A stretch of DNA of 64,000 nucleotides, taken from positions 95,413 to 159,412 of the IMG/VR virus record IMGVR_UViG_3300025728_000008, one strand, 5' to 3'. Numbering within the stretch: the stretch's first letter is position 1; each line of letters starts with the position of its first letter. This stretch comes from a virus. The translations under genes and the position numbers were made by a program. Of the stretch, positions 1 to 64,000 are shown in pieces. A model generated the notes under the pieces. That model saw only the letters and a program-made list of their open reading frames with translations, ran no database searches and was not told where the DNA came from.

Positions 1-609
1 TTCAGTTCTGAATATCCAGACATCAAAGAGATGGATTCTAGGGTTGTAGAAGTAGAGCGTATGGGTACTCTACGAGAAATAATCTTTATGCCTAATCAGA
101 GCTTAGAGACAGGCACTTATATTAAATTCGATGGAGATACTTGGCTTTTATTCGACAAGTACGGTGGTACAGGTTCTACTAGCGTGAAGATGTTAGCTCA
201 GAAATGTAATCGTAAGTTGAAATGGAAAGACAAGGAAGGTAAGCTCCACGAATGGGATTGTATTGCAGGGTCTACTGATTTAGGGTCTAAAGCAAAGCAA
301 AACCGAACAGAGATTGAATGGAACAAGTACGATGTACGACTTCCAATTGGTCAACTGTTTGTATTCGTTGAAGCAAATGCAGATACAAAGAAAATTCAAT
401 TGAATCAGAGATTCATATTTGGAGACAATGCTTTTGAAGTAATTGGTAGAGATGATGTAACAGGTATTACAAAAACAGGTTATGGAGTCATCCAATTAGT
501 AATTAAAATTGACACAAAAAGATTGGTTGAAGATGACTTTGAAAATGGCATTGCATTTAACGATTATAAAGAAACAGGCACAGGTGGAACAGGAGGTAGT
601 CCTTGGTAA
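1..609 (+). CDS. Virion structural protein (head-tail joining region), 5' partial
   Basis: Frame is open from base 1 into the 31..609 ORF; lies upstream of tail genes; stop overlaps next ATG (TAATG). Confidence 0.6.
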   Translation, partial: FSSEYPDIKEMDSRVVEVERMGTLREIIFMPNQSLETGTYIKFDGDTWLLFDKYGGTGSTSVKMLAQKCNRKLKWKDKEGKLHEWDCIAGSTDLGSKAKQNRTEIEWNKYDVRLPIGQLFVFVEANADTKKIQLNQRFIFGDNAFEVIGRDDVTGITKTGYGVIQLVIKIDTKRLVEDDFENGIAFNDYKETGTGGTGGSPW

Positions 610-1103
610 TGAAAATAGATACGCTTTCAAATAATGTTGTAAGAATTATGACTGCAATTTCACAGAATGAAGGAATTAGAAGAATGTTATTACATGATGT
701 ATCAGACCCATTTAATCCATCGTTACCAGATGTAGATTATATGACTATCATCAATCCTGCTCACGAAAAGTGCAAAATTAAACCTTATCCATTTGACACA
801 GATGCACAAGTTGCAAACGGTTCTTTTATTCGTGTTTATTACAATGATGGAAGATTTGATAAGAGTGAAACGATTTTAGAATCGACATTCCATATTGACA
901 TTATTGTAGCAAAAGAACTTTGGCTAATCAAAGGTGGAAAGATTCGTCCATATGAAATTATGGATAGAATCATAGACATGATTGGTGCAAGAGCTGTTGG
1001 TACAGGAATCAAATTGAATATTGATGGATTCGCACATATGGCGGTCAATACAAAATTTGATGCAATTAGGCTTTATAGCGAATATATGTCGGTAGAAGCA
1101 TAA
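609..1103 (+). CDS. Putative tail completion/terminator-type structural protein
   Basis: ORF coupled to neighbours by TAATG overlaps; size and position before the major tail protein. Confidence 0.5.
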   Translation: MKIDTLSNNVVRIMTAISQNEGIRRMLLHDVSDPFNPSLPDVDYMTIINPAHEKCKIKPYPFDTDAQVANGSFIRVYYNDGRFDKSETILESTFHIDIIVAKELWLIKGGKIRPYEIMDRIIDMIGARAVGTGIKLNIDGFAHMAVNTKFDAIRLYSEYMSVEA

Positions 1104-1951
1104 TGCAGTACAGAGATTTACGCAGTATTGATTTGAAATTAAAACTGCTCGGTGGAAAAGGGATAAAGGTAGATAATTTAGATATAACTCCATACACTCT
1201 AGGTGAAATTAGAGATATGGGTTACACATATTATATGAATCAACTGCAATGGTTATTGCCAACTGTAGACGATTTTATAAAATCAACAGAAGATATTGAA
1301 AAGAAAATGGTTTTAATGACTGAAAGAAATAAGCTGAAATCATTTGATTTTTTCTCGACTCTAGGTGGCAGAGAACTTAAAGAAGTTGCTATCACAGCAC
1401 TCTCAACTGTTTTTAAGACTAGTGACATTTATTTTTTAGATGCACAAGGAATGATAGTTTTTGACTTTTTCAAACTTGGAATTTTCTATAAAGATGAAGA
1501 TGGTCGCTTTCAAATTGATAGCGAAAAGCTTGACAAACTCCCAGAAGAAAATTTACGAGTTATTCATAGAGATAATTTCGATGAAGTGATTCAAGTAATG
1601 AAATTACAAAATGGAATAGCTAAAGTCAATAAAGAAGACATAGAGAATCCTGCTGATGAAGAAACTAGAAAGTTAATGGAACAAATGAAAGAGAACAGAG
1701 AAAAGGTTAATAGAATGAAAAGCTTGGAACAGCCAGATGGCGATGATTCGATAGATATAGCGGACATCATTAGTGCTGTTAGTAGTAAGAGCAATTCAAT
1801 TAACAAATTCAATATCTGGGATTTAACTTTATATCAACTGTATGATGAGTACGGAAGATTGGAGTTAATCGACAACTACGATGTCAGTGTCAGAGCAATC
1901 ATGGCAGGGGCAGAAAAAGTAGAATTAAATCATTGGTCTGGTAAGATATAA
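1103..1951 (+). CDS. Hypothetical morphogenesis protein
   Basis: 282-aa ORF in the structural operon; no recognised motif. Confidence 0.55.
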   Translation: MQYRDLRSIDLKLKLLGGKGIKVDNLDITPYTLGEIRDMGYTYYMNQLQWLLPTVDDFIKSTEDIEKKMVLMTERNKLKSFDFFSTLGGRELKEVAITALSTVFKTSDIYFLDAQGMIVFDFFKLGIFYKDEDGRFQIDSEKLDKLPEENLRVIHRDNFDEVIQVMKLQNGIAKVNKEDIENPADEETRKLMEQMKENREKVNRMKSLEQPDGDDSIDIADIISAVSSKSNSINKFNIWDLTLYQLYDEYGRLELIDNYDVSVRAIMAGAEKVELNHWSGKI

Positions 1952-1999
1952 ACTTACTTGATACATAGAATTTTTCAAAATTATTAGGAGGAAAATATA

Positions 2000-2746
2000 A
2001 TGGCAAATACTCGTTATGGCTTAAAAGAGGTTGCAAACGTTATCTTCTTTGACGTTGCAACAAACAAACCAGTTTTATTCTTTGATACTTTAAAGGTGTC
2101 ATCTATCGAAAACGAATCTGAAAGTGCAGAAGCTCGTGGTGGACAAGGTAACGGACGTTTAATGACTTGGGACTTTGGACGTACAGCTACTTTAACTTTA
2201 CAAGATGCTTTACTATCAGACGTATCACTTAGCTTACTTGCAGGTAATGCAGTAAAGACAACTGGAATTGAGGTAGTAGGTCGTGAGACTCTAGTAGCTG
2301 AAACAGTTTCAACTAAGGTTCAAGTAACACTTGCAGAAACTCCAAAAGGTGGAGCACCAAAAATCTCTGCTTACAAAATGGATAAAGGTGTTATGGGTGA
2401 AGAAATCACTGGATTCACTTTGAATGCTAGTTCTTTAGAGTTCGCTACAGGCGTAACAGCAGGTCAATCAGTAATGGTATTCTACGTATACGATGCACCA
2501 GTAGGAGCAACATCTGTAACATTCTCTGGTTCTAAATTCCCTGCTACATACCGTGTTGTAGGTGACACAGTAGTACGTGGACAAGATGGTGTAGACCGCA
2601 AAATGCAATTCGTAATTCCAAAAGCGAAATTACAATCAACATTCAACTTAACAATGGATGCAGAAAACGTTTCAACATTCGACTTTACATTAGATGTATT
2701 AGTAGATGCAGAAACAAACGACTTATATCAGATTATCCGTCTGTAA
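2000..2746 (+). CDS. Major tail (tube) protein
   Basis: Strong RBS AGGAGG; beta-rich sequence; followed by an intrinsic terminator; upstream of chaperone and tape measure genes. Confidence 0.7.
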   Translation: MANTRYGLKEVANVIFFDVATNKPVLFFDTLKVSSIENESESAEARGGQGNGRLMTWDFGRTATLTLQDALLSDVSLSLLAGNAVKTTGIEVVGRETLVAETVSTKVQVTLAETPKGGAPKISAYKMDKGVMGEEITGFTLNASSLEFATGVTAGQSVMVFYVYDAPVGATSVTFSGSKFPATYRVVGDTVVRGQDGVDRKMQFVIPKAKLQSTFNLTMDAENVSTFDFTLDVLVDAETNDLYQIIRL

Positions 2747-2758
2747 TAGGTAATAATA

Positions 2759-2800
2759 AGGGTAGAGAACATAACATTATGTCTCTACCCTATTTTTTTT
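2759..2800 (+). terminator. Rho-independent terminator after major tail gene
   Basis: AGGGTAGAGA...TCTCTACCCT stem followed by T8. Confidence 0.85.
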
Positions 2801-2814
2801 GAAATAATCTAATG

Positions 2815-2834
2815 GATAAAATTGAAATTTTATC
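2815..2834. promoter_or_regulatory. Palindromic operator candidate, copy 1
   Basis: GATAAAAT-TGAA-ATTTTATC, perfect 8-bp arms, overlapping the -35 of the 2822 promoter; related copies at 33549, 44492, 56503. Confidence 0.55.
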
Positions 2835-2850
2835 AAGTTTGTGTTATAAT
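2822..2850 (+). promoter_or_regulatory. sigmaA-type promoter
   Basis: TTGAAA-17 bp-TATAAT with extended TG. Confidence 0.7.
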
Positions 2851-2918
2851 AGTATTATAGCATAAGACTGTTCAATCAGTCAAGAATAAAAAATAATGGT
2901 ATAAAAGGGGAACTTAAA

Positions 2919-3437
2919 GTGGCTAAAGAGAACAAAATTAAAAGTCTTACTCTTGCTGAAATGAAGAAGCAGGAAAAAATCTTAAAGGAACAAAAAGAAG
3001 AATTGATTACAGTAAATGATACAGTTTACAAAGTAAAGATTGATACTCATTTCTTACCAACAAAGCGTAATCAAGTACTTGATGATTTAATTAAATTTTT
3101 CGATGAAGGGAATAGAAATGTAGAATTAACTTCAATCGCAACACCTTACACATCTTTACTATTAATAAAACATTTCACAGACATCTATATTCCAGATGAC
3201 ATTGAAGAAGCATTAGACTACTTATATCTTTTAATGAATATCAAAGTATTAGCTCCAGTTATTAATGCAATGCCAGAAGAAGAAGTTGTTGATTTATATA
3301 ATTCATTAACAGAAACTTTAGGTCAAATTTCAGATAATATGATGAAATCAATTGGAGAAGCGGATGAAATTTTAAATAAGATTGAAAATCCAGAAGTTAA
3401 AGAATTGATGCAAAATGGCTTCAAAGCAAAAGAGTAG
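2919..3437 (+). CDS. Putative tail assembly chaperone
   Basis: Helical 172-aa ORF between major tail and tape measure genes; RBS AGGGG. Confidence 0.5.
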   Translation: MAKENKIKSLTLAEMKKQEKILKEQKEELITVNDTVYKVKIDTHFLPTKRNQVLDDLIKFFDEGNRNVELTSIATPYTSLLLIKHFTDIYIPDDIEEALDYLYLLMNIKVLAPVINAMPEEEVVDLYNSLTETLGQISDNMMKSIGEADEILNKIENPEVKELMQNGFKAKE

Positions 3438-3918
3438 TGCTTTATATTTTAAAACAGATGCAGAAGCAATTATGGTACTAACGAAGGAAGGGAAGAAAAT
3501 AGAAAGGATAGCTAAACGAGTTTGGCAAAGCTATCTTGGAAGTTATTCTCCTAGAATGTATAAAAGAACAGGAAAGTCTCTACAAGCTATAAAACTTAAA
3601 GGTATCAAGAATCATGGTGGTGGCATGTATAGTATAGAACTTACATGGGAAAATAGTTTAGCATATCATGATTCTTATATCTATAAACAAGGATATACAT
3701 CGACTAACCAAAAAGGTCACGCTATAATGCTTATTGGTACTAGATGGCATTCAAAAAAATTAGAAGCTGTATATCGCAAACAGATTTATAGACATACATA
3801 TTGGGCTTGGAATGGTAGCGGTGGCAATTATTTAGATGCAGTTGTTAATCAATATAAAGCTGTTGCAGATAAAAGAATCAATGTGGAAGTACAGTGGAGT
3901 GGAGCATTTATTAAGTAG
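3415..3918 (+). CDS. Hypothetical tail-region protein
   Basis: 167-aa basic ORF overlapping the upstream gene. Confidence 0.5.
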   Translation: MASKQKSSALYFKTDAEAIMVLTKEGKKIERIAKRVWQSYLGSYSPRMYKRTGKSLQAIKLKGIKNHGGGMYSIELTWENSLAYHDSYIYKQGYTSTNQKGHAIMLIGTRWHSKKLEAVYRKQIYRHTYWAWNGSGGNYLDAVVNQYKAVADKRINVEVQWSGAFIK

Positions 3919-3927
3919 GTGATTGAA

Positions 3928-4911
3928 ATGAAACAGAAAAAGATAGAAGAAGTATCTCAAGATTTTTGGGATAATGAAGTAGATGAAGACAATAAAGAAT
4001 TAATAGAAGACTTCTTAGGGCAAGAACAATTATCTCCTGCAACTAGGAAACAATACACATCTGCATTAAAGATTTTTGCAAAATGGATACATGACAATTA
4101 TAAAAAAGGCAAAAAGATTACAGATTTAAAACCTCGTGATGCACGTAAATATCAAGACTTTTTATTACGTGAAGGATTGAGTCCGAATGCTGTAAAATTT
4201 AAACGTTCTGCTGTTTCTAGTTTGTGTATCTTTATAGAAGGATATTATGATGATGAGTATCCAGATTTTAGAAATATATTTACAAAAGCAGTTAAAGGCG
4301 TAGCAAAAGCGAATGTCAGAAAGAAAGTTCCATTAACTAGTGCAGAATTAAATAAATTAAAAGAAGAATTAAAAAAGAAAAAAGAATGGCAAAAATTAGC
4401 ATATCTATTATTCTCTTTTGATACAGGATGTCGAAGAGAAGAAGCAAGACAATTGCTAAAAGAAGTTGCTAAATATAGTCACTTTGTTGATTCAGAAGGA
4501 AAGACAAAGAAGTACTATATGACACATGATATAAGAGCTAAAGGTGGAGGTACTGTCGGTAAAGTCAGAACTTTCGCATTTAATGATGAAACAATGGAAG
4601 CAATTAAAAAATGGGTAGAAACTCGTGGAGAAGATAATTGTCCATATGTATTCGTAAGTAAGACAAAAGACGGTTATCGTCAACTTTCAGCAAATTCATT
4701 TAACTTATGGTGCGATGAGTTTTCTGAAATATTAGGGAAGAAAGTACATCCTCACTTATTACGTTCGAGTCGGGCAACGATTGCGATTGTAGAAGAAGGA
4801 AAAAGTATAGAATCAGTACAAGGATTATTAGGACATAACAGTAGTGAAACTACACAAATTTATGTTGTTAGAGATAAATCTTCTGACATAGATGAGTTAT
4901 ACGAAGACTAA
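3928..4911 (+). CDS. Tyrosine recombinase (XerC/D-integrase family)
   Basis: N-terminal SAM-like region (LSPATRKQY); catalytic R (TGCRREE), HxxR (HLLR), LGH and Y (TQIY) all present. Confidence 0.9.
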   Translation: MKQKKIEEVSQDFWDNEVDEDNKELIEDFLGQEQLSPATRKQYTSALKIFAKWIHDNYKKGKKITDLKPRDARKYQDFLLREGLSPNAVKFKRSAVSSLCIFIEGYYDDEYPDFRNIFTKAVKGVAKANVRKKVPLTSAELNKLKEELKKKKEWQKLAYLLFSFDTGCRREEARQLLKEVAKYSHFVDSEGKTKKYYMTHDIRAKGGGTVGKVRTFAFNDETMEAIKKWVETRGEDNCPYVFVSKTKDGYRQLSANSFNLWCDEFSEILGKKVHPHLLRSSRATIAIVEEGKSIESVQGLLGHNSSETTQIYVVRDKSSDIDELYED

Positions 4912-4942
4912 GAAGATTGAGGTAACATCTTAATCTTCTTAG
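4908..4942. repeat. Inverted repeat (14-bp arms, 7-bp spacer) at the recombinase stop
   Basis: CTAAGAAGATTGAG-GTAACAT-CTTAATCTTCTTAG, one arm mismatch. Confidence 0.75.
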
Positions 4943-4998
4943 ATTAGGATGATTAGGATGTTACGATACATCCTTTAGAATTAAAGGAGTGAATTAAT

Positions 4999-7900
4999 TT
5001 GGCAGGAAGTAATGATTTAAATATATCACTAAAAGCCCAAGTTGTAAAGTTAAAGGTAGAATTAGATGCAAAGGGTAGTAAGCTACCACAACAAGTAAAC
5101 AATATCTCTAAGATGTTGTCAAATAATCCTGTTAAACTTAAAGTTAAGCTTGAAGCTAAATTAGGTGATTTAACTAAACAAATGAAATCTATTAGTACAT
5201 CTTTACAGTCTAAACCTATGAAGATGAAAGTAGAACTTGATGTTGCAGGTTCGGCTACTCACATCAAAAAACAAATGCAAGACATTTATAAAACTGTTGA
5301 TGACTTCAATAAGAAATATGGCGCTCAAGTCAAAAAGATGAATCAACAAATCAACCAAGCTTCTAAGTCTCAAGGTAAAGCGCAATCAAATATTTCAACA
5401 AATGCTCCTATCGGGAACTTTAATAATATTAAGCAATACACAGACCAGATTAAAAAAGCTCAAGCTATTTTAAATGGCAAGTTTGGTGACGGTATTTTCA
5501 AAGCTACACAATTCAAAGATGCTAAAGGTAATCTTACAGGATTCGTAGCAGAGTTACAAAAAGCAACAGGTGTTATTGAAAAACTTAAATATTCTTGGAA
5601 TAGTAAGAGTCAAGCATTTGAAGTTATTAATAGACAAACTATTGATAATACAAATAAAGGTGCTCAACAAATTCAAAACACTTTAAAACAATTAAAGAAT
5701 GAAATTAACAATCTTGGTAAAGGTACAGACAAGTCATCTTTATTCAATGATTTAAGCAAAATCAAAAAAGCATTATCAGAAGACGGTGGAAGAAACTTCA
5801 CTAAACAAATGGTTACAGATTTACAGAGTGCTATCAAAGCTGAACAACAATTAGCACAATCTGCAAAAGCAAGAAATGTAGCATTAGCACAAGAAGCGAA
5901 ATTAGTAGCTGACCTAAAGAGACTAAGAGGAACTGCTTTAACTGCTACTAAAAAGCAAGATACTGATTTTAAGAATGAGTTTAGTAAACTTATCCAACAA
6001 GCTAATAAAGTTTCAAAAACAGAAGACCCTGCAAAAGCAGTAAAAGATATTCGTCTTGCATCACAAGCTTTAGTTAATGACCAAAACAAGGTAATTGCTA
6101 AAGAAAGAGAAACACAAGCAGTATTAAAAGAAACTATCAAGTTAAGACAACAACTTAAAGAAGTTTTACGTTCAATGCCAAGTGATGATGCTAGTAATAA
6201 ATTAAAACGTCAAATGGTTACAGAAGCTATCACTGCTACACAACAAATCAAGACATACGAACAACTAGCAAATGCAAAGAAAAACCTTCAAAATATCTCT
6301 AATAAACAATGGATGGATAATGACCAAAATAGAGCTAAGTCTCTAATCGAAAGTTTAAAATCTGTACAGAGACAATTTGAAGCTATAGGTAAAACACCTG
6401 CAAAACTAACACAATTTATGGGAGTTATTGACCAAAGAGCTACACAAAAACTAAGTCAAAACACTCAAGATATCCGTAATGCATTGACTACATATCAAAG
6501 AATGTTAGCAGATGAAAATCGCAAAATTAAAGCAAGAGAAAAAGAGATTCGTCTAGGGCAAGATATCACTGCTAAATTTGGTGGAGGAGACTCAGCTAAA
6601 TTTAAGAATATGCAACAGCAAATCTTTGGCGATGGTACATTGACTTCAAGAGCAATCAAAGACTTGCAGAATTATATCGGAACTGTTGAAAGAGCTAAAG
6701 TAGCATCCATCTCATTTGGTCGTGATGGTATTGACCAGATGGGTAATAGAGTTAAGCAAATGTCTGTTATGTTCCAAGGTCAAGGAGAGCATGTACGTAA
6801 AGTAACATATGCAATGACAGAAGGTTCAAACAGGATACGACAAACATCAGACGAAATGGTTCGTAACCTTAACCGTAACTTGAGTGCATGGGAAAAATTC
6901 AAAGTAATGATGTCGTCAGCTCCAGTATGGATGATTTCACAACAAGCTATGATGGCTCCAATTCAAGGTCTTCAAGGTATGGTACAAGAAATCTTAAAAG
7001 TTGACCAAGCGTTAACAGAATTAAGAAGGGTAGCAAGCCCAACTCAAAACATTGATATCTTATTCGGAAATGCAGTTGAAATGTCTGGTAAGCTTGGTAA
7101 TAATATCCATGATATTATGAAGGGTATGAATGAGTTCGCTCGTACATTCGGAGATTTCAATGAACGCCAATTAACAGCTATTACAGAGACAGCAACATTA
7201 ATGTCTAACGTATCTGATTTATCAGTTGAAGAATCTCAAAAATCTCTAGTAGGTACAATGAATGCATTTAACATTGAAGCAGAAGATTCTATCAGAATCG
7301 TAGATGCACTGAACGAAGTAGATAACAACTATGCTATTAGTACAAAACAATTAGCAGAAGGTCTACAAAAATCTGCATCAGCAGGTAAAACATTCGGTGT
7401 AGGACTTGAAGAAAACATTGGTCATATTACTGCAATTGGAGCAGTAACAATGGAGTCTGGTAACATCATTGGTAACTCATTAAAAACAATTTATTCTCGT
7501 ATGACAACAATGAAAGATTCAGAAGCAACATTACGTAGTGTTGGAATTGCAATGAATACAATTGGAGAAAATGGAGTTAAAAACGTTAAGCCAGTAGCTA
7601 ACATCATTGATGAACTAGGTAAAAAGTGGTTCTTATTAAGTGATGCAGAACGTCAAAATATTGCTGTTAAATTAGCAGGAAGACATCAGTTAACTCGTTT
7701 CCTTGCTATGATGAACAACTATGATATGGCTGTAAAAGCAACAGCTACAGCATATAAATCTCAAGGTTCAGCAATGCGAGAAAATGAGAAATACATGCAA
7801 TCATTTGAATCTAAAATCAATAAGCTTAAAAATGGATTTACGGAAATGTCATTGGCTATGGGTAAAGCATTCCTAAGTGGTGGAATGGAAATGGCTATTT

Positions 7901-10900
7901 CTGGATTAGCAGGAATTGCTAAAGGAGTTACAACTGTAACACAGTCATTTGGTGCATTGTCTACTATCGGTTTAGTTATTGGTGCAGTAATGACTAAGAT
8001 GGGTGCTTTCAGCAATATGTTTGGACGAATTGGCGCAACAGTTGGTGTATTCAAACAGGGTATGCGTGAAGTAACTGTAGCATCTAATGGAACTGCAACT
8101 GCAATGGAGAAGTTCAAAGGTGGTATGAATGGAGTTATCACAACATCAACAGGTGGAGCAACTGCATTCGGTGCAATGAGTAAAGCTGTAAAAGGATTTG
8201 CTCTTTCTTTAGGTAGTATGTTAGGAATGGGTGCAATATTCTTTGCAATCGGTGCAGGAGTAGAATATTTAATTGGCAAATACCAAAAAGCAAAACAAGA
8301 ACAACAAGAGCTTCAAAAACGTATTAATGACCAAGTTCAAGCATATCGCAAGAGTTCAGATGGACTTGAAGGATTAATCAAACAATATGAAGCATTTGAA
8401 AAAGCAGGAGACAGTATCAAGAAAGGTACTAGAGAATATGACGAGTTTATGATTGTACAATCTAAACTTGCTCAAGCAATGCCAAATATGGTTAGAGAGA
8501 TTGACGCACAAGGTCAAGCTCATATGAGAACATCAAAAGAACTTAGAGAACATGTTAAGAACACAAAAGAACTTTCTGAACTTCAAGCAAAAGCTACTAA
8601 CTCAGCATTTAAAAAGAACATAGAAGATGAAGCTAAAGCATTATCGAAACTAGTAGAAGAAGAGAAGAAAATCAAAAAAGAACGTGATGAATACAAGAAA
8701 GGCGCAGTAGACTGGAAAGCAGGTACAGGCGAGTCAGAAGAAGATAGACTTAAAAAGACAGAACAGTACAACATGAAAATTGCTCAATGGAATCAAAAAG
8801 TATATGAACAAACACAAAAATCGACAAAACTAATTCAAGACCAAGCACGTGCTTATCTTGAAGCAGAAGGATACATGTCAAAACTTGGTGCAGGTGCTCA
8901 AGGTGTTGTAGATACATTCGCTAAAATGAATAGTGATTCAATACAAGCTCTTGTTAAAAAAGGTGCTCCACAAAAAGAAATCCAAGCTATGATGAGTAGT
9001 ATTACTAGAGATAGTCAAGAAGTCGGAAAAGTTTGGGCAGGAGCATTTGACAAAATGGCTCAAGGTATTAACAGAGGAACAGTAGAAGGTCAACGTGCCA
9101 TTGATAAAATCAAAGCTGACTTAGGTTCTATCGGGAAAGCCATTCCAGAAGATTTATTTAAACTTGATAAAAATAACAGCATAGATGACGTTAAACGTAA
9201 CCTAGAAGGATTAATTGATATCGGTCAAAAGGTTAAATCTGCCAATGGTGGAACATGGCAATCATTAGCTCAAGAAGCTCAGAAGTATGGATTAAGTGCA
9301 AGAGATGCAGAACAGTTTGTAACAAAACTTGGAACACAATCTCAAAACGCAGAAATCAAAGCTAAAGCTTTAGAAAATTCTGCTAATGGTATCGGGACAG
9401 CAATGGATGCAGGAACAGAAGGAATCAACGGACAAACAGACGCTCTTAAAGATTACGAAGAAGCTATCCTTGGTGCGATTGATGCACAGAAAGAATTGTT
9501 CGGATATAAGAACGAAGAACTAGGACAAATGAAAGGTCACTTAGAAGCAATGAAAACTGCTCAATTGCTATATGGTGAAAACGCAAAAGGAACTCAACTA
9601 TGGGCTGAATCTGGCGAAAAGCTATCTCAATTCTTAGGAATTTCCAAAGAACAGGTAACTGGAAACGTTGATGGATTATTAGAAACAGTTAAAATTATGG
9701 GAGACCTTGGAATTAAGTACGATGAAAACGGTCAAGCTGTTCTAAATTGGGGAGATGCAACAGAAGGTCAAATTTCTAAGTTTAAAGAAAATGTTCAAAA
9801 GATGGGCTTAGATGTTGATTTCTTAACAGGAAAAACAAGAGAAGCAGGTCGTGGTATCAAAGAAACAGGAGATGCTACAGGTCAAGCAGGAGCTTTATTT
9901 AATGAAGCAGGTCAACGTGTAAACCAAGCAGGACAATTAATCAACGAAGCAGGTCAAAGAATTGACTCAGCAGGAAACATTATTAATGAAGCAGGGGACA
10001 AAGTTTCTCAAGGTGGCGAGAAAATGGGTCAAGCAGGTGAAAAGGTTCAACCTTTCATCGACAAGATTCAAGAACTTGCTGATAAATCTGGTAAATCTGG
10101 ACAAGAAATTGTTGAAGGATTACAGAAAGTAAACCTTGCAGACTTTAGCCAAGTCCAAGCTAAAGGTAATGAACTAGGTCTAACAATGGATACAGTAGTA
10201 GAATATGCGAAAAAGGCAGGAGCTATTACTCCAGAGGAAATGGCAAAAATCGGAAACTCTGGTGAGAAATTAACATTATTAGAACAAAAAATGAAAGACT
10301 TAGGTTTCGATGAATTTACTGGTAAGTCTAGTGAAACAGCAGGTAAAGTCGAAGGTGACATGAACAGAATCGGTAATGCAGGGCAACCATTATCATTACT
10401 AGAACAAAAAATGAAAGATTTAGGCTTTGATGAAGCATCTAATAAATCAAGTGAAACCGCTACAAAAGTAGAAGGAGATATGAACAGAATCGCCAACTCT
10501 GGAGCACCATTATCAATCCTTGAAACAAAAATGAGAAACCTTGGTTTCGATGAGATGACTAGCGAATCTGAACAGGCTAAAGTTAAATTCTCTGGAGACA
10601 TGACTGCAATTGGTCAGTCTGGAAACTTATTAAATCCTTTAGGTCAAGCAACAGGTCAAGTAGGTCAAAAACTTATTGACATGAACACAGAGGTAGGTAG
10701 AACATCTAGTGGATTCCAAAATGGCATGGCTCAAATTGGTAACTCTGGTGGAAGTCTAGCTCCATTAAAAGAAAACGTTGCACAACTAGGAACTGCAATG
10801 AGCGAAACAAAAGGTACTGTAGAAACAAATGTTAGTGGAATTAATACTTCATTCTCAACATTAGGACAAGGATTAGATACAGGAGCAGGAAGATGGAAAA

Positions 10901-13900
10901 CAACTGCTCAAACATTCATGGAAAGTGTTCAAGGAATGTCGAAACAGACAGGAACAAGTGCTCAAGAAATCCAAGGTCACGTTACTACTATTGGCAATGC
11001 AGGTAATGCATTAGACCAATACAAACTAGCAGTAGACAACGTTAAAGCATCTCTAAGTGGATTTGCAACAGAAGTTACAGGAACAGCTACAGGATTAAGT
11101 CAATTCGGAATGGCATTTGCAGGTGCAGGAACAGCTATGAGTGGATTCCAAACATCAATGAGTGGTGTTAGAGGTGAAATGTCTAACGTTGTATCTCAAG
11201 CAAGCGGAACAGCGCAAAGCTTACAAAGCATCGGAGATTCAATGTCAAGTGCAGGTAATAGTGCAAGTGGCTTTGTAGGAGCGATGAATGGCGTTGGTGC
11301 ATCATGTTCACTAGCATCTCAATCTATGGCAAACATGGGTTCTGCAAGTGCAACAGCATCAAGTGGATTAGCAAGTGCAACACAGGCTTCTAATGCAAGC
11401 GCTCAAGCATCTCAAAACAATGCGAACGCTAAACAAAATGAAGCATCAGCTTCACAAACATCAGCTACAGCATCATTCAATGTAGCAAATGCAAAACAAT
11501 CAGAAGCATCAGCAATTATGAGTGCAATCAGTGCTACACAAAGTATGTCTCAAGCATACTCTGCAATGGCACAAGCAGGAATCAGTTCTATTTCTGCTAT
11601 CATGAATGCAGTTAGAGCTTATGTAACATCAGTATTAGCTATGGGTACATCTACAATGGCAACTGGTATGCTTGTTCGTGGAGCATTCAGTGGAATGGTC
11701 GGAGCAGTTGTAGGTGGAACAGGAGCAATGGTAAGCGCTCATGGTTCACAAGCTAGTGCATTAAACAGAGTTAAAGATTCTGCTAACCAAGCAAAATCTG
11801 CTGTACAATCTTTAAATAGTACAGTATCGGGTGCAATGACAAACTTAAATAACTATATTGCAAAAGCTCAACAGGCTTCAAACGTACAAGTTAAAGCACC
11901 AACATTACCAACTTTACCAACAGGTGCATCATGGAATATGTCAAGCATCACAAACGTTGAAACTGACAGTGGTGTAGCAGGAGCTATCGCTAACTTTGGT
12001 TCACAAGTATCTAGTGCAATGGGAACATTCAGTGCTAGTAGCGGAGAATCTGGTTCAGCAGGTGGAGATGGAGGTACTTCTGGTACAGTCCAACCATCTA
12101 TCTATAGTGGGTTAAATTCTTATGGTGAAATGAGTGTCTTCAAGGCATCAGCAGATGAGAGTGAGAAACTAGCAGATGCAACACCTTGGAGTACGTATGA
12201 CAGAAGCATGAAAGAACTTGATGTAGTCATTAAGCATATGGAAGCTAAAATGAAGTCTATGAACAAAAACACAGCAGAATATCGCAAAATGATGAACGAT
12301 ATCTATCAAGTTGAAATTAAACGTTGGACACTTCTAAATCACGACTTGTACGATAAAGAACGTAGAAACGAACAAATCAAGCGTGAACTTGACGGTCTTA
12401 AAAACATCAACAGTCATACAAAAGAACAACGTGAACAGTATAATAAATTATGGTCAGAATATGAAAGCAACCTAAGTTCAATCACTTCAATGAGAGCTGA
12501 ATGGCAAGAGTTCCTAGACAATTGGGAAGAACGTTATGCTGACATTTTAAGACAACACGTAGAAGCAATTGTTGAAGCTTATACAAAAGGGTTAGAAGAA
12601 ATCAAAGCGAAAGTGGACGATATCGACTTTGCAATCTCAGTTGCAGAATTGACAGACCCAGAAAACATGACAAAGATGATGAATCTTTATATTGATAAAG
12701 CAAACCAATTGAAACAAGAGCGTAAGAAAATCGAAGACCAACAACGTGATTTAACTCTAAAGCTTTACGAAGCAGAAGATAAATTTGGTAAAGATAGTAA
12801 AGTTGCAAATGAAATCAGAACAGAGATTGATAAAGTAAAAGAAGCTTGGGAAGATTCAACATTAGCAGTATTACAAGCTGAAAAAGAAATCAAAGATACT
12901 CGTGCAAAAGTAGCGGACGGTGGCATTGACCAACTTAAAAACTACTATAAGAACATGAAAGATATGGCAATAGATGCAATTGATAAAGAACAAGACAACT
13001 TGAAAAAAGCTCACGATGCGAAGATGAAATTATACGACAAAGAAATCGAAAAGATTAATGGAGTATATGATGCTAAGTTAAAACAAATGGACACAGAAAA
13101 AGAGGAAGCAAATTACCAAGAAGAACTTGGAGATAAGAACAAAAAACGTGCAGAATTACAGAATAAAATCAGTATTTTATCCAAGGATAATTCGTTATCT
13201 GGTAAGAAAAAACTAGCAGATGCTCAAAAAGAACTTCAAGAAATGGATAAAGAGATTGAGAAGTTCCAAAAAGAACGTGCTGACGAATTAATGCGACAAG
13301 CATTAGAAGACCAAAAAGCACAACAAATTAAAGAAATCGAAGATAAGAAACAAGCAGAAACAGATGTTCTAGATAAGAAAGTTGAAGACTTAGATAAAGA
13401 GAAAGAAAACGTTACTAAGAAATACGATGACCTTATTGATAACGAGAAACGTTGGGCAGATATGCGTGACCAATTCATCCAAGGAAACTTCCAAACATTA
13501 AACGATGAATTACAAAAAATGCAGAAACAAATCAGCAACATGCAAAACGGAATCTTTGATGGATTAACACCAAGCTTTGGTGGGTTCTCAGATGAGACTA
13601 AGAAACAAGTACAAGATGCTAATGACCTATTAGCTGACAACATGAACTTTAACTTACAAGACCCTAAGAGTGATGTAGAAGAGTTAATTAAGTCTAAAGG
13701 ATATCAAACATTCGAGAGCGAAGTAGTTCGCCCAGATGACCCTGCTAGACCTATGAAACCTGCTCCAGAACCACAACCACCAAGCAAACCGCAACCACCT
13801 ATACCACCTGCTCAAATGCCTACTAAGGGTAACGTAACTGGTGTAACATCAGATAGCTATCTGAATATCCGTAACGCTCCAAACCTACAAGGTCAAGTTG

Positions 13901-14343
13901 TAAGACGTATCCTTAATGGTGCAAACGTTCAAATCTTAGGAGAAGATGGAGATTGGTGGAAAGTTAAATTTGCTAACTCTAGAGGAACAACACAAGGGTA
14001 TGCAAATAAGAAATATATTAAAGCATTTGATACTGGTGGTTACACTGGTGATAATGTACCAAAAGAAGGAGCGTTAGCCTTACTTCACCAAAAAGAACAG
14101 GTTCTAAACAAAGAAGATACAAAGAACGTATTCAACACGGTTAAACTGGTAGACAAGATTAAATCATACTTACCAAACATGACAGCTAACAATTTAGCAG
14201 GACAATTTGCAAGTCAAGGTTCTGTAAACGTGAATAACACTTACGAGTTAATAGTTAACATCGACAACATGAGTGGTTCTAAGAAAGATGTAGATAACGT
14301 AACAAGTAAGATTTTAGATGGATTGAAGAAGTTAGGGAAGTAA
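4999..14343 (+). CDS. Tape measure protein with C-terminal SH3b domain
   Basis: 3114 aa, mostly helical; TP901-type TMP core (IVDALNEVDNNYAIS...); Pro-rich linker then SH3-like LNIRNAP...WWKV...GYANKKYI. Confidence 0.93.
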   Translation: MAGSNDLNISLKAQVVKLKVELDAKGSKLPQQVNNISKMLSNNPVKLKVKLEAKLGDLTKQMKSISTSLQSKPMKMKVELDVAGSATHIKKQMQDIYKTVDDFNKKYGAQVKKMNQQINQASKSQGKAQSNISTNAPIGNFNNIKQYTDQIKKAQAILNGKFGDGIFKATQFKDAKGNLTGFVAELQKATGVIEKLKYSWNSKSQAFEVINRQTIDNTNKGAQQIQNTLKQLKNEINNLGKGTDKSSLFNDLSKIKKALSEDGGRNFTKQMVTDLQSAIKAEQQLAQSAKARNVALAQEAKLVADLKRLRGTALTATKKQDTDFKNEFSKLIQQANKVSKTEDPAKAVKDIRLASQALVNDQNKVIAKERETQAVLKETIKLRQQLKEVLRSMPSDDASNKLKRQMVTEAITATQQIKTYEQLANAKKNLQNISNKQWMDNDQNRAKSLIESLKSVQRQFEAIGKTPAKLTQFMGVIDQRATQKLSQNTQDIRNALTTYQRMLADENRKIKAREKEIRLGQDITAKFGGGDSAKFKNMQQQIFGDGTLTSRAIKDLQNYIGTVERAKVASISFGRDGIDQMGNRVKQMSVMFQGQGEHVRKVTYAMTEGSNRIRQTSDEMVRNLNRNLSAWEKFKVMMSSAPVWMISQQAMMAPIQGLQGMVQEILKVDQALTELRRVASPTQNIDILFGNAVEMSGKLGNNIHDIMKGMNEFARTFGDFNERQLTAITETATLMSNVSDLSVEESQKSLVGTMNAFNIEAEDSIRIVDALNEVDNNYAISTKQLAEGLQKSASAGKTFGVGLEENIGHITAIGAVTMESGNIIGNSLKTIYSRMTTMKDSEATLRSVGIAMNTIGENGVKNVKPVANIIDELGKKWFLLSDAERQNIAVKLAGRHQLTRFLAMMNNYDMAVKATATAYKSQGSAMRENEKYMQSFESKINKLKNGFTEMSLAMGKAFLSGGMEMAISGLAGIAKGVTTVTQSFGALSTIGLVIGAVMTKMGAFSNMFGRIGATVGVFKQGMREVTVASNGTATAMEKFKGGMNGVITTSTGGATAFGAMSKAVKGFALSLGSMLGMGAIFFAIGAGVEYLIGKYQKAKQEQQELQKRINDQVQAYRKSSDGLEGLIKQYEAFEKAGDSIKKGTREYDEFMIVQSKLAQAMPNMVREIDAQGQAHMRTSKELREHVKNTKELSELQAKATNSAFKKNIEDEAKALSKLVEEEKKIKKERDEYKKGAVDWKAGTGESEEDRLKKTEQYNMKIAQWNQKVYEQTQKSTKLIQDQARAYLEAEGYMSKLGAGAQGVVDTFAKMNSDSIQALVKKGAPQKEIQAMMSSITRDSQEVGKVWAGAFDKMAQGINRGTVEGQRAIDKIKADLGSIGKAIPEDLFKLDKNNSIDDVKRNLEGLIDIGQKVKSANGGTWQSLAQEAQKYGLSARDAEQFVTKLGTQSQNAEIKAKALENSANGIGTAMDAGTEGINGQTDALKDYEEAILGAIDAQKELFGYKNEELGQMKGHLEAMKTAQLLYGENAKGTQLWAESGEKLSQFLGISKEQVTGNVDGLLETVKIMGDLGIKYDENGQAVLNWGDATEGQISKFKENVQKMGLDVDFLTGKTREAGRGIKETGDATGQAGALFNEAGQRVNQAGQLINEAGQRIDSAGNIINEAGDKVSQGGEKMGQAGEKVQPFIDKIQELADKSGKSGQEIVEGLQKVNLADFSQVQAKGNELGLTMDTVVEYAKKAGAITPEEMAKIGNSGEKLTLLEQKMKDLGFDEFTGKSSETAGKVEGDMNRIGNAGQPLSLLEQKMKDLGFDEASNKSSETATKVEGDMNRIANSGAPLSILETKMRNLGFDEMTSESEQAKVKFSGDMTAIGQSGNLLNPLGQATGQVGQKLIDMNTEVGRTSSGFQNGMAQIGNSGGSLAPLKENVAQLGTAMSETKGTVETNVSGINTSFSTLGQGLDTGAGRWKTTAQTFMESVQGMSKQTGTSAQEIQGHVTTIGNAGNALDQYKLAVDNVKASLSGFATEVTGTATGLSQFGMAFAGAGTAMSGFQTSMSGVRGEMSNVVSQASGTAQSLQSIGDSMSSAGNSASGFVGAMNGVGASCSLASQSMANMGSASATASSGLASATQASNASAQASQNNANAKQNEASASQTSATASFNVANAKQSEASAIMSAISATQSMSQAYSAMAQAGISSISAIMNAVRAYVTSVLAMGTSTMATGMLVRGAFSGMVGAVVGGTGAMVSAHGSQASALNRVKDSANQAKSAVQSLNSTVSGAMTNLNNYIAKAQQASNVQVKAPTLPTLPTGASWNMSSITNVETDSGVAGAIANFGSQVSSAMGTFSASSGESGSAGGDGGTSGTVQPSIYSGLNSYGEMSVFKASADESEKLADATPWSTYDRSMKELDVVIKHMEAKMKSMNKNTAEYRKMMNDIYQVEIKRWTLLNHDLYDKERRNEQIKRELDGLKNINSHTKEQREQYNKLWSEYESNLSSITSMRAEWQEFLDNWEERYADILRQHVEAIVEAYTKGLEEIKAKVDDIDFAISVAELTDPENMTKMMNLYIDKANQLKQERKKIEDQQRDLTLKLYEAEDKFGKDSKVANEIRTEIDKVKEAWEDSTLAVLQAEKEIKDTRAKVADGGIDQLKNYYKNMKDMAIDAIDKEQDNLKKAHDAKMKLYDKEIEKINGVYDAKLKQMDTEKEEANYQEELGDKNKKRAELQNKISILSKDNSLSGKKKLADAQKELQEMDKEIEKFQKERADELMRQALEDQKAQQIKEIEDKKQAETDVLDKKVEDLDKEKENVTKKYDDLIDNEKRWADMRDQFIQGNFQTLNDELQKMQKQISNMQNGIFDGLTPSFGGFSDETKKQVQDANDLLADNMNFNLQDPKSDVEELIKSKGYQTFESEVVRPDDPARPMKPAPEPQPPSKPQPPIPPAQMPTKGNVTGVTSDSYLNIRNAPNLQGQVVRRILNGANVQILGEDGDWWKVKFANSRGTTQGYANKKYIKAFDTGGYTGDNVPKEGALALLHQKEQVLNKEDTKNVFNTVKLVDKIKSYLPNMTANNLAGQFASQGSVNVNNTYELIVNIDNMSGSKKDVDNVTSKILDGLKKLGK
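9880..10047 (+). repeat. 7-aa (21-nt) tandem repeats in the tape measure gene
   Basis: GQAGALF/NEAGQRV/NQAGQLI/NEAGQRI/DSAGNII/NEAGDKV/SQGGEKM/GQAGEKV. Confidence 0.75.
10240..10600 (+). repeat. Three 40-aa (120-nt) tandem repeats in the tape measure gene
   Basis: LLEQKMKDLGFDE twice and ILETKMRNLGFDE; DNA similarity at a 120-nt offset. Confidence 0.85.
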
Positions 14344-14383
14344 TTCCCTTCTTCTCTTTCCTATTTTTTTAGGAGTGAAAAGG

Positions 14384-15154
14384 ATGCCAACTATTAAAGA
14401 GAAAGTTCATTTTAGTTTTAATGGGGTTTCATCTAGAACGCATAAAGTAATGCATGTAGTTTTAGATTCTGGAATGTATGAAGAACAGTTCGTGGCTTCA
14501 AGGGAAGTAAATGAGACTAAAGTTAGAGGTAGCGGAAAGCCATTGCTTCATGGTATAGAAGATAATCCTTTAAATTTTGAAATGATTATCGCTGTTGATG
14601 GTAAATACACTGAACAACAAATCAGTGATATCATCAGATGGTTGTGGACTGATACTTATAAACCATTATATTTTGAAGGTAAAGAAAACAAGATATATTA
14701 TTGCACACCTGTTGATGATTCAAGTATTGCACATAACGGTTTAAGTCAAGGTTACTTTACAGTCAATATGAGATGTGATTCATCTTATATTTATTCTCCA
14801 ACTACTACAACTGCTATGACAACTGTTACTAGTACACCACAAACTATTACAATTAATAATGATGGTCATTTCGATATTTATCCAGAAATTTCAATTAAGA
14901 AAACTGGTGCAGGAACAGTTACATTAGAATTTTTAGATGATGGTGGAAATATATTTGAAGTTAGAGATTTAACAAACTTAGAAGATATATATGTCAATTG
15001 TGAGAAAGAGCAAATTCAAACAGATATAATTGGTGTATATAGATATGATAAAGTTATAGGTCATTATCCAAAATTAGTATATGGGCAAAATAGAATCAAA
15101 GTTACAGGTGCTTGTCAAATTCAGTTCAGATATACAATTAGATATAGATTCTAA
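14384..15154 (+). CDS. Distal tail protein (Dit)
   Basis: Directly after TMP; FSFNG...S N-terminus and ITINNDG...YPEI, G.N.IKV motifs typical of siphophage Dit. Confidence 0.8.
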   Translation: MPTIKEKVHFSFNGVSSRTHKVMHVVLDSGMYEEQFVASREVNETKVRGSGKPLLHGIEDNPLNFEMIIAVDGKYTEQQISDIIRWLWTDTYKPLYFEGKENKIYYCTPVDDSSIAHNGLSQGYFTVNMRCDSSYIYSPTTTTAMTTVTSTPQTITINNDGHFDIYPEISIKKTGAGTVTLEFLDDGGNIFEVRDLTNLEDIYVNCEKEQIQTDIIGVYRYDKVIGHYPKLVYGQNRIKVTGACQIQFRYTIRYRF

Positions 15155-15180
15155 AATTCCCAGATAATGTATTATATTAT

Positions 15181-15209
15181 TTGACAAAAACAAATAATAA
15201 TGATATAAT
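15181..15209 (+). promoter_or_regulatory. sigmaA consensus promoter (TAATGA family)
   Basis: TTGACA-AAAACAAATAATAATGA-TATAAT. Confidence 0.85.
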
Positions 15210-15232
15210 TAAATTTATGTAAGGTGATATTT

Positions 15233-15718
15233 ATGATTGGAAATTTAGTATTTTTTAAACAAACAAATTCTTTCATATCTAGATTAATTGCCAAAGTTAC
15301 TAAAAGTGAATTTACTCATGTCGGCTTAATTGTCGGACATGACGAAACAACAGGAGTCTTAACAATAATCGAGTCTAATAGATTTATAAGAACAAGGGTT
15401 GCAAGATTACAGTTAAATGAAAGACATGTCATTTATACTATTGGAGAACAACCAAAAGAAGTCGTAGATAAGATTGTCAAATTTGCTTATAAAAACTTAG
15501 GTAAAAGATATGATTATTTACAACTTTTAGGATTATTCATATCCTTATCTTTTGAGAGAAAGAGAAATATTTACTTCAACAGTAAGAACAAATTAATATG
15601 TTCAGAGCTTGTTGATTTAGCTTATTACACTTCTGGTGTAAAGCGCAATACAAATAAAAATTTAGGTAATATAACACCTCAAGAATTATTCGAGGTGTAC
15701 AATTTAAAAGAATTGTAA
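15233..15718 (+). CDS. Permuted papain-like NlpC/P60 (YiiX/YebB-type) amidase
   Basis: His motif FTHVGL precedes Cys motif LICSELV; also G..YD and ITPQEL. Confidence 0.8.
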   Translation: MIGNLVFFKQTNSFISRLIAKVTKSEFTHVGLIVGHDETTGVLTIIESNRFIRTRVARLQLNERHVIYTIGEQPKEVVDKIVKFAYKNLGKRYDYLQLLGLFISLSFERKRNIYFNSKNKLICSELVDLAYYTSGVKRNTNKNLGNITPQELFEVYNLKEL

Positions 15719-15734
15719 GAGAGGGGTATAGAGA

Positions 15735-18404
15735 TTGTTTATTGATATTGATTATAGTAAACGAATGCAAGAAGCTAAGTTCCATTTAGCAAAGCCTAAT
15801 CAGAAAGTCATTTCTCATATCTATGAAAAGATGAACGCTGAAATGTCTATCAAATTAGGAAACATCAATGAATTAAGCTTCTCTATTCCTCATTTCATTG
15901 AAGACCAACAACCTAACGCACACGTAGATATGATTAAACAGAAAATGCTTATCCAAGTAACAATGGGAGCATATAAAGAGTTTTACGTTGTAGAAGATAT
16001 TGAAGAAGACGGGGACGATTCTGATATCTTTAACGTTAAGGCTTTTTCTTTAGGTTATGAGTTGAAGGGGAAAGAGGTAAGTGACTATACAGAAGAAGCT
16101 ATAAATTGTACTGACTTGCTAACAAAACTATTAGAAAGAACAGTGTGGAAAATTGATACAGTTGACCCAATGTTCGATGTGATGTTTCGTTCGTTTGATT
16201 CTGGTGCAGATTCAAATGTTTTGGATTGTATTATTCAAGCAGGAGAAACTTTTGGAGCTTTAATTGTATGGGACACTGTTAGAAGAAGAGTATCATTTAA
16301 GGATATGTCCACAAATGGTACGTTTAAAGGTATGACTGTTAACTATGGAAGATTTTTACAGTCAATCAAACGTTCGAGACAATCAGAAGAATTAACAACA
16401 AGATTGTCGATGTATGGTAATGAGGATTTAAGTATTCATAGAGTGAATCCTACTGGTCAACCATATGTAGAAGATTTCAGTTATTTTATGTATCCTTTTG
16501 AAAGGGATGCAAATAAAAATGTTCTTAAAGAATCGTTCTTTATGAGTAATGAATTATGTCATGCGATTCTAAATCAAACAGAGTTAATAGCTTTACATGC
16601 TCCACAAATTAAAAGTATGACAACAGAACAGTTGCAAAAAGAAGCACTATTAATCATAGGAGAAACACAATTAACAGAGTTAGAAGGACAAAAGAAAACT
16701 ATTGAAGGATTACTAGATACAGCAAAAGCGACAGAAAATGCTAGTCTAATCAGTCAAAGACAAGTAGAGCTACATAATAAGAATGCAGAAATCACTGCAA
16801 AGAAACAAGCAAATGATATTATTGTCAACAATATTAACTCATTAAAATCTCAAATTGAAACAAAGCAAAATGAGATTATCACAGGTAGTGGATTCACTCC
16901 TGCTCTTATGGATGAATTAAATTTATTCATAATTGAAAAAAAATGGGTAGATGACAAATACATAAACGATGAAGAATTATATGCAGATGGTCTCAAGAAG
17001 TTCCAAGAACTAAGAGAGCCAAAAGTAGTATTAGATGTCACAATTGATAACTTACTTGATGTCATTGAAGAACAATATTATTGGGATAAATTGGTATTAG
17101 GTGATTTAATCAAGGTTAAATATCCTCAAATGAAAATAGAGTATATGGCTAAGATTATTGAAATCAAATATAACTTTGAAGAAAGAGAAGCAAGTATTAC
17201 AGTAGCAAACACAAAAGATATTTTGAGTGATACTGATAAACTTGTTCAGCTATTATATAGCAGTTCTAGTGCATCTTCCGTTATTCAAGCAAACAAGTAT
17301 AAATGGGATAAAGTAAATAAAATCGAAGACGTAGTTAGTAATATTGTTACTAGTGAATGGGATGCAACAAAAAACAAAATCATCGCAGGTGTGAATAACT
17401 CTATTGAAATTGGTAATCGTGGAATGATTGTTACAAGTCCAGATAATCCGAATGAAGTAGTAATTATCCAAAGTGGTGTAATTGCCTTATCTCAAGATAA
17501 AGGTGAAACATGGAAAACTGCAATCAAACCAGATGGAATTGTGGCAGAAAGACTTATCGGACAAATCATAGCAGGTGAAAATTTAATTCTCACAAACAGT
17601 GCAGGTACTTTCACATTTGATAAAAATGGAGTCAGAATTGATGCTAGTGCATTCATATTAGAATCTTCAAGTGGGAACTTTGATGGGTCTAAGTTTATTG
17701 AATCATCTAATTTTGTTGATGAATTTAAAGATGACAACATGATTACAGCTTATGAAAAGAAAATGTTAAAGATTGAATGGGATAAGCTTGAAGTAGCTTA
17801 TAACAAAAACACAGAAAAAATTCATCACATTTTCCCGAATGATGGAGAAGGATTACAGTTTGTAATAGATTTTCATACAAGATATACAGAATTGTATGAT
17901 TACTTATTTGTTCAACTTCATGGTTCTAAACCATTGTTAGCATCAGACAATATGACATTCACAACTAGAATAGACAGAAACATGTTCGATGCAAGATGGA
18001 AAAACTATTACAATGTTCAAGACGAACTTCAAAAACAGATTGATATTATGGTAGCTCAGATTGCAAGAGATGCAAAAATAATTTCTGAAAACATTCAGCA
18101 AGATATTGAAGAAGTTAAAAATGATGTAGTTTACAAAATTGAATTTCATTCGTCAAAAGGTTTTACGTTTAGGAACGGTCAAATCGACACAATGATTACC
18201 GCTAAAGTTTGGCGTGGTCAATCAGAGATTACAAATACTGTTCCACAATCTGGATTTATCTGGAAAAAATATGATAAGGATGGAATCCTTGATACAGCTT
18301 GGACAAATGCAAATGTAAATGTCGGAAATGTAATTCACGTTACACATCTTGAGCTTTATCAAAAAGCAATATTCAAGTTGGATATTGATATCCCTACACC
18401 TTAA
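15735..18404 (+). CDS. Tail-associated/baseplate hub protein (Tal-like)
   Basis: 889 aa after Dit; NELSFSIP, LGDLIKV and G.TWKTAI.PDGIVAERL motifs of phage tail spike/endopeptidase proteins. Confidence 0.75.
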   Translation: MFIDIDYSKRMQEAKFHLAKPNQKVISHIYEKMNAEMSIKLGNINELSFSIPHFIEDQQPNAHVDMIKQKMLIQVTMGAYKEFYVVEDIEEDGDDSDIFNVKAFSLGYELKGKEVSDYTEEAINCTDLLTKLLERTVWKIDTVDPMFDVMFRSFDSGADSNVLDCIIQAGETFGALIVWDTVRRRVSFKDMSTNGTFKGMTVNYGRFLQSIKRSRQSEELTTRLSMYGNEDLSIHRVNPTGQPYVEDFSYFMYPFERDANKNVLKESFFMSNELCHAILNQTELIALHAPQIKSMTTEQLQKEALLIIGETQLTELEGQKKTIEGLLDTAKATENASLISQRQVELHNKNAEITAKKQANDIIVNNINSLKSQIETKQNEIITGSGFTPALMDELNLFIIEKKWVDDKYINDEELYADGLKKFQELREPKVVLDVTIDNLLDVIEEQYYWDKLVLGDLIKVKYPQMKIEYMAKIIEIKYNFEEREASITVANTKDILSDTDKLVQLLYSSSSASSVIQANKYKWDKVNKIEDVVSNIVTSEWDATKNKIIAGVNNSIEIGNRGMIVTSPDNPNEVVIIQSGVIALSQDKGETWKTAIKPDGIVAERLIGQIIAGENLILTNSAGTFTFDKNGVRIDASAFILESSSGNFDGSKFIESSNFVDEFKDDNMITAYEKKMLKIEWDKLEVAYNKNTEKIHHIFPNDGEGLQFVIDFHTRYTELYDYLFVQLHGSKPLLASDNMTFTTRIDRNMFDARWKNYYNVQDELQKQIDIMVAQIARDAKIISENIQQDIEEVKNDVVYKIEFHSSKGFTFRNGQIDTMITAKVWRGQSEITNTVPQSGFIWKKYDKDGILDTAWTNANVNVGNVIHVTHLELYQKAIFKLDIDIPTP

Positions 18405-18425
18405 AGAGAAAAAGGAATGATTTAA

Positions 18426-20540
18426 ATGGCAATAGTAGCAAGTGGTCAGTTGACCCTAGTAGATTTAAATGATAGTAAACAGTTGATTATGTTCATTGGT
18501 TCATCACAACCAAGACAAGTAATCTTTAACCCTAATGGAAATACATACACTCCAGATTACTCATCAGTAGCAACAAATAACATATTGACACCTCAATTAT
18601 TTATTGCAGGTACAAATGGAGATGTTTCTGGGCAAGCGACTGCCACTAGATGGTATGTACAGGATGGTTCACAAGGTAATCCGACATTAATTACAGCAAA
18701 TTCAAATTATGAATTAAATGGTATCACATTAAAGATAAAAGGAAATGTTCTTTCAGCAAAAGCATCTATGACTTATATTTGTGAAATGGATTATCTAGAT
18801 ACAGGTACAGGGTTTACTGTAACAGCAAAGGCAGAATATGAGATTGTAAAAATTACTAATGGTACAGATGGTAAAGCTTCTGTACTTGGATTCCTAAGTA
18901 ATGATTCTCACAGCATTCCAACAAACAATGATGGTTCTGGTGGTGTTTATACCTCAGCTACTACTACAATGTATGTGTATAATGGAACAACAGATGATAG
19001 TGCTAACTGGACTTATGTAGCCACTCCATTAGCAGGTGTTACAGGTGCATTAAGTACTACAGGAAATAAAAATGTATATACTGTTTCAAATATGACTGTT
19101 GATGTAGGCTATGTAGATATTACAGCTAGTAGAGCAACCTACCCTTCTATTACTAAAAGATTTACAGTGACTAAAAATAAAGCAGGTATTGGGTCAACTG
19201 CATATTGGTTAATTTCATCTGCTCCTGTTTTACAGAAGAATGCTTCAAATGTATTTAATCCTACTAGTCTAACATTTACAAGTAAGTCACAGAATGGCAG
19301 TAATGCGCCTGTAAACTATAATGGTAGATGGGTAATTGAAGATACAACAGATGGAACGAACTGGACAGTTAGAACACTCAACCCTTCAACAGATGAAGCA
19401 ACGAAAACGTATACTCCTTCGGGAACAACTATAAAGGCTGTAAGAGCTAGACTATATGTTGCAGGAGCAACAACTAATCTGTTAGATGAACAGCAAATCA
19501 ATGTTGTTTCAGATGGTTCTAATGGAACAGATGGGGTAGACTCTGTTACTGCTGTAGTATGGACACCAGACGGAAATGTTTTAAGAAACTCTACTGGAAC
19601 TTTAACTGCAAAAGCAGATTTATATAAAGGTACTGGAGCAGTATCTTCTGGGTTAAGTTATAAGTGGTACTACCAAGACCCATCATCAACTACTGCTGTA
19701 GGTGGAGGTGGAGATACAGATGGCGGTGCAGGTTGGAGATTAATGCAAGCAATTGCAAATCCAACTACAGCTCCAACACTTAATGGTGCTACAGCAGGTG
19801 GAACTTTAACAGGTGCAACATACTATGTTAAATATACTTGGACAACTGTAGAAGGAGAAACAATGGTAAGTCCAGAAGCAAGTTTAGCTGTTACAGCAAA
19901 CTACAATTTAAAGATTACTATTCCTTCATTCCCTTCTGGAGTAAGTGGAGCAAAAGTCTACGTAGGTACAGCAACAAATGCAAACAAATATCAGAACGTT
20001 ATTTCTACAAGTGGTGGAACATTGACAATCACTGCACCAATTAATGCAAGTGGAGCAACCCCTCCTGCAAGTAATACTGCACAAGTGGATAATTGGGGTG
20101 TAACAGGATTCGGTGGAGCGACAATTACAATTCCTTCAACATCTATTACAAACGTTGAATCATATAAATGTATAATAACTTACAATAGTAATAAATACAC
20201 AGATGTTTGTACAGTGATGGATGTAACTGACCCAATCTTGGTTACTCTTGTTGGAGCATCTATATTTAAGAATGGAACAGGGACAACAACTCTAGAAGCA
20301 AAACTTTATCAAAACGGTGTAGAAATAGATGTGAAAAACCCTAGTGGTACATGGACTGGTAATACATTCAACTCTGTTCAGATATACAATTATACTTGGT
20401 ATTTATATGATAATAATGGAGCTAAAATGGGAACAGTACCAAGTTGGGGAGCAGGTTCTAAAACGGGAAAACTAGTTATTGTTGATGGTATAGACGTTGA
20501 TATTAGAGGTAATATTGTCTGTGAAGTTTCTACTAAATAA
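18426..20540 (+). CDS. Tail fibre/baseplate protein
   Basis: Thr/Gly-rich beta protein; N-terminal MAIVASGQLTLVDLND shared in kind with the next gene. Confidence 0.65.
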   Translation: MAIVASGQLTLVDLNDSKQLIMFIGSSQPRQVIFNPNGNTYTPDYSSVATNNILTPQLFIAGTNGDVSGQATATRWYVQDGSQGNPTLITANSNYELNGITLKIKGNVLSAKASMTYICEMDYLDTGTGFTVTAKAEYEIVKITNGTDGKASVLGFLSNDSHSIPTNNDGSGGVYTSATTTMYVYNGTTDDSANWTYVATPLAGVTGALSTTGNKNVYTVSNMTVDVGYVDITASRATYPSITKRFTVTKNKAGIGSTAYWLISSAPVLQKNASNVFNPTSLTFTSKSQNGSNAPVNYNGRWVIEDTTDGTNWTVRTLNPSTDEATKTYTPSGTTIKAVRARLYVAGATTNLLDEQQINVVSDGSNGTDGVDSVTAVVWTPDGNVLRNSTGTLTAKADLYKGTGAVSSGLSYKWYYQDPSSTTAVGGGGDTDGGAGWRLMQAIANPTTAPTLNGATAGGTLTGATYYVKYTWTTVEGETMVSPEASLAVTANYNLKITIPSFPSGVSGAKVYVGTATNANKYQNVISTSGGTLTITAPINASGATPPASNTAQVDNWGVTGFGGATITIPSTSITNVESYKCIITYNSNKYTDVCTVMDVTDPILVTLVGASIFKNGTGTTTLEAKLYQNGVEIDVKNPSGTWTGNTFNSVQIYNYTWYLYDNNGAKMGTVPSWGAGSKTGKLVIVDGIDVDIRGNIVCEVSTK

Positions 20541-20553
20541 TATAACATATTAT

Positions 20554-20582
20554 TTGACAGAAATCAAGAATAATGATATAAT
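20554..20582 (+). promoter_or_regulatory. sigmaA consensus promoter (TAATGA family)
   Basis: TTGACA-GAAATCAAGAATAATGA-TATAAT. Confidence 0.85.
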
Positions 20583-20600
20583 AAAAATATGGAAAGTTTT

Positions 20601-20632
20601 GAAGAGTCTTACAGATAGTAAGGCTCTTTCTT
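20601..20632 (+). terminator. Terminator-like hairpin
   Basis: GAAGAGTCTTAC-AGATA-GTAAGGCTCTTT, ending in T-rich sequence. Confidence 0.55.
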
Positions 20633-20661
20633 AGGATAAAAGGAAAATAGGAGTGATTTTA

Positions 20662-23600
20662 ATGCCAATAATTGGTTCGGGTCAAATGACATTAATAGAT
20701 ATGAATGATGTTCTTGTTTCAGCGACTAAACCATCAAATCCTGCCGAGGGACAAATGTGGTGGAATACAACTGAATCACAATTATATATTTATCAAGGTG
20801 GAAATTGGCAACAATCTACACAGGTAATTAGCGGAGGACGAAATCTACTAAGATATAGTGGTCTATTTAAAGGTACTACTGGTTGGACATTAAATGGTGG
20901 AAGTGGATTAACTGTTGATAAAACAACATTTCCAAATGAAGCTGTTTTATCTGCTACAGGTTCAGTAAAAGCAGTAGCAAGCGTACCAGTTAAAAATGGT
21001 CAAGAATACGTATATGCTACAGAGATTATGTTTAATGCAAATATAGATTTAAATTCAAGTTCTCCTTTGCACTATTGGGTAAACTTAACTGGTGTGAATG
21101 GTACAGCAGGTATTGAAAGAGTTAGTGTAGATGGTGGAGACAGAACACTTGTTGCTAATAAATGGCATAAGATTGTTATTCGATTCAAAGTTAAAGATGA
21201 TGGAAATGCTTATGTATTTACACCATTCATCTATAAATCACCAATGACTCAAAAATGGTGGATGAGAACAATCCAATTAATGGAAGGCAATGTTCCTACT
21301 GGATGGTCTCCTGCTCCAGAAGAAGTAGATGAAATTATCACAGATGTCACTGAAACTTTAGGGAACATGGCAAATGACAATCTTGTTGAATATAATGAAA
21401 GAAAAATAATCAAAGAAAAAGTTGAAGAATTAGTTGGTGCATCTGTATTAGATACAGGAGATTTACCTACAATTGCAACTTTGGATACTAGTAATAAAGG
21501 ATTAATTTTCACAGTTAGACAACAAGCTAGACAAGTAGGTATTCCTATAGGAACAACTGCAAGTCCATCAACAGGACACCCGAAATACTATGCAGTTCAA
21601 ACAACTTACGAAGCATTAAAGACATATCTTGAAGGACTAAAAACAACTGATAATATTTCTTTGAGACCTTGGGATGTTTCAACTGGAAATCAAAAGAAAG
21701 TTATTTCAGTTGTCAAATTGACGTTTAGAACAACTTGGTTAAACTTTTATAATGCGTTGAATGACTTAGCTACATATACTTCTCAAGTACAAAATGATGA
21801 TGCATATAATCCAGTAAGAGTTAATCATGCTAGTAATGGAAACTTTGAAATTCCTTTAACAGAAGGATTATGGAAGAATAGTTATGTTGGTCAAACAAAA
21901 GAAATCGTTGATATTTCAGCAGAAACCGCACCATTCCAATTTGCATATCATGTAAAAAATACAACTAATGCAAATGGCGGTATTTTCGTTCAAGAGTTGT
22001 GGAGTGGAGCAAATGCAGAAGTACTTGTGGATAGAGAAGTTACAATTCAATTTTGGTTGAAATATCAAAATATTGTTGCAGGAGCGCAAGCTTATTTAGC
22101 AGGTAGATTCGGAGAACTTCTTATTGAAGGAGAAAATGCCAGTGCTCAAAAGTTTTATAGATATATTCGTTTTGCTAATACAACAACAATGAATGAAGGT
22201 TCATATATTACTGGAACAGATATGACATGGAAAAAATACACTGGAACAACTAAATTAACACTTCCTACAGGAGCAACTAAAATCACTAAAGTGTCATTCA
22301 AACATGGCTTAGAAGGTTGTACTGGTGAGTTCTGGAGTACAGGTATTAAACTTGAGTTCGGTGCAAAAGCATCTGATTGGTCAGTATCTCCAATTGATTT
22401 ACAACAAAAAGTTTACAAGACTTCATTGGCGGTTGAGCCAAACAATATTACAGCTACAGTAGTAAGTAATCAGACTTTTCTAAATACAATAGATAAAGTA
22501 GTTTCAAATGAAACAGGATATATCAATAAGAACTATAACTTTGCTGATTGGACAGGAACTTATCCAGTTGGATATAATGGAAATGTCGGAACAGCAGTAA
22601 CAAAAGTAACACCATCTGAAACAGGTAATGGTAAGTCTGTAAGATTTACTAATGCTTTAGGAGTAGAAAGTTATTTAAGTGGTGACGGATATTTAGATAA
22701 ACCATATTATCAATATGTATATGTTGAATCAACATTTAAATTAGAAAGTGGTTCTATCAACGGTGCAGGTATTCTCTTTAGATATTTAAGAGCAGATAAT
22801 TCAAGTAGTGCGTTTGAAGGTAGATTCAAATTTTCAGATGTTGTCGCTAGTCCAACTTTAAATAAATGGTATACAGTTTCAACAGTATTTAAAGTTCCAA
22901 CACCTGTTGATTTTGGTGGATACAGACTCTACACTATGGGAAGTTATGGAGCATTTGATGCAACAAAACCTGCAAAGTCAATTCTTATTGATTCAACAAT
23001 TTCAAGACCTGCTACAGCAGAAGAAGCAAAAGCATATGAAGCAAATGTTTCAATCAATGATATGACAAACGATAATAAGTTGACAGCTTTAGAAAAACAT
23101 GATATGAAGAATCAGTTGGATATGATTGTTGCAGAGAAACCTACATATGAAGCAAAAGCAAATCAGTATTTAATTGTTACAGAAAAGAACGCATATGTAA
23201 CAGCATATAACACTTTATATGATACAGTGAATCCATTGCTTGCAGGAGCTAATTTAAACTTAACATCAGATGTTGTTGGAGCAACTATTAGAACACTGTT
23301 TAAAAACTATAATGAGAAGAAAGAACTTTTAGAGAAAGCTATCCTAGATGCCTTAAACTTTGGTGGAAGAAACGTAGTCTTCAACTCTAAATTTAAAACA
23401 AATGATAGTGGAGTCTTATTAAATTGGAATGGAGTAGCATCACAAGTTGTTATTAAAGACCCAGAAGCAGATAAACCAGATAGTAATATCTGGAGTATTT
23501 CAAGAACAGGGCAAGCAACAAACTCTATTCTCAGTACATATTCCAATAAATTTAAAGCAAGTTTAGATGATACATTTGTATTTGCAATTGATTTGAAAGT

Positions 23601-24984
23601 AGCAAATGTCACTGCATGGGATGTACAAAATCCTTTCATTATGGAATTTTATGATTCAGCAGGAACACGAGTTCAATATGAAGATGTCACTATGACAAGA
23701 TTGAATGCACCAACTCTAGTAAATAATACATGGTATCGTTTATGGTGTGTTATCAAAGTAACAAATGTAACAGTTACTACTGGAGCTATTAGATTAGCAT
23801 TATTCCGAAATGGAGATATTTCAATTCGTGAAGTAAAAATAGAAAAAGGAACAAAGGCTACTGAATTTACTGTAGCACCAGAAGATGTAGATTCAATGAT
23901 TTATAACATCGAAACAAGAATGTCATCAGCAGAAATCAAAATCAGTGACAGTTCTATTATAAACACAATTCGACAGTCTACAGACTACAAGAATGACTTG
24001 AGTGCAAAAGCTGACAACAGTGATTTAGCAGACCTTGCAACAAAAGGTGAAGTTGATAACGCAAATAAAGATGCAAAAAACTATGCAGATGATAAAGTTA
24101 AAAACATTGACTTTGAGCCATTTGTACTTAAAACACAATTGTCACAAGAAATCACAAATATATCTGCAAAGTTTGAAGCAGGTGGAGGGGTTAACCTTCT
24201 TAAAAATTCTGTCGGATATGGGGTATTAACAGCAACAGCTCAAGATAGCTATGTTCCTGCTTGGACACTTGTTAACCCAACAGCAGTACAAACAGTTTCA
24301 AGTAGTGCTTTAGATGCATTAGGTTTCGGTAGAGGTTTCCAATTACCACCTAGTTCAATTGCTACAGAAATGAAACAAGATGTATATGTTCAAGTTGGTC
24401 AGCCTTACACTTTGTCATGGTTCATTAACAAAACAAACAATTCATCTAATGCAAACACAGATGGAGCAGTGTATGTCGAATTTCTACAGGGTGCAACAGT
24501 TTTAAGTTCTTATACAACTACCTATGCTAGTGATAAAGTTACAAACGGATTTGAAAAAGGAATGAAAACAATTATTCCAACAGCAGGTGTTGTAACAGTT
24601 AGAGTAAGAGCTAATAAGCTATCAGATATTATTATCAGTGGTTTCATGTTTAATATTGGAGAAGTGGGACTTCAATGGTCTCTAGCTACAGGAGAATTGT
24701 ATAATACAAATATTCGGATGGATATGAATGGTATAAAAGTATCTCAAATTGTTAATGGTGTTGAACGTGGTTACACACAAATTACACCGCAAGAATTTGC
24801 AGGATATTACGATTCTAAAGGCGATGGAAAATATGAAAAAGTATTCTACTTAAAAGAGGACGAAACGGTATCTAAAAAGTTCGTAGCAAAAGAAGAGTTT
24901 ACGCTAGGAAGTATTAAGATTATAAAAGTAGAATCTACAGCAAATAAAGGTTGGGCATTCGTACAGGTTGTACCAACTACATAA
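20662..24984 (+). CDS. Large tail fibre/receptor-binding protein with repeated carbohydrate-binding-like domains
   Basis: ~1440 aa; repeated GGRNL/GGRNV/GGVNL domain starts and APEE/SPID/APED ends. Confidence 0.75.
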   Translation: MPIIGSGQMTLIDMNDVLVSATKPSNPAEGQMWWNTTESQLYIYQGGNWQQSTQVISGGRNLLRYSGLFKGTTGWTLNGGSGLTVDKTTFPNEAVLSATGSVKAVASVPVKNGQEYVYATEIMFNANIDLNSSSPLHYWVNLTGVNGTAGIERVSVDGGDRTLVANKWHKIVIRFKVKDDGNAYVFTPFIYKSPMTQKWWMRTIQLMEGNVPTGWSPAPEEVDEIITDVTETLGNMANDNLVEYNERKIIKEKVEELVGASVLDTGDLPTIATLDTSNKGLIFTVRQQARQVGIPIGTTASPSTGHPKYYAVQTTYEALKTYLEGLKTTDNISLRPWDVSTGNQKKVISVVKLTFRTTWLNFYNALNDLATYTSQVQNDDAYNPVRVNHASNGNFEIPLTEGLWKNSYVGQTKEIVDISAETAPFQFAYHVKNTTNANGGIFVQELWSGANAEVLVDREVTIQFWLKYQNIVAGAQAYLAGRFGELLIEGENASAQKFYRYIRFANTTTMNEGSYITGTDMTWKKYTGTTKLTLPTGATKITKVSFKHGLEGCTGEFWSTGIKLEFGAKASDWSVSPIDLQQKVYKTSLAVEPNNITATVVSNQTFLNTIDKVVSNETGYINKNYNFADWTGTYPVGYNGNVGTAVTKVTPSETGNGKSVRFTNALGVESYLSGDGYLDKPYYQYVYVESTFKLESGSINGAGILFRYLRADNSSSAFEGRFKFSDVVASPTLNKWYTVSTVFKVPTPVDFGGYRLYTMGSYGAFDATKPAKSILIDSTISRPATAEEAKAYEANVSINDMTNDNKLTALEKHDMKNQLDMIVAEKPTYEAKANQYLIVTEKNAYVTAYNTLYDTVNPLLAGANLNLTSDVVGATIRTLFKNYNEKKELLEKAILDALNFGGRNVVFNSKFKTNDSGVLLNWNGVASQVVIKDPEADKPDSNIWSISRTGQATNSILSTYSNKFKASLDDTFVFAIDLKVANVTAWDVQNPFIMEFYDSAGTRVQYEDVTMTRLNAPTLVNNTWYRLWCVIKVTNVTVTTGAIRLALFRNGDISIREVKIEKGTKATEFTVAPEDVDSMIYNIETRMSSAEIKISDSSIINTIRQSTDYKNDLSAKADNSDLADLATKGEVDNANKDAKNYADDKVKNIDFEPFVLKTQLSQEITNISAKFEAGGGVNLLKNSVGYGVLTATAQDSYVPAWTLVNPTAVQTVSSSALDALGFGRGFQLPPSSIATEMKQDVYVQVGQPYTLSWFINKTNNSSNANTDGAVYVEFLQGATVLSSYTTTYASDKVTNGFEKGMKTIIPTAGVVTVRVRANKLSDIIISGFMFNIGEVGLQWSLATGELYNTNIRMDMNGIKVSQIVNGVERGYTQITPQEFAGYYDSKGDGKYEKVFYLKEDETVSKKFVAKEEFTLGSIKIIKVESTANKGWAFVQVVPTT

Positions 24985-25006
24985 TGAATAAAAGGAGAAG
25001 ATATAC

Positions 25007-27751
25007 ATGGCTTTAAGCGGTAGTTTTGGTACAGATTTTGGTGGCGGTTATCGCTTACAATTAGAATGGTCTGCTACCCAAAATATTTCAAATAACACTA
25101 GTACAATCATGACACGCCTTTACTTAATCAGTAAAGGTTCGTCATGGACAATTAATTCAAGTGCTAGTAAGTATGTAGAATTAAATATTAATGATGGCTC
25201 AGACCATTATTCATCTAAGAGTGAAGGTGGACTTGCAAGCCTTGGAGGAAACCAGAAGAAAGAAATTTTCTGGCATTCATTTACTGTTGGTCATAATAGC
25301 AATGGTACAAAGTCTGTTTATCTTGCAGGTAGATTTGATGTTAATGTAACAATTAGTGGGAGTTATGTCGGAAGACTAGATACTAGTCAAACAGTTACAC
25401 TGGACACAATCCCTCGAAATTCACAGATTACGACTCAACCAGACATTACAGCAGGAAGACCTCATTCATTTACTCTAGAAAGATATTCATCAGAATTTGA
25501 CCACGGAGTAGAATTTTTTGTTGCAGGTCAATTTATTAAACGATTGGATGGAGTAGGTACAAGTGGTACATTTAACTTCTCTAAAGATGAAGTTTATATC
25601 ATGTATCAGAAACTTCAAGCAAATGGATATAATCCAGTTAGTTGTGCGATAAGAGTTTTCACATATAGATATGGAACACAAATAGGAAGTTATGTTGAAC
25701 GTGGTGGAACTTGTTATAATTGGGGTGGTGGTTATGCATCATTTGCAGGTGTTAATAACTATGGTGATTCAATTTCCGTAACAATAAACAATGGTCATCC
25801 AGATATGAGATATAACACAAACTTTACTTTAAATGGAGTATCTATTAAGAATCAGAATGACATGACACAAGGTGTAACTAATGTATCATTCTCTGCTGAA
25901 AAACAAGCAATGTTAAATGCAACACCTACAGTTACAGGAGCTATGGGTAGAGCTACAGTAACAACTTATTGGTATAAGAGTGATGGTGTAACAAAAATTC
26001 AAGTTGCTAATCCAATTTATTCTGACTTTTGGGCGAATGGAGGGAACGCACTAGTAGACCCTACATTTAATCCTACAATTACATATGCCGATACAAATAA
26101 TGACCCTGCAAAGGGTAACACATTAGCAGTAACAGGTAATAACCAATATATTATACAAGATATGTCATTAGTAACTGTTACTCTTGCAGGGGCAACCAAG
26201 GCTACTACAACAAATGGAACAACTATTAAAGAATATGTTGTGTCATTAGGAGGTAAGCAAGTAACACAAGCCCATACAGCAGGAACTACAGATATAACAT
26301 TTGTCATTGGGTCAGTTAGTTCAACCACAAATTTAACTATCGAAATTAAAGCTATTGATAATCGTGGAAGATATAAATCAGCATATAAAACAGTTACAAT
26401 TGTTCCATATTCAAAACCCACTTTAGTAGCAAATGTAACACGTGTAAACAACTTTGAAAACTCAACAGAAATTACAATCAATGGAACAATTTCTCCTTTA
26501 GTTGTAAATAGTTCTGCAAAGAACATTTTATCATCTCTGAAATACAGAAGCAAAACAACGGTTGGAGGAAGTTGGAGTGCTTATTCAGAAATAAAAACAA
26601 CAGCAGTAATTACTGGCTCAAACTTCTCACATCCAAAAATAACTAATACTTATGATAATAGTTATGCATACTCTTTTGAAATTCTTGTTCAAGATATATT
26701 CGGTGCAACAAGCCAGATGCAAGTTAACAGAACTATTGAAAAAGGTAAGCCATTATTCTTCATAGACTATGAGAAATCAACTTTAGGAGTCGGTAAGTTT
26801 CCAGAAAACGCCAACAATGGAATGGAAATTGTAGGAAGACTTGAAGCAGATGGTATTACTTCTAAAATGGGAGTCTTTCAAATTGGTTCACTAACTAGAG
26901 CGAATCATGGTAATGGTGCTACAGAGTTTGCCTACAATGAACTGACAACTGATTTAAATATACTAGGTCGAAATTGGGGTAATAATACAACTCATGATAT
27001 TAATATGAGAGTTTCTGGAAGAATCTACGCAAAAGAAATTTATGCTTGGAATAATGGGGGAATCTGGTTTGATGGTTGGGGAAATATCAAAGGAACAAAT
27101 ATGGCAAACACAGCAGGTAATACTTGGTCTATTAAAGATGGAGATGACCGAAATAGATTCTTAACATATATCGGTAAAGGCTCGACAGGTTCAACAGAAA
27201 TTAGCTCTTACACAAACGGTATTGACTTCTTTCATGACAATTATAAAGCTCTCATGGTATACACTAGTAACTATGGTGTTAATAGAATCCTTCAATTCGG
27301 CAATGGTAATGGTGGTATTTTTAAGTGGCAACAACTTGCTTTAAATTCAGAAGGAAGATTTGAGTTTAGGAAAAGTGATGATTCAGATTGGGCAAAATTA
27401 AGTGGAACATGGGTTGACCCATCATCTAGAAAATACAAGAAAAATATTGAAACATATGAAGAAAGTGCAATCGACATTATTATGAACGCAACACCAGTTA
27501 CTTATCATTTCAAATCTCAAGCAGATGAAGAAAAGAAAATGATTGGACTTATTGCAGAAGATGCACCACATATCATTCAAGCAGATGAAGAAGGAACAGG
27601 TATTAATACATACGGTATGATTACTGTTTCATGGAAAGGCATTCAAGAAAACACTTTAGAAATTAGACAGAATACAGAAAGTATCAACCAGTTAACAAAG
27701 ACAGTTAAAAGACTTGAAGAAGAGATTAAATATTTGAAAGGGGAAATTTAA
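25007..27751 (+). CDS. Tail fibre (DUF859-like N-terminus) with C-terminal peptidase S74 intramolecular chaperone
   Basis: N-terminal MALSGSF...LEWSATQNISNNTS; C-terminal SSRKYKKNI...PVTYHFK...IGLIAED plus coiled coil. Confidence 0.8.
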   Translation: MALSGSFGTDFGGGYRLQLEWSATQNISNNTSTIMTRLYLISKGSSWTINSSASKYVELNINDGSDHYSSKSEGGLASLGGNQKKEIFWHSFTVGHNSNGTKSVYLAGRFDVNVTISGSYVGRLDTSQTVTLDTIPRNSQITTQPDITAGRPHSFTLERYSSEFDHGVEFFVAGQFIKRLDGVGTSGTFNFSKDEVYIMYQKLQANGYNPVSCAIRVFTYRYGTQIGSYVERGGTCYNWGGGYASFAGVNNYGDSISVTINNGHPDMRYNTNFTLNGVSIKNQNDMTQGVTNVSFSAEKQAMLNATPTVTGAMGRATVTTYWYKSDGVTKIQVANPIYSDFWANGGNALVDPTFNPTITYADTNNDPAKGNTLAVTGNNQYIIQDMSLVTVTLAGATKATTTNGTTIKEYVVSLGGKQVTQAHTAGTTDITFVIGSVSSTTNLTIEIKAIDNRGRYKSAYKTVTIVPYSKPTLVANVTRVNNFENSTEITINGTISPLVVNSSAKNILSSLKYRSKTTVGGSWSAYSEIKTTAVITGSNFSHPKITNTYDNSYAYSFEILVQDIFGATSQMQVNRTIEKGKPLFFIDYEKSTLGVGKFPENANNGMEIVGRLEADGITSKMGVFQIGSLTRANHGNGATEFAYNELTTDLNILGRNWGNNTTHDINMRVSGRIYAKEIYAWNNGGIWFDGWGNIKGTNMANTAGNTWSIKDGDDRNRFLTYIGKGSTGSTEISSYTNGIDFFHDNYKALMVYTSNYGVNRILQFGNGNGGIFKWQQLALNSEGRFEFRKSDDSDWAKLSGTWVDPSSRKYKKNIETYEESAIDIIMNATPVTYHFKSQADEEKKMIGLIAEDAPHIIQADEEGTGINTYGMITVSWKGIQENTLEIRQNTESINQLTKTVKRLEEEIKYLKGEI

Positions 27752-27753
27752 TT

Positions 27754-28260
27754 ATGGTATTTGATAATTTAACAATGTATGAGAAAGAATTGATTTTACA
27801 AGGATTGGAGAATATGAGTTTATCTAATCAAAACAATCTTGCTAGTGCTCTAGCTCAAAAGTTTAATTGTGCAGTTTGGCAAGTTACTCCTACTCAATTT
27901 CTAGATTATCACAAAGATATAAAATTGAGAATCTTAGATGAGCAATGTGAACTAGGAATCAAAAATGGATTCACCTCAGTAAATGGACATCGTTATCGGT
28001 TAAATGATGCAGACCAAATAAACTTCTTAGGTATGGCAGAAAGACTTTCACGCAGACCAGAGATGACAGAAGTAGAATGGAAAGTAGAAGATTTACAAGG
28101 TTATGTAACTCATACAAGAGCAGAATGGTTAGCAGTACAAGATGAAGCTTTTGACCATAAATTCGGTCAATTGATGAAATATAATCAATTAATCACAACT
28201 GTAAAAAATGCCACTAATCACGCAACAATCGTTGCAGTTAAATGGGAAAACCCACTTTAA
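27754..28260 (+). CDS. Tail fibre-associated protein (DUF4376-like)
   Basis: GF.SVNGHRY..DQINF...WK motif; follows the fibre gene. Confidence 0.55.
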   Translation: MVFDNLTMYEKELILQGLENMSLSNQNNLASALAQKFNCAVWQVTPTQFLDYHKDIKLRILDEQCELGIKNGFTSVNGHRYRLNDADQINFLGMAERLSRRPEMTEVEWKVEDLQGYVTHTRAEWLAVQDEAFDHKFGQLMKYNQLITTVKNATNHATIVAVKWENPL

Positions 28261-28283
28261 TTATAACATAGGAGGAAAAGGAA

Positions 28284-28448
28284 ATGCAAGGACAAATTGA
28301 CATTAATTTTTTAGTAAAGAGATATAAAGAACAGGTTGGAGAGCAAGCAAATAAGATTATTTATTTAGAAGCTTATATCGAACAATTAGAAAAACAAATC
28401 TTAGATGATGCAAAAGCAAAAGAAGAAGAAACAGAAGATAAAAAATAA
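28284..28448 (+). CDS. Small coiled-coil protein (54 aa, not in ORF track)
   Basis: RBS AGGAGG; MQGQIDINFLVKRYKEQVGEQANKIIYLEAYIEQLEKQ... Confidence 0.7.
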   Translation: MQGQIDINFLVKRYKEQVGEQANKIIYLEAYIEQLEKQILDDAKAKEEETEDKK

Positions 28449-28516
28449 TGGTATAAATTCCTGCTAGGCGAGAGTCTAACCTAGCAGGTCTTATTAAAAA
28501 TTAGGAGGAATTTTAA

Positions 28517-29467
28517 ATGGCTATTTCAGTAAGACAAAAATTGGTGGATTCTAGTAAGTATGGTTTAAAGTGTCCAAACGCTATGACAGCTCAATACATT
28601 ACAATTCACAATACTTACAATGATGCAAGTGCAAACAATGAGGTGCAGTACATGATTACAAACAGTAATGCTACTTCATTCCACTTTGCAGTTGATGATT
28701 TCGAGGTTGTTCAAGGTATCCCTACAAACCGTAATGCTTGGCATTGTGGAGATGGGAATGGTAACGGTAACATGAAATCTATCGGAGTTGAAATCTGTTA
28801 CTCATTAAGTGGTGGAGACAGATATAAAAAAGCGGAAGCATTAGCTGTAAAGTTTACTGCTCAACTTTTAAAAGAGCGTGGATGGGGAATTGACCGTGTT
28901 AAAAAACACCAAGATTGGTCTGGTAAATATTGTCCACACCGTATCTTAGCAGAAGGACGTTGGCAGTCATTCCTTAATGCTGTTCAAACAGAATTAAACG
29001 GTGGAGGTTCTACTAACCCACCAACTAGTTCTACAGGTGTTGTTAAAGTCGTTACAACAGGTTTGAATCTACGTACACAACCAAGTGCAAGTGCTCCAAT
29101 CATCCGTCAATTAGGTTTAAATGAAACATACCAGTTCTGGGCAGTTTCTAATGGATGGTACAACTTAGGTGGAGACCAATGGGCTTATGGAGACAATGGT
29201 AATTACTTACAAGTTGTTAGTGGCGGAAGTTCTGTAGCTCCTGCTCCAGAGCCAAAACCAGAGCCAAAACCAATCACAGGTACAGCGTATATCACAGGAT
29301 ATAACGTAAACCTTCGTAAAGGTGCAGGAACAGGTTACTCTGTAATCCGTCAATTAAATGCACCAGAATCATATAAAGTATGGGCATTAGTAAATGGATG
29401 GTTAAATCTTGGTGGAGACCAATGGATTAAAAATGACTCTTCATTTGTTCGTTTCGTACAAGACTAA
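28517..29467 (+). CDS. Endolysin: N-acetylmuramoyl-L-alanine amidase (Amidase_2) with two SH3-like cell-wall-binding repeats
   Basis: ITIHNT, SFHFAVDD, AWHCGDG, SIGVEIC, HQDWSGKYCP; two LNLR...GW.NLGGDQW repeats. Confidence 0.93.
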   Translation: MAISVRQKLVDSSKYGLKCPNAMTAQYITIHNTYNDASANNEVQYMITNSNATSFHFAVDDFEVVQGIPTNRNAWHCGDGNGNGNMKSIGVEICYSLSGGDRYKKAEALAVKFTAQLLKERGWGIDRVKKHQDWSGKYCPHRILAEGRWQSFLNAVQTELNGGGSTNPPTSSTGVVKVVTTGLNLRTQPSASAPIIRQLGLNETYQFWAVSNGWYNLGGDQWAYGDNGNYLQVVSGGSSVAPAPEPKPEPKPITGTAYITGYNVNLRKGAGTGYSVIRQLNAPESYKVWALVNGWLNLGGDQWIKNDSSFVRFVQD

Positions 29468-29536
29468 TATAGTCACAGAATTACAAGGGCTTGAATTAAA
29501 AGGGGTTGCATAAAAAGATAGGGGAGGAAGTCGATT

Positions 29537-29857
29537 ATGGATTTCTTACAAATTTTCACGGATGCAGGATTGTTAACAGCTCTCTCAACCCTTCTCGGTT
29601 CTGGTATTACATATTTTGTAACAAAGAATACTAACAAGAAAGAACTGGCAATTAATGACAGAATGCAACTCTCTAAAGACCAATACCAATTAATTGCAGA
29701 ATTACGTCAGATGATGCAAGAGCAAAGAGAAGAGATTGAAAACTTGCGAGATGAGATTAAACAACTACAAGCTGTTAACTTAAATCTAACATTGGAAAAC
29801 AAACACTTGCAAGAGAAAATTACTGAACTAAACCAACGTTTAGACGGTAAATTTTAA
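29537..29857 (+). CDS. Holin-like membrane protein with coiled coil
   Basis: N-terminal hydrophobic helix followed by a long coiled coil; in the lysis cassette. Confidence 0.55.
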   Translation: MDFLQIFTDAGLLTALSTLLGSGITYFVTKNTNKKELAINDRMQLSKDQYQLIAELRQMMQEQREEIENLRDEIKQLQAVNLNLTLENKHLQEKITELNQRLDGKF

Positions 29858-29925
29858 TTAATTAAATTATACCATGCTTGTTGATAAATGTCAATGAGCA
29901 TGGTCAATTCAAAGGAGAATGACAG

Positions 29926-30261
29926 ATGGAAAATATCCAAGTAGAACTAGTAAATCTTGCTGTTGCAATTTTGACAGCATTAGTAGGTTTAGCAACAAAA
30001 TCAGTTATGAGTTTCTTAAAGAAAAAAGGAATCGTTGCACAAGTTCAAAATAACAAAGAAGTAGTTTCTATTGTAGTTAAAGCAGTTGAACAGATGTATG
30101 GACAACTTAAAGGTGAAGAAAAGCTTAACATGGCTAAGATGGAAATCATCAAGTTAATGCAACAAAAGAAAATCAAAATGACAGAAGCAGAAATTGATTT
30201 AATGATTGAAGCTATGGTTAAAGAAATGAAAGACCAAGCTAACTCAGAATTAAAAAAATAA
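29926..30261 (+). CDS. Holin (LL-H family-like)
   Basis: N-terminal TM helix; V.AVEQ.Y...GEEKL..A and IEA.VKEM motifs. Confidence 0.75.
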   Translation: MENIQVELVNLAVAILTALVGLATKSVMSFLKKKGIVAQVQNNKEVVSIVVKAVEQMYGQLKGEEKLNMAKMEIIKLMQQKKIKMTEAEIDLMIEAMVKEMKDQANSELKK

Positions 30262-30283
30262 ACAAATAGAAGGATGATGTTGC

Positions 30284-30463
30284 ATGTTTACAGTCGGTCA
30301 AACAGTTATTGTTAATCAAGGTGGAATTACCTATACAGGAAAGATTCTTAAAGTTTATGAATCTTCTCAGAAGTTGTTATTACTTTTAAATGACAACGGG
30401 CAAATGGTCGTGCCTATGCAGTATTGTACTCCTATGAAAAATAGAATCTCAGAAAGAGACTAA
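30284..30463 (+). CDS. Small hypothetical protein (59 aa, SH3/KOW-like pattern, not in ORF track)
   Basis: MFTVGQTVIV...YTGKILKVYE; RBS-like AAGGATG; fills the gap before 30477. Confidence 0.6.
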   Translation: MFTVGQTVIVNQGGITYTGKILKVYESSQKLLLLLNDNGQMVVPMQYCTPMKNRISERD

Positions 30464-30476
30464 GAGGTGAAATTAA

Positions 30477-31151
30477 ATGGCAAACTTTATCAATATTATA
30501 TTAGATACAACTGCACCAAGTAATCCATATGTCAACATCAATGGAGGTGCTACGTTTACTAATACAGAATTAGTTACAATTGCTATTGGAACTACAGATG
30601 AGGATACTACAGGTTATCAGATTAAAATCTGGGGAACAGTTGATGGAGCATATGACACAAATATCCAGACTACAGAAGGTGCATCTCAATGGATTTCATA
30701 CGCTGATTCCAAACAGATTAAACTTTCTAGTGGTGATGGAAGTAAACAAGTTTCTATTAAAGTCAGAGATGATGTTTACAATGAATCTAGCGTTGCACAA
30801 GACAATATCAATTTAAGCACTACAATTCCTACAGTTAATGTTGGAGCACCAGATACAAGCAAAATTTCTAAGAAAGCACAAAAGAATGTTGCATCATTTA
30901 CATTCTCATGTCCAGAAGCATTTGAAGAGTACAAGGTTAAAGTTGTTACTTCTACAGGAGCAGTTGAAAGTTCTGGAACATTAATTGCAACAGCTAACGG
31001 AAGTTCAAACACATCTGGTAATGCAGGTGGATACAATGCACCAATCACTGTAACAATTACTGGTACAGATTTAGAATTAGCATCTAGCGGTGACGGTTCT
31101 AAAATCATCAAAGTATTCGTTAAGAATAGTGCAGGAACATGGTCTGTATAA
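30477..31151 (+). CDS. Two-domain Ig-like protein, putative filament shaft subunit
   Basis: Internal duplication LDTTAP/LSTTIP and SSGDGSK twice; beta-rich; followed by a terminator. Confidence 0.65.
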   Translation: MANFINIILDTTAPSNPYVNINGGATFTNTELVTIAIGTTDEDTTGYQIKIWGTVDGAYDTNIQTTEGASQWISYADSKQIKLSSGDGSKQVSIKVRDDVYNESSVAQDNINLSTTIPTVNVGAPDTSKISKKAQKNVASFTFSCPEAFEEYKVKVVTSTGAVESSGTLIATANGSSNTSGNAGGYNAPITVTITGTDLELASSGDGSKIIKVFVKNSAGTWSV

Positions 31152-31154
31152 TTT

Positions 31155-31182
31155 AGGGGTTGCTTATGCAACCTCTCTTTTT
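31155..31182 (+). terminator. Intrinsic terminator within the Ig-like cluster
   Basis: AGGGGTTGC-TTAT-GCAACCTCT then CTTTTT. Confidence 0.7.
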
Positions 31183-31201
31183 AGATAAAAGGGGGATTAA
31201 G

Positions 31202-31654
31202 ATGAATTTTATCATTCTAGAATTAGATACAACAGCTCCAACTATTGAAATTTATGCACCTGCATATACCGTAAGAGAAGCAAGTGTTGAGGTTACAATT
31301 GAAGCAGATGAAGAAATAGGAACACCTAATGAGATTTATGTGATTGATGAAAGCGGAACAAGACATGATTATACTTTTAGTAGAGCAGGAAATTATTTGA
31401 CGGGCATTCTAGATTTCAATGGATTCCCTTTAGGACTAGCCAGACTATTTGTTCGTGTTACGGATACGGTTAATAATGTTTCAGAATTGTATGAGAAAAC
31501 TATTACTGTGAGAGAATCATTAACTATACTAAAACCAGTTATATCTGATTACATAGCAAATATACAAACAACAGATATAAAACGGAAAACAGAAATAATT
31601 GACAAGGATAGACAAATTGCTATTTCAAATGGTAAGAGTCGAATTAAGGAGTGA
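31202..31654 (+). CDS. Ig-like protein paralogous to the N-domain of 30477
   Basis: MNFIILELDTTAP and VRVTDTVNNVS; RBS AGGGGG. Confidence 0.65.
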   Translation: MNFIILELDTTAPTIEIYAPAYTVREASVEVTIEADEEIGTPNEIYVIDESGTRHDYTFSRAGNYLTGILDFNGFPLGLARLFVRVTDTVNNVSELYEKTITVRESLTILKPVISDYIANIQTTDIKRKTEIIDKDRQIAISNGKSRIKE

Positions 31655-31659
31655 GTAAT

Positions 31660-31944
31660 ATGAATATATATCAATATGGTGATACAGTTAGATTTGAATG
31701 TGTGTTCTATAATTTTGAAGGTGAAAAAATAGACCCACAACTAATTAAGGTAGTTATTTATGACCAAAAATATAAACAATTAAAAGAAGAAGTTTTAACG
31801 TCAGTTAACAAGAAATCAGTTGGGGAATATTTTTATGATTATACAACACCTAAAAAAGAACAGAAACTTTATTATGAATGGTATGGAGAAATTGATGGCA
31901 CACCATCTCTTCGTAGAGGTTCATTCATGACGAAATTTATTTAG
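31660..31944 (+). CDS. Small beta-sandwich protein (BppU-N-like adaptor, tentative)
   Basis: GDTVRFEC.F...G.KIDP, VGEYFYDY; overlaps or abuts the upstream gene. Confidence 0.5.
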   Translation: MNIYQYGDTVRFECVFYNFEGEKIDPQLIKVVIYDQKYKQLKEEVLTSVNKKSVGEYFYDYTTPKKEQKLYYEWYGEIDGTPSLRRGSFMTKFI

Positions 31945-31958
31945 AGAGGTGTTAGTTT

Positions 31959-32918
31959 ATGGGTATAGTAACAAATGGATTGATTGCATATTGGAATGCT
32001 CAACAAGGTATATCTGGTACTACATGGAATAATATTGCTCCTGCAAATGAAGGTAAATTTGCTTTAACATTAGCTAATACAACAGTTGAAAGTGATAGGG
32101 TTTTATTTAAAGGATTAACTACCAGTAGAGCTTTATCATCTGAAAATGTGGCAGGGATAACATCTCATACTGTTGAAATGTTTATAAGTGCAGATGCTTT
32201 ATATGAATTTGCAGGTGGAGTCCCTTTTTATGCTATTACTACTATGAGTAATCGTGGCGGATTTATTTTAAATACAACCAAGGACATTAACAGGTTAGAA
32301 TATAGCGACACTAGTGGAAGCACTTTTGCAATAACACCAAATAATTCTATTGTTAAAGGTTCAATTGTTCAAATAATTGCTATAGTTGATGCATTAGATT
32401 TAAGTGTTACTTTAGGTGTAAATGGTTCAATATTAACTAGAACAACAACTACTTTTTCAAGTTTGCCAAAATTAGTAGGATTAATTACATTGGGGGTAAG
32501 AAAATATAACACTAGTTATTTTGACCCATTTAAAGGTTATATTTATTCTACTAAAATATATAATAGAGTTCTTACACCAGAAGAGATAACACAAAATTAT
32601 AATAATGGTATAAATGTTGGTCTTGTAAGTAAGCCTACTGCAAATATTATTTCTGTAAGCAAACCAAAAATAAGCAGAATATCTGGACAGGATAGAACAT
32701 ATATTACTTTTAAGTTCGATAAAGATGTTCAAGCGTATAAAGTGATGGTTGGTGGGGTAGATTATAACACTGGATTATTAGCGGATTCTGGTGGAGCTAA
32801 GACAGCAAACACAGAAATCGTTGCAGAGATTGATTATTCAGAGCTGTCAATAGAAGGCTCAAATCGTATAACAATCTATGGTCAAAGTACGGATGGAACT
32901 TGGAGTACAAAAGATTAA
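31959..32918 (+). CDS. LamG/concanavalin-A-like domain protein with C-terminal Ig-like domain
   Basis: GIVTNGLIAYW...W.N and FKGYIYSTKIYNRVLTPEEITQNY LamG motifs; C-terminus resembles the 30477 C-domain. Confidence 0.75.
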   Translation: MGIVTNGLIAYWNAQQGISGTTWNNIAPANEGKFALTLANTTVESDRVLFKGLTTSRALSSENVAGITSHTVEMFISADALYEFAGGVPFYAITTMSNRGGFILNTTKDINRLEYSDTSGSTFAITPNNSIVKGSIVQIIAIVDALDLSVTLGVNGSILTRTTTTFSSLPKLVGLITLGVRKYNTSYFDPFKGYIYSTKIYNRVLTPEEITQNYNNGINVGLVSKPTANIISVSKPKISRISGQDRTYITFKFDKDVQAYKVMVGGVDYNTGLLADSGGAKTANTEIVAEIDYSELSIEGSNRITIYGQSTDGTWSTKD

Positions 32919-32926
32919 TTTTTGTG

Positions 32927-32955
32927 TTGACAAGCAATCTCTCCTAATATACAAT
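32927..32955 (+). promoter_or_regulatory. sigmaA-type promoter
   Basis: TTGACA-17 bp-TACAAT. Confidence 0.7.
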
Positions 32956-33040
32956 CAAAAATGTAAGACATATGCACGACTTGTAAGAGTGAGATTTTAT
33001 AAGTTGTGCAAAATATATAATGGTTGAAGGAGAGATTAAT

Positions 33041-33544
33041 GTGAATATTAATCAAGAGAAAGAGTATATCCAAAATAAAATGAAGAACATCCTAGATGAG
33101 CAAGCTAGATTAATTGACTTGCATTCTGGATTAAGAGAGTCATTGAATACGTTGACTCAACTAGAAGAACGTGGAGTAACAGAAATCACATTAAGTGAAT
33201 ATGTTGCATTTGCTAAATCAGTATTAGGTGAAGAGATTAAACAAGAGGAACAACAAAAGATGCAATTGGAAGAACAACCAAAATCAAAATATCCAATTAA
33301 CAATCTTCGTAATCATATGGGTTTAAAACAACCAATCGTAACAGAAGCAATTGTTGAAGTTTTAAAGTCTAAAAAGACTCCAGTTCATTTAAATGAATTG
33401 TATGCAGAAACAAACCAATTATTACATGGACAAATTAGTAGCCCTAAAAATTTCCAGAATAATCATTTGCAGAGAGCAATGAAAGCAACACATATGATTA
33501 AACGTGGAAGAACAAAAGGCTATTATCAATATAACGGAAAATAA
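33041..33544 (+). CDS. Putative DNA-binding protein (coiled coil plus C-terminal winged helix)
   Basis: AIVEVLK...PVHLNELY...I.R.RTKGYY pattern; RBS GAAGGAG before GTG (upstream ATG at 33020). Confidence 0.5.
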   Translation: MNINQEKEYIQNKMKNILDEQARLIDLHSGLRESLNTLTQLEERGVTEITLSEYVAFAKSVLGEEIKQEEQQKMQLEEQPKSKYPINNLRNHMGLKQPIVTEAIVEVLKSKKTPVHLNELYAETNQLLHGQISSPKNFQNNHLQRAMKATHMIKRGRTKGYYQYNGK

Positions 33545-33548
33545 TCTG

Positions 33549-33568
33549 GATAAAAGACGAGTTTTATA
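33549..33568. promoter_or_regulatory. Palindromic operator candidate, copy 2
   Basis: GATAAAAG-ACGA-GTTTTATA (degenerate). Confidence 0.4.
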
Positions 33569-33585
33569 CAGCAAAACACATCATT

Positions 33586-33617
33586 AAAAAATCCCCTTTA
33601 GTAAGGGGATTTTCTTT
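33586..33617. terminator. Bidirectional terminator at the strand switch
   Basis: AAAATCCCCTT-TAGT-AAGGGGATTTT flanked by A and T runs. Confidence 0.85.
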
Positions 33618-33620
33618 GTT

Positions 33621-34169
33621 TTATTCTTTGTGGAAATTATCTAGTGTAACCTCGATTTTTATGTCAAATTCTGTCTTTTTATTTGCTAAATTAAATTCTT
33701 CTTTGAAATCTTTTAATTGTTGTTCTTTTACTTTATCAACAGCCATTCGCACCATTCCCTTTTTAATTAATTTTTGTTTTTCTTCTTCATCTAACTGCAT
33801 AAAGTTTCTGCATAGACTTTCTTCATACCAACTTCTTCCAAAAATTTCTTCGACTTCATCTGTTAATTTTACTTCTCTTTCTTTTCCATATACATTGACT
33901 TTTGCTACAGCATTGATTTTTAACATTATACGCCATCCACTTCTACTAGGTTGATATCGACTCGCTGTTGTATCTTCATAATAATCACTATACAACGAAT
34001 ATGTACCTTTAATACTTACATTGGTAGTTGGTTTTTTATTTTCTTCTTCTTTCTTTTTTAAGTATTCTTCACTTGTAAGATATTCAACAACTTCTTTTTC
34101 AATTTCTTTTTCAGACTTTCCGTTTTGTTCTTTTACAAATACTCTCATTAATCTCTCCCAAATATTCAT
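33621..34169 (-). CDS. Hypothetical protein
   Basis: 182-aa ORF with RBS GAGGG. Confidence 0.6.
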   Translation of the reverse strand: MNIWERLMRVFVKEQNGKSEKEIEKEVVEYLTSEEYLKKKEEENKKPTTNVSIKGTYSLYSDYYEDTTASRYQPSRSGWRIMLKINAVAKVNVYGKEREVKLTDEVEEIFGRSWYEESLCRNFMQLDEEEKQKLIKKGMVRMAVDKVKEQQLKDFKEEFNLANKKTEFDIKIEVTLDNFHKE

Positions 34170-34172
34170 AAA

Positions 34173-34724
34173 TCATCCCTCTTTCTTTTTTGTTTTGCGT
34201 TTCTTCTTGACTGGTAAAGGTGGCTTAACCCAATCAATTAATCCATTCTTAATCAAATATGTAATTGCTACTGCTGTGGCATCTGACTCATCCTCATTCG
34301 CAAATTCGATATAAGGGTAGGCTTCCATTATTACTTTAGCTAAGTCATCCTTGCTTGCATCTCCATGCCATATGTGTGCTTTAACTTCCTTAGGTGGATA
34401 TAGCTCTTGTGGCTTATTCCAAATCATACATTGTATAACTCCTGTCGCTTTAGCAATCGTTTGTGTTTCCATGTTGAAGCGACTGAACATTCTTTCAATT
34501 CCTGCACATGCAGGTGGATATTGTTTATATATTTCTTTAAACCATTCTGTAATCTTTTTAAGTTTCAAGGAATTTTTATCTAATCCTTTATACTGTCTTG
34601 TTGCATAAATCTTTTCAGTGCTGAAACTTCCTATGTACACAAACTTGTGTTCATCTAAATCATAAATTGCAAGACCTGTATTCTTCATTGAGATATCAAG
34701 TCCGTAAAGATAGCGCTTTGTCAT
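34173..34724 (-). CDS. ruvC: RuvC-like Holliday junction resolvase
   Basis: GLDISMKNTG, IE, P..VK...G.ASK, DESDA acidic motifs. Confidence 0.8.
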   Translation of the reverse strand: MTKRYLYGLDISMKNTGLAIYDLDEHKFVYIGSFSTEKIYATRQYKGLDKNSLKLKKITEWFKEIYKQYPPACAGIERMFSRFNMETQTIAKATGVIQCMIWNKPQELYPPKEVKAHIWHGDASKDDLAKVIMEAYPYIEFANEDESDATAVAITYLIKNGLIDWVKPPLPVKKKRKTKKKEG

Positions 34725-34739
34725 CTTAACTCTTCCTTT

Positions 34740-34768
34740 ATTATATCATTAGTTTTTACTTTTGTCAA
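34740..34768 (-). promoter_or_regulatory. sigmaA consensus promoter (TAATGA family)
   Basis: TTGACA-AAAGTAAAAACTAATGA-TATAAT. Confidence 0.8.
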
Positions 34769-34771
34769 CAG

Positions 34772-34797
34772 AAAAAGGAATCAAAATTTGATTCCTT
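34772..34797 (-). terminator. Intrinsic terminator
   Basis: AAGGAATCAAA/TTTGATTCCTT inverted repeat with T run on the - strand. Confidence 0.65.
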
Positions 34798-35021
34798 TAC
34801 TCATTTTCTTTCATTTCGTTATAACATTTATAATGGTAAACCTTATCATCTTCTTCTACAAATAATTCATCTTCATATACTACAATCCCACACTTCGGGC
34901 ATTTACCTAGACCTTTCTTCTTTACAAATGTGAAAGGCTTACCACTCTGTGTTTTCCATTCATCGTATCCTGCATTTTCTAATTCTCGCTCAAAGTAATT
35001 CACTCTAGACATCTCCTTCAA
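34797..35021 (-). CDS. Small zinc-finger-like protein
   Basis: CPKC...H..C. Confidence 0.55.
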   Translation of the reverse strand: MKEMSRVNYFERELENAGYDEWKTQSGKPFTFVKKKGLGKCPKCGIVVYEDELFVEEDDKVYHYKCYNEMKENE

Positions 35022-35040
35022 CTCATATTTCTTCCTAAAG

Positions 35041-35069
35041 AAAAATAGGTAGCATAAAACTACCTATTT
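35041..35069 (-). terminator. Terminator after dnaE
   Basis: AAATAGGTAG...CTACCTATTT then TT on the - strand. Confidence 0.7.
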
Positions 35070-35071
35070 CA

Positions 35072-35100
35072 AGTATACCATAATCATTTGTGCTTGTCAA
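35072..35100 (-). promoter_or_regulatory. sigmaA-type promoter
   Basis: TTGACA-17 bp-TATACT with extended TG. Confidence 0.75.
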
Positions 35101-35108
35101 ATTACCTG

Positions 35109-38100
35109 TTACTTACGATTACTACTTTCACGTAATAATTTACATGCTTCTAAATGTGGTTCTATTTTGGTTTCATCCTTGAGCCATTTTCCACCTTCCA
35201 TTTTCCATCCGACTTTTTCTTCAACTTCAAGTACTTCTATGACATCTCCAACATATAATAAATCTTGTTCATTAGAATAGAATTTTTTCTTTTCAACTTT
35301 TAACGTAAATTCCTGTCCTGTTGCAACTTGATACAGTGTAATGCGTGGCTTATACTTTTTATTTACATCCACAACTAATGTAATGTTTGGGTCTATGTTC
35401 GGGAATGTTGTTACTGCATATCCTAGTGCAAATTTCTCAAATGCAATCTGTTCAAAGAGGTCAATCTTTTCTTCTTTTGCGTTCATTACTTCTTCTTGGT
35501 ATGCTTGTAATAATGCGATACGTTTTGCCTTTGTATTATCTTTATGTTTTTTATCGTACTTGATACCTTTTCCATCTCTAAATCCGTGATAAATTTTCAT
35601 TAATTTTCCGCTACTTCCAAAGTCAGAGAAGAAATTCAATTTAATCATTGTCTCAATATGTGTTTTGTTAATTCGATTATCTGTTTCAGTAATATGAAGA
35701 AGCAGGTCTAAGAAGGTATCGAATGTACGTTCTTGTGACATTTTATAAAACTCTTCGGCTATATCTGCATTCATATTTTTAATTGATGCGATGCCTTTGT
35801 AGATTTTGTTTGATTCTTTGTTGGCAGAATACAGTCCTCTAGACTTACCAAATTTAATTGATTCAATCTCAATTCCAAAATGAGTTAGCTCTTTTGTTAT
35901 TTTCGCTGTAACATCAGTGTCTTTCCAATATATATTCAAGACAGTTGCAAAATATTCTAATGGATATTCTGCTTTTAAATATGCTCCATAAATTGAGTCA
36001 AGGGCTACTGAATAAGCATGTGAAGAGTTGAAGCCATAACCTACTGCATCTTCAAGGATTTTCCATACCTTTAATGCATTCTCTTCACTTCCTGTTTTCT
36101 CTACAAATCCATTAATAAATTTATCATGAATCGGTTCAATGATTCCTTCTTTCTTTTTCGAGATGGCTTTCAGTAGTCCATATGTTTCATCCTCTGGGAA
36201 TCCTGCATATACAAGCGTTGCCATGATGTTCTCTTGATACAGAATGAAGTTGTCACTTGTTTCTAGAATCTTATCAAACTCTGGAATGTTATATGTAAAA
36301 GGTCTACGATTCAAGAAGTAAGCTTTCATAGATGCAAATGATGGTCTGATAGCTGATACCCAACCAGTTAATTCTCGCACACTCTGTGGCTTATATTGCA
36401 TAACCTGTGGCGTTCCACTATCTGTTCCTGTTTGGTTTAATGTAGCAGTTAATCCTTTTTCGTATAAGTCCCAAACCTTTTGATTATCTTTAACCATCTC
36501 ACTTAATTCTCGTACATCTGGAATAGGCAGTCCTACAGCTTTAAATGCTTCTGCTATAATTTTCCATACTGTCACAGTTAAATAATCATTCTTCAAATAT
36601 TTCCAAGCATCAGATGTGTCAGAGTCAATCAATGCACAATATGTAATTTTCTTTTTACCAGTATCTTCATCGTCACTACCTACTCGTAATACTCCAACTT
36701 CTTCTGAAATTGGTTGTGACAGTAATAAGTTTGCACATGGATGTGGAGATACAGAATCAATTACACCAATAAACATTTTAGATTCTTCAATGATGCTTCC
36801 CCATTTTGCATGTTTACGGTATGAATCTAAGTCTTTACCTACTTCATTATATTCATCCTTTTCCATTCCATATGCACGACACAAGTTACGGAATGCTTCT
36901 GATTCCTGCATTGTACCATAAGCAACCATCCAGTAACAATTGTCTTCTCCTAAAATCTCTTTTGTTGCCTGTACGAATGGCTCTGGGTCAGACGTATTGA
37001 AATCAATATCTGGTAGTGACTTTGTTTCTAAGATACGAGATATTGACATGAATCTTGTTGGATATAACGTTACTGGTGCATCCAATCTATCAACCTCAGT
37101 AAATCCTAAAAGCTTGTTTAAATAGTATGATGGTGCAGAGCCACGACCTGTACGTGTTAATACTCCACCTAATTCTTTGGCACGTTTGATGATTGGATAG
37201 TTTAATAAGAAATAATCTTCTGTAAATGTTTTGTCGATAATATCCATTTCAAATTTGATTCCATCAATATATTCTTTATGTTTAGCTTGTGGAATATGTT
37301 TTCTATCCTCTACCCATTCCTTGTTAATAATTTCTTTAAGTTTTACCATCTTTTCTTCATGATTTAATTCTGGATAAATTGATGGCATTTTAATATCCTT
37401 ATTCATTTCAATATCTTCAAAGTCATCTACAATCCAAGTGTTCTGTAATGCACTCTCAACTTGCTCACGAGTAAATACACCTTGTTCTTCAAATCGTTCA
37501 AACACTTTATCAGATGTTGGATAATCCATAATGAATCCATCTTCTTCTGGATAGAAGATACCTTTACCTTTTAGTAAGAGGTCACGTTCTTTTGCATCTT
37601 CTTCATGAATGTAGTGAGTGTCTGTAGCAAAGATAAATGGGATGCCATATTTCTCATGCATCTCTAATAACATTTTATTATATGTAACTTGCAGGTGATG
37701 GGTGTTGTCGTGAAGTTCTAAATAGAAATTCTCTCCAAAATACTCATAACAATCCTTGATGAAACATTCATCTTTATACAGGTTATATGGACTAGCAATA
37801 CATGTTGAAGTTACTACAACGTTCTCTGGATTTAATCCATACAATAAAGACTCATCAATACGTGGTTTAAAGTAATAACCTGTTGTATTTGCTTCTGAAA
37901 TTAATTTAGTTAATTCCTTTTTACCTTCATTGTTCTTTGCTAAGATAAGTAGATGGGCATTGGTTCTGTCTTTTGCGAAACGGTCTTTTACATAATAAAA
38001 TTCCACGCCAAATACAAGTTTCAATCCATACTTTTTAGCCACATCATAATACTCAAATACATTACCTGCATATCCATGTTCTACTGTTGAAAGTGTTTTA

Positions 38101-38207
38101 TGTCCTAGCTCAACTGCTCTCTTCGCTATATCTTCAATTGTTAAAGTTGAGTCTGGTGTACTGATATTTGAATACATTGTATGTTTATGTAAGTTTTCAT
38201 ATCTCAC
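35109..38207 (-). CDS. dnaE: DNA polymerase III alpha subunit (C family, PHP domain)
   Basis: LHKHT.YS PHP motif, GRGSA, LPDIDF, GFNSSHA, LKAEYP. Confidence 0.95.
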   Translation of the reverse strand: MRYENLHKHTMYSNISTPDSTLTIEDIAKRAVELGHKTLSTVEHGYAGNVFEYYDVAKKYGLKLVFGVEFYYVKDRFAKDRTNAHLLILAKNNEGKKELTKLISEANTTGYYFKPRIDESLLYGLNPENVVVTSTCIASPYNLYKDECFIKDCYEYFGENFYLELHDNTHHLQVTYNKMLLEMHEKYGIPFIFATDTHYIHEEDAKERDLLLKGKGIFYPEEDGFIMDYPTSDKVFERFEEQGVFTREQVESALQNTWIVDDFEDIEMNKDIKMPSIYPELNHEEKMVKLKEIINKEWVEDRKHIPQAKHKEYIDGIKFEMDIIDKTFTEDYFLLNYPIIKRAKELGGVLTRTGRGSAPSYYLNKLLGFTEVDRLDAPVTLYPTRFMSISRILETKSLPDIDFNTSDPEPFVQATKEILGEDNCYWMVAYGTMQESEAFRNLCRAYGMEKDEYNEVGKDLDSYRKHAKWGSIIEESKMFIGVIDSVSPHPCANLLLSQPISEEVGVLRVGSDDEDTGKKKITYCALIDSDTSDAWKYLKNDYLTVTVWKIIAEAFKAVGLPIPDVRELSEMVKDNQKVWDLYEKGLTATLNQTGTDSGTPQVMQYKPQSVRELTGWVSAIRPSFASMKAYFLNRRPFTYNIPEFDKILETSDNFILYQENIMATLVYAGFPEDETYGLLKAISKKKEGIIEPIHDKFINGFVEKTGSEENALKVWKILEDAVGYGFNSSHAYSVALDSIYGAYLKAEYPLEYFATVLNIYWKDTDVTAKITKELTHFGIEIESIKFGKSRGLYSANKESNKIYKGIASIKNMNADIAEEFYKMSQERTFDTFLDLLLHITETDNRINKTHIETMIKLNFFSDFGSSGKLMKIYHGFRDGKGIKYDKKHKDNTKAKRIALLQAYQEEVMNAKEEKIDLFEQIAFEKFALGYAVTTFPNIDPNITLVVDVNKKYKPRITLYQVATGQEFTLKVEKKKFYSNEQDLLYVGDVIEVLEVEEKVGWKMEGGKWLKDETKIEPHLEACKLLRESSNRK

Positions 38208-38219
38208 TAATAATCACTC

Positions 38220-38849
38220 CTATTTCTTTGTGCTTGCATCCCAACTTTTTGCTTTCTTTATAATGTCTGTGAGGTCTTTCAATCTCCCTACAACAACCTC
38301 TCTAAGCTGTAGATATGATTCATCTCCAAATGTCTTATGTAAGTTTGTCAAATCATTCATGGCATCTAAGCACTCATCAACTGACATGAGTTTATCATAT
38401 TGAATAACATCATCAGTAATTTTAATCTTTTTCTTTTTACCTTTTTGTTTTGGATGTTTCGTTGTGTCTGGATGTTTTGCGATATATTTATCAAATGCAT
38501 CAGCTCTCTCTCTTTTTCTAATTGTTTCTATGTAGAATGGCTCATCTGTTTTTCCTTGTCTTTCTCTTTCTCTCTGGATTAATTCGATGATTTTTGTGTG
38601 TTGCTCTTGACCAACTAAAGCTACAGTTTCAAATGTATGTGCAGTATATCTAAATAACATATATTCTTCTTTTTCAACTGGATACATCTGCATTAATGTA
38701 TATCTAGTATTTGCATCATCAACTGTTAAAGGATATGAAACAATATCTTTTTGAAATTCAAGAAATACATCAATAACAATATAATACTCCATCTTATTAC
38801 TTCCATTTGTGTCTTTAATCTTAATGATGTCTCCATAACTATATCTCAT
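38220..38849 (-). CDS. Hypothetical protein
   Basis: 209-aa ORF, RBS GGAGG. Confidence 0.6.
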   Translation of the reverse strand: MRYSYGDIIKIKDTNGSNKMEYYIVIDVFLEFQKDIVSYPLTVDDANTRYTLMQMYPVEKEEYMLFRYTAHTFETVALVGQEQHTKIIELIQRERERQGKTDEPFYIETIRKRERADAFDKYIAKHPDTTKHPKQKGKKKKIKITDDVIQYDKLMSVDECLDAMNDLTNLHKTFGDESYLQLREVVVGRLKDLTDIIKKAKSWDASTKK

Positions 38850-38888
38850 TAAAATCCCTCCTATAAAATAATAACCTGCTATATAAAT

Positions 38889-38917
38889 ATTATAGCAGGT
38901 TTGAATATCAAAGTCAA
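38889..38917 (-). promoter_or_regulatory. sigmaA-type promoter overlapping an 11-bp inverted repeat (38873-38901)
   Basis: TTGACT-17 bp-TATAAT; AACCTGCTATA-N7-TATAGCAGGTT. Confidence 0.7.
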
Positions 38918-38941
38918 GCGATATATCATTATTTTTTATTT

Positions 38942-39661
38942 TTAAAATTCAAATGTGTCACCTTTTTGTTTGGCTCTATATTGACTTCCTGTTTGAGAAA
39001 CTTGTGATTCATCAGCGAAATCAACAATCATCATTTGACCTTCGACTATAACAGGTTTCTTTTTATTTCTATTGTGTTTATCGACTGCACTTGCATAACA
39101 GCTATAACAAACTGAAAGATATTCTTGGCTTGTGTCGTCTTTTTTCTCTACTGTTACTCCATCTCCATCTAATTGCAGGACACCATCAAGATAGAATAAA
39201 TGATTAGTTGCATCATTCATACACTTATCACATTGCATTGTGATAGGAGAAATACGGAATCCAGTTTCAATTGCTCTCTTTGTTGGTTCAAACATGTATC
39301 CTGTATAAGAGTTTAATAATCCATATGCATAAATATCCACATCATATGTAATTGAAACTTGAGCCAATGCTTCTACTTGTCTAACTGATAAAAATTGTAA
39401 TTCATCAATCATGATAACATCTGGATTCTCCCAGAATATCTTAATAGCAATCATACTTCCATCATCATTCTTTGGTACGATTATTGCAGGGCGTGTTTCT
39501 TCTAAAGCTCTAGATGCAACAACACCCTCATCTCGTGTATCTTTTTCTGGTTTAAAGACCAGAACTTTCTTACCTTGACGTTCAAGATTGAAAGCCATCA
39601 TCAATAATTGGGCAGATTTTGAAGCATTCATAGTTCCTAAGATTAACTCTTTTTCTCTCAT
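38942..39661 (-). CDS. tdk: Thymidine kinase
   Basis: G.MNASKS P-loop, KPEKDTR, IDELQF, YGL, CxxC zinc sites. Confidence 0.88.
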   Translation of the reverse strand: MREKELILGTMNASKSAQLLMMAFNLERQGKKVLVFKPEKDTRDEGVVASRALEETRPAIIVPKNDDGSMIAIKIFWENPDVIMIDELQFLSVRQVEALAQVSITYDVDIYAYGLLNSYTGYMFEPTKRAIETGFRISPITMQCDKCMNDATNHLFYLDGVLQLDGDGVTVEKKDDTSQEYLSVCYSCYASAVDKHNRNKKKPVIVEGQMMIVDFADESQVSQTGSQYRAKQKGDTFEF

Positions 39662-39662
39662 A

Positions 39663-40235
39663 TTAATTCTCCTTTTGAAGTTTATTCATTAATGTATAAT
39701 ATGAAGATTTGATATTCGTAGCAATTGCACGAGGTGGTACGTCAATATTTTTTAATGCAAAGTTTCGGTCATAGAGAAATTCCATATGTGTATGTTCATC
39801 AATAAATTCTGCATATTCATGCAAAGTTAAATCTCTCATTTCAAAGGCTAACATTGTTAAGTCAATACGTTTAATCAAATATTTCTCTTCTTCTGTTGGA
39901 GGTTCAATTCCGATATGTTCATAAATTGCATTCTCCACTTTCTTTGCAATTGTTTTAAATTCTGGAAGAAGTACTTTTAATGGTGTTGGACAATCTCCTG
40001 TATAAGCTTCTTCAAAATCATGAATCAGTGTTAATAGTTGCAATCTAGTAGGATAATTTAAATTCTTAGCCATATTATAGCAATGCAAAGTGTGTTCTCC
40101 TACACTGTATGGTCTAGATGAATGTCCAACAAAACGGTTTAAATGTGAAAGACTATGTGCAATATCTTGTACGTCAACGCTATCCTTTGTGATGTTATTG
40201 TAATCAAATTTTCTACCTGTGTATGTTACTAGCAT
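39663..40235 (-). CDS. HD-domain 5'-deoxynucleotidase-like protein (YfbR/YfdR type)
   Basis: LS..NRF.GH...YSV.EH and HD.EEAYTGD.PTPLK. Confidence 0.8.
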   Translation of the reverse strand: MLVTYTGRKFDYNNITKDSVDVQDIAHSLSHLNRFVGHSSRPYSVGEHTLHCYNMAKNLNYPTRLQLLTLIHDFEEAYTGDCPTPLKVLLPEFKTIAKKVENAIYEHIGIEPPTEEEKYLIKRIDLTMLAFEMRDLTLHEYAEFIDEHTHMEFLYDRNFALKNIDVPPRAIATNIKSSYYTLMNKLQKEN

Positions 40236-40265
40236 TAAATCACGCTCCTAATTGTTTATGTTATA

Positions 40266-40294
40266 AGTATATCATTATATTTTATTTTTGTCAA
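40266..40294 (-). promoter_or_regulatory. sigmaA promoter (TAATGA family)
   Basis: TTGACA-17 bp ending TAATGA-TATACT. Confidence 0.8.
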
Positions 40295-40310
40295 GAAAAA
40301 GAAGCAGAGA

Positions 40311-40955
40311 TTACTCTACTTCTTTATTCCCTTCATCTGTTACTTCTTCTTGGTGTTGTTCCAATAGTAAATCTAGTTTTTGTGGCTTTGTCATATACTC
40401 ATGAGCAACGCCTAATCGTTTCGCTTCTTTTGCAGAGAAGTAGTAGTCATATTTATGGTTTCGTACTTCATCCATTTTCTCTTTCGGGAAGTCTGTACGT
40501 TCTAACATTAAACTGTTATACATACGTTGTAGTACATCTGCTTCCTCAATTTGTTGTTCGTGGTCTTTGATGTGACCAAGCATTCCATATGCTAATGAAT
40601 GGTACATTAATCGTGCGTGACGGTGAGCAATACGAATATCTCCTGCAACAAAGATTGCTAGAGCCATAGAAGCTACAAGCCCTGTCGCATATGTAACGAT
40701 TGGAGTATTACACATTTCCATTGCGCTAATGATAGCAAAGCCATCAGTAACGCTTCCTCCACCAGAGTTAATGAAAATCTCAATCGGATGTTCTGCACGA
40801 TTGTAGATTGGTTGACCCGTTGAATCATACACCTCTGACCGTGCATCATCTAAATCATTAATTGCAATAATCTGTTCCATAATATCTTTTGCTAATACAT
40901 TATCAATTCCATCTGAGATTAAAATTTGTCGGCTTGGTTCTTGGATTCCGTACAT
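40311..40955 (-). CDS. clpP: ClpP-family protease, copy 1
   Basis: INSGGGSV, GLVASMA (Ser), LMYH (His), D.YFSAKEA..LG. Confidence 0.85.
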   Translation of the reverse strand: MYGIQEPSRQILISDGIDNVLAKDIMEQIIAINDLDDARSEVYDSTGQPIYNRAEHPIEIFINSGGGSVTDGFAIISAMEMCNTPIVTYATGLVASMALAIFVAGDIRIAHRHARLMYHSLAYGMLGHIKDHEQQIEEADVLQRMYNSLMLERTDFPKEKMDEVRNHKYDYYFSAKEAKRLGVAHEYMTKPQKLDLLLEQHQEEVTDEGNKEVE

Positions 40956-40967
40956 TTACAACACTCC

Positions 40968-41489
40968 CTAGTTTGTAGTTTCTTCTTCTTTTTGTTCTTT
41001 TTCTGCTCTTACGTATTCTGTGAATGTAAAGCTGTGTGCATGTTTTTTATTTGCTTTATGCTTAATATCTGAAACACATTTCCACTCAATTCCAAAATCT
41101 GGGAAGAATACTCTTGCATTAAAATCTACTGTATGTACATGTGTTACATACATCTTTTCTGCTAATGGCATCATTGCTTTATAAAGCTCTCCGCCACCCA
41201 TGATAAAGACTTCTTTCTTGCCTTTGCCTAATTCGATAATGTCATCAATTGAATGAATAACAGTAGCTCCTTCTGCAACATAATCTTTATCATTTGTTAT
41301 TACATAATTTTCTCGTTGGTCAAGAGGTCTCTTTGGTAAAGATTCCCATGTTTTACGACCCATTACTACAATTTTCTTTTTTGTTTGTTGTCGAAAATAT
41401 CTGCGGTCAGCAGGTAAATCAAACAACAACTCATTACTTCCATTTCCAATTCCCATTCCCATATCTACACATACAATTAAACTAATCAT
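40968..41489 (-). CDS. dfrA: Dihydrofolate reductase
   Basis: GIG...L, VVMGRKTWESLP.RPL..R.N, FIMGGGELY. Confidence 0.93.
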   Translation of the reverse strand: MISLIVCVDMGMGIGNGSNELLFDLPADRRYFRQQTKKKIVVMGRKTWESLPKRPLDQRENYVITNDKDYVAEGATVIHSIDDIIELGKGKKEVFIMGGGELYKAMMPLAEKMYVTHVHTVDFNARVFFPDFGIEWKCVSDIKHKANKKHAHSFTFTEYVRAEKEQKEEETTN

Positions 41490-41731
41490 TAATTTGTTTC
41501 CTCCATTTCATACTCCACTACAAACTCTTCATTTCTCTTTCCTGCTTCATATGCTTTACGTAATAATGCAGGAAGGTCATAAATATCTTCTAAATTTGGA
41601 TGTCCAAGACGGTTTGAATCTGGTGCATCTTCATCTGTCAGCACACTAAATTTATGGACACTATCCAAAACAATCTCATACATTTCTTGTCGCATATCAC
41701 TACTTACTTTTGCAGTCACTAATACTTTCAT
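41489..41731 (-). CDS. Hypothetical protein
   Basis: 80-aa ORF with RBS GGAGG, coupled to DHFR. Confidence 0.6.
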   Translation of the reverse strand: MKVLVTAKVSSDMRQEMYEIVLDSVHKFSVLTDEDAPDSNRLGHPNLEDIYDLPALLRKAYEAGKRNEEFVVEYEMEETN

Positions 41732-41742
41732 TTATGTTCCTC

Positions 41743-42579
41743 CTAGATTCCTAGTTCAAATCTCAACTGAGGTTTGACTGGATTGTAATTTATCAATTCA
41801 AAATCACTTGATGTAATTTCATAGAATGATTTACCTTCTGCATTTAAAATTAATTTAGGTTGTTCTGTTGAAGGTTCTCTTTGCAACATTTCTTTCACTT
41901 GCTCGATATGTCTGTCATAGATATGTAGATTCTGTGTGAATCGTACAAACTTACCTGCAACCATACCTACTTCATGTGCTACTTGCATTTGTAAAGCTAC
42001 ATATTGCATCATGTTTATGTGACCTGCTACTGCATAATCACTACTACGTTGAATCAATGTACAATCAAGATAATAAACACCATTGAATTTTCTAACACTC
42101 CATATCGTCATGAATGCACATGGAGGTAATCCTTCTGTATCTTTAAAATCTTGTTCTTGCCATAAGCAGATTATATGCCTACGACCATAAGGGTCTTTCT
42201 TAATACCTTCTATCAATTTATTCATTAAATCATATTTACTAACTGTAGCTCCATATCGTTGACCAATTGTTCCATCACCGATTCCCCAAGCTCCCCACCA
42301 AGCAATTCCATACTTGTCTTCTAATACTTTTAGTTCACTAGTTTGGTCTTTGTAAATCCAATCAATCTCATTGATAGCATTTACAATTGCTATTGGTCTA
42401 AGAGTTGTTATAGGAAATTCACCTTTAGAAATATCATACTCTTCTGTTACTTGCGTAATAAAGATTGAATGTGCAGGTGCTCCATCTTTTTCATATCGAG
42501 GGCGTGGGTTCTCATCCCAACAACCCTCATCTAAGATTCGTTGTAAGTTCTGTTTGTAGATTAAATCTGCTTTGTTCAT
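41743..42579 (-). CDS. thyA: Thymidylate synthase
   Basis: FPITT.R, GQRYG, RRHI..LW, LPPC, QRSSD, HIYDRH. Confidence 0.95.
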   Translation of the reverse strand: MNKADLIYKQNLQRILDEGCWDENPRPRYEKDGAPAHSIFITQVTEEYDISKGEFPITTLRPIAIVNAINEIDWIYKDQTSELKVLEDKYGIAWWGAWGIGDGTIGQRYGATVSKYDLMNKLIEGIKKDPYGRRHIICLWQEQDFKDTEGLPPCAFMTIWSVRKFNGVYYLDCTLIQRSSDYAVAGHINMMQYVALQMQVAHEVGMVAGKFVRFTQNLHIYDRHIEQVKEMLQREPSTEQPKLILNAEGKSFYEITSSDFELINYNPVKPQLRFELGI

Positions 42580-42594
42580 ATGTATGTACACCTC

Positions 42595-42849
42595 TTATTT
42601 CTTTTTAGTTAACTTAGCTGTTAAATCATCTGCTTGTTTTTGTAGCTTTTGACTACTTCCAATTGCACTTCCCAAACGGGCAAACACACTCTTAAATGCT
42701 CCCATCATACCGAATAAGAAGTAATAACCTGTCATAGAAATTGTCTTTCCAAATACTTCTAACATTCCTGTTTGTACTACATTGTCAAATCCGAATAATT
42801 GTAAGATAGCTCCACCTAATAATGCACCGATAATTGAAAACATAAACAT
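42595..42849 (-). CDS. Small membrane protein
   Basis: Two hydrophobic segments. Confidence 0.55.
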   Translation of the reverse strand: MFMFSIIGALLGGAILQLFGFDNVVQTGMLEVFGKTISMTGYYFLFGMMGAFKSVFARLGSAIGSSQKLQKQADDLTAKLTKKK

Positions 42850-42888
42850 CTCTCCATTTCATTTTTTAGTTTTATGTAAATTTAATTA

Positions 42889-43263
42889 TTAATTAGCTTG
42901 ATAGATTGCTACTCTTCTATCAGTATATGTACAAGTCTTTTTACCAATAACTCTAATCAATCCCTTTTCTACTAATTCATTCAATCGTGGGTGTGTACTG
43001 TTTCTCTCTGGCGACCCTACTAGTCTATGTACAAACATTTCCACTGCCAATTCTTTTGCAGTAGCACCCTTTGGGAATGAAGCCTTTAAAGTTTTATATA
43101 CAGCTTTCTGTCTTTCTCCTAATGACTCAATCACAATGTCATAAGATTCTTTTCGTGTTTCTTTTGTAGTATCTGTAGCTTCAACATTCTTTTTCTTCCA
43201 TTTCAGTTCTAATACTGGTTCTGGATTGTAATTATAACTTGGCAAGTATTTACTTAGATTCAT
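42889..43263 (-). CDS. Winged-helix DNA-binding protein
   Basis: TAKELA...PRLNELVEKGLI. Confidence 0.6.
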   Translation of the reverse strand: MNLSKYLPSYNYNPEPVLELKWKKKNVEATDTTKETRKESYDIVIESLGERQKAVYKTLKASFPKGATAKELAVEMFVHRLVGSPERNSTHPRLNELVEKGLIRVIGKKTCTYTDRRVAIYQAN

Positions 43264-43273
43264 AACAACACTC

Positions 43274-43825
43274 CTATTCTTCTAGATATTCAAAGTTTAC
43301 TCGATATACATCACTGTTAATAAATTTCTGACCAACTACGTTGTTCTTTTCATCTTTAATCTCTTCATAGTTATGTACGATAAAATGTTCATCTCCACAT
43401 TCCATGCAGTAGATTCCGTCTACTACGACTGCTGAAGCACCGTACACTGATTCAATCTCATTTACTTTTTTGTTCTCACATGAGGGACAAGTCTTAATAC
43501 TTGTAACTCCTTCAACAATTGAATAAACATTGTCATTGCTTGCTACTTCTTTAAGTGCGTTGCCAAATTTCTCACATGCAGTCTTTACAGTTGCCACATT
43601 TAGTTGTAGTTCTTCACCAATCTTAGTTCGTGAGATTTTTCTCATATCTCGTTCAGCAATCATGATTCGAAACTCATCTGTAAAAGTACGTTTGAATCGA
43701 CTTTTCTCTTTGAAGTTTCTTAGTTCTTCAAGTACTTGTTCTTCGGTGATATTAAAGCATTCTGCAATGAGTTTAATATCACTCCCTTCTGAATATGCGT
43801 TAATGATTTTTGCTAGTAATTTCAT
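43274..43825 (-). CDS. Hypothetical HTH plus zinc-ribbon protein
   Basis: HTH-like segments; CPSC...CMEC. Confidence 0.5.
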   Translation of the reverse strand: MKLLAKIINAYSEGSDIKLIAECFNITEEQVLEELRNFKEKSRFKRTFTDEFRIMIAERDMRKISRTKIGEELQLNVATVKTACEKFGNALKEVASNDNVYSIVEGVTSIKTCPSCENKKVNEIESVYGASAVVVDGIYCMECGDEHFIVHNYEEIKDEKNNVVGQKFINSDVYRVNFEYLEE

Positions 43826-43849
43826 TTGTGTGTTCCTCCTACATTTATA

Positions 43850-43878
43850 ATTATATCATTATTTTTTATCTTTGTCAA
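43850..43878 (-). promoter_or_regulatory. sigmaA consensus promoter (TAATGA family)
   Basis: TTGACA-AAGATAAAAAATAATGA-TATAAT. Confidence 0.85.
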
Positions 43879-43880
43879 CA

Positions 43881-44249
43881 TTAAATTTGAAATAATTTAT
43901 CTTCAATTACATACCAATCAATTTCATCAGCGTGAATGCTTCTATCATCAATATATACATCTGCAAAAACTTTACGGGCATTATCTCCACCATAAATATT
44001 GGTGAAATATTCGAATGGTTTGTTGAAAGCAAAATCATAGATTCCTGCATTTTCAAGTTTCTCAATAATTTTCTGTTCTTGTTCTTTCCCATTTCGACAA
44101 GTCCAAATTACGATACTTCCACCTTCTGAAATAATTCGTTTCATAGTATGTACAGCGTTCTCTTTAAATTTTCCTGCATTGGGATAAGCACCATCATGTA
44201 CGATTGTACCATCCCAATCAATTGCTATGTGATTGTATTTTAGTGTCAT
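43881..44249 (-). CDS. HAD-superfamily phosphatase (capless)
   Basis: IAIDWDGTI, IWTCR, K.FADVYIDDR. Confidence 0.8.
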   Translation of the reverse strand: MTLKYNHIAIDWDGTIVHDGAYPNAGKFKENAVHTMKRIISEGGSIVIWTCRNGKEQEQKIIEKLENAGIYDFAFNKPFEYFTNIYGGDNARKVFADVYIDDRSIHADEIDWYVIEDKLFQI

Positions 44250-44260
44250 ATAGTTTCCTC

Positions 44261-44476
44261 CTAGCTTAATGTTTTATTGCAGATTGCACATACATAATAA
44301 TAATCCCACTGTGTCCCTCCAGAAGATTTTGCACTTGTTCCATCGTCATATGTGTGACCGCAACTCATTTTAAGAGCGTTAATTTCTTGTTGGTGTTTCA
44401 TTGTCAATTCAGCTAATTGATGTTTGTGTTTAAGTTCTAGTACTTCAATTTCATTTTTAAGACTACTATACCTCAT
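44261..44476 (-). CDS. Hypothetical protein (coiled coil plus Cys motif)
   Basis: RBS AGGAGG; CGH...CAIC. Confidence 0.6.
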   Translation of the reverse strand: MRYSSLKNEIEVLELKHKHQLAELTMKHQQEINALKMSCGHTYDDGTSAKSSGGTQWDYYYVCAICNKTLS

Positions 44477-44491
44477 AGTATCAACCTCCTT

Positions 44492-44511
44492 GATAAAATC
44501 TGCATTTTATT
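44492..44511. promoter_or_regulatory. Palindromic operator candidate, copy 3
   Basis: GATAAAAT-CTGC-ATTTTATT next to an RBS. Confidence 0.5.
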
Positions 44512-44532
44512 CAGAAATTCCACATTCAATTT

Positions 44533-44751
44533 TTATCCTTTACTAACGGGATTTTCTCGATGTTCATATGCCATCACCATTGCATGATATTCTTTGTATG
44601 GACTTCCATCTTTCTCTGCTACAGTAAATTGTACTTCTACTTCCCATCCTTTGTCTTGAAACGCAATAATTGCACTTCTCAATTTCTCTTCGAAATAATG
44701 TTTGTATTCATTTGAAATAATAGCTACGTCTTTCATGAATTTCATAAACAT
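44533..44751 (-). CDS. Hypothetical protein
   Basis: 72-aa ORF, RBS AAGGAG. Confidence 0.55.
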   Translation of the reverse strand: MFMKFMKDVAIISNEYKHYFEEKLRSAIIAFQDKGWEVEVQFTVAEKDGSPYKEYHAMVMAYEHRENPVSKG

Positions 44752-44758
44752 CAGCTCC

Positions 44759-45202
44759 TTATTTATTAGCTTTTTGCATTAACATTGCAATTACTTGTTG
44801 CATATCTGCTTTGCCTTTTAACTTTTTAGCTAAGTATCCTTTTGCTGTATTAATAGTCAATTCACCTTTATCTACTAAATCTAAAGCGTTTACTACTTCT
44901 GCTTTAATTTCATCGACTCTTAATTGTCTTGGTAGATACTTTGATAACATTTCTTTCTCTACTTCTTGTTTCTCAACACTTTTCCCAACCTTTAAATATT
45001 CTTCCATTTCTTTGTCTAATGCCTTTACTACTCGACCCACCACATCAATGACTTGTTCTTCTTTTAATTTTTCTACAGTTACTAATTTAAATTTTACTTT
45101 CTCATTTTCTAGTTCTGCTAACAATCTACGTAATACAGATTTCTTAAATTCATTTTTTTCTTTAATTGCTTTTACTAAATCTTCTTTAATTTGTTTAATC
45201 AT
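44759..45202 (-). CDS. GatB/YqeY domain protein
   Basis: IKEDL..A.K....K.SVLR, E...L..YLP.QL..DEI, KGKADM; start corrected because a promoter lies in the longer ORF. Confidence 0.75.
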   Translation of the reverse strand: MIKQIKEDLVKAIKEKNEFKKSVLRRLLAELENEKVKFKLVTVEKLKEEQVIDVVGRVVKALDKEMEEYLKVGKSVEKQEVEKEMLSKYLPRQLRVDEIKAEVVNALDLVDKGELTINTAKGYLAKKLKGKADMQQVIAMLMQKANK

Positions 45203-45233
45203 TTTATCATTTCCCTTCCTTGTTTGTAATACT

Positions 45234-45262
45234 AGTATATCATTATTTTTGATATTCGTCAA
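45234..45262 (-). promoter_or_regulatory. sigmaA promoter (TAATGA family)
   Basis: TTGACG-17 bp ending AATAATGA-TATACT. Confidence 0.7.
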
Positions 45263-45797
45263 TACTTTTTAAAATCTTTTTTTCTAGATTATGAGGATTT
45301 AAATGTAGAATACTTCTATCACGTTTAATAGCATATTTAACACAATCAAACGTACCTCCTTTTGTTCCATCCCAAACAGCAATTGTATAATTGGAATTAT
45401 CTACCATCCATTTGTTTCTTGCATTCATACACCATACTGTATATTTATCTTCTGATACATAATGTACGTAATCAGCTTTTTCTACAACGTCATGCCATAT
45501 ATCTATATCTTTCTGCTTCCATCTACTCCATTGTTCATCACATGGAATAGCACATACAAGTTTAATATGAGGATATTTCTTTTTTAGAGCCAAAATAATT
45601 TGAGCAGACCAAATATCAATTCCCAAAGCCATTCCAGAAATAAAAGTATTTATTCCTCTTCTATTAATATACATCTCAATTATCTCTTTCAATTTTAATA
45701 GAAGAAGTCTGTTTCCTTCAATTCTATAATCATATCCATATAATTTGTCGGGGCGATGCCCTGTAAAACAAAGACTTCTTTCAAAAACAATGTTCAT
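45243..45797 (-). CDS. SLOG-family protein (YspA/DUF1273-like)
   Basis: CFTGHRP, ISGMALGID, RN.WMVDNS, AVWDG..GGT. Confidence 0.8.
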   Translation of the reverse strand: MNIVFERSLCFTGHRPDKLYGYDYRIEGNRLLLLKLKEIIEMYINRRGINTFISGMALGIDIWSAQIILALKKKYPHIKLVCAIPCDEQWSRWKQKDIDIWHDVVEKADYVHYVSEDKYTVWCMNARNKWMVDNSNYTIAVWDGTKGGTFDCVKYAIKRDRSILHLNPHNLEKKILKSIDEYQK

Positions 45798-45913
45798 ACT
45801 TTCACCTTCCTTTTTTGGATATTATTCACCTTTGCATCAATCACTCAAATCATGATACTATGTAGTCACAGAAGGACAACACCTTCTGAAAACAAACTAA
45901 GGAGTGATTGTTT

Positions 45914-46156
45914 ATGAAAACAAATAAATTAGTAGTACCTAACTCAGAGAATGTACTTCAATTAATGAAATACGAAATTGCTCAAGAGATGGGAATCACT
46001 CTTGGTGCTGATACTACTGCTAGAGATAATGGTAAAGTTGGTGGCGAAATGACTAAACGTTTAATCGAAATCGCCAAAGAACATTTAGCAAATCAAGCTC
46101 AATATGTAGGTCAAGTTGAAGTTGATGTTGAAGAGACACAAAACCAAATTCATTAA
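45914..46156 (+). CDS. alpha/beta-type small acid-soluble spore protein (SASP)
   Basis: NKLVVP, MKYEIAQEMG, LGADTTARDNGKVGGEMTKRL. Confidence 0.9.
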   Translation: MKTNKLVVPNSENVLQLMKYEIAQEMGITLGADTTARDNGKVGGEMTKRLIEIAKEHLANQAQYVGQVEVDVEETQNQIH

Positions 46157-46189
46157 AGAAAGAGGGCTAAATGCCCTCTTTTATTTTTT
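46157..46189. terminator. Bidirectional terminator
   Basis: AAGAGGGC-TAAAT-GCCCTCTT with T run, between convergent genes. Confidence 0.75.
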
Positions 46190-46382
46190 AATCATCATAT
46201 TCTTCATCGTCATCATCATCGTATTCTCGATACCTGTCATCATCATCGCCTTGGATAATAATTTGATTGTCTCCTTGATACTCATAGCGGTCATCGTATC
46301 TGTCATCATCGTCATCATCACAAGCTACTAAAAACGTAGAAGCCATAACACCAACCAATAATAATTTTAAGTATTTTTTCAT
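46188..46382 (-). CDS. Small acidic lipoprotein
   Basis: Signal peptide with lipobox LVAC; Asp-rich mature part. Confidence 0.65.
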   Translation of the reverse strand: MKKYLKLLLVGVMASTFLVACDDDDDDRYDDRYEYQGDNQIIIQGDDDDRYREYDDDDDEEYDD

Positions 46383-46383
46383 A

Positions 46384-46794
46384 TTATTTGTCCTCCGTAA
46401 ATTCGAATGGGTTTACTTGGAAACTGTCCATACCGCCTTCATCACTTAAATTCATTGAGTCCATTGCTAAATCACGTGCCTTCATATATTCAGCTAAAGC
46501 ATTACCATCTTGATTGATTACTTTTTCTTGAAGTTTAATCATTCCTTCAATACCTTTAACAAAGTCCTTTTCACGTTTTGTGTTAGCAGTTGTTTGTAGT
46601 AATTGGAAGTTAGCTACATCATCTCTGTCAGAGTTTTCTAATTCCATTGTATCATCATCAATTTCTGTAAATACAGCAGAAGCTCTGTTGTGGAATTTTT
46701 GGTCAACACCATCTGGAATCTCTGCACATGCCACCATAGTCGTCATAACTCCTGCTAATAAAAGTGCTAATAAACCTTTTTTTGTGTTCTTCAT
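46384..46794 (-). CDS. Lipoprotein
   Basis: MKNTKK, hydrophobic core, MVAC lipobox. Confidence 0.7.
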   Translation of the reverse strand: MKNTKKGLLALLLAGVMTTMVACAEIPDGVDQKFHNRASAVFTEIDDDTMELENSDRDDVANFQLLQTTANTKREKDFVKGIEGMIKLQEKVINQDGNALAEYMKARDLAMDSMNLSDEGGMDSFQVNPFEFTEDK

Positions 46795-46840
46795 ATTATC
46801 AATCTCCCTTTTGTTTTAGTGTTGTCTTGCTTATATACTT

Positions 46841-46869
46841 ATTATATCATTATTTTTATTGTTTGGCAA
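46841..46869 (-). promoter_or_regulatory. sigmaA promoter (TAATGA family)
   Basis: TTGCCA-17 bp ending AATAATGA-TATAAT. Confidence 0.75.
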
Positions 46870-47758
46870 TGATATTTTTAACAATTTGTGCAATATTTCT
46901 TCCAATTGCTTTTTTAACTTGATTCTCATCATAGTCAGTAGGTAACATGTCTGATTCTTCTTTCATGATGTCATCAAACATACGACCACCCATATGACGT
47001 AAAATGATTCCCATATCTTCAATTTCAAATTTTCCTTCTGAAAGGATACCTTCATCCACTAATTTATATAACATCTTTTCTACACGTGCTTCTGTCATTG
47101 TAGCAGATACAAACACTTGTTCTTGTGTTTGCTCAATTTTAGGGTCTTTAGGTGCTTTCTGTTTTTGGACTTCACGGAATGCATCCGTTACAAGTTTAAC
47201 AAACATTTGTCGTCCAAATCGAGAAATATATGTAACGTTCTTAGCAACTACTCCTTCACCTGTTTCAATGTCTCCTAATCGACCACCCAATTTAGACTGA
47301 CCTACGAATGATTGTAAATGGTCAAATCCTTTATATTCACCTTCGTAGAATACTGGTACAAGATTAATACCTAACATACGATGTGCATCTTTAACTCTAT
47401 TGAAATCTAAGTATCGCTCTGTTGTAGTATCATATAAATCAAACAAGAAGAATTGTTTTTGATACTCTGGATATTTTACTTTATGTGGATTCGTCCACTC
47501 ACCAAAATAAACAATGTTTGGCAATAATAAATCTGGGTCTAATGTTTGAGTCCACTGCCAGAAGCCACCTAAATTGCTAAATTCATTTAATGGGTTATTT
47601 CGAGAGAAGGCTAAAATTTCGCCATCCTCTCCTTTGCGGAATGATGCATTTGCTCCATCAATTTTCTCTTGGATTACAATCCAATCTCCTTCATTTAAAA
47701 CTCCAACTGTTGTTTTATGTCCTAATCGCACGATATCCATATATTTTTTCTGTTCCAT
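46856..47758 (-). CDS. RNA ligase, Rnl2-like family
   Basis: EKIDGAN (motif I), SRN, YFGEW, FFLFD, GEGVV, FVK. Confidence 0.8.
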   Translation of the reverse strand: MEQKKYMDIVRLGHKTTVGVLNEGDWIVIQEKIDGANASFRKGEDGEILAFSRNNPLNEFSNLGGFWQWTQTLDPDLLLPNIVYFGEWTNPHKVKYPEYQKQFFLFDLYDTTTERYLDFNRVKDAHRMLGINLVPVFYEGEYKGFDHLQSFVGQSKLGGRLGDIETGEGVVAKNVTYISRFGRQMFVKLVTDAFREVQKQKAPKDPKIEQTQEQVFVSATMTEARVEKMLYKLVDEGILSEGKFEIEDMGIILRHMGGRMFDDIMKEESDMLPTDYDENQVKKAIGRNIAQIVKNIIAKQ

Positions 47759-47762
47759 ATTA

Positions 47763-48197
47763 TCATTCCCCTTTGTGTTTGTATTGTTTAATATCCACCT
47801 TTTTATCTATAAAACTAAATTGATATATTCGTTCTTCTTTTGGTGTTGTTAATCCGTATGCATGTGGAAAATATGTTTCTGGTACTATCATTTCTAGAAA
47901 GTGGTCAATATGCTCTTGATAATTATCTGCTCCATATATTGAATCACTAAAATACAATTCAGAAATTCTTAATCCACTAAACGCTGTCCCTAAAGGAAAT
48001 ACAACTATTTTTGCATTGTCATAATATAGTGTTGTTGTATATGCTCCACCAAAAAATAATCCTGTCATTTTACGACCTTCGGCAGAGAGTTCAGCTTGTA
48101 TCTTTTGTAAAAGCTCACCTCTAGCTATATTTCCTTCATAGTACTTTCCACTATAGACAATAACTATCTCTCTATAGTTCATTATTGTTCTTTCCAT
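47763..48197 (-). CDS. Hypothetical protein
   Basis: 144-aa ORF in operon. Confidence 0.55.
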   Translation of the reverse strand: MERTIMNYREIVIVYSGKYYEGNIARGELLQKIQAELSAEGRKMTGLFFGGAYTTTLYYDNAKIVVFPLGTAFSGLRISELYFSDSIYGADNYQEHIDHFLEMIVPETYFPHAYGLTTPKEERIYQFSFIDKKVDIKQYKHKGE

Positions 48198-48490
48198 TCT
48201 TCTGCATATGCAAATTCACCGTTCTTTACCCAACCAATCATATCCTCTGCAACAGAATGGTCTAAGAGTAAATTGTCTTTTGCATCTTTTAATTCAAATG
48301 TGAATCCTCTAGCTAATCTATAAACCTTAATTCCATTGTCAATAGACTTGATTTTGTCAGCACGTTCTTGATTGCCAACTACGATAGCAAGGTTTTTATC
48401 CCTTGCATATCGTACTAGCTTAAACACTTCATCTTCTTTAACTTCTTCGACTGTTTGTTTGCCAAATAACTTTTTAAAGAAATTTAACAT
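48182..48490 (-). CDS. Hypothetical protein
   Basis: 102-aa ORF coupled to neighbours. Confidence 0.55.
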   Translation of the reverse strand: MLNFFKKLFGKQTVEEVKEDEVFKLVRYARDKNLAIVVGNQERADKIKSIDNGIKVYRLARGFTFELKDAKDNLLLDHSVAEDMIGWVKNGEFAYAEEWKEQ

Positions 48491-48759
48491 TACTTCACAT
48501 CCTCAATATGTTGTTTTAACCAGTAAACAGAATTTCGAGTTGTAATTTTAACAGCATCACCAAAAACGAATAATTGCTCAATTGTTGATGTTTGTAATAC
48601 TTCATTTTGTTTGTCTATGTTTACTAGATAAGCACTTCTACCTTCCATTGCAGAATGTAACCAATATCGAGGTTTCATTCTTTCTTTACTTACTTCATCC
48701 TCAAGAATCTTCTCATTCTTATCACTAATGCTTTCAATCTTCCAGATTAATTGTTTCAT
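48490..48759 (-). CDS. Hypothetical protein
   Basis: 89-aa ORF, RBS AGGAG. Confidence 0.6.
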   Translation of the reverse strand: MKQLIWKIESISDKNEKILEDEVSKERMKPRYWLHSAMEGRSAYLVNIDKQNEVLQTSTIEQLFVFGDAVKITTRNSVYWLKQHIEDVK

Positions 48760-48770
48760 ACAATCATCTC

Positions 48771-50081
48771 CTATTCGTCTTTTTCACTATATCGAATATC
48801 TTCAAGCCCTTTGTCATGGCGAATGCCTTTAAATGTTGGGAAGCGCATTGAAGGTCTACCTGTCTTCTCATCTTTTGTTTCCTCAAAATAGCGCACTTCA
48901 ATAATCTTTCCAATGATTGCATCTGGATTGTCAATGTATTCTCTACGTTCTGGAATACTAAATCCAGAGCCAACGCCTACCAAATTACCTCTAAATTCTA
49001 CATTGACTCGACCCATTAACCCTACAAACTGTCCGTCAATTGCTTTCTCTACACTTACAACAACTAAATCTCCACTATCAAACTCTTTATATTTCAATAA
49101 GTTTGCTGTACGAGTAGCTGTGTATAATCCATTTGCAGTGTTGACCATAACTCCTTCATGTAAATTCTCGATTGCCCATGAAGCATAATGAGTTATCATT
49201 TGTTTGTTTGTTCCTGCATATAATACTGGTAACACGAAAATGTTTTTAGTGTCTAAAGTGTGTTGATTAAGGATGTCTAATTTTGCTCTGCGTTTCTCAT
49301 ATGTAAGCTTAGACTTTCCTTCTTCAAATTCTGCAATTGGTAATACATCAAAGATATGAAAATCTAAATTTAACTTTTCTCCTTTTGTTCCTACTACTTT
49401 TTGAGTGGCTTGGAATAATTCTTTTGATGATAATTGTTCTTCATTAATCAATAACAATTCTCCATCATATACATAACCAGATGGTAATTTTAAGAATTGT
49501 TCTTCTAGTTCTGTCATGCCTAAAATTGGTTTACCTTTACGAGTATAGAATTTTACTTCATTACCTTTACGTATAGCGATACAACGATTACCATCAAGTT
49601 TTAAAGTGATGAAAAATTTACCTTTAACCTTGTGACTATGCTTCTCAAATTCATGTGCAAGCATTACATCAAATACAGGGATTGAGCCTTTGCCAAATAC
49701 TTTATTAACTGTCTTAGCAGAGATTCCTAGTTTTAAATCTTTTGTAACTACTTTCTTAATAAAGTCTTCATACTTGTCATCTTGCTTTTCAATATATCCT
49801 CTTACAGACAAGACATCCATATCTCTGCCAGTGTTGTTAAGTTTTACATATGATAACAAAGCATCAAATGTAATTGGTATAAGAGTCATTTCTGGTTTTG
49901 TCTTAATTTTTTTATTCATTTTCTTTGTTGAAATACCTGTTGTAATAAATGTATTAAGTAGGAAGTCAAGGGCGTTAAAGATATCTTTATCGCCCTTATA
50001 CTTTGCTAACTCTTGCTCTTTTGCAGTACTTCCACTTAATCCTTGAATTGCAGTCAATGCATTATAAACTTTTTCTAACAT
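48771..50081 (-). CDS. lig: ATP-dependent DNA ligase
   Basis: MLA, KLDGNR, YDGEL, IFDV, EGVM, LLKYKEF, VGSGFS, RFPTF. Confidence 0.92.
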   Translation of the reverse strand: MLEKVYNALTAIQGLSGSTAKEQELAKYKGDKDIFNALDFLLNTFITTGISTKKMNKKIKTKPEMTLIPITFDALLSYVKLNNTGRDMDVLSVRGYIEKQDDKYEDFIKKVVTKDLKLGISAKTVNKVFGKGSIPVFDVMLAHEFEKHSHKVKGKFFITLKLDGNRCIAIRKGNEVKFYTRKGKPILGMTELEEQFLKLPSGYVYDGELLLINEEQLSSKELFQATQKVVGTKGEKLNLDFHIFDVLPIAEFEEGKSKLTYEKRRAKLDILNQHTLDTKNIFVLPVLYAGTNKQMITHYASWAIENLHEGVMVNTANGLYTATRTANLLKYKEFDSGDLVVVSVEKAIDGQFVGLMGRVNVEFRGNLVGVGSGFSIPERREYIDNPDAIIGKIIEVRYFEETKDEKTGRPSMRFPTFKGIRHDKGLEDIRYSEKDE

Positions 50082-50094
50082 TTAAAACTCTCCC

Positions 50095-50718
50095 TTATCG
50101 TTTTCTTTTAGATACTAATAACTCATCAACTAACCCATAATGGAATGCTTCTGTAGCAGGAATGTACCAGTCTTTACGCATATTCTTGTGTTCCTCCATT
50201 TTGTGTAAAGGCATATTTGTGTGAGCTAAGATATATGAGTCAACAGTTTCCTGTAAAGTTTCAGACTGTTCAACAGCATATAACAACCCTTTTAAATCAT
50301 TATGCGTACCAAGAATAATCTGGTGGTACATGAATGTTGCTAATGGGTGCGCAAAACGCTTATGACCAGATGCAAAGATGATGAATCCCATGCTCATTGC
50401 TTTGCTGTAGCAGTATGTATGTACTGGTGTTTCAGAGGAATCAATGGCAGATACAATACCTAGACCGTCATACACACTCCCACCATATGTTCCTACTACT
50501 ACTGTAATTGGTTCTGGTGTGTAGTTAGGGTCTTCCTTTGACTTTTTAGCATCATGTTTATTTACAGCTAAGATGCCTGTAATGATTTCTTTTACAGAAG
50601 CTTCTGTTACATTTTCATTTAAAATGAAGTCTCGTTTAAGTACTGGAGTTACTGGTTTAACTTCTACTCCTACTGCTTTAACTTCTTGGTTTTTGATTTC
50701 ATTAGTATTGTTTGTCAT
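50095..50718 (-). CDS. clpP: ClpP-family protease, copy 2
   Basis: TYGGSVYDGL, AMSMG (Ser), FMYHQ (His), DWY..A.EA..YGLVD. Confidence 0.85.
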   Translation of the reverse strand: MTNNTNEIKNQEVKAVGVEVKPVTPVLKRDFILNENVTEASVKEIITGILAVNKHDAKKSKEDPNYTPEPITVVVGTYGGSVYDGLGIVSAIDSSETPVHTYCYSKAMSMGFIIFASGHKRFAHPLATFMYHQIILGTHNDLKGLLYAVEQSETLQETVDSYILAHTNMPLHKMEEHKNMRKDWYIPATEAFHYGLVDELLVSKRKR

Positions 50719-50752
50719 TGTACATTCCCCTTTTCTTTGTTTGTTGTTTTAA

Positions 50753-50884
50753 TTACTCTTCATCACTAATGTTTAACAATTTTTCTGAAACATTTTCTCT
50801 GTGAATAAGTATTTCCTCATCCCAAATTACTTGATATACTTCAACAAAGATTTCTCCATCTATATATTTAAATTCAACTTTCAT
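50753..50884 (-). CDS. Small acidic protein (43 aa, not in ORF track)
   Basis: RBS AGGAGG; MKVEFKYIDGEIFVEVYQVIWDEE... Confidence 0.55.
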   Translation of the reverse strand: MKVEFKYIDGEIFVEVYQVIWDEEILIHRENVSEKLLNISDEE

Positions 50885-50896
50885 TATTATAACCTC

Positions 50897-51874
50897 CTAG
50901 TGTGCTAATGTATCTGCATTACGTAGAAACTCTAACTTATCAAACATCTCTTGCCCAACATATCCAACTAATTTATCTCGACTAGCTTTTGGGTCAAGTA
51001 GATACATATGAAACTGAATCAGTAGCGTTGCTTTTCTGATAGTTTCTACATCAAAGTTAAGTCTTCGCATTACATGGATTGCAAGCTGTGCAGAAACATG
51101 GTCATGACCAATGAAGTTTGCATATCTTACTTTCTCACCTTTACGATTGTAAAAGCTTTTACAGAAATATTTTCCTGTATCATGAAGCAGTGCAACCCAA
51201 AGCATTAATTCTCTATCGTGTTCATGGTAATTATCAAACACTTCTTTGTAAACATAGTATGTATGTCGGCTTACTGAAAAGCTATGGTATGTAGAATCTT
51301 GTGCAAGATTTAAAATATCTTTAAACTCTCTAAAATAGAGTGCTAGTTTATCCATAATCTCATCTTCGTAAGGATTAGTTAAGACCATCCCTCGAATATT
51401 TTCCGATATTGATTCTGGAAGTTTAGCTATTTTAGGAGTGATGATTTGAATTGTATCCCAACCTTCGCTGTAAATTGGTACTTGAAGATTTTTATACATT
51501 CGGTCAATAACTTCTGGTGGTACAACTCGTGCTCTGTTTAAGTTCTGATATTTGATTACATCTAGTTCTGGTGCAACGTAGACAACTAATTTCCCAATAT
51601 TCTTAGGAAGTTGTTGTAATAGTCCTCTACGTCTTTTTCTAGAAATATTTGTAGCATCATAGATTACATCTTTACCTTCTTTTAAAGCTTCTTTAGTTCT
51701 ATTTGCCATTTCAACAAATACATCAGAGTTCTTTTCTTGGTTATTTTCATCTCCAAGAAGTTCTGCTCTAATTGCATCAGAAGAAAGATACACTGCATCT
51801 CCTACTGCTAAACTAGTTCCAAGAGTAGATTTTCCTGCTCCTGCAATTCCTACTAACATTACAAATTGTGTCAT
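50897..51874 (-). CDS. Polynucleotide kinase (AAA_33 P-loop) fused to an HD phosphohydrolase
   Basis: GIAGAGKST, SSD.IR, DATN..R..R; C-terminal HT...LLHDTGK...GH...HM...AD. Confidence 0.82.
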   Translation of the reverse strand: MTQFVMLVGIAGAGKSTLGTSLAVGDAVYLSSDAIRAELLGDENNQEKNSDVFVEMANRTKEALKEGKDVIYDATNISRKRRRGLLQQLPKNIGKLVVYVAPELDVIKYQNLNRARVVPPEVIDRMYKNLQVPIYSEGWDTIQIITPKIAKLPESISENIRGMVLTNPYEDEIMDKLALYFREFKDILNLAQDSTYHSFSVSRHTYYVYKEVFDNYHEHDRELMLWVALLHDTGKYFCKSFYNRKGEKVRYANFIGHDHVSAQLAIHVMRRLNFDVETIRKATLLIQFHMYLLDPKASRDKLVGYVGQEMFDKLEFLRNADTLAH

Positions 51875-53019
51875 TCAATTACCTCCAGATAATTTTTATA
51901 GTCTTTAGCAATTTGCTTTCTTACTTCCATTTCATTAATACCTTTAAAATCAAACGCTCCAAAAACAAACCCTCTTTGACTCTTATCAATCTCTTTATTT
52001 ATGTATACAGCTAAAACTTTACGTGCTTCTCGATATGTATTATGTAATTGCATCATGCTAATAGCCAATACTGCATCTAATCTTTTACCAAATGTTTCTA
52101 ATTCATCTCTAAACTCTTCTGGCATTTTAAAGATTAGACCGTCTAAATCTCCTGTAGCCCATGCTTCAAATTTAGCCTTTGTAGACAATCCATATGTAAT
52201 TCTGTGGACAGTCATATATTCATCACCTTTAACTTTGACTCGTTTATCTCCATATCGCAAAATCCAACCTTCTTCATTTGCAGATATTTCTTTTTTCATT
52301 TCCAACATCTTTTCTAGAGTTAAATCAAATTGTCTTGCAACTTTCATGTCTAATTCAAATCCTAGTTCTGTTACATATTCATAATCGTAATCTGCAAATC
52401 CTGTACCATGACTGTCTTGGAATATTGATATAGCACCCAATAAGATTAAATCTCTGACACCTCCATAATCAACAACCACACGATTAGATGGATAAATTAT
52501 TTCTACTAAGTATGTAATAGGACACGCTTTATATGTAAACCAAGAAAATGAGTCTGCATAATTTCTTTGCCATATCTTAGTGGCTTCAATAGCCTGTTCA
52601 GAGATGAAACTTCCACGAGTTGCAAATCTTATTTCATCTTTAAAGAAGTAAGAGATTCCTAGTGAGCCATCCATCTTCTCCATTACTACAGGTGTTTGAG
52701 TGAAATCAATATCTTCTTGATAATCAAGATTCTCACCATAGTTGAAGAATTTTTCAAATGGTTTTGCTAATATATAGATTATACCATTATCATTTGCTTC
52801 TGTCAAGTCTAAAATCAACCCTCTAGCACTCATTGTTTCATTGTTCCAACGTCTTTCAAATGTTGTTAACTCTGTATAGTTTAAGATTACTATGTTCTCA
52901 TCTTCTGGATGTTTATTGATTTTTATATATCCATTAATTGATTCTGCAACATACTTTAAGTAATCTTCTTGCTTCATTGTATGCAACTTACTATAAACAG
53001 CTTTTTTCAATTCGCTCAT
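51871..53019 (-). CDS. RNA ligase 1 (T4 RnlA family)
   Basis: ARGLI, KPFEKFFN, EKMDGSL, ATRGSF, EII, EGW, VKVKG..Y. Confidence 0.88.
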   Translation of the reverse strand: MSELKKAVYSKLHTMKQEDYLKYVAESINGYIKINKHPEDENIVILNYTELTTFERRWNNETMSARGLILDLTEANDNGIIYILAKPFEKFFNYGENLDYQEDIDFTQTPVVMEKMDGSLGISYFFKDEIRFATRGSFISEQAIEATKIWQRNYADSFSWFTYKACPITYLVEIIYPSNRVVVDYGGVRDLILLGAISIFQDSHGTGFADYDYEYVTELGFELDMKVARQFDLTLEKMLEMKKEISANEEGWILRYGDKRVKVKGDEYMTVHRITYGLSTKAKFEAWATGDLDGLIFKMPEEFRDELETFGKRLDAVLAISMMQLHNTYREARKVLAVYINKEIDKSQRGFVFGAFDFKGINEMEVRKQIAKDYKNYLEVIE

Positions 53020-53048
53020 TCAATCATCTCCCTTAACTTTGTATTATC

Positions 53049-53077
53049 ATTATATCATTATTTTTTGTTTTCGTCAA
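53049..53077 (-). promoter_or_regulatory. sigmaA promoter (TAATGA family)
   Basis: TTGACG-17 bp ending AATAATGA-TATAAT. Confidence 0.8.
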
Positions 53078-53129
53078 CACTTATTTGCAATATTTTTTTA
53101 TATTGCTAGAACAATTGGATTAGAATAAT

Positions 53130-53987
53130 CTAATCCAATAATTTTGATAAGTCCATTACTCCATAACCATAATCATATCTATGGTCTCCTAAAGACATTA
53201 TTTTCTCTTTAACTTGTTTGTTATTAAGCTCAATACCTTTTTTACGATTGTGAGATATTAATAAAGCAATAGCTCCTGCTACGATAGGGGAAGCCATAGA
53301 TGTTCCAGACATGAGTGCATATTTCCCGTCTTTAAACGTACTAAAGATATCTAAAGCAGGTGCAGTTACATCTACTTGTTTTCCTCTGTTTGAGAATGAT
53401 AAATGTTTCAATTCTGAATCCACTCCGCCAACAGCAATTACTTCATTCATAAAAGCAGGATAATCTGGTTCTGGTAATCCCATGTTTCCTACAGCACATA
53501 CAATTGTAATTCCTTTTGCATATGCATCATGAAGACGTTGTTCTAAGTGTAAAGGAAGCCCTCCACGAATACCTAGACTCATACATAATATATCTACCTC
53601 AAAATTCATTGCTAATGTGATACCATCCAAAACAGAAGCCATAGTACCATCACCATTTTCATTTAATACTTTTGCAACGTAAAGGTCAACATCTGGTGCG
53701 ACCCCTGTTTTATTACCTGCAATTAATCCTGCAACATGTGTTCCATGACCATAATCATCTTTAATGTCAGTAGTCTTTTTCATCATATCCATACCATATT
53801 TCAATTTACCTTTTAGTTCTGGATGGTCTACATCCATTCCAGTATCAATTACCATTATCTTGACACCTTCACCTTTTGTATACTGCCAAGCATGAGGGGC
53901 ATTGATTGCTTTCAATCCCCAATCTATTTCAAAACCTTCTGGTAATTCATCATACGTCTTTATCTGGTTCTTGTTTTTGTTCATCAT
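53130..53987 (-). CDS. Subtilisin-like serine protease (S8), no signal peptide
   Basis: IDTG, GHGTHVAG, GTSMASP catalytic triad. Confidence 0.92.
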   Translation of the reverse strand: MMNKNKNQIKTYDELPEGFEIDWGLKAINAPHAWQYTKGEGVKIMVIDTGMDVDHPELKGKLKYGMDMMKKTTDIKDDYGHGTHVAGLIAGNKTGVAPDVDLYVAKVLNENGDGTMASVLDGITLAMNFEVDILCMSLGIRGGLPLHLEQRLHDAYAKGITIVCAVGNMGLPEPDYPAFMNEVIAVGGVDSELKHLSFSNRGKQVDVTAPALDIFSTFKDGKYALMSGTSMASPIVAGAIALLISHNRKKGIELNNKQVKEKIMSLGDHRYDYGYGVMDLSKLLD

Positions 53988-54183
53988 AAGAGTCATCCAC
54001 CTTTTTCATTTGTTGCATAATTATGTATTCATGATGCAATATTTCTTTCATTTTTGCACATTTAGGACAATAGATGACATAGACGGGTTGAATGGAATAT
54101 CCAACCCCATCATCTATATCCTTCTTATATGTATGTAATAACTTGTAGTCATGGTTACAAAACCATCTTTTTAAAAATCTCAT
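53950..54183 (-). CDS. Hypothetical protein with Cys/His motif
   Basis: FCNHDY...CPKC. Confidence 0.55.
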   Translation of the reverse strand: MRFLKRWFCNHDYKLLHTYKKDIDDGVGYSIQPVYVIYCPKCAKMKEILHHEYIIMQQMKKVDDSYDEQKQEPDKDV

Positions 54184-54194
54184 TATATACGCTC

Positions 54195-54638
54195 CTATCT
54201 GGCAGTTGTTAGAGCAGAAAGGGATTTACCCAATACTGCAAAGAATGTGACAACTAAAGGTGCGGGATTAGAAGTCAATCCTTTATCAAATGACTTTAAA
54301 TTTTCTTTTAAATTTTGTCCTGCCTGTTCTATGTATGTAGTTTCTTTTACTTGTTCTTGCTTATGTATGGGTTTACTTTCTAACTTGAATTTCATAGTAT
54401 GTAATTCTCTAATCTTGCCATCTTGTTCCACTATGGTTTTCTCCAGACTATGAGTGTACTCAGTCATTTGTTCAATCTTGTTATTTTGTTTATCTACACG
54501 TTTCGCCAAGACATCAACTTTACCCATCAAATTCATTATGTTTGCCAATAGTGCGATTAAGATTCCTAATGTTATAAATATTAATAGTGCTTTGTTGATG
54601 AATTTACGAAACCTGCTTTCACGGTTTCGCTTCTTCAT
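54195..54638 (-). CDS. Membrane-anchored coiled-coil protein
   Basis: Basic N-terminus, TM helix, coiled coil; start moved to the ATG after RBS AAGGG. Confidence 0.55.
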   Translation of the reverse strand: MKKRNRESRFRKFINKALLIFITLGILIALLANIMNLMGKVDVLAKRVDKQNNKIEQMTEYTHSLEKTIVEQDGKIRELHTMKFKLESKPIHKQEQVKETTYIEQAGQNLKENLKSFDKGLTSNPAPLVVTFFAVLGKSLSALTTAR

Positions 54639-54642
54639 ACTA

Positions 54643-55242
54643 TCATCCCTTTCTTCTTTGGTCTGATTCAAGCGGTGCAAGTTCTCTAAGTGTTGATTTG
54701 AATCTGTTATATCGTGGTTGAAACTCATCTTTAATTGTGTCCCAATCATTCATTGACATAACTCTATCATAGTAAAGATTTGCACATTTATAATCAACAA
54801 TTGCTCCATATTTAGCAATCTGAATACCAAACATTACAATTCTAATTGAGTGAAACATGCTTTTCTTACCTATGTATACTTCACCATCATTTAGTTTCTT
54901 TTTGCATTTAACAAAACTGTTTGAAGATTTTGCTGAAATATCTCTTCGTAGTTTCTCTAAATCTAATTCAAAATGTTTTGAATATTCATCATCTGGGTCT
55001 TGGAATATACATTCAAGGTAACTAATGTGATGTTCTTTAATACGTTTGATGAATAAGTGCTCACTAACTACATGGACAGATACATTACCACATTCAAATG
55101 TATAATCAAGTTTTGTATCTTTTGTATCTGCTATTGCCATGAAATCATAATCTGACTTTTCGTTTGCAGTCCCATAAACTCTAGAGCCATATGGATAAAT
55201 TTTAATTATTGGTTCTTTAATTGTGTTTGTAATTTCCCACAT
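54643..55242 (-). CDS. Pol-beta superfamily nucleotidyltransferase
   Basis: YGSRVYGT...SDYD motif plus helical C-domain (K..FH.IR). Confidence 0.8.
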   Translation of the reverse strand: MWEITNTIKEPIIKIYPYGSRVYGTANEKSDYDFMAIADTKDTKLDYTFECGNVSVHVVSEHLFIKRIKEHHISYLECIFQDPDDEYSKHFELDLEKLRRDISAKSSNSFVKCKKKLNDGEVYIGKKSMFHSIRIVMFGIQIAKYGAIVDYKCANLYYDRVMSMNDWDTIKDEFQPRYNRFKSTLRELAPLESDQRRKG

Positions 55243-55263
55243 CTTATCACCTCTTATGTTATT

Positions 55264-55575
55264 TTAAAGAATTACGTCCCAAACTTTACCATCTTCATCT
55301 ATGTATTCAACTACCAATTCGTCTAATGTGTGACATCTCATATCATTCCCAGATGGAATCCATAGCCATTCAGCAGGAAAATCTTCTAGTTCATGACTCC
55401 CACTAAAATTATCTTCAAGGTTTTTTACTTCTGCATAAACCTCTTTATCAAAGTCTTTCTTGCTAAAGTATTCTGTTCGTGTGCTGTAGTCACCATCATT
55501 ATAATCACCTGTGATTGATACTTTAAATTGATTGCGATTGTGGTCTTTCTTTTCAACTAATGTGTATTTTGTCAT
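55264..55575 (-). CDS. Hypothetical protein
   Basis: 103-aa acidic ORF, RBS AGGGAG. Confidence 0.6.
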   Translation of the reverse strand: MTKYTLVEKKDHNRNQFKVSITGDYNDGDYSTRTEYFSKKDFDKEVYAEVKNLEDNFSGSHELEDFPAEWLWIPSGNDMRCHTLDELVVEYIDEDGKVWDVIL

Positions 55576-55606
55576 TTAACATCTCTCCCTTTAACTTGAT
55601 AATCTT

Positions 55607-55635
55607 ATTATATCATTAATTTTTGTGTTTGTAAA
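55607..55635 (-). promoter_or_regulatory. sigmaA promoter (TAATGA family)
   Basis: TTTACA-17 bp ending TAATGA-TATAAT. Confidence 0.7.
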
Positions 55636-55642
55636 CAGTTTT

Positions 55643-56056
55643 TTATAATTTAAAGAAATCTGTTTTTAGAAATGCTACAGGTGAATCAACAATTCTACTA
55701 GTTCTGTCAAATTGTTTTAGATAGTATGCTATCTCTCGTACATCTGCTCTTGATAAATTAATAAGCTTTACATATTCTGGCTTCCCGTCAACACAAACCA
55801 CTGCCCAACTCTCATTACCTCTAGGGTCATGGTCAACAGCTATTTTGAAATTCTTTAAGATAAACTCAATACGATGTCTTAGTTCACTATTAGTTAAGAC
55901 AATGGATTCAGTGTTTGCAACTACTCTATCATATTTCTTAGTTAAGTAAAAATAATCTTCATTAAGTTTTTCATATTTCACTCTTAATATATCATATTCA
56001 TTTTGAAGCTTAGTTATTCCTAACCAATCTCTAATTTTCTTTTTTAACCAATTCAT
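55643..56056 (-). CDS. Hypothetical protein
   Basis: 137-aa ORF, RBS AGGAGG. Confidence 0.6.
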   Translation of the reverse strand: MNWLKKKIRDWLGITKLQNEYDILRVKYEKLNEDYFYLTKKYDRVVANTESIVLTNSELRHRIEFILKNFKIAVDHDPRGNESWAVVCVDGKPEYVKLINLSRADVREIAYYLKQFDRTSRIVDSPVAFLKTDFFKL

Positions 56057-56057
56057 A

Positions 56058-56480
56058 TTAATCCTCCTTTACTATTTTGACTCCATACATTTTCATATTC
56101 TCAAATAAAATATCTTTGTTTTCTAATGGAAACTTAATTACAGCAGTTCCATATTTGCTTTTGCCTAGCACTTCTTTTTGTAGCATTTTTAAGTCCTCAT
56201 AACTATAGCTTTCTGCATATTCATATACAAGGTCAAGTAACTTGCTTCCATCTTGATTAAAGTTTGTACGTGAAAACAGATATTCTTCTGAAACATAATC
56301 AGCTTCGATATTTGCACTTACTTCTGAATGCTTTCCATCAAGACCATGAATGTTTACAGTTCCATCAAAATCATCTTTAATTTCTTCCCATAGTTCAGCA
56401 GGAATAACAAGTTCCTCGTTGTGTTCTGCTCCACTATGGTATCCCTCTGCTTCGAATGATAATAAAACGTATTTACTCAT
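56058..56480 (-). CDS. Hypothetical protein
   Basis: Start at the ATG after RBS AAGGAG. Confidence 0.6.
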   Translation of the reverse strand: MSKYVLLSFEAEGYHSGAEHNEELVIPAELWEEIKDDFDGTVNIHGLDGKHSEVSANIEADYVSEEYLFSRTNFNQDGSKLLDLVYEYAESYSYEDLKMLQKEVLGKSKYGTAVIKFPLENKDILFENMKMYGVKIVKED

Positions 56481-56502
56481 ATAATCGACTCCTTTATTAG
56501 TT

Positions 56503-56522
56503 AATAAAATATGGATTTTATC
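56503..56522. promoter_or_regulatory. Palindromic operator candidate, copy 4
   Basis: AATAAAAT-ATGG-ATTTTATC. Confidence 0.5.
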
Positions 56523-56527
56523 AAGAA

Positions 56528-56560
56528 GAAAGCACAATATATAGTATACATATTGTGCTT
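56528..56560 (-). terminator. Terminator-like hairpin
   Basis: AAGCACAATAT...ATATTGTGCTT then TCTTCTT on the - strand. Confidence 0.55.
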
Positions 56561-56572
56561 ATAATACTACAT

Positions 56573-56845
56573 TTAGACACGACCCTTTTTAATATCCTCT
56601 AAGAAGTCTATATTTGAAAATAAATCTCCATTTATGCTTTTTACCAGAGTTCTAATATCATTATTTAATGCTCTTATGACTTCTTGTGAATTTGCATAAT
56701 AATCATATTTACCTTCTCTATCTTTTTCTACATGAAAGATTCCTCCTGCTAGTTCTACGAAATATGTATTTGCATTATTTTTCAATTGTCTTTCATGAAT
56801 CATTACATCTATTGGTTTACCAGTATATCTATGTAGTTTGCCCAT
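56573..56845 (-). CDS. Hypothetical protein
   Basis: 90-aa ORF. Confidence 0.55.
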   Translation of the reverse strand: MGKLHRYTGKPIDVMIHERQLKNNANTYFVELAGGIFHVEKDREGKYDYYANSQEVIRALNNDIRTLVKSINGDLFSNIDFLEDIKKGRV

Positions 56846-56846
56846 T

Positions 56847-57572
56847 TTACATTACCCCTTTCACTACATTAAATCCCATGCTAATAGCTTCTATTTCATC
56901 AAAACTTTCATCCAAATGCATACAATATACCCGACTTCTCAACGCCTTATCTTCAACAATTAATTCATCTAATTCTCTTAATGATAGATGTACATTACCT
57001 TCATAGTCTGCACCACAAGTATCTTGATACAGTATATCAACCATTCCTGCATTAAACATTTTCAATACTTTCTCTGGGATGATATTTGCATCACCACTAT
57101 AGTAAATTCTTGTATTATGAGTATGAATTACATACCCAAAACAAGACAATTCTTTAACATGCTTTGTTTCAATTGGCATAAATGACATTCCAAAATCTTC
57201 CAAGAAGTTAAGGCTTTCTGTTTCAAATTCTTTTAAATAATATGTACTAGTCTCTACTCCCATATCAAATAGTGTATCAGCAATCATAATCTCACTTGGA
57301 GCAAGTACTGTTACAACTTTCTCTTTAACATTTCCCATACTATAATAACCATAGAAGATTAAATCTCCTAATGACCCTACGTGGTCTGGATGTGTATGTG
57401 TCATCATAACATAAATCTCTTCTACTCCATCTAATAATTTCATGTCCATGATACGATGGAATGTTGAGCTTCCACAATCAATCATAAAGAATTTATTACC
57501 TCTTTTTATGAAAGCTCCATTGTTTCCTAGTTTAGTATTAAAAGCACTTCCTGTTCCAATAAACTCAAACAT
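56847..57572 (-). CDS. Metallo-beta-lactamase-fold hydrolase (RNase Z-like)
   Basis: FIGTGSA, IDCG, THTHPDH, H, YSGD, H, MH. Confidence 0.85.
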   Translation of the reverse strand: MFEFIGTGSAFNTKLGNNGAFIKRGNKFFMIDCGSSTFHRIMDMKLLDGVEEIYVMMTHTHPDHVGSLGDLIFYGYYSMGNVKEKVVTVLAPSEIMIADTLFDMGVETSTYYLKEFETESLNFLEDFGMSFMPIETKHVKELSCFGYVIHTHNTRIYYSGDANIIPEKVLKMFNAGMVDILYQDTCGADYEGNVHLSLRELDELIVEDKALRSRVYCMHLDESFDEIEAISMGFNVVKGVM

Positions 57573-57584
57573 CTAATCTCTCCT

Positions 57585-57674
57585 TTATTGTGATAGTTTC
57601 TCTCCCATTGAAATTCCTAATATCAATCCTACAAAGAAAGATATTAATCCTGTTGCTAGAATTACTTCATCCAT
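57585..57674 (-). CDS. Single-TM peptide (29 aa, not in ORF track)
   Basis: MDEVILATGLISFFVGLILGISMGEKLSQ fills the intergenic gap. Confidence 0.4.
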   Translation of the reverse strand: MDEVILATGLISFFVGLILGISMGEKLSQ

Positions 57675-57677
57675 ATA

Positions 57678-58217
57678 TTACCATCCTTCGTAATCTGTAA
57701 TGTCTTCCTGTACTTTGCAATTCTTACATTCTATTAATGTATGTGTCCCAATTCCTGTTCCTGTAAGGATATAACGTGTACTTCCTTTGCATGATGCATA
57801 ATGTTCTTTTGCAAATGTAGAAGCTTTAACTTTTTCTTTTGTAGTCATGATGTGTATAGAGTTCAATCTCATCTGATTGATTTCTTCTTCTAATTTCGCA
57901 ATTTCATCTTCTTTACGATAATCTCTAAGTTGCTGTTTAAGCTTTTCATTCTCTTCAAACACATCTGTAATTGAGTCAATGACTGTATTTAATCCTGCTC
58001 GCTGTTTATTGTTCATGAATTTTTGAATCTTCTCTTGCCATCCACTCTTTCCTTGTGGCGGTGGTGGAGGTGGTCTGTTTCCAATAGGTTTAGGTTTATG
58101 TCCTCCACTATGCATTTTACTTTGGGCTAATGGTGGGCTAGGTGCTTTCAATGTTGGCTTTCTACCTTCTACTTTAACTGTTATTGATGGTTTCTGATAA
58201 CTTCCAAACATGGACAT
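57678..58217 (-). CDS. Hypothetical protein (Pro-rich N-terminus, C-terminal Cys motif)
   Basis: RPPPPPPQ; H..C...GTGIG...C..C. Confidence 0.55.
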   Translation of the reverse strand: MSMFGSYQKPSITVKVEGRKPTLKAPSPPLAQSKMHSGGHKPKPIGNRPPPPPPQGKSGWQEKIQKFMNNKQRAGLNTVIDSITDVFEENEKLKQQLRDYRKEDEIAKLEEEINQMRLNSIHIMTTKEKVKASTFAKEHYASCKGSTRYILTGTGIGTHTLIECKNCKVQEDITDYEGW

Positions 58218-58223
58218 TCCTCC

Positions 58224-58775
58224 TTAGCTATATTGCCAGATAATATTTTCAATAATTCCAACTGTTCCAGTCATTTTATTTCTTACATTTTTCACTACAT
58301 AATCATAATCGCTACGGTTTTTTATTTCTTTGTCGTATAATTCAATTCGTTTATTTGCTTTTTTAATACTGTCTCCACGTGATAACATATTAATCATACA
58401 ATCTTCTTTACTTGTGTATAAGAAAATTCCAACTGCATCTGGAAACACTTCTTTAACTTGTTTATATCCTTCATAGTTGACAATTATGTATGCATGATTT
58501 GTTTGAGCTTGTCGATGTTTGATTTCATCTTTTGCTATTCCATAACCATAACCATCATAAATTACAGTTTCAGCAAATTCATTTCCATCAAGTCCTCTTT
58601 TGAAAGTTTCTTCATCAATGAAGTAATACGCTTTCCCATCTTTCTCTCCTTCTCGTTTAGGTCTAGTTGTATGAGAGACACATTCTGAAAGTCTATGTGC
58701 ATTATTCTTTCTTACTTGTTCCATAACACTAGTCTTTCCTGCTCCAGACATTCCTGTTATTAAAAATAAAGTCAT
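58224..58775 (-). CDS. gmk: Guanylate kinase-like nucleoside monophosphate kinase
   Basis: GMSGAGKT, SHTTRPKREGEKDGKAYYF, YG. Confidence 0.85.
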   Translation of the reverse strand: MTLFLITGMSGAGKTSVMEQVRKNNAHRLSECVSHTTRPKREGEKDGKAYYFIDEETFKRGLDGNEFAETVIYDGYGYGIAKDEIKHRQAQTNHAYIIVNYEGYKQVKEVFPDAVGIFLYTSKEDCMINMLSRGDSIKKANKRIELYDKEIKNRSDYDYVVKNVRNKMTGTVGIIENIIWQYS

Positions 58776-58787
58776 ATTACCATCCTC

Positions 58788-58946
58788 CTATAGTTTATCT
58801 AACGCAAACATAAAATTAGCAAATGAGAATACTACATTTCCTACAGACCAAAGTTTCCAGAATCGAGTATCGTTTAGAGCAAATGTTGCTCCACAAAGAA
58901 TACAATTTGCAAAATAAATTAATGCACATATAATAACCATTGTCAT
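58788..58946 (-). CDS. Small membrane protein (52 aa, not in ORF track)
   Basis: Two hydrophobic segments; RBS GGGAG. Confidence 0.5.
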   Translation of the reverse strand: MTMVIICALIYFANCILCGATFALNDTRFWKLWSVGNVVFSFANFMFALDKL

Positions 58947-58950
58947 ATTA

Positions 58951-59208
58951 TCACTCTCCCTTTTTCTTTATAAGACTTCCAAAAACAATTGCCCAACATC
59001 TTGCACCATGTAATACTAGAAAATTAACTTTACCTGCAAAATTTGCATTGTCGTACATTTGAAAAAATACATCTGAATTGTGTCTGTCTTCTTCACTTAG
59101 ATATTCATTATCTCTATCTCTCTCTGTTATTACTACTAGATGAAACCCCGTAAGCATGAGAATCATCAATACCCATGAAATAAAACTCATTATGTATGTT
59201 AGCTCCAT
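58951..59208 (-). CDS. Small membrane protein
   Basis: N-terminal TM; RBS AGGAG. Confidence 0.55.
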   Translation of the reverse strand: MELTYIMSFISWVLMILMLTGFHLVVITERDRDNEYLSEEDRHNSDVFFQMYDNANFAGKVNFLVLHGARCWAIVFGSLIKKKGE

Positions 59209-59219
59209 CTAATCACTCC

Positions 59220-59471
59220 TTAATGGTGATGATGCCCTGTACTACCTAGAGCGTATCCAGTTAGGATTGAGAAGATTCCAAATATGAAGTTTTCTACAAC
59301 TGGTGTCCAAGCACGAATATCATATGCTTCAATATCAATTAATCCCCATGCACCAACGAATGCAACTATTAAATGAATGACACCTTCTAATGTGTTTAAT
59401 ACTGCTAAACTCTTCATAATCCATTTACCTGTTTTTGTTTCTAAGAAAAAATGTTTTAATTTCTTTTTCAT
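59220..59471 (-). CDS. Small membrane protein
   Basis: Two TM segments, His-rich tail. Confidence 0.55.
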   Translation of the reverse strand: MKKKLKHFFLETKTGKWIMKSLAVLNTLEGVIHLIVAFVGAWGLIDIEAYDIRAWTPVVENFIFGIFSILTGYALGSTGHHHH

Positions 59472-59490
59472 TTCATCACCTCATGTTATT

Positions 59491-59519
59491 ATTATATCAT
59501 TATCTTTTATGTTTGTCAA
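59491..59519 (-). promoter_or_regulatory. sigmaA consensus promoter (TAATGA family)
   Basis: TTGACA-AACATAAAAGATAATGA-TATAAT. Confidence 0.85.
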
Positions 59520-59818
59520 CGATTTTTCTTTTTAGATTTTTTTGCTTCTTTCTTTTTAGCTCTAGCCTTTGTTTTATTTACTTTCTTCTTTGTATACTGT
59601 TTATAAAGGTCACGCTGAAACTTATGTAAATGCTTCTTTACTTCTTCTACTGTTAATCCTTCTTCTTTTGCAACAGCTTCAATTGCTTCTTCTAAAGTTA
59701 AAGCATCATCAGACAACCCTTCTTCTAATGGCATATTTTTTGTTCCTTGAATTGTAAAGAATTTTTCTGCATCCACACCACTAGGCATTCCATCTACTAA
59801 AAATTTACTCTGTTCCAT
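59516..59818 (-). CDS. Hypothetical protein (acidic N-terminus, Lys-rich tail)
   Basis: 100-aa ORF, RBS AAGGAG. Confidence 0.6.
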   Translation of the reverse strand: MEQSKFLVDGMPSGVDAEKFFTIQGTKNMPLEEGLSDDALTLEEAIEAVAKEEGLTVEEVKKHLHKFQRDLYKQYTKKKVNKTKARAKKKEAKKSKKKNR

Positions 59819-59849
59819 TCACAACAACTCCTTCGTTTAATGTACTCTT

Positions 59850-59878
59850 ATTATATCATTATATTTTACTCTTGTCAA
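59850..59878 (-). promoter_or_regulatory. sigmaA consensus promoter (TAATGA family)
   Basis: TTGACA-AGAGTAAAATATAATGA-TATAAT. Confidence 0.85.
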
Positions 59879-59883
59879 TAGAC

Positions 59884-59916
59884 AAAAAGAAAAGAAGAGA
59901 AATAAATTCTCTTCTT
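59884..59916 (-). terminator. Terminator after dUTPase
   Basis: AAGAAGAGAA/TTCTCTTCTT inverted repeat with T runs on the - strand. Confidence 0.65.
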
Positions 59917-59919
59917 AAA

Positions 59920-60861
59920 TTACTTACCGCTTTGACCTAGTTTTGTATCTCCACGCTCTGATTCAATTCTCACTAATTGTTCTAAAGTCAATTCTGTCAA
60001 CTTTGTGTTTGGCACTAAATCAACAGTTGCTTGTGCAATTGCTTTAGAGTAAGGGTAGTAAATTCTATCATGCAAATCTAACGTTTCAGTTACTTGACTT
60101 GTAATAATTACATCCTTATGTAAAGGGGTGATAGCTAAAAATACTTCTCCACGATATCCAGAATCAACAACTCCTGCTAATACAGACATTGAAATCTTGC
60201 CTGTACTTCCACGTTCGTGTTTTGCATTCAAGTAATGTGTCTTAGGTAATGCAAATGCAAGACCTGTTGGGACTAGAGTTGTTTTGTTTGCAGGACAAAC
60301 AATTACATATCCGTCTTTCAGTCCATCGTATGAATCATTTAATGATGCCATTTTTTGCGGTTCTACACATGCATATAAATCATATCCTGCATCCTCATCA
60401 CGTTTTGTTGGTACAACTGCATCTGGATGAATACGTGCAAAGAATACTTCTGGATTCATGATTGAATCTACAGTTTTATACAATTCTTCAAATGCTTTAC
60501 TCAATGAAACATGATTACCAAAATTATGCATTTCTGCTTTTGGGTCAATCACTGGCATCACCAATTGCACTTTAGGATTGGAGTTTAACATTAATTCCCC
60601 TTTTGCAATGACTGCATTGTATTTTTGAGTTTTCTTCTTTTTCTTAATCTTGTCTGGATTCTCTTTGAAGAATTTGTCTTTAGCTTTATATTTCAATTTA
60701 TCAATTTCCCAAAGTTTCAAAGTCTCTTCTTTACCATCTATTTCAACAACTACATTTTGGTTAGGAATATCAAGTGATACAACTTTACCTTCTACTTTTT
60801 TGTCATGTACCCAAATAATTTCTTCTGCTCGATAAAATCTCTTTTTATTTTTCTTTGTCAT
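59920..60861 (-). CDS. dut: Trimeric dUTPase with N-terminal extension
   Basis: DAGYDL, VPTGL, RGS, GVVDSGYRGE, IAQ, RG...GQSG; start after RBS AAAGGGG. Confidence 0.88.
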   Translation of the reverse strand: MTKKNKKRFYRAEEIIWVHDKKVEGKVVSLDIPNQNVVVEIDGKEETLKLWEIDKLKYKAKDKFFKENPDKIKKKKKTQKYNAVIAKGELMLNSNPKVQLVMPVIDPKAEMHNFGNHVSLSKAFEELYKTVDSIMNPEVFFARIHPDAVVPTKRDEDAGYDLYACVEPQKMASLNDSYDGLKDGYVIVCPANKTTLVPTGLAFALPKTHYLNAKHERGSTGKISMSVLAGVVDSGYRGEVFLAITPLHKDVIITSQVTETLDLHDRIYYPYSKAIAQATVDLVPNTKLTELTLEQLVRIESERGDTKLGQSGK

Positions 60862-60916
60862 GTTCATTTCCCCTTTTATTATGTATATATTAGTGGAGAA
60901 CTTTATCCCCACTAAT

Positions 60917-60945
60917 ATTATATCATTATTTTTTGTACTTGTCAA
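60917..60945 (-). promoter_or_regulatory. sigmaA consensus promoter (TAATGA family)
   Basis: TTGACA-AGTACAAAAAATAATGA-TATAAT. Confidence 0.85.
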
Positions 60946-60964
60946 ATTTATATGTTACATAGGC

Positions 60965-61924
60965 TTACATAAAATCATAATCAGAGTCTTTTGTATCTTC
61001 TACAGCAGACATTAAATATCCATTACCCACACTAGAAAAGAAATCGTGATTAGTTGTTCCTGTAGATAAACCATTTAATACGATTGGATTCACATCATCA
61101 GCTTTATCTGCAAATAATGGGTCTAAACCAAGATTCATTAAAGCTTTATTTGCATTGTATCGTAAAAACACTTTTACATCACTAGTCCAACCTACTTCAT
61201 CGTACAAGTATTCTGTATACTTGACTTCATTTTCATATAATTCATACAAGAATGAATAAGCAAAGTTCTTGATTTCTTCTTGTTCTTCTAGAGACAATTC
61301 ATTATATGCTACTTTAAATTTATATCCGATATATGCTCCGTGTGCTGACTCATCACGAATTATCAACTTAATTACTTCTGCTACGTTGATTAGTTTTGCA
61401 CGACCTAAATAATACAATGGTGTATAGAATCCACTATAGAATAAGAATGATTCTAAGAATACAGAAGCAATTTTTCTTTGTAATGAAGTACCATTTACAT
61501 ACATATTATTTACTAATTCAGCTTTCTTTTGAAGAGTAGGATGTACTTCAATCCATTCAAAAATGTCACGGATTTCTTGCACATTATTCAACGTACTAAA
61601 GATTGAAGAATAACTACGTGCATGTTCTGATTCCATGAAAGCAATATTGTTATAGACTGCTATTTCATGTTGTGTTCTAGCATCTTGTTTTAAAGAGTCT
61701 ACTCCAACTTCTGATTGAAGTGTGTCAAGTAGTGTCAGACCACCAAAGACTCTTTCTACCAAACGCTTCTCAACGTCTGGTAGTTTAGTCCAATCATTTT
61801 TATCTTTAGATACTGGCATACGTGTACTCAACCAAAATTGAGCAGTAAGGGTCTCATATGTTAACTTATCCATCATGTCTTCCATTGCGTTCCAGTTAAC
61901 GCCTTTAAATTTCTTCATTTCCAT
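60965..61924 (-). CDS. nrdF: Ribonucleotide reductase class Ib beta subunit
   Basis: GLTLLDTLQ, MESEHARSYSSIF, LESFLFYSGF, IIRDE..HG, NHDFFS. Confidence 0.95.
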   Translation of the reverse strand: MEMKKFKGVNWNAMEDMMDKLTYETLTAQFWLSTRMPVSKDKNDWTKLPDVEKRLVERVFGGLTLLDTLQSEVGVDSLKQDARTQHEIAVYNNIAFMESEHARSYSSIFSTLNNVQEIRDIFEWIEVHPTLQKKAELVNNMYVNGTSLQRKIASVFLESFLFYSGFYTPLYYLGRAKLINVAEVIKLIIRDESAHGAYIGYKFKVAYNELSLEEQEEIKNFAYSFLYELYENEVKYTEYLYDEVGWTSDVKVFLRYNANKALMNLGLDPLFADKADDVNPIVLNGLSTGTTNHDFFSSVGNGYLMSAVEDTKDSDYDFM

Positions 61925-61938
61925 TCTTCCTACCTCCA

Positions 61939-64000
61939 TTAAATACTGCAAGACTCACATTCATTTGCTCCAATAGTTGTTCCATCATCTGTATGTGTTC
62001 TAACATAGTAAAGTGATTTAATTCCCTTTTTGTGTGCATAGTTTCGTATAATAGACAAATCTCGTGTAGTCTTTTTAGTTGGATATTCACTGCCGACCTT
62101 CCACTCATATAAACCTTCTGGCAATTCATCACGCATAAATAATGTCAGAGACAATCCTTGGTCTACGTGTTTTTGAGCTACTGCATATGTATCAATGATT
62201 TTGCGTTGGTCAATATCATAAGCTGATACATAATATGGTAAAGTCTCATCAGATAAGTATGGTGCAGGATAGTAAACTTTACCACGTTTACCTTCTGTTC
62301 TTTCTTCAATTCTATGTGTAATAGGATGGATTGAAGCTGTTGCTTCATTTACATAACTGATACTTCCTGTAGGAGCTACAGCTAAACGATAAGCATTGTA
62401 AATACCATGTTCCATTACAGATTGTTTTAAAGTCTCCCAATCAGCTTTCAAAGGAATGAAGATATTTTTGAATAGCTTTTTAATCTTCTCAAACTTAAAT
62501 TCAAATTCTGGCTCATCTAAATATTTGTTGAAGTACGTACCATCAGCATATTTAGATTTTTCAAAGTTGTAGAATGTCTCATTTCGCTCAATTGAAATTT
62601 GATTACTTTCATAAAGTGTCCAGTAGTTCAGCAACATAAAGTATACATCAGTAAACTCAAGCGCTTCTGGTGAGCCATAATGAATCTTATTCTTCGCCAA
62701 GAATCCATGTAAATTCATTGCTCCTAATCCTGTTGCATGATAACGGTCATTACCATTCTTAACAGAAGGTACTACATCAACATTAGATGAATCTGAAACG
62801 AATGTTAAACCACGATGCATTGTTCTTACAGACTTACCAAAGTCTGGAGATACCATTAAGTTTGCAACGTTTGTAGAAGCTAAATTACAACTCACATCTG
62901 TTCCTTTGTAAATGTAGGATTGGTCATTTGCAATTTCTGATTCTTCATGCACTTGGAAAATTTCTGTACAAAGATTAGACATAACAATTTGACCAGAAAT
63001 TGGATTTTGTTCATTAGCATGGTCAATATTAATAATATAAGGATATCCACTTTCATTTTGAAGATTACTAATTTCTCGTTCTAAATCACGTGCCTTGATT
63101 TTTGTCTTACGAATGTTTTTGTTATTTACCATGTTGTCATATTCTTCTGTGATGTTCACATATGAGAATGCTTTACCATATTCTTTTTCAACATCATGAG
63201 GTGAGAATAAATACATATGCTCATTGTTTTTGATTAATTCGTAAAACTTGTTTGGTACAGTTAATCCAAGTGAAAGAGTTTTAATACGCACTTTTTCATC
63301 AGCGTTCTCTTTACGTACAGAAAGGAAATCAATTACATCTGGATGGAAAATGTTTAGATAAACAACACCTGCCCCATCACGCTTTCCTCCTTGGTTTGCA
63401 TAAGAGAATGCATCTTCAAACATTTTCATTACAGGAATAACACCATCTGCTAATCCATATACACCTTTGATTGGGTCATTGTTTGCTCGGATGTTAGATA
63501 AGTTTACACCAACACCTCCACCAATTTTAGATAACTGTAATGCAGAGTTGACTGCACGACCAATACCATTCATATCATCAGAAATTGTTAATAGGAAACA
63601 TGAAACCATTTCTCCTGCACGTTCTCTTGCAATATTTAAGAATGTAGGTGTTGCAGGTTGATAACGTTGATTGATTAATTCATCTGCTAAATTTAAAGCA
63701 AGTTCTTCATCACCATTTCCAATTGCTAATGCATTAAAAGCTAAACGGTCTTCGTATCTTTCTAAGAAACGGTCTCCCTTATCATTCTTTAATGCGTATT
63801 GTTGATAGAATTTATAAGCACCCATAAATGAGCGAAAACGAAACTTTTTATCATAAATTCTCTTAAACAATTTTTTAGTAAACTTACGAGAATATAAATT
63901 AAGCACTTGTGCTTTTGTGTAGTTATTATTAATGAGGTAATTAAGCTTCTCATCTAAGGTATGGAAAAATACTGTGTTTGGATTTACATATTCTAAGAAG
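61939..64000 (-). CDS. nrdE: Ribonucleotide reductase class Ib alpha subunit, 5' partial
   Basis: PATPTF, SCFL, SNLCTEI, APTGSISY, SLYYVR, C-terminal CxxC; frame stays open to the window edge (..LEYVNPNTVFFH..). Confidence 0.95.
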   Translation of the reverse strand, partial: FLEYVNPNTVFFHTLDEKLNYLINNNYTKAQVLNLYSRKFTKKLFKRIYDKKFRFRSFMGAYKFYQQYALKNDKGDRFLERYEDRLAFNALAIGNGDEELALNLADELINQRYQPATPTFLNIARERAGEMVSCFLLTISDDMNGIGRAVNSALQLSKIGGGVGVNLSNIRANNDPIKGVYGLADGVIPVMKMFEDAFSYANQGGKRDGAGVVYLNIFHPDVIDFLSVRKENADEKVRIKTLSLGLTVPNKFYELIKNNEHMYLFSPHDVEKEYGKAFSYVNITEEYDNMVNNKNIRKTKIKARDLEREISNLQNESGYPYIINIDHANEQNPISGQIVMSNLCTEIFQVHEESEIANDQSYIYKGTDVSCNLASTNVANLMVSPDFGKSVRTMHRGLTFVSDSSNVDVVPSVKNGNDRYHATGLGAMNLHGFLAKNKIHYGSPEALEFTDVYFMLLNYWTLYESNQISIERNETFYNFEKSKYADGTYFNKYLDEPEFEFKFEKIKKLFKNIFIPLKADWETLKQSVMEHGIYNAYRLAVAPTGSISYVNEATASIHPITHRIEERTEGKRGKVYYPAPYLSDETLPYYVSAYDIDQRKIIDTYAVAQKHVDQGLSLTLFMRDELPEGLYEWKVGSEYPTKKTTRDLSIIRNYAHKKGIKSLYYVRTHTDDGTTIGANECESCSI

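Follow-up and report, generated by a model that had tools for sequence, protein, structure and literature searches.

A candidate self-assembling phage fibre joined by split Ig-like domains completed in trans

Results

Organization of the gene block

In the 64,000-nt stretch of DNA from a Tsamsa-like Bacillus phage analyzed here (the window), positions 30477-32918 contain a block of four protein-coding genes. The ORF listing and translations place the genes at 30477, 31202, 31660, and 31959, and the motifs quoted for them, where an initial sequence-only reading had put them. The ORF of the proposed cap protein (P0004, 319 aa) spans 31959-32918. Judged from the sequences, none of the four products carries a signal peptide, as that reading had also stated, or a membrane segment. 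The features of the block are listed below.

30284..30463, + strand: small 59-aa gene immediately 5' of the shaft gene (ORF; phrog_33164 match; weak DUF2187 match in Pfam)
30477..31151, + strand: proposed shaft subunit MAIN (P0001, 224 aa), homologue of Tsamsa gp213, with donor strand, D1, and D2; phrog_10898
30480..30518, + strand: donor strand (residues 2-9) and DTTAP linker (residues 10-14) of MAIN, a conserved N-terminus
30519..30815, + strand: D1, complete Big_13/PKD-like Ig domain, residues 15-113, with its own G strand last
30816-30830, + strand: STTIP linker of MAIN, after D1
30831..31148, + strand: D2, acceptor domain, residues 119-224, stopping two residues into the G strand
31155..31186, + strand: terminator-like hairpin and U-tract between the shaft gene and 31202 (hairpin and U-tract also given as 31155-31176)
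31202..31654, + strand: putative chain terminator P2 (P0002, 150 aa), gp212 homologue, with donor, complete domain, and tail; good RBS
31205-31225, 31226-31240, and on to about 31516, + strand: donor strand, DTTAP, and D1-like domain of P2, followed by a charged tail of ~45 aa
31660..31944, + strand: P3, small beta-sandwich protein, 94 aa from ATG 31660 (97 aa from GTG 31651)
31959..32603, + strand: head of the proposed cap protein, a lectin of LamG/ConA type (P0004 residues 1-215); PF13385
32622..32915, + strand: C-terminal domain of the proposed cap protein, G-less and acceptor-only (P0004 residues 222-319)

The small conserved 59-aa gene at 30284 is part of the block in the Tsamsa-like lineage. 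It keeps its position in Tsamsa-like loci, and jackhmmer matches of its product are confined to them. Small ORFs also adjoin the module in CP-51, BcoS-136, and locus L003, and the 59-aa product is possibly an accessory or assembly factor.

A terminator had been read just after the shaft gene, and a hairpin with a U-tract was found there. Its stem is conserved and its loop variable in Tsamsa-like relatives (10 relatives compared); Bacillus siphophages further removed also have hairpins at this location, but unrelated ones. An alternative pairing partner for the U-tract is the Shine-Dalgarno sequence of 31202, and the hairpin together with this possible masking suggests that MAIN is made in excess. 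At the RNA level, two soil metatranscriptome contigs from an 85-90% identical relative run from within the shaft gene across the hairpin to the end of the LamG gene; they show neither level, start, nor end, and are silent on attenuation.

Split architecture of the shaft subunit

MAIN opens with an orphan strand and a DTTAP linker, continues through one complete Ig-like domain, and stops just past the F-G turn of a second. It has more than 1,000 homologues. The N-terminal strand and linker and the abrupt C-terminal end are kept in 118 homologues, and in 118 of 118 the end of D2 falls two residues past the F-G turn, as in a G-less, pilin-type domain. The claim that the second domain lacks its final strand is thus borne out by this conserved end and by uninterrupted relatives, which continue into the strand. 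D2 still retains WS, the first two residues of the G strand, so the domain is nicked just where G begins. The description of MAIN as two Ig-like repeats was right about the two Ig-like domains, but these are not close repeats of each other, as the text shared by D1 and D2 is limited to the GDGSK/F-strand stretch.

In addition, phmmer matches of MAIN start at about residue 6 and span 10-29 tandem repeats in proteins of 1,000-7,500 aa. These giant proteins of Big_13 tandem repeats carry that text uninterrupted, and the N-terminal strand and linker of MAIN are homologous to the last strand and linker of the Big_13 repeats. P0001 itself has no Big_13 (PF19077) match at E <= 1 in Pfam, and the repeats matched by its residues 6-120 lie in proteins with Big_13 scores of 114-142 bits. 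MAIN looks like a tandem array severed at the start of a G strand.

The AF2 model of the MAIN monomer (pLDDT 93.5) consists of two beta-sandwiches in extended tandem with a free N-terminus; residues 1-17 are unpaired, and the model superposes on extended tandem FN3 pairs. D1 aligns with a PKD domain (VIA-align Z 9.0, rmsd 2.7 A over 91 residues), and fold searches with the MAIN model returned generic Ig/FN3/PKD sandwiches and nothing closer. Sequence and profile searches of the PDB with all four proteins found no relatives, apart from weak CBM40-type matches to the LamG head. The dimer model described below therefore had no solved sequence relative to recall.

Partner proteins

The product of 31202 had been described as the same strand followed by a complete domain, and this agrees with the alignment of P0002 residues 1-111 with P0001 residues 1-121, an alignment that includes the G strand (hhalign 89%, E 2.3e-6). 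P2 has no acceptor domain and counts as donor-only in the genome, and its donor and that of the shaft have common lineage-specific oddities. P3 shows a weak MG2 match in Pfam and belongs to phrog_18294. The two are fused in loci L023-L025, which indicates that P2 and P3 belong together and no more than that. P3 is possibly an adaptor that partners P2, and it may serve as the anchor proposed earlier.

The cap protein, read from the sequence as a LamG domain plus a homologous truncated domain, bears out both parts. Its residues 60-210 match PF13385 (Laminin_G_3) with 38.5 bits against a cut-off of 27.6, and its C-terminus is homologous to the C-domain of 30477 (BLASTP E 4e-7; PHROG cross-hit); the protein counts as acceptor-only. 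Profile searches also link the LamG head weakly to the sialic-acid-binding CBM40 modules (E 0.003-0.03). The model of this protein is of low confidence (pLDDT 67.8), and a fold search with it yielded jelly rolls of the general ConA-like kind. The best-ranked matches were to the lectin-like subdomain in the binding domains of clostridial neurotoxins (TM ~0.4, rmsd ~14 A), a likeness taken to indicate the fold class only. The whole phage genome (159 kb) contains exactly two donors and two acceptors.

Predicted joint between MAIN subunits

The model of two MAIN copies reached an ipSAE of 0.57 (runs 0.49, 0.57, and 0.62) against 0.26 for the best control; among solved homomers, 20 of 30 attain this ipSAE mark, against 1 of 23 proteins whose solved structures are single chains. 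The contacts agree 100% between runs, with partner pLDDT >= 91. Residues 1-12 of one copy are predicted to sit between A' and F of the other copy's D2, which is the N-terminal insertion into the partner's C-domain groove that the sequence-only reading anticipated. The interface is asymmetric and end to end, with residues 1-12 and 99-103 facing 119-136, 205-213, and 223. The modelled donor strand is antiparallel to F and parallel to A', the canonical G position, with residues 3-9 antiparallel against 205-212, as expected of a donor in chaperone-usher pilins.

Covariation was analyzed in an alignment of 246 sequences (Neff 165). Among 24,090 residue pairs, 6-208 ranks 7th and 101-136 ranks 9th, and the top-ranked covarying pairs fall on the modelled interface. 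Compensatory swaps include Y-Q, K-E, and T-A, and Y/H/W-K versus G-F/Y/W, while pair 5-124 shows F-G versus I/V-A/T. Residue 208 tracks strand residue 6 of MAIN itself (0 of 5,000 shuffles, which ignore phylogeny, reach the observed value), whereas it does not clearly track the equivalent residue of P2 (451 of 5,000 shuffles, phylogeny again ignored). The cross-protein couplings MAIN6-ACC and P2-MAIN were not significant (~450 of 5,000 shuffles). A global test for stronger covariation of strand positions 3-9 with the whole interface set than with D1 was negative, and the information lies in individual top pairs. By itself, covariation cannot tell cis from trans contacts. Taken together, the dimer model and the top covarying pairs at the same interface argue for the proposed head-to-tail joining of 30477. 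With the acceptor-only LamG protein and the donor-only 31202, this core of the sequence-only reading is backed as far as computation can take it.

Distribution and genomic context

At least 517 IMG/VR viral contigs contain a relative. An acceptor-only neighbor of 123-823 aa is present in 80 of the 85 loci analyzed; unrelated heads stand on the conserved acceptor C-domain, in agreement with the swapping of tip domains that had been foreseen. In gut-type loci, MAIN is the sole donor-bearing protein within 8 kb. The module follows the lysis cassette in the present phage, and its place in other phages is behind Tal, between the genes for tail tube and chaperone, or amid fibre genes. In the myovirus CP-51 it lies amid replication genes, far from the structural genes. 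It is common to siphoviruses and myoviruses, like a mobile cassette. The contigs of three distant homologues are too short to give context.

Discussion

Computation supports a split domain architecture that is conserved among homologues, a predicted geometry for the joint, and covariation that agrees with it. We consider it probable (roughly 60%) that the block 30477-32918 encodes a self-assembling bead-string fibre joined by split Ig-like domains completed in trans. The first nine residues of MAIN would be the strand missing from the C-terminal domain of the neighboring subunit. The LamG protein, with a socket only, would occupy a single chain end and display its carbohydrate-binding head, and the 31202 product, with a plug and a complete domain, would close the opposite end. 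The P2 tail and P3 would form one unit, probably linking to something else. The chain would then be LamG-cap <- MAIN(n) <- P2(+P3), where n is at least 1 and probably more than 1. Homopolymer length, cytoplasmic assembly without a dedicated chaperone, and binding to host surface glycans are plausible extensions of this scheme, and the fibre would be attached to the virion, most likely in the tail region. We advance more tentatively, at somewhat less than even odds, the fuller proposal of a pilus-like homopolymer of one self-compatible subunit (plug, spacer domain, socket), made in the cytoplasm with no chaperone, usher, sortase, or protease, in widespread siphoviruses and myoviruses of Bacillota, including gut phages, in which subunit supply sets the length and which carries exchangeable lectin caps and a plug-only terminator.

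The same plug-and-socket joints might build a fixed short complex of one LamG cap, one MAIN, and one P2-P3, resembling a BppA-like accessory carbohydrate-binding arm. The stoichiometry of phage appendages is usually fixed, and the equal numbers of donors and acceptors in the genome (2:2) agree with such a complex. Some variants of MAIN, namely P0026 and several of 335-399 aa, have gained additional D1 domains internally, which suggests that length is set genetically, a better fit to fixed stoichiometry than to free polymerization. The Tuc2009 precedent is also a single joint (PMC4742702). However, the dimer model of MAIN with itself outscores its controls, groove residue 208 goes with the strand of MAIN rather than with that of P2, and gut-type loci have no other donor able to fill the MAIN socket. 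The hairpin and the possible masking of the 31202 Shine-Dalgarno sequence likewise suggest excess MAIN, so a fixed complex appears unlikely, although it is the competing explanation that survives best.

A chain might also form but serve outside the virion, as a late glycan-binding polymer freed at lysis (wall debris or matrix) or in an intracellular role. Its position after the lysis cassette here and amid replication genes in CP-51, and its mobile-cassette behavior in siphoviruses and myoviruses, are in line with this, as is the absence of gp213 from the assigned Tsamsa virion bands (PMC3903500). In that gel/MS analysis six bands were assigned and gp210-213 were not among them (PMC3903500), which counts for little given the small number of assignments. 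The literature on Izhevsk, Kirov, and Thrax contained nothing on these genes, and no usable CP-51 proteome was found. On the other hand, the module sits inside the tail/fibre gene block in other phages, and the four proteins are free of signal peptides and membrane segments. In micrographs, relatives display appendages at the baseplate and structures resembling fibres (PMC3903500; PMC10454425), unassigned to these genes. We therefore regard a non-virion role as rather doubtful, and somewhat more so than a fixed complex.

Closed forms, in which the N-terminal strand fills its own C-domain (a closed monomer) or two chains swap strands reciprocally with no open chain, are very improbable: domain-swapped dimers are common and a cis contact would satisfy the covariation equally, but the AF2 monomer leaves the N-terminus unpaired in an extended tandem, only one strand is inserted in the dimer model (donor side contacts 1-12 and 99-103), the 5-residue D1-D2 linker could not close the modelled end-to-end contact in cis, and the same operon encodes donor-only and acceptor-only partners.

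If the fibre reading is correct, it would account for late genes labelled 'hypothetical' that are very common (on at least 517 viral contigs, in more than 1,000 protein clusters) and supply a rule for the exchange of receptor-binding heads between phages, in which the socket is kept and the head is swapped. It would also offer a small orthogonal self-assembling plug-and-socket pair for protein engineering, and, should the polymer reading hold, the fibre would represent a phage appendage of a new class as well as a protein-polymer kit that is modular by nature. It makes testable a practical question of long standing, namely which genes build the side appendages of large Bacillus siphophages, a group that includes B. 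cereus/anthracis typing phages.

Comparison with known systems

Donor-strand complementation is a textbook means of extracellular pilus building in bacteria and uses dedicated machinery. In chaperone-usher pili (Fim, Pap, Caf1), G-less Ig-like subunits each receive the N-terminal extension of their neighbor, which inserts antiparallel to F and completes the fold; the adhesin at the tip, as in FimH, has a lectin domain and a socket-only pilin domain, and a terminator subunit exists. The present module is similar in its G-less Ig-like domain, predicted N-terminal donor, lectin plus socket-only putative cap, and putative terminator. It differs in having no signal peptide, an extra complete domain per subunit, and Gram-positive hosts, with cytoplasmic assembly proposed. 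The 159-kb phage genome has no match to a PapD-like chaperone (PF00345) or usher (PF00577), and the N-termini are donor strands. The match to Pfam Fimbrial (PF00419) stayed at 13.3 bits (E 0.1), below the cut-off of 25.6 for the family. No match to sortase (PF04203) was found in the genome, and no LPXTG motif in the four translations.

Donor-strand exchange is also used by TasA fibres of Bacillus subtilis, archaeal bundling pili/threads, and type V pili (PMC9674648, and general knowledge). These resemble the proposed fibre in chaperone-independent or protease-triggered head-to-tail strand donation and in a filament one subunit wide. They differ in being secreted cellular proteins of other folds and families, not known to have cap and terminator genes of their own with heads exchanged in this manner, and no Pfam matches to them were obtained among the families listed. 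The giant Big_13 surface proteins of Bacillota are similar in another way, as their repeat unit is homologous to D1 together with linker and strand; however, they are single covalent chains, whereas the module is such an array split into gene products at a fixed point of the fold.

Literature searches found no prior phage fibre built by donor strands, nothing relevant on YomU/YomG, and no SPbeta cryo-EM structure, and a match in the contractile-injection sheath literature was rejected as a different handshake. The closest phage precedent is the BppU-BppA joint of Tuc2009, whose crystal structure contains an accessory protein with a carbohydrate-binding module and an incomplete beta-sandwich, held on the virion by the missing strands that its partner supplies, and whose composite domain resembles a titin Ig domain (PMC4742702). 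Searches with PDB profiles found no sequence similarity to the chains of that complex. The architecture of P0004 matches it, with a carbohydrate-binding head and an incomplete beta-sandwich that a partner's strand would complete. In Tuc2009, a C-terminal two-strand hairpin is donated at a single joint, and plug and socket never occur together on a subunit; in the present module, a single N-terminal strand would be donated and one protein would be compatible with itself.

Split Ig-Like Domains in the Four-Gene Module

The sequence-only reading had described Ig-like domains split between proteins, and this architecture was confirmed, with all of the ORFs and quoted motifs being found in the sequence. 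The genes concerned are as follows.

30284-30463, 59-aa gene (phrog_33164, weak DUF2187/KOW-like pattern), immediately upstream of the P0001 gene
30477-31151, P0001, the shaft protein (224 aa), with an N-terminal donor strand (plug), domain D1 and acceptor domain D2 (socket)
31202-31654, P0002 (150 aa), plug only
31660-31944, small protein
31959-32918, P0004, LamG cap protein, socket only

P0001 begins with the strand M-A-N-F-I-N-I-I-L and the linker D-T-T-A-P; its first domain has its own last strand, followed by an S-T-T-I-P linker, and the C-terminal end is ...K-V-F-V-K-N-S-A-G-T-W-S-V. P0002 begins with M-N-F-I-I-L-E-L, then D-T-T-A-P, and in a profile comparison its residues 1-111 align with residues 1-121 of P0001, so that it consists of a strand, a linker, a complete D1-like domain including the G strand, and a charged tail of ~45 residues. 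P0004 carries a LamG domain above the Pfam cut-off, and its C-terminal domain shares homology with D2 of P0001 (E 4e-7, with a PHROG cross-hit) and stops at the same point. Across the whole genome of the phage, plug or socket features are confined to these three proteins, which between them supply two of each. The plug and the abrupt C-terminal end of P0001 are conserved in 118 of 118 close homologues. No signal peptide or membrane segment was found in the translations of the module's proteins.

An exhaustive phmmer search returned 1,933 relatives of P0001. The top matches were proteins of 1,000-7,500 aa carrying Big_13 repeats, in each of which residues ~6-120 of P0001 matched 10-29 times. 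A Big_13 repeat junction runs from the F strand through an A-G-N turn, about eleven G-strand residues and D-T-x-x-P to the first strand of the next domain. When the end of P0001 is joined to its start, this junction is uninterrupted to within two residues, with the F strand, turn and two residues coming from the C-terminus, and what is left of the strand, plus the linker and following domain, from the N-terminus. P0001 would then be a tandem array cut within a repeat junction. Longer shaft homologues of 335-399 aa also occur (P0026, P0180, P0193, P0226, P0285, P0321): P0026 has one extra complete D1 copy with unchanged plug and socket ends, and for the other five the ranges matched by phmmer point to additional sequence or repeats at the N-terminus.

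Predicted Joint and Covariation

The AF2 monomer of P0001 (pLDDT 93.5) consists of two β-sandwiches, and residues 1-17 pair with nothing. As a whole, the model superposes on tandem FN3 pairs in an extended arrangement, CbhA and titin A77-A78 among them, and D1 by itself matches a PKD domain (Z 9.0). When two copies were modeled with an alignment, the N-terminal strand was placed in the groove of the partner's C-terminal domain, as had been anticipated. The ipSAE was 0.57 (runs 0.49, 0.57, 0.62), a value that 20 of 30 solved homomers attained in the tool's calibration, as did 1 of 23 proteins with single-chain structures; the best control gave 0.26, contact agreement between runs was 100%, and the partner pLDDT was at least 91. 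The score supports binding of P0001 to itself but is no proof of it. The contacts are one-way, connecting donor residues 1-12 and D1 loop 99-103 with acceptor residues 119-136, 205-213, and 223. In the pair list, the inserted strand is antiparallel to strand F (205-212) and parallel to A/A' (122-132), and is thus predicted to occupy the Ig-fold slot of strand G. Acceptor residue 223 meets the donor's first residues, as expected for a nicked strand. Since D1 adds only loop 99-103 beyond the strand itself, the modeled contact is end to end, and the five-residue D1-D2 linker could not, on this model, close it within a single chain. No sequence relatives of the four proteins were found in the PDB, so recall of a solved complex by the model is unlikely.

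Covariation was calculated as APC-corrected mutual information from 246 distinct full-length homologues (Neff 165), for pairs at least 5 residues apart. Among 24,090 pairs, 6-208 ranked 7th and 101-136 ranked 9th, and the best-coupled partners of position 5 were residues 124 and 122. The swaps make chemical sense: Y with Q, K with E, T with A, and N with S/T/V at 6-208; Y/H/W with K versus G with F/Y/W at 101-136; and F with G versus I/V with A/T at 5-124. These are the residues that the dimer model puts across the subunit boundary, with residue 101 at D1's N-terminal pole and residue 136 at D2's far pole. Tested as a group against the full set of interface residues, the strand positions gave no significant signal, so the covariation statement rests on the top pairs. 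Of the fibre interpretation, the part that stood is the joining mechanism by donor strands, which has good computational support from the dimer model and covariation.

The Module in Other Phages

At least 517 IMG/VR loci contain a relative, and 85 loci were analyzed with HMMs. In 80 of the 85, an acceptor-domain protein was encoded on the same strand no more than 4 kb away; 45 had a P0002 homologue, and 42 a homologue of the small protein. The acceptor-only proteins are 123-823 aa long, and in every one inspected the same motif forms the C-terminus, a few residues past a conserved tryptophan. Their heads are LamG (311-474 aa) or an unrelated 630-aa head, or are lacking; the proposed swapping of tip domains was thus borne out as differing heads on a common acceptor end. 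In three loci (L023, L024, L025; ~8697-9530), P0002 and the small protein form a single fused protein of 269-277 aa, a Rosetta-stone type of clue that the tail of the 31202 protein may act with the 31660 product as a single unit. The plugs of P0001 and P0002 share odd residues within a genome, namely K ends (L009), I-T-V (CP-51 group), and V-Y-L (L047), as expected if both fit related sockets.

Polymer or Fixed Complex

A polymer of P0001 is judged to have roughly twice the odds of a fixed 1:1:1 complex. Residue 208 of P0001 tracks the protein's own residue 6 across non-redundant loci (0 of 5,000 shuffles, which ignore phylogeny), and shows no clear tracking of the equivalent strand residue of P0002 (451 of 5,000 shuffles, phylogeny likewise ignored), which would be an argument for joints between P0001 copies. 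In compact gut-type loci, P0001 is the sole donor-motif protein within 8 kb, so no other plug is at hand for its socket. Both observations speak against a fixed complex, as does a hint of excess synthesis. The terminator-like hairpin with U-tract noted just after 30477 is present at 31155-31176, and in ten relatives its stem is kept while the loop varies. More distant Bacillus siphophages have unrelated hairpins at the same intergenic spot, and none was found there in SPbeta-like and gut-type loci. RNAfold gave a second hairpin (31176-31201), in which the U-tract CTCTTTTT pairs with the 31202 Shine-Dalgarno AAAGGGGG; this alternative pairing also occurs in the ten relatives and is possibly a translational damping of the terminator subunit. 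The first hairpin and the possible pairing suggest that P0001 is made in excess. In favor of a fixed complex, the P0001 variants with extra D1 domains suggest a genetically set length, and copy numbers of phage parts are usually fixed.

The gut-type version (L050 7860-7997 and similar loci) consists only of a 220-aa shaft protein and a socket protein of 125 aa that bears an additional tail of 25 residues. A 45-aa ORF immediately upstream of its shaft gene has a donor-like end, S-Y-L-Y-L-E-L-N-T-K-G-V. The likeness could be fortuitous, or the ORF could be the relic of a duplication or encode a small plug protein.

Genome Setting and Site of Action

The source record (159,412 bp; the window is its right-hand 64 kb) is in parts 82-92% identical to Tsamsa-like giant Bacillus siphophages (among them KoopaTroopa, C30-3, Thrax5, Tsamsa, and Izhevsk). 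The module lies directly 3' of tail genes, an amidase gene and two holin-like genes, and directly before divergently transcribed replication genes. Between the two holin-like genes, the minus strand (29894-29866) has a perfect sigma-70 consensus (TTGACA, 17 nt, TATAAT with upstream TG) opposing the late operon. The Tsamsa counterparts of the four genes, gp213-gp210, are all annotated as hypothetical, and the authors' sole remark on gp213 is that it contains an Ig domain (PMC3903500). The 59-aa gene is kept in Tsamsa-like loci, and small ORFs also adjoin the module in CP-51 (gp158), BcoS-136 (gp209), and L003 (47 aa, between the small-protein and cap genes). The 59-aa protein may help in assembly, in which case the claim of a chaperone-free fibre would be undercut.

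The cassette behaves as a mobile element between phage morphotypes. An SPbeta-like prophage carries it 3' of the tail-tip gene and 5' of lysis genes, and another prophage has it between the genes for the tail tube and the tail chaperones; in gut phages its neighbours are fibre-like genes, and in Tsamsa-like phages it follows the lysis genes. A 1.2-Mb bacterial contig has it after two very large genes (1,823 and 1,473 aa, neither matching Pfam) and before a glucosaminidase gene. In myovirus CP-51 (L004 7001-9398), the four-gene module gp159-162 lies amid genes for helicase, Sir2, replication, and topoisomerase, remote from the structural genes. The LamG head shows a weak likeness to sialidase-type CBM40 modules (E 0.003-0.03). 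Our preferred reading is a tail-associated, glycan-binding accessory fibre; alternatively, the product may be released at lysis. Micrographs show baseplate appendages or a protruding fibre in Tsamsa (PMC3903500) and Kirov (PMC10454425), which were not linked to genes there. In the Tsamsa virion proteome, the only one found, six bands were assigned, and gp210-213 were not among them (PMC3903500).

The phage also encodes a 914-aa tail protein (25007-27751) that combines DUF859 with a Peptidase_S74 intramolecular chaperone domain at the C-terminus, as is typical of an auto-cleaving fibre or spike. This protein is the more conventional receptor-binding candidate.

Comparison with Known Systems

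By analogy, the mechanism would work like that of chaperone-usher pili, with which the module shares an Ig domain lacking strand G, a donor strand at the N-terminus that lies antiparallel to F, a FimH-like lectin-plus-socket tip, and a plug-only terminator. By its parts list the module falls outside that class: there is no signal peptide and no PapD or usher gene in the genome, and the Fimbrial score is sub-threshold; no sortase gene was found in the phage genome either. Our literature search found no description of a phage fibre assembled by donor strands. The closest precedent within phages is the solved tripod of Tuc2009, in which a C-terminal hairpin of BppU completes the β-sandwich of the carbohydrate-binding BppA (PMC4742702). 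In contrast to Tuc2009, a single N-terminal strand is donated here, plug and socket are on one subunit, cap and terminator have dedicated genes, and the family is large.
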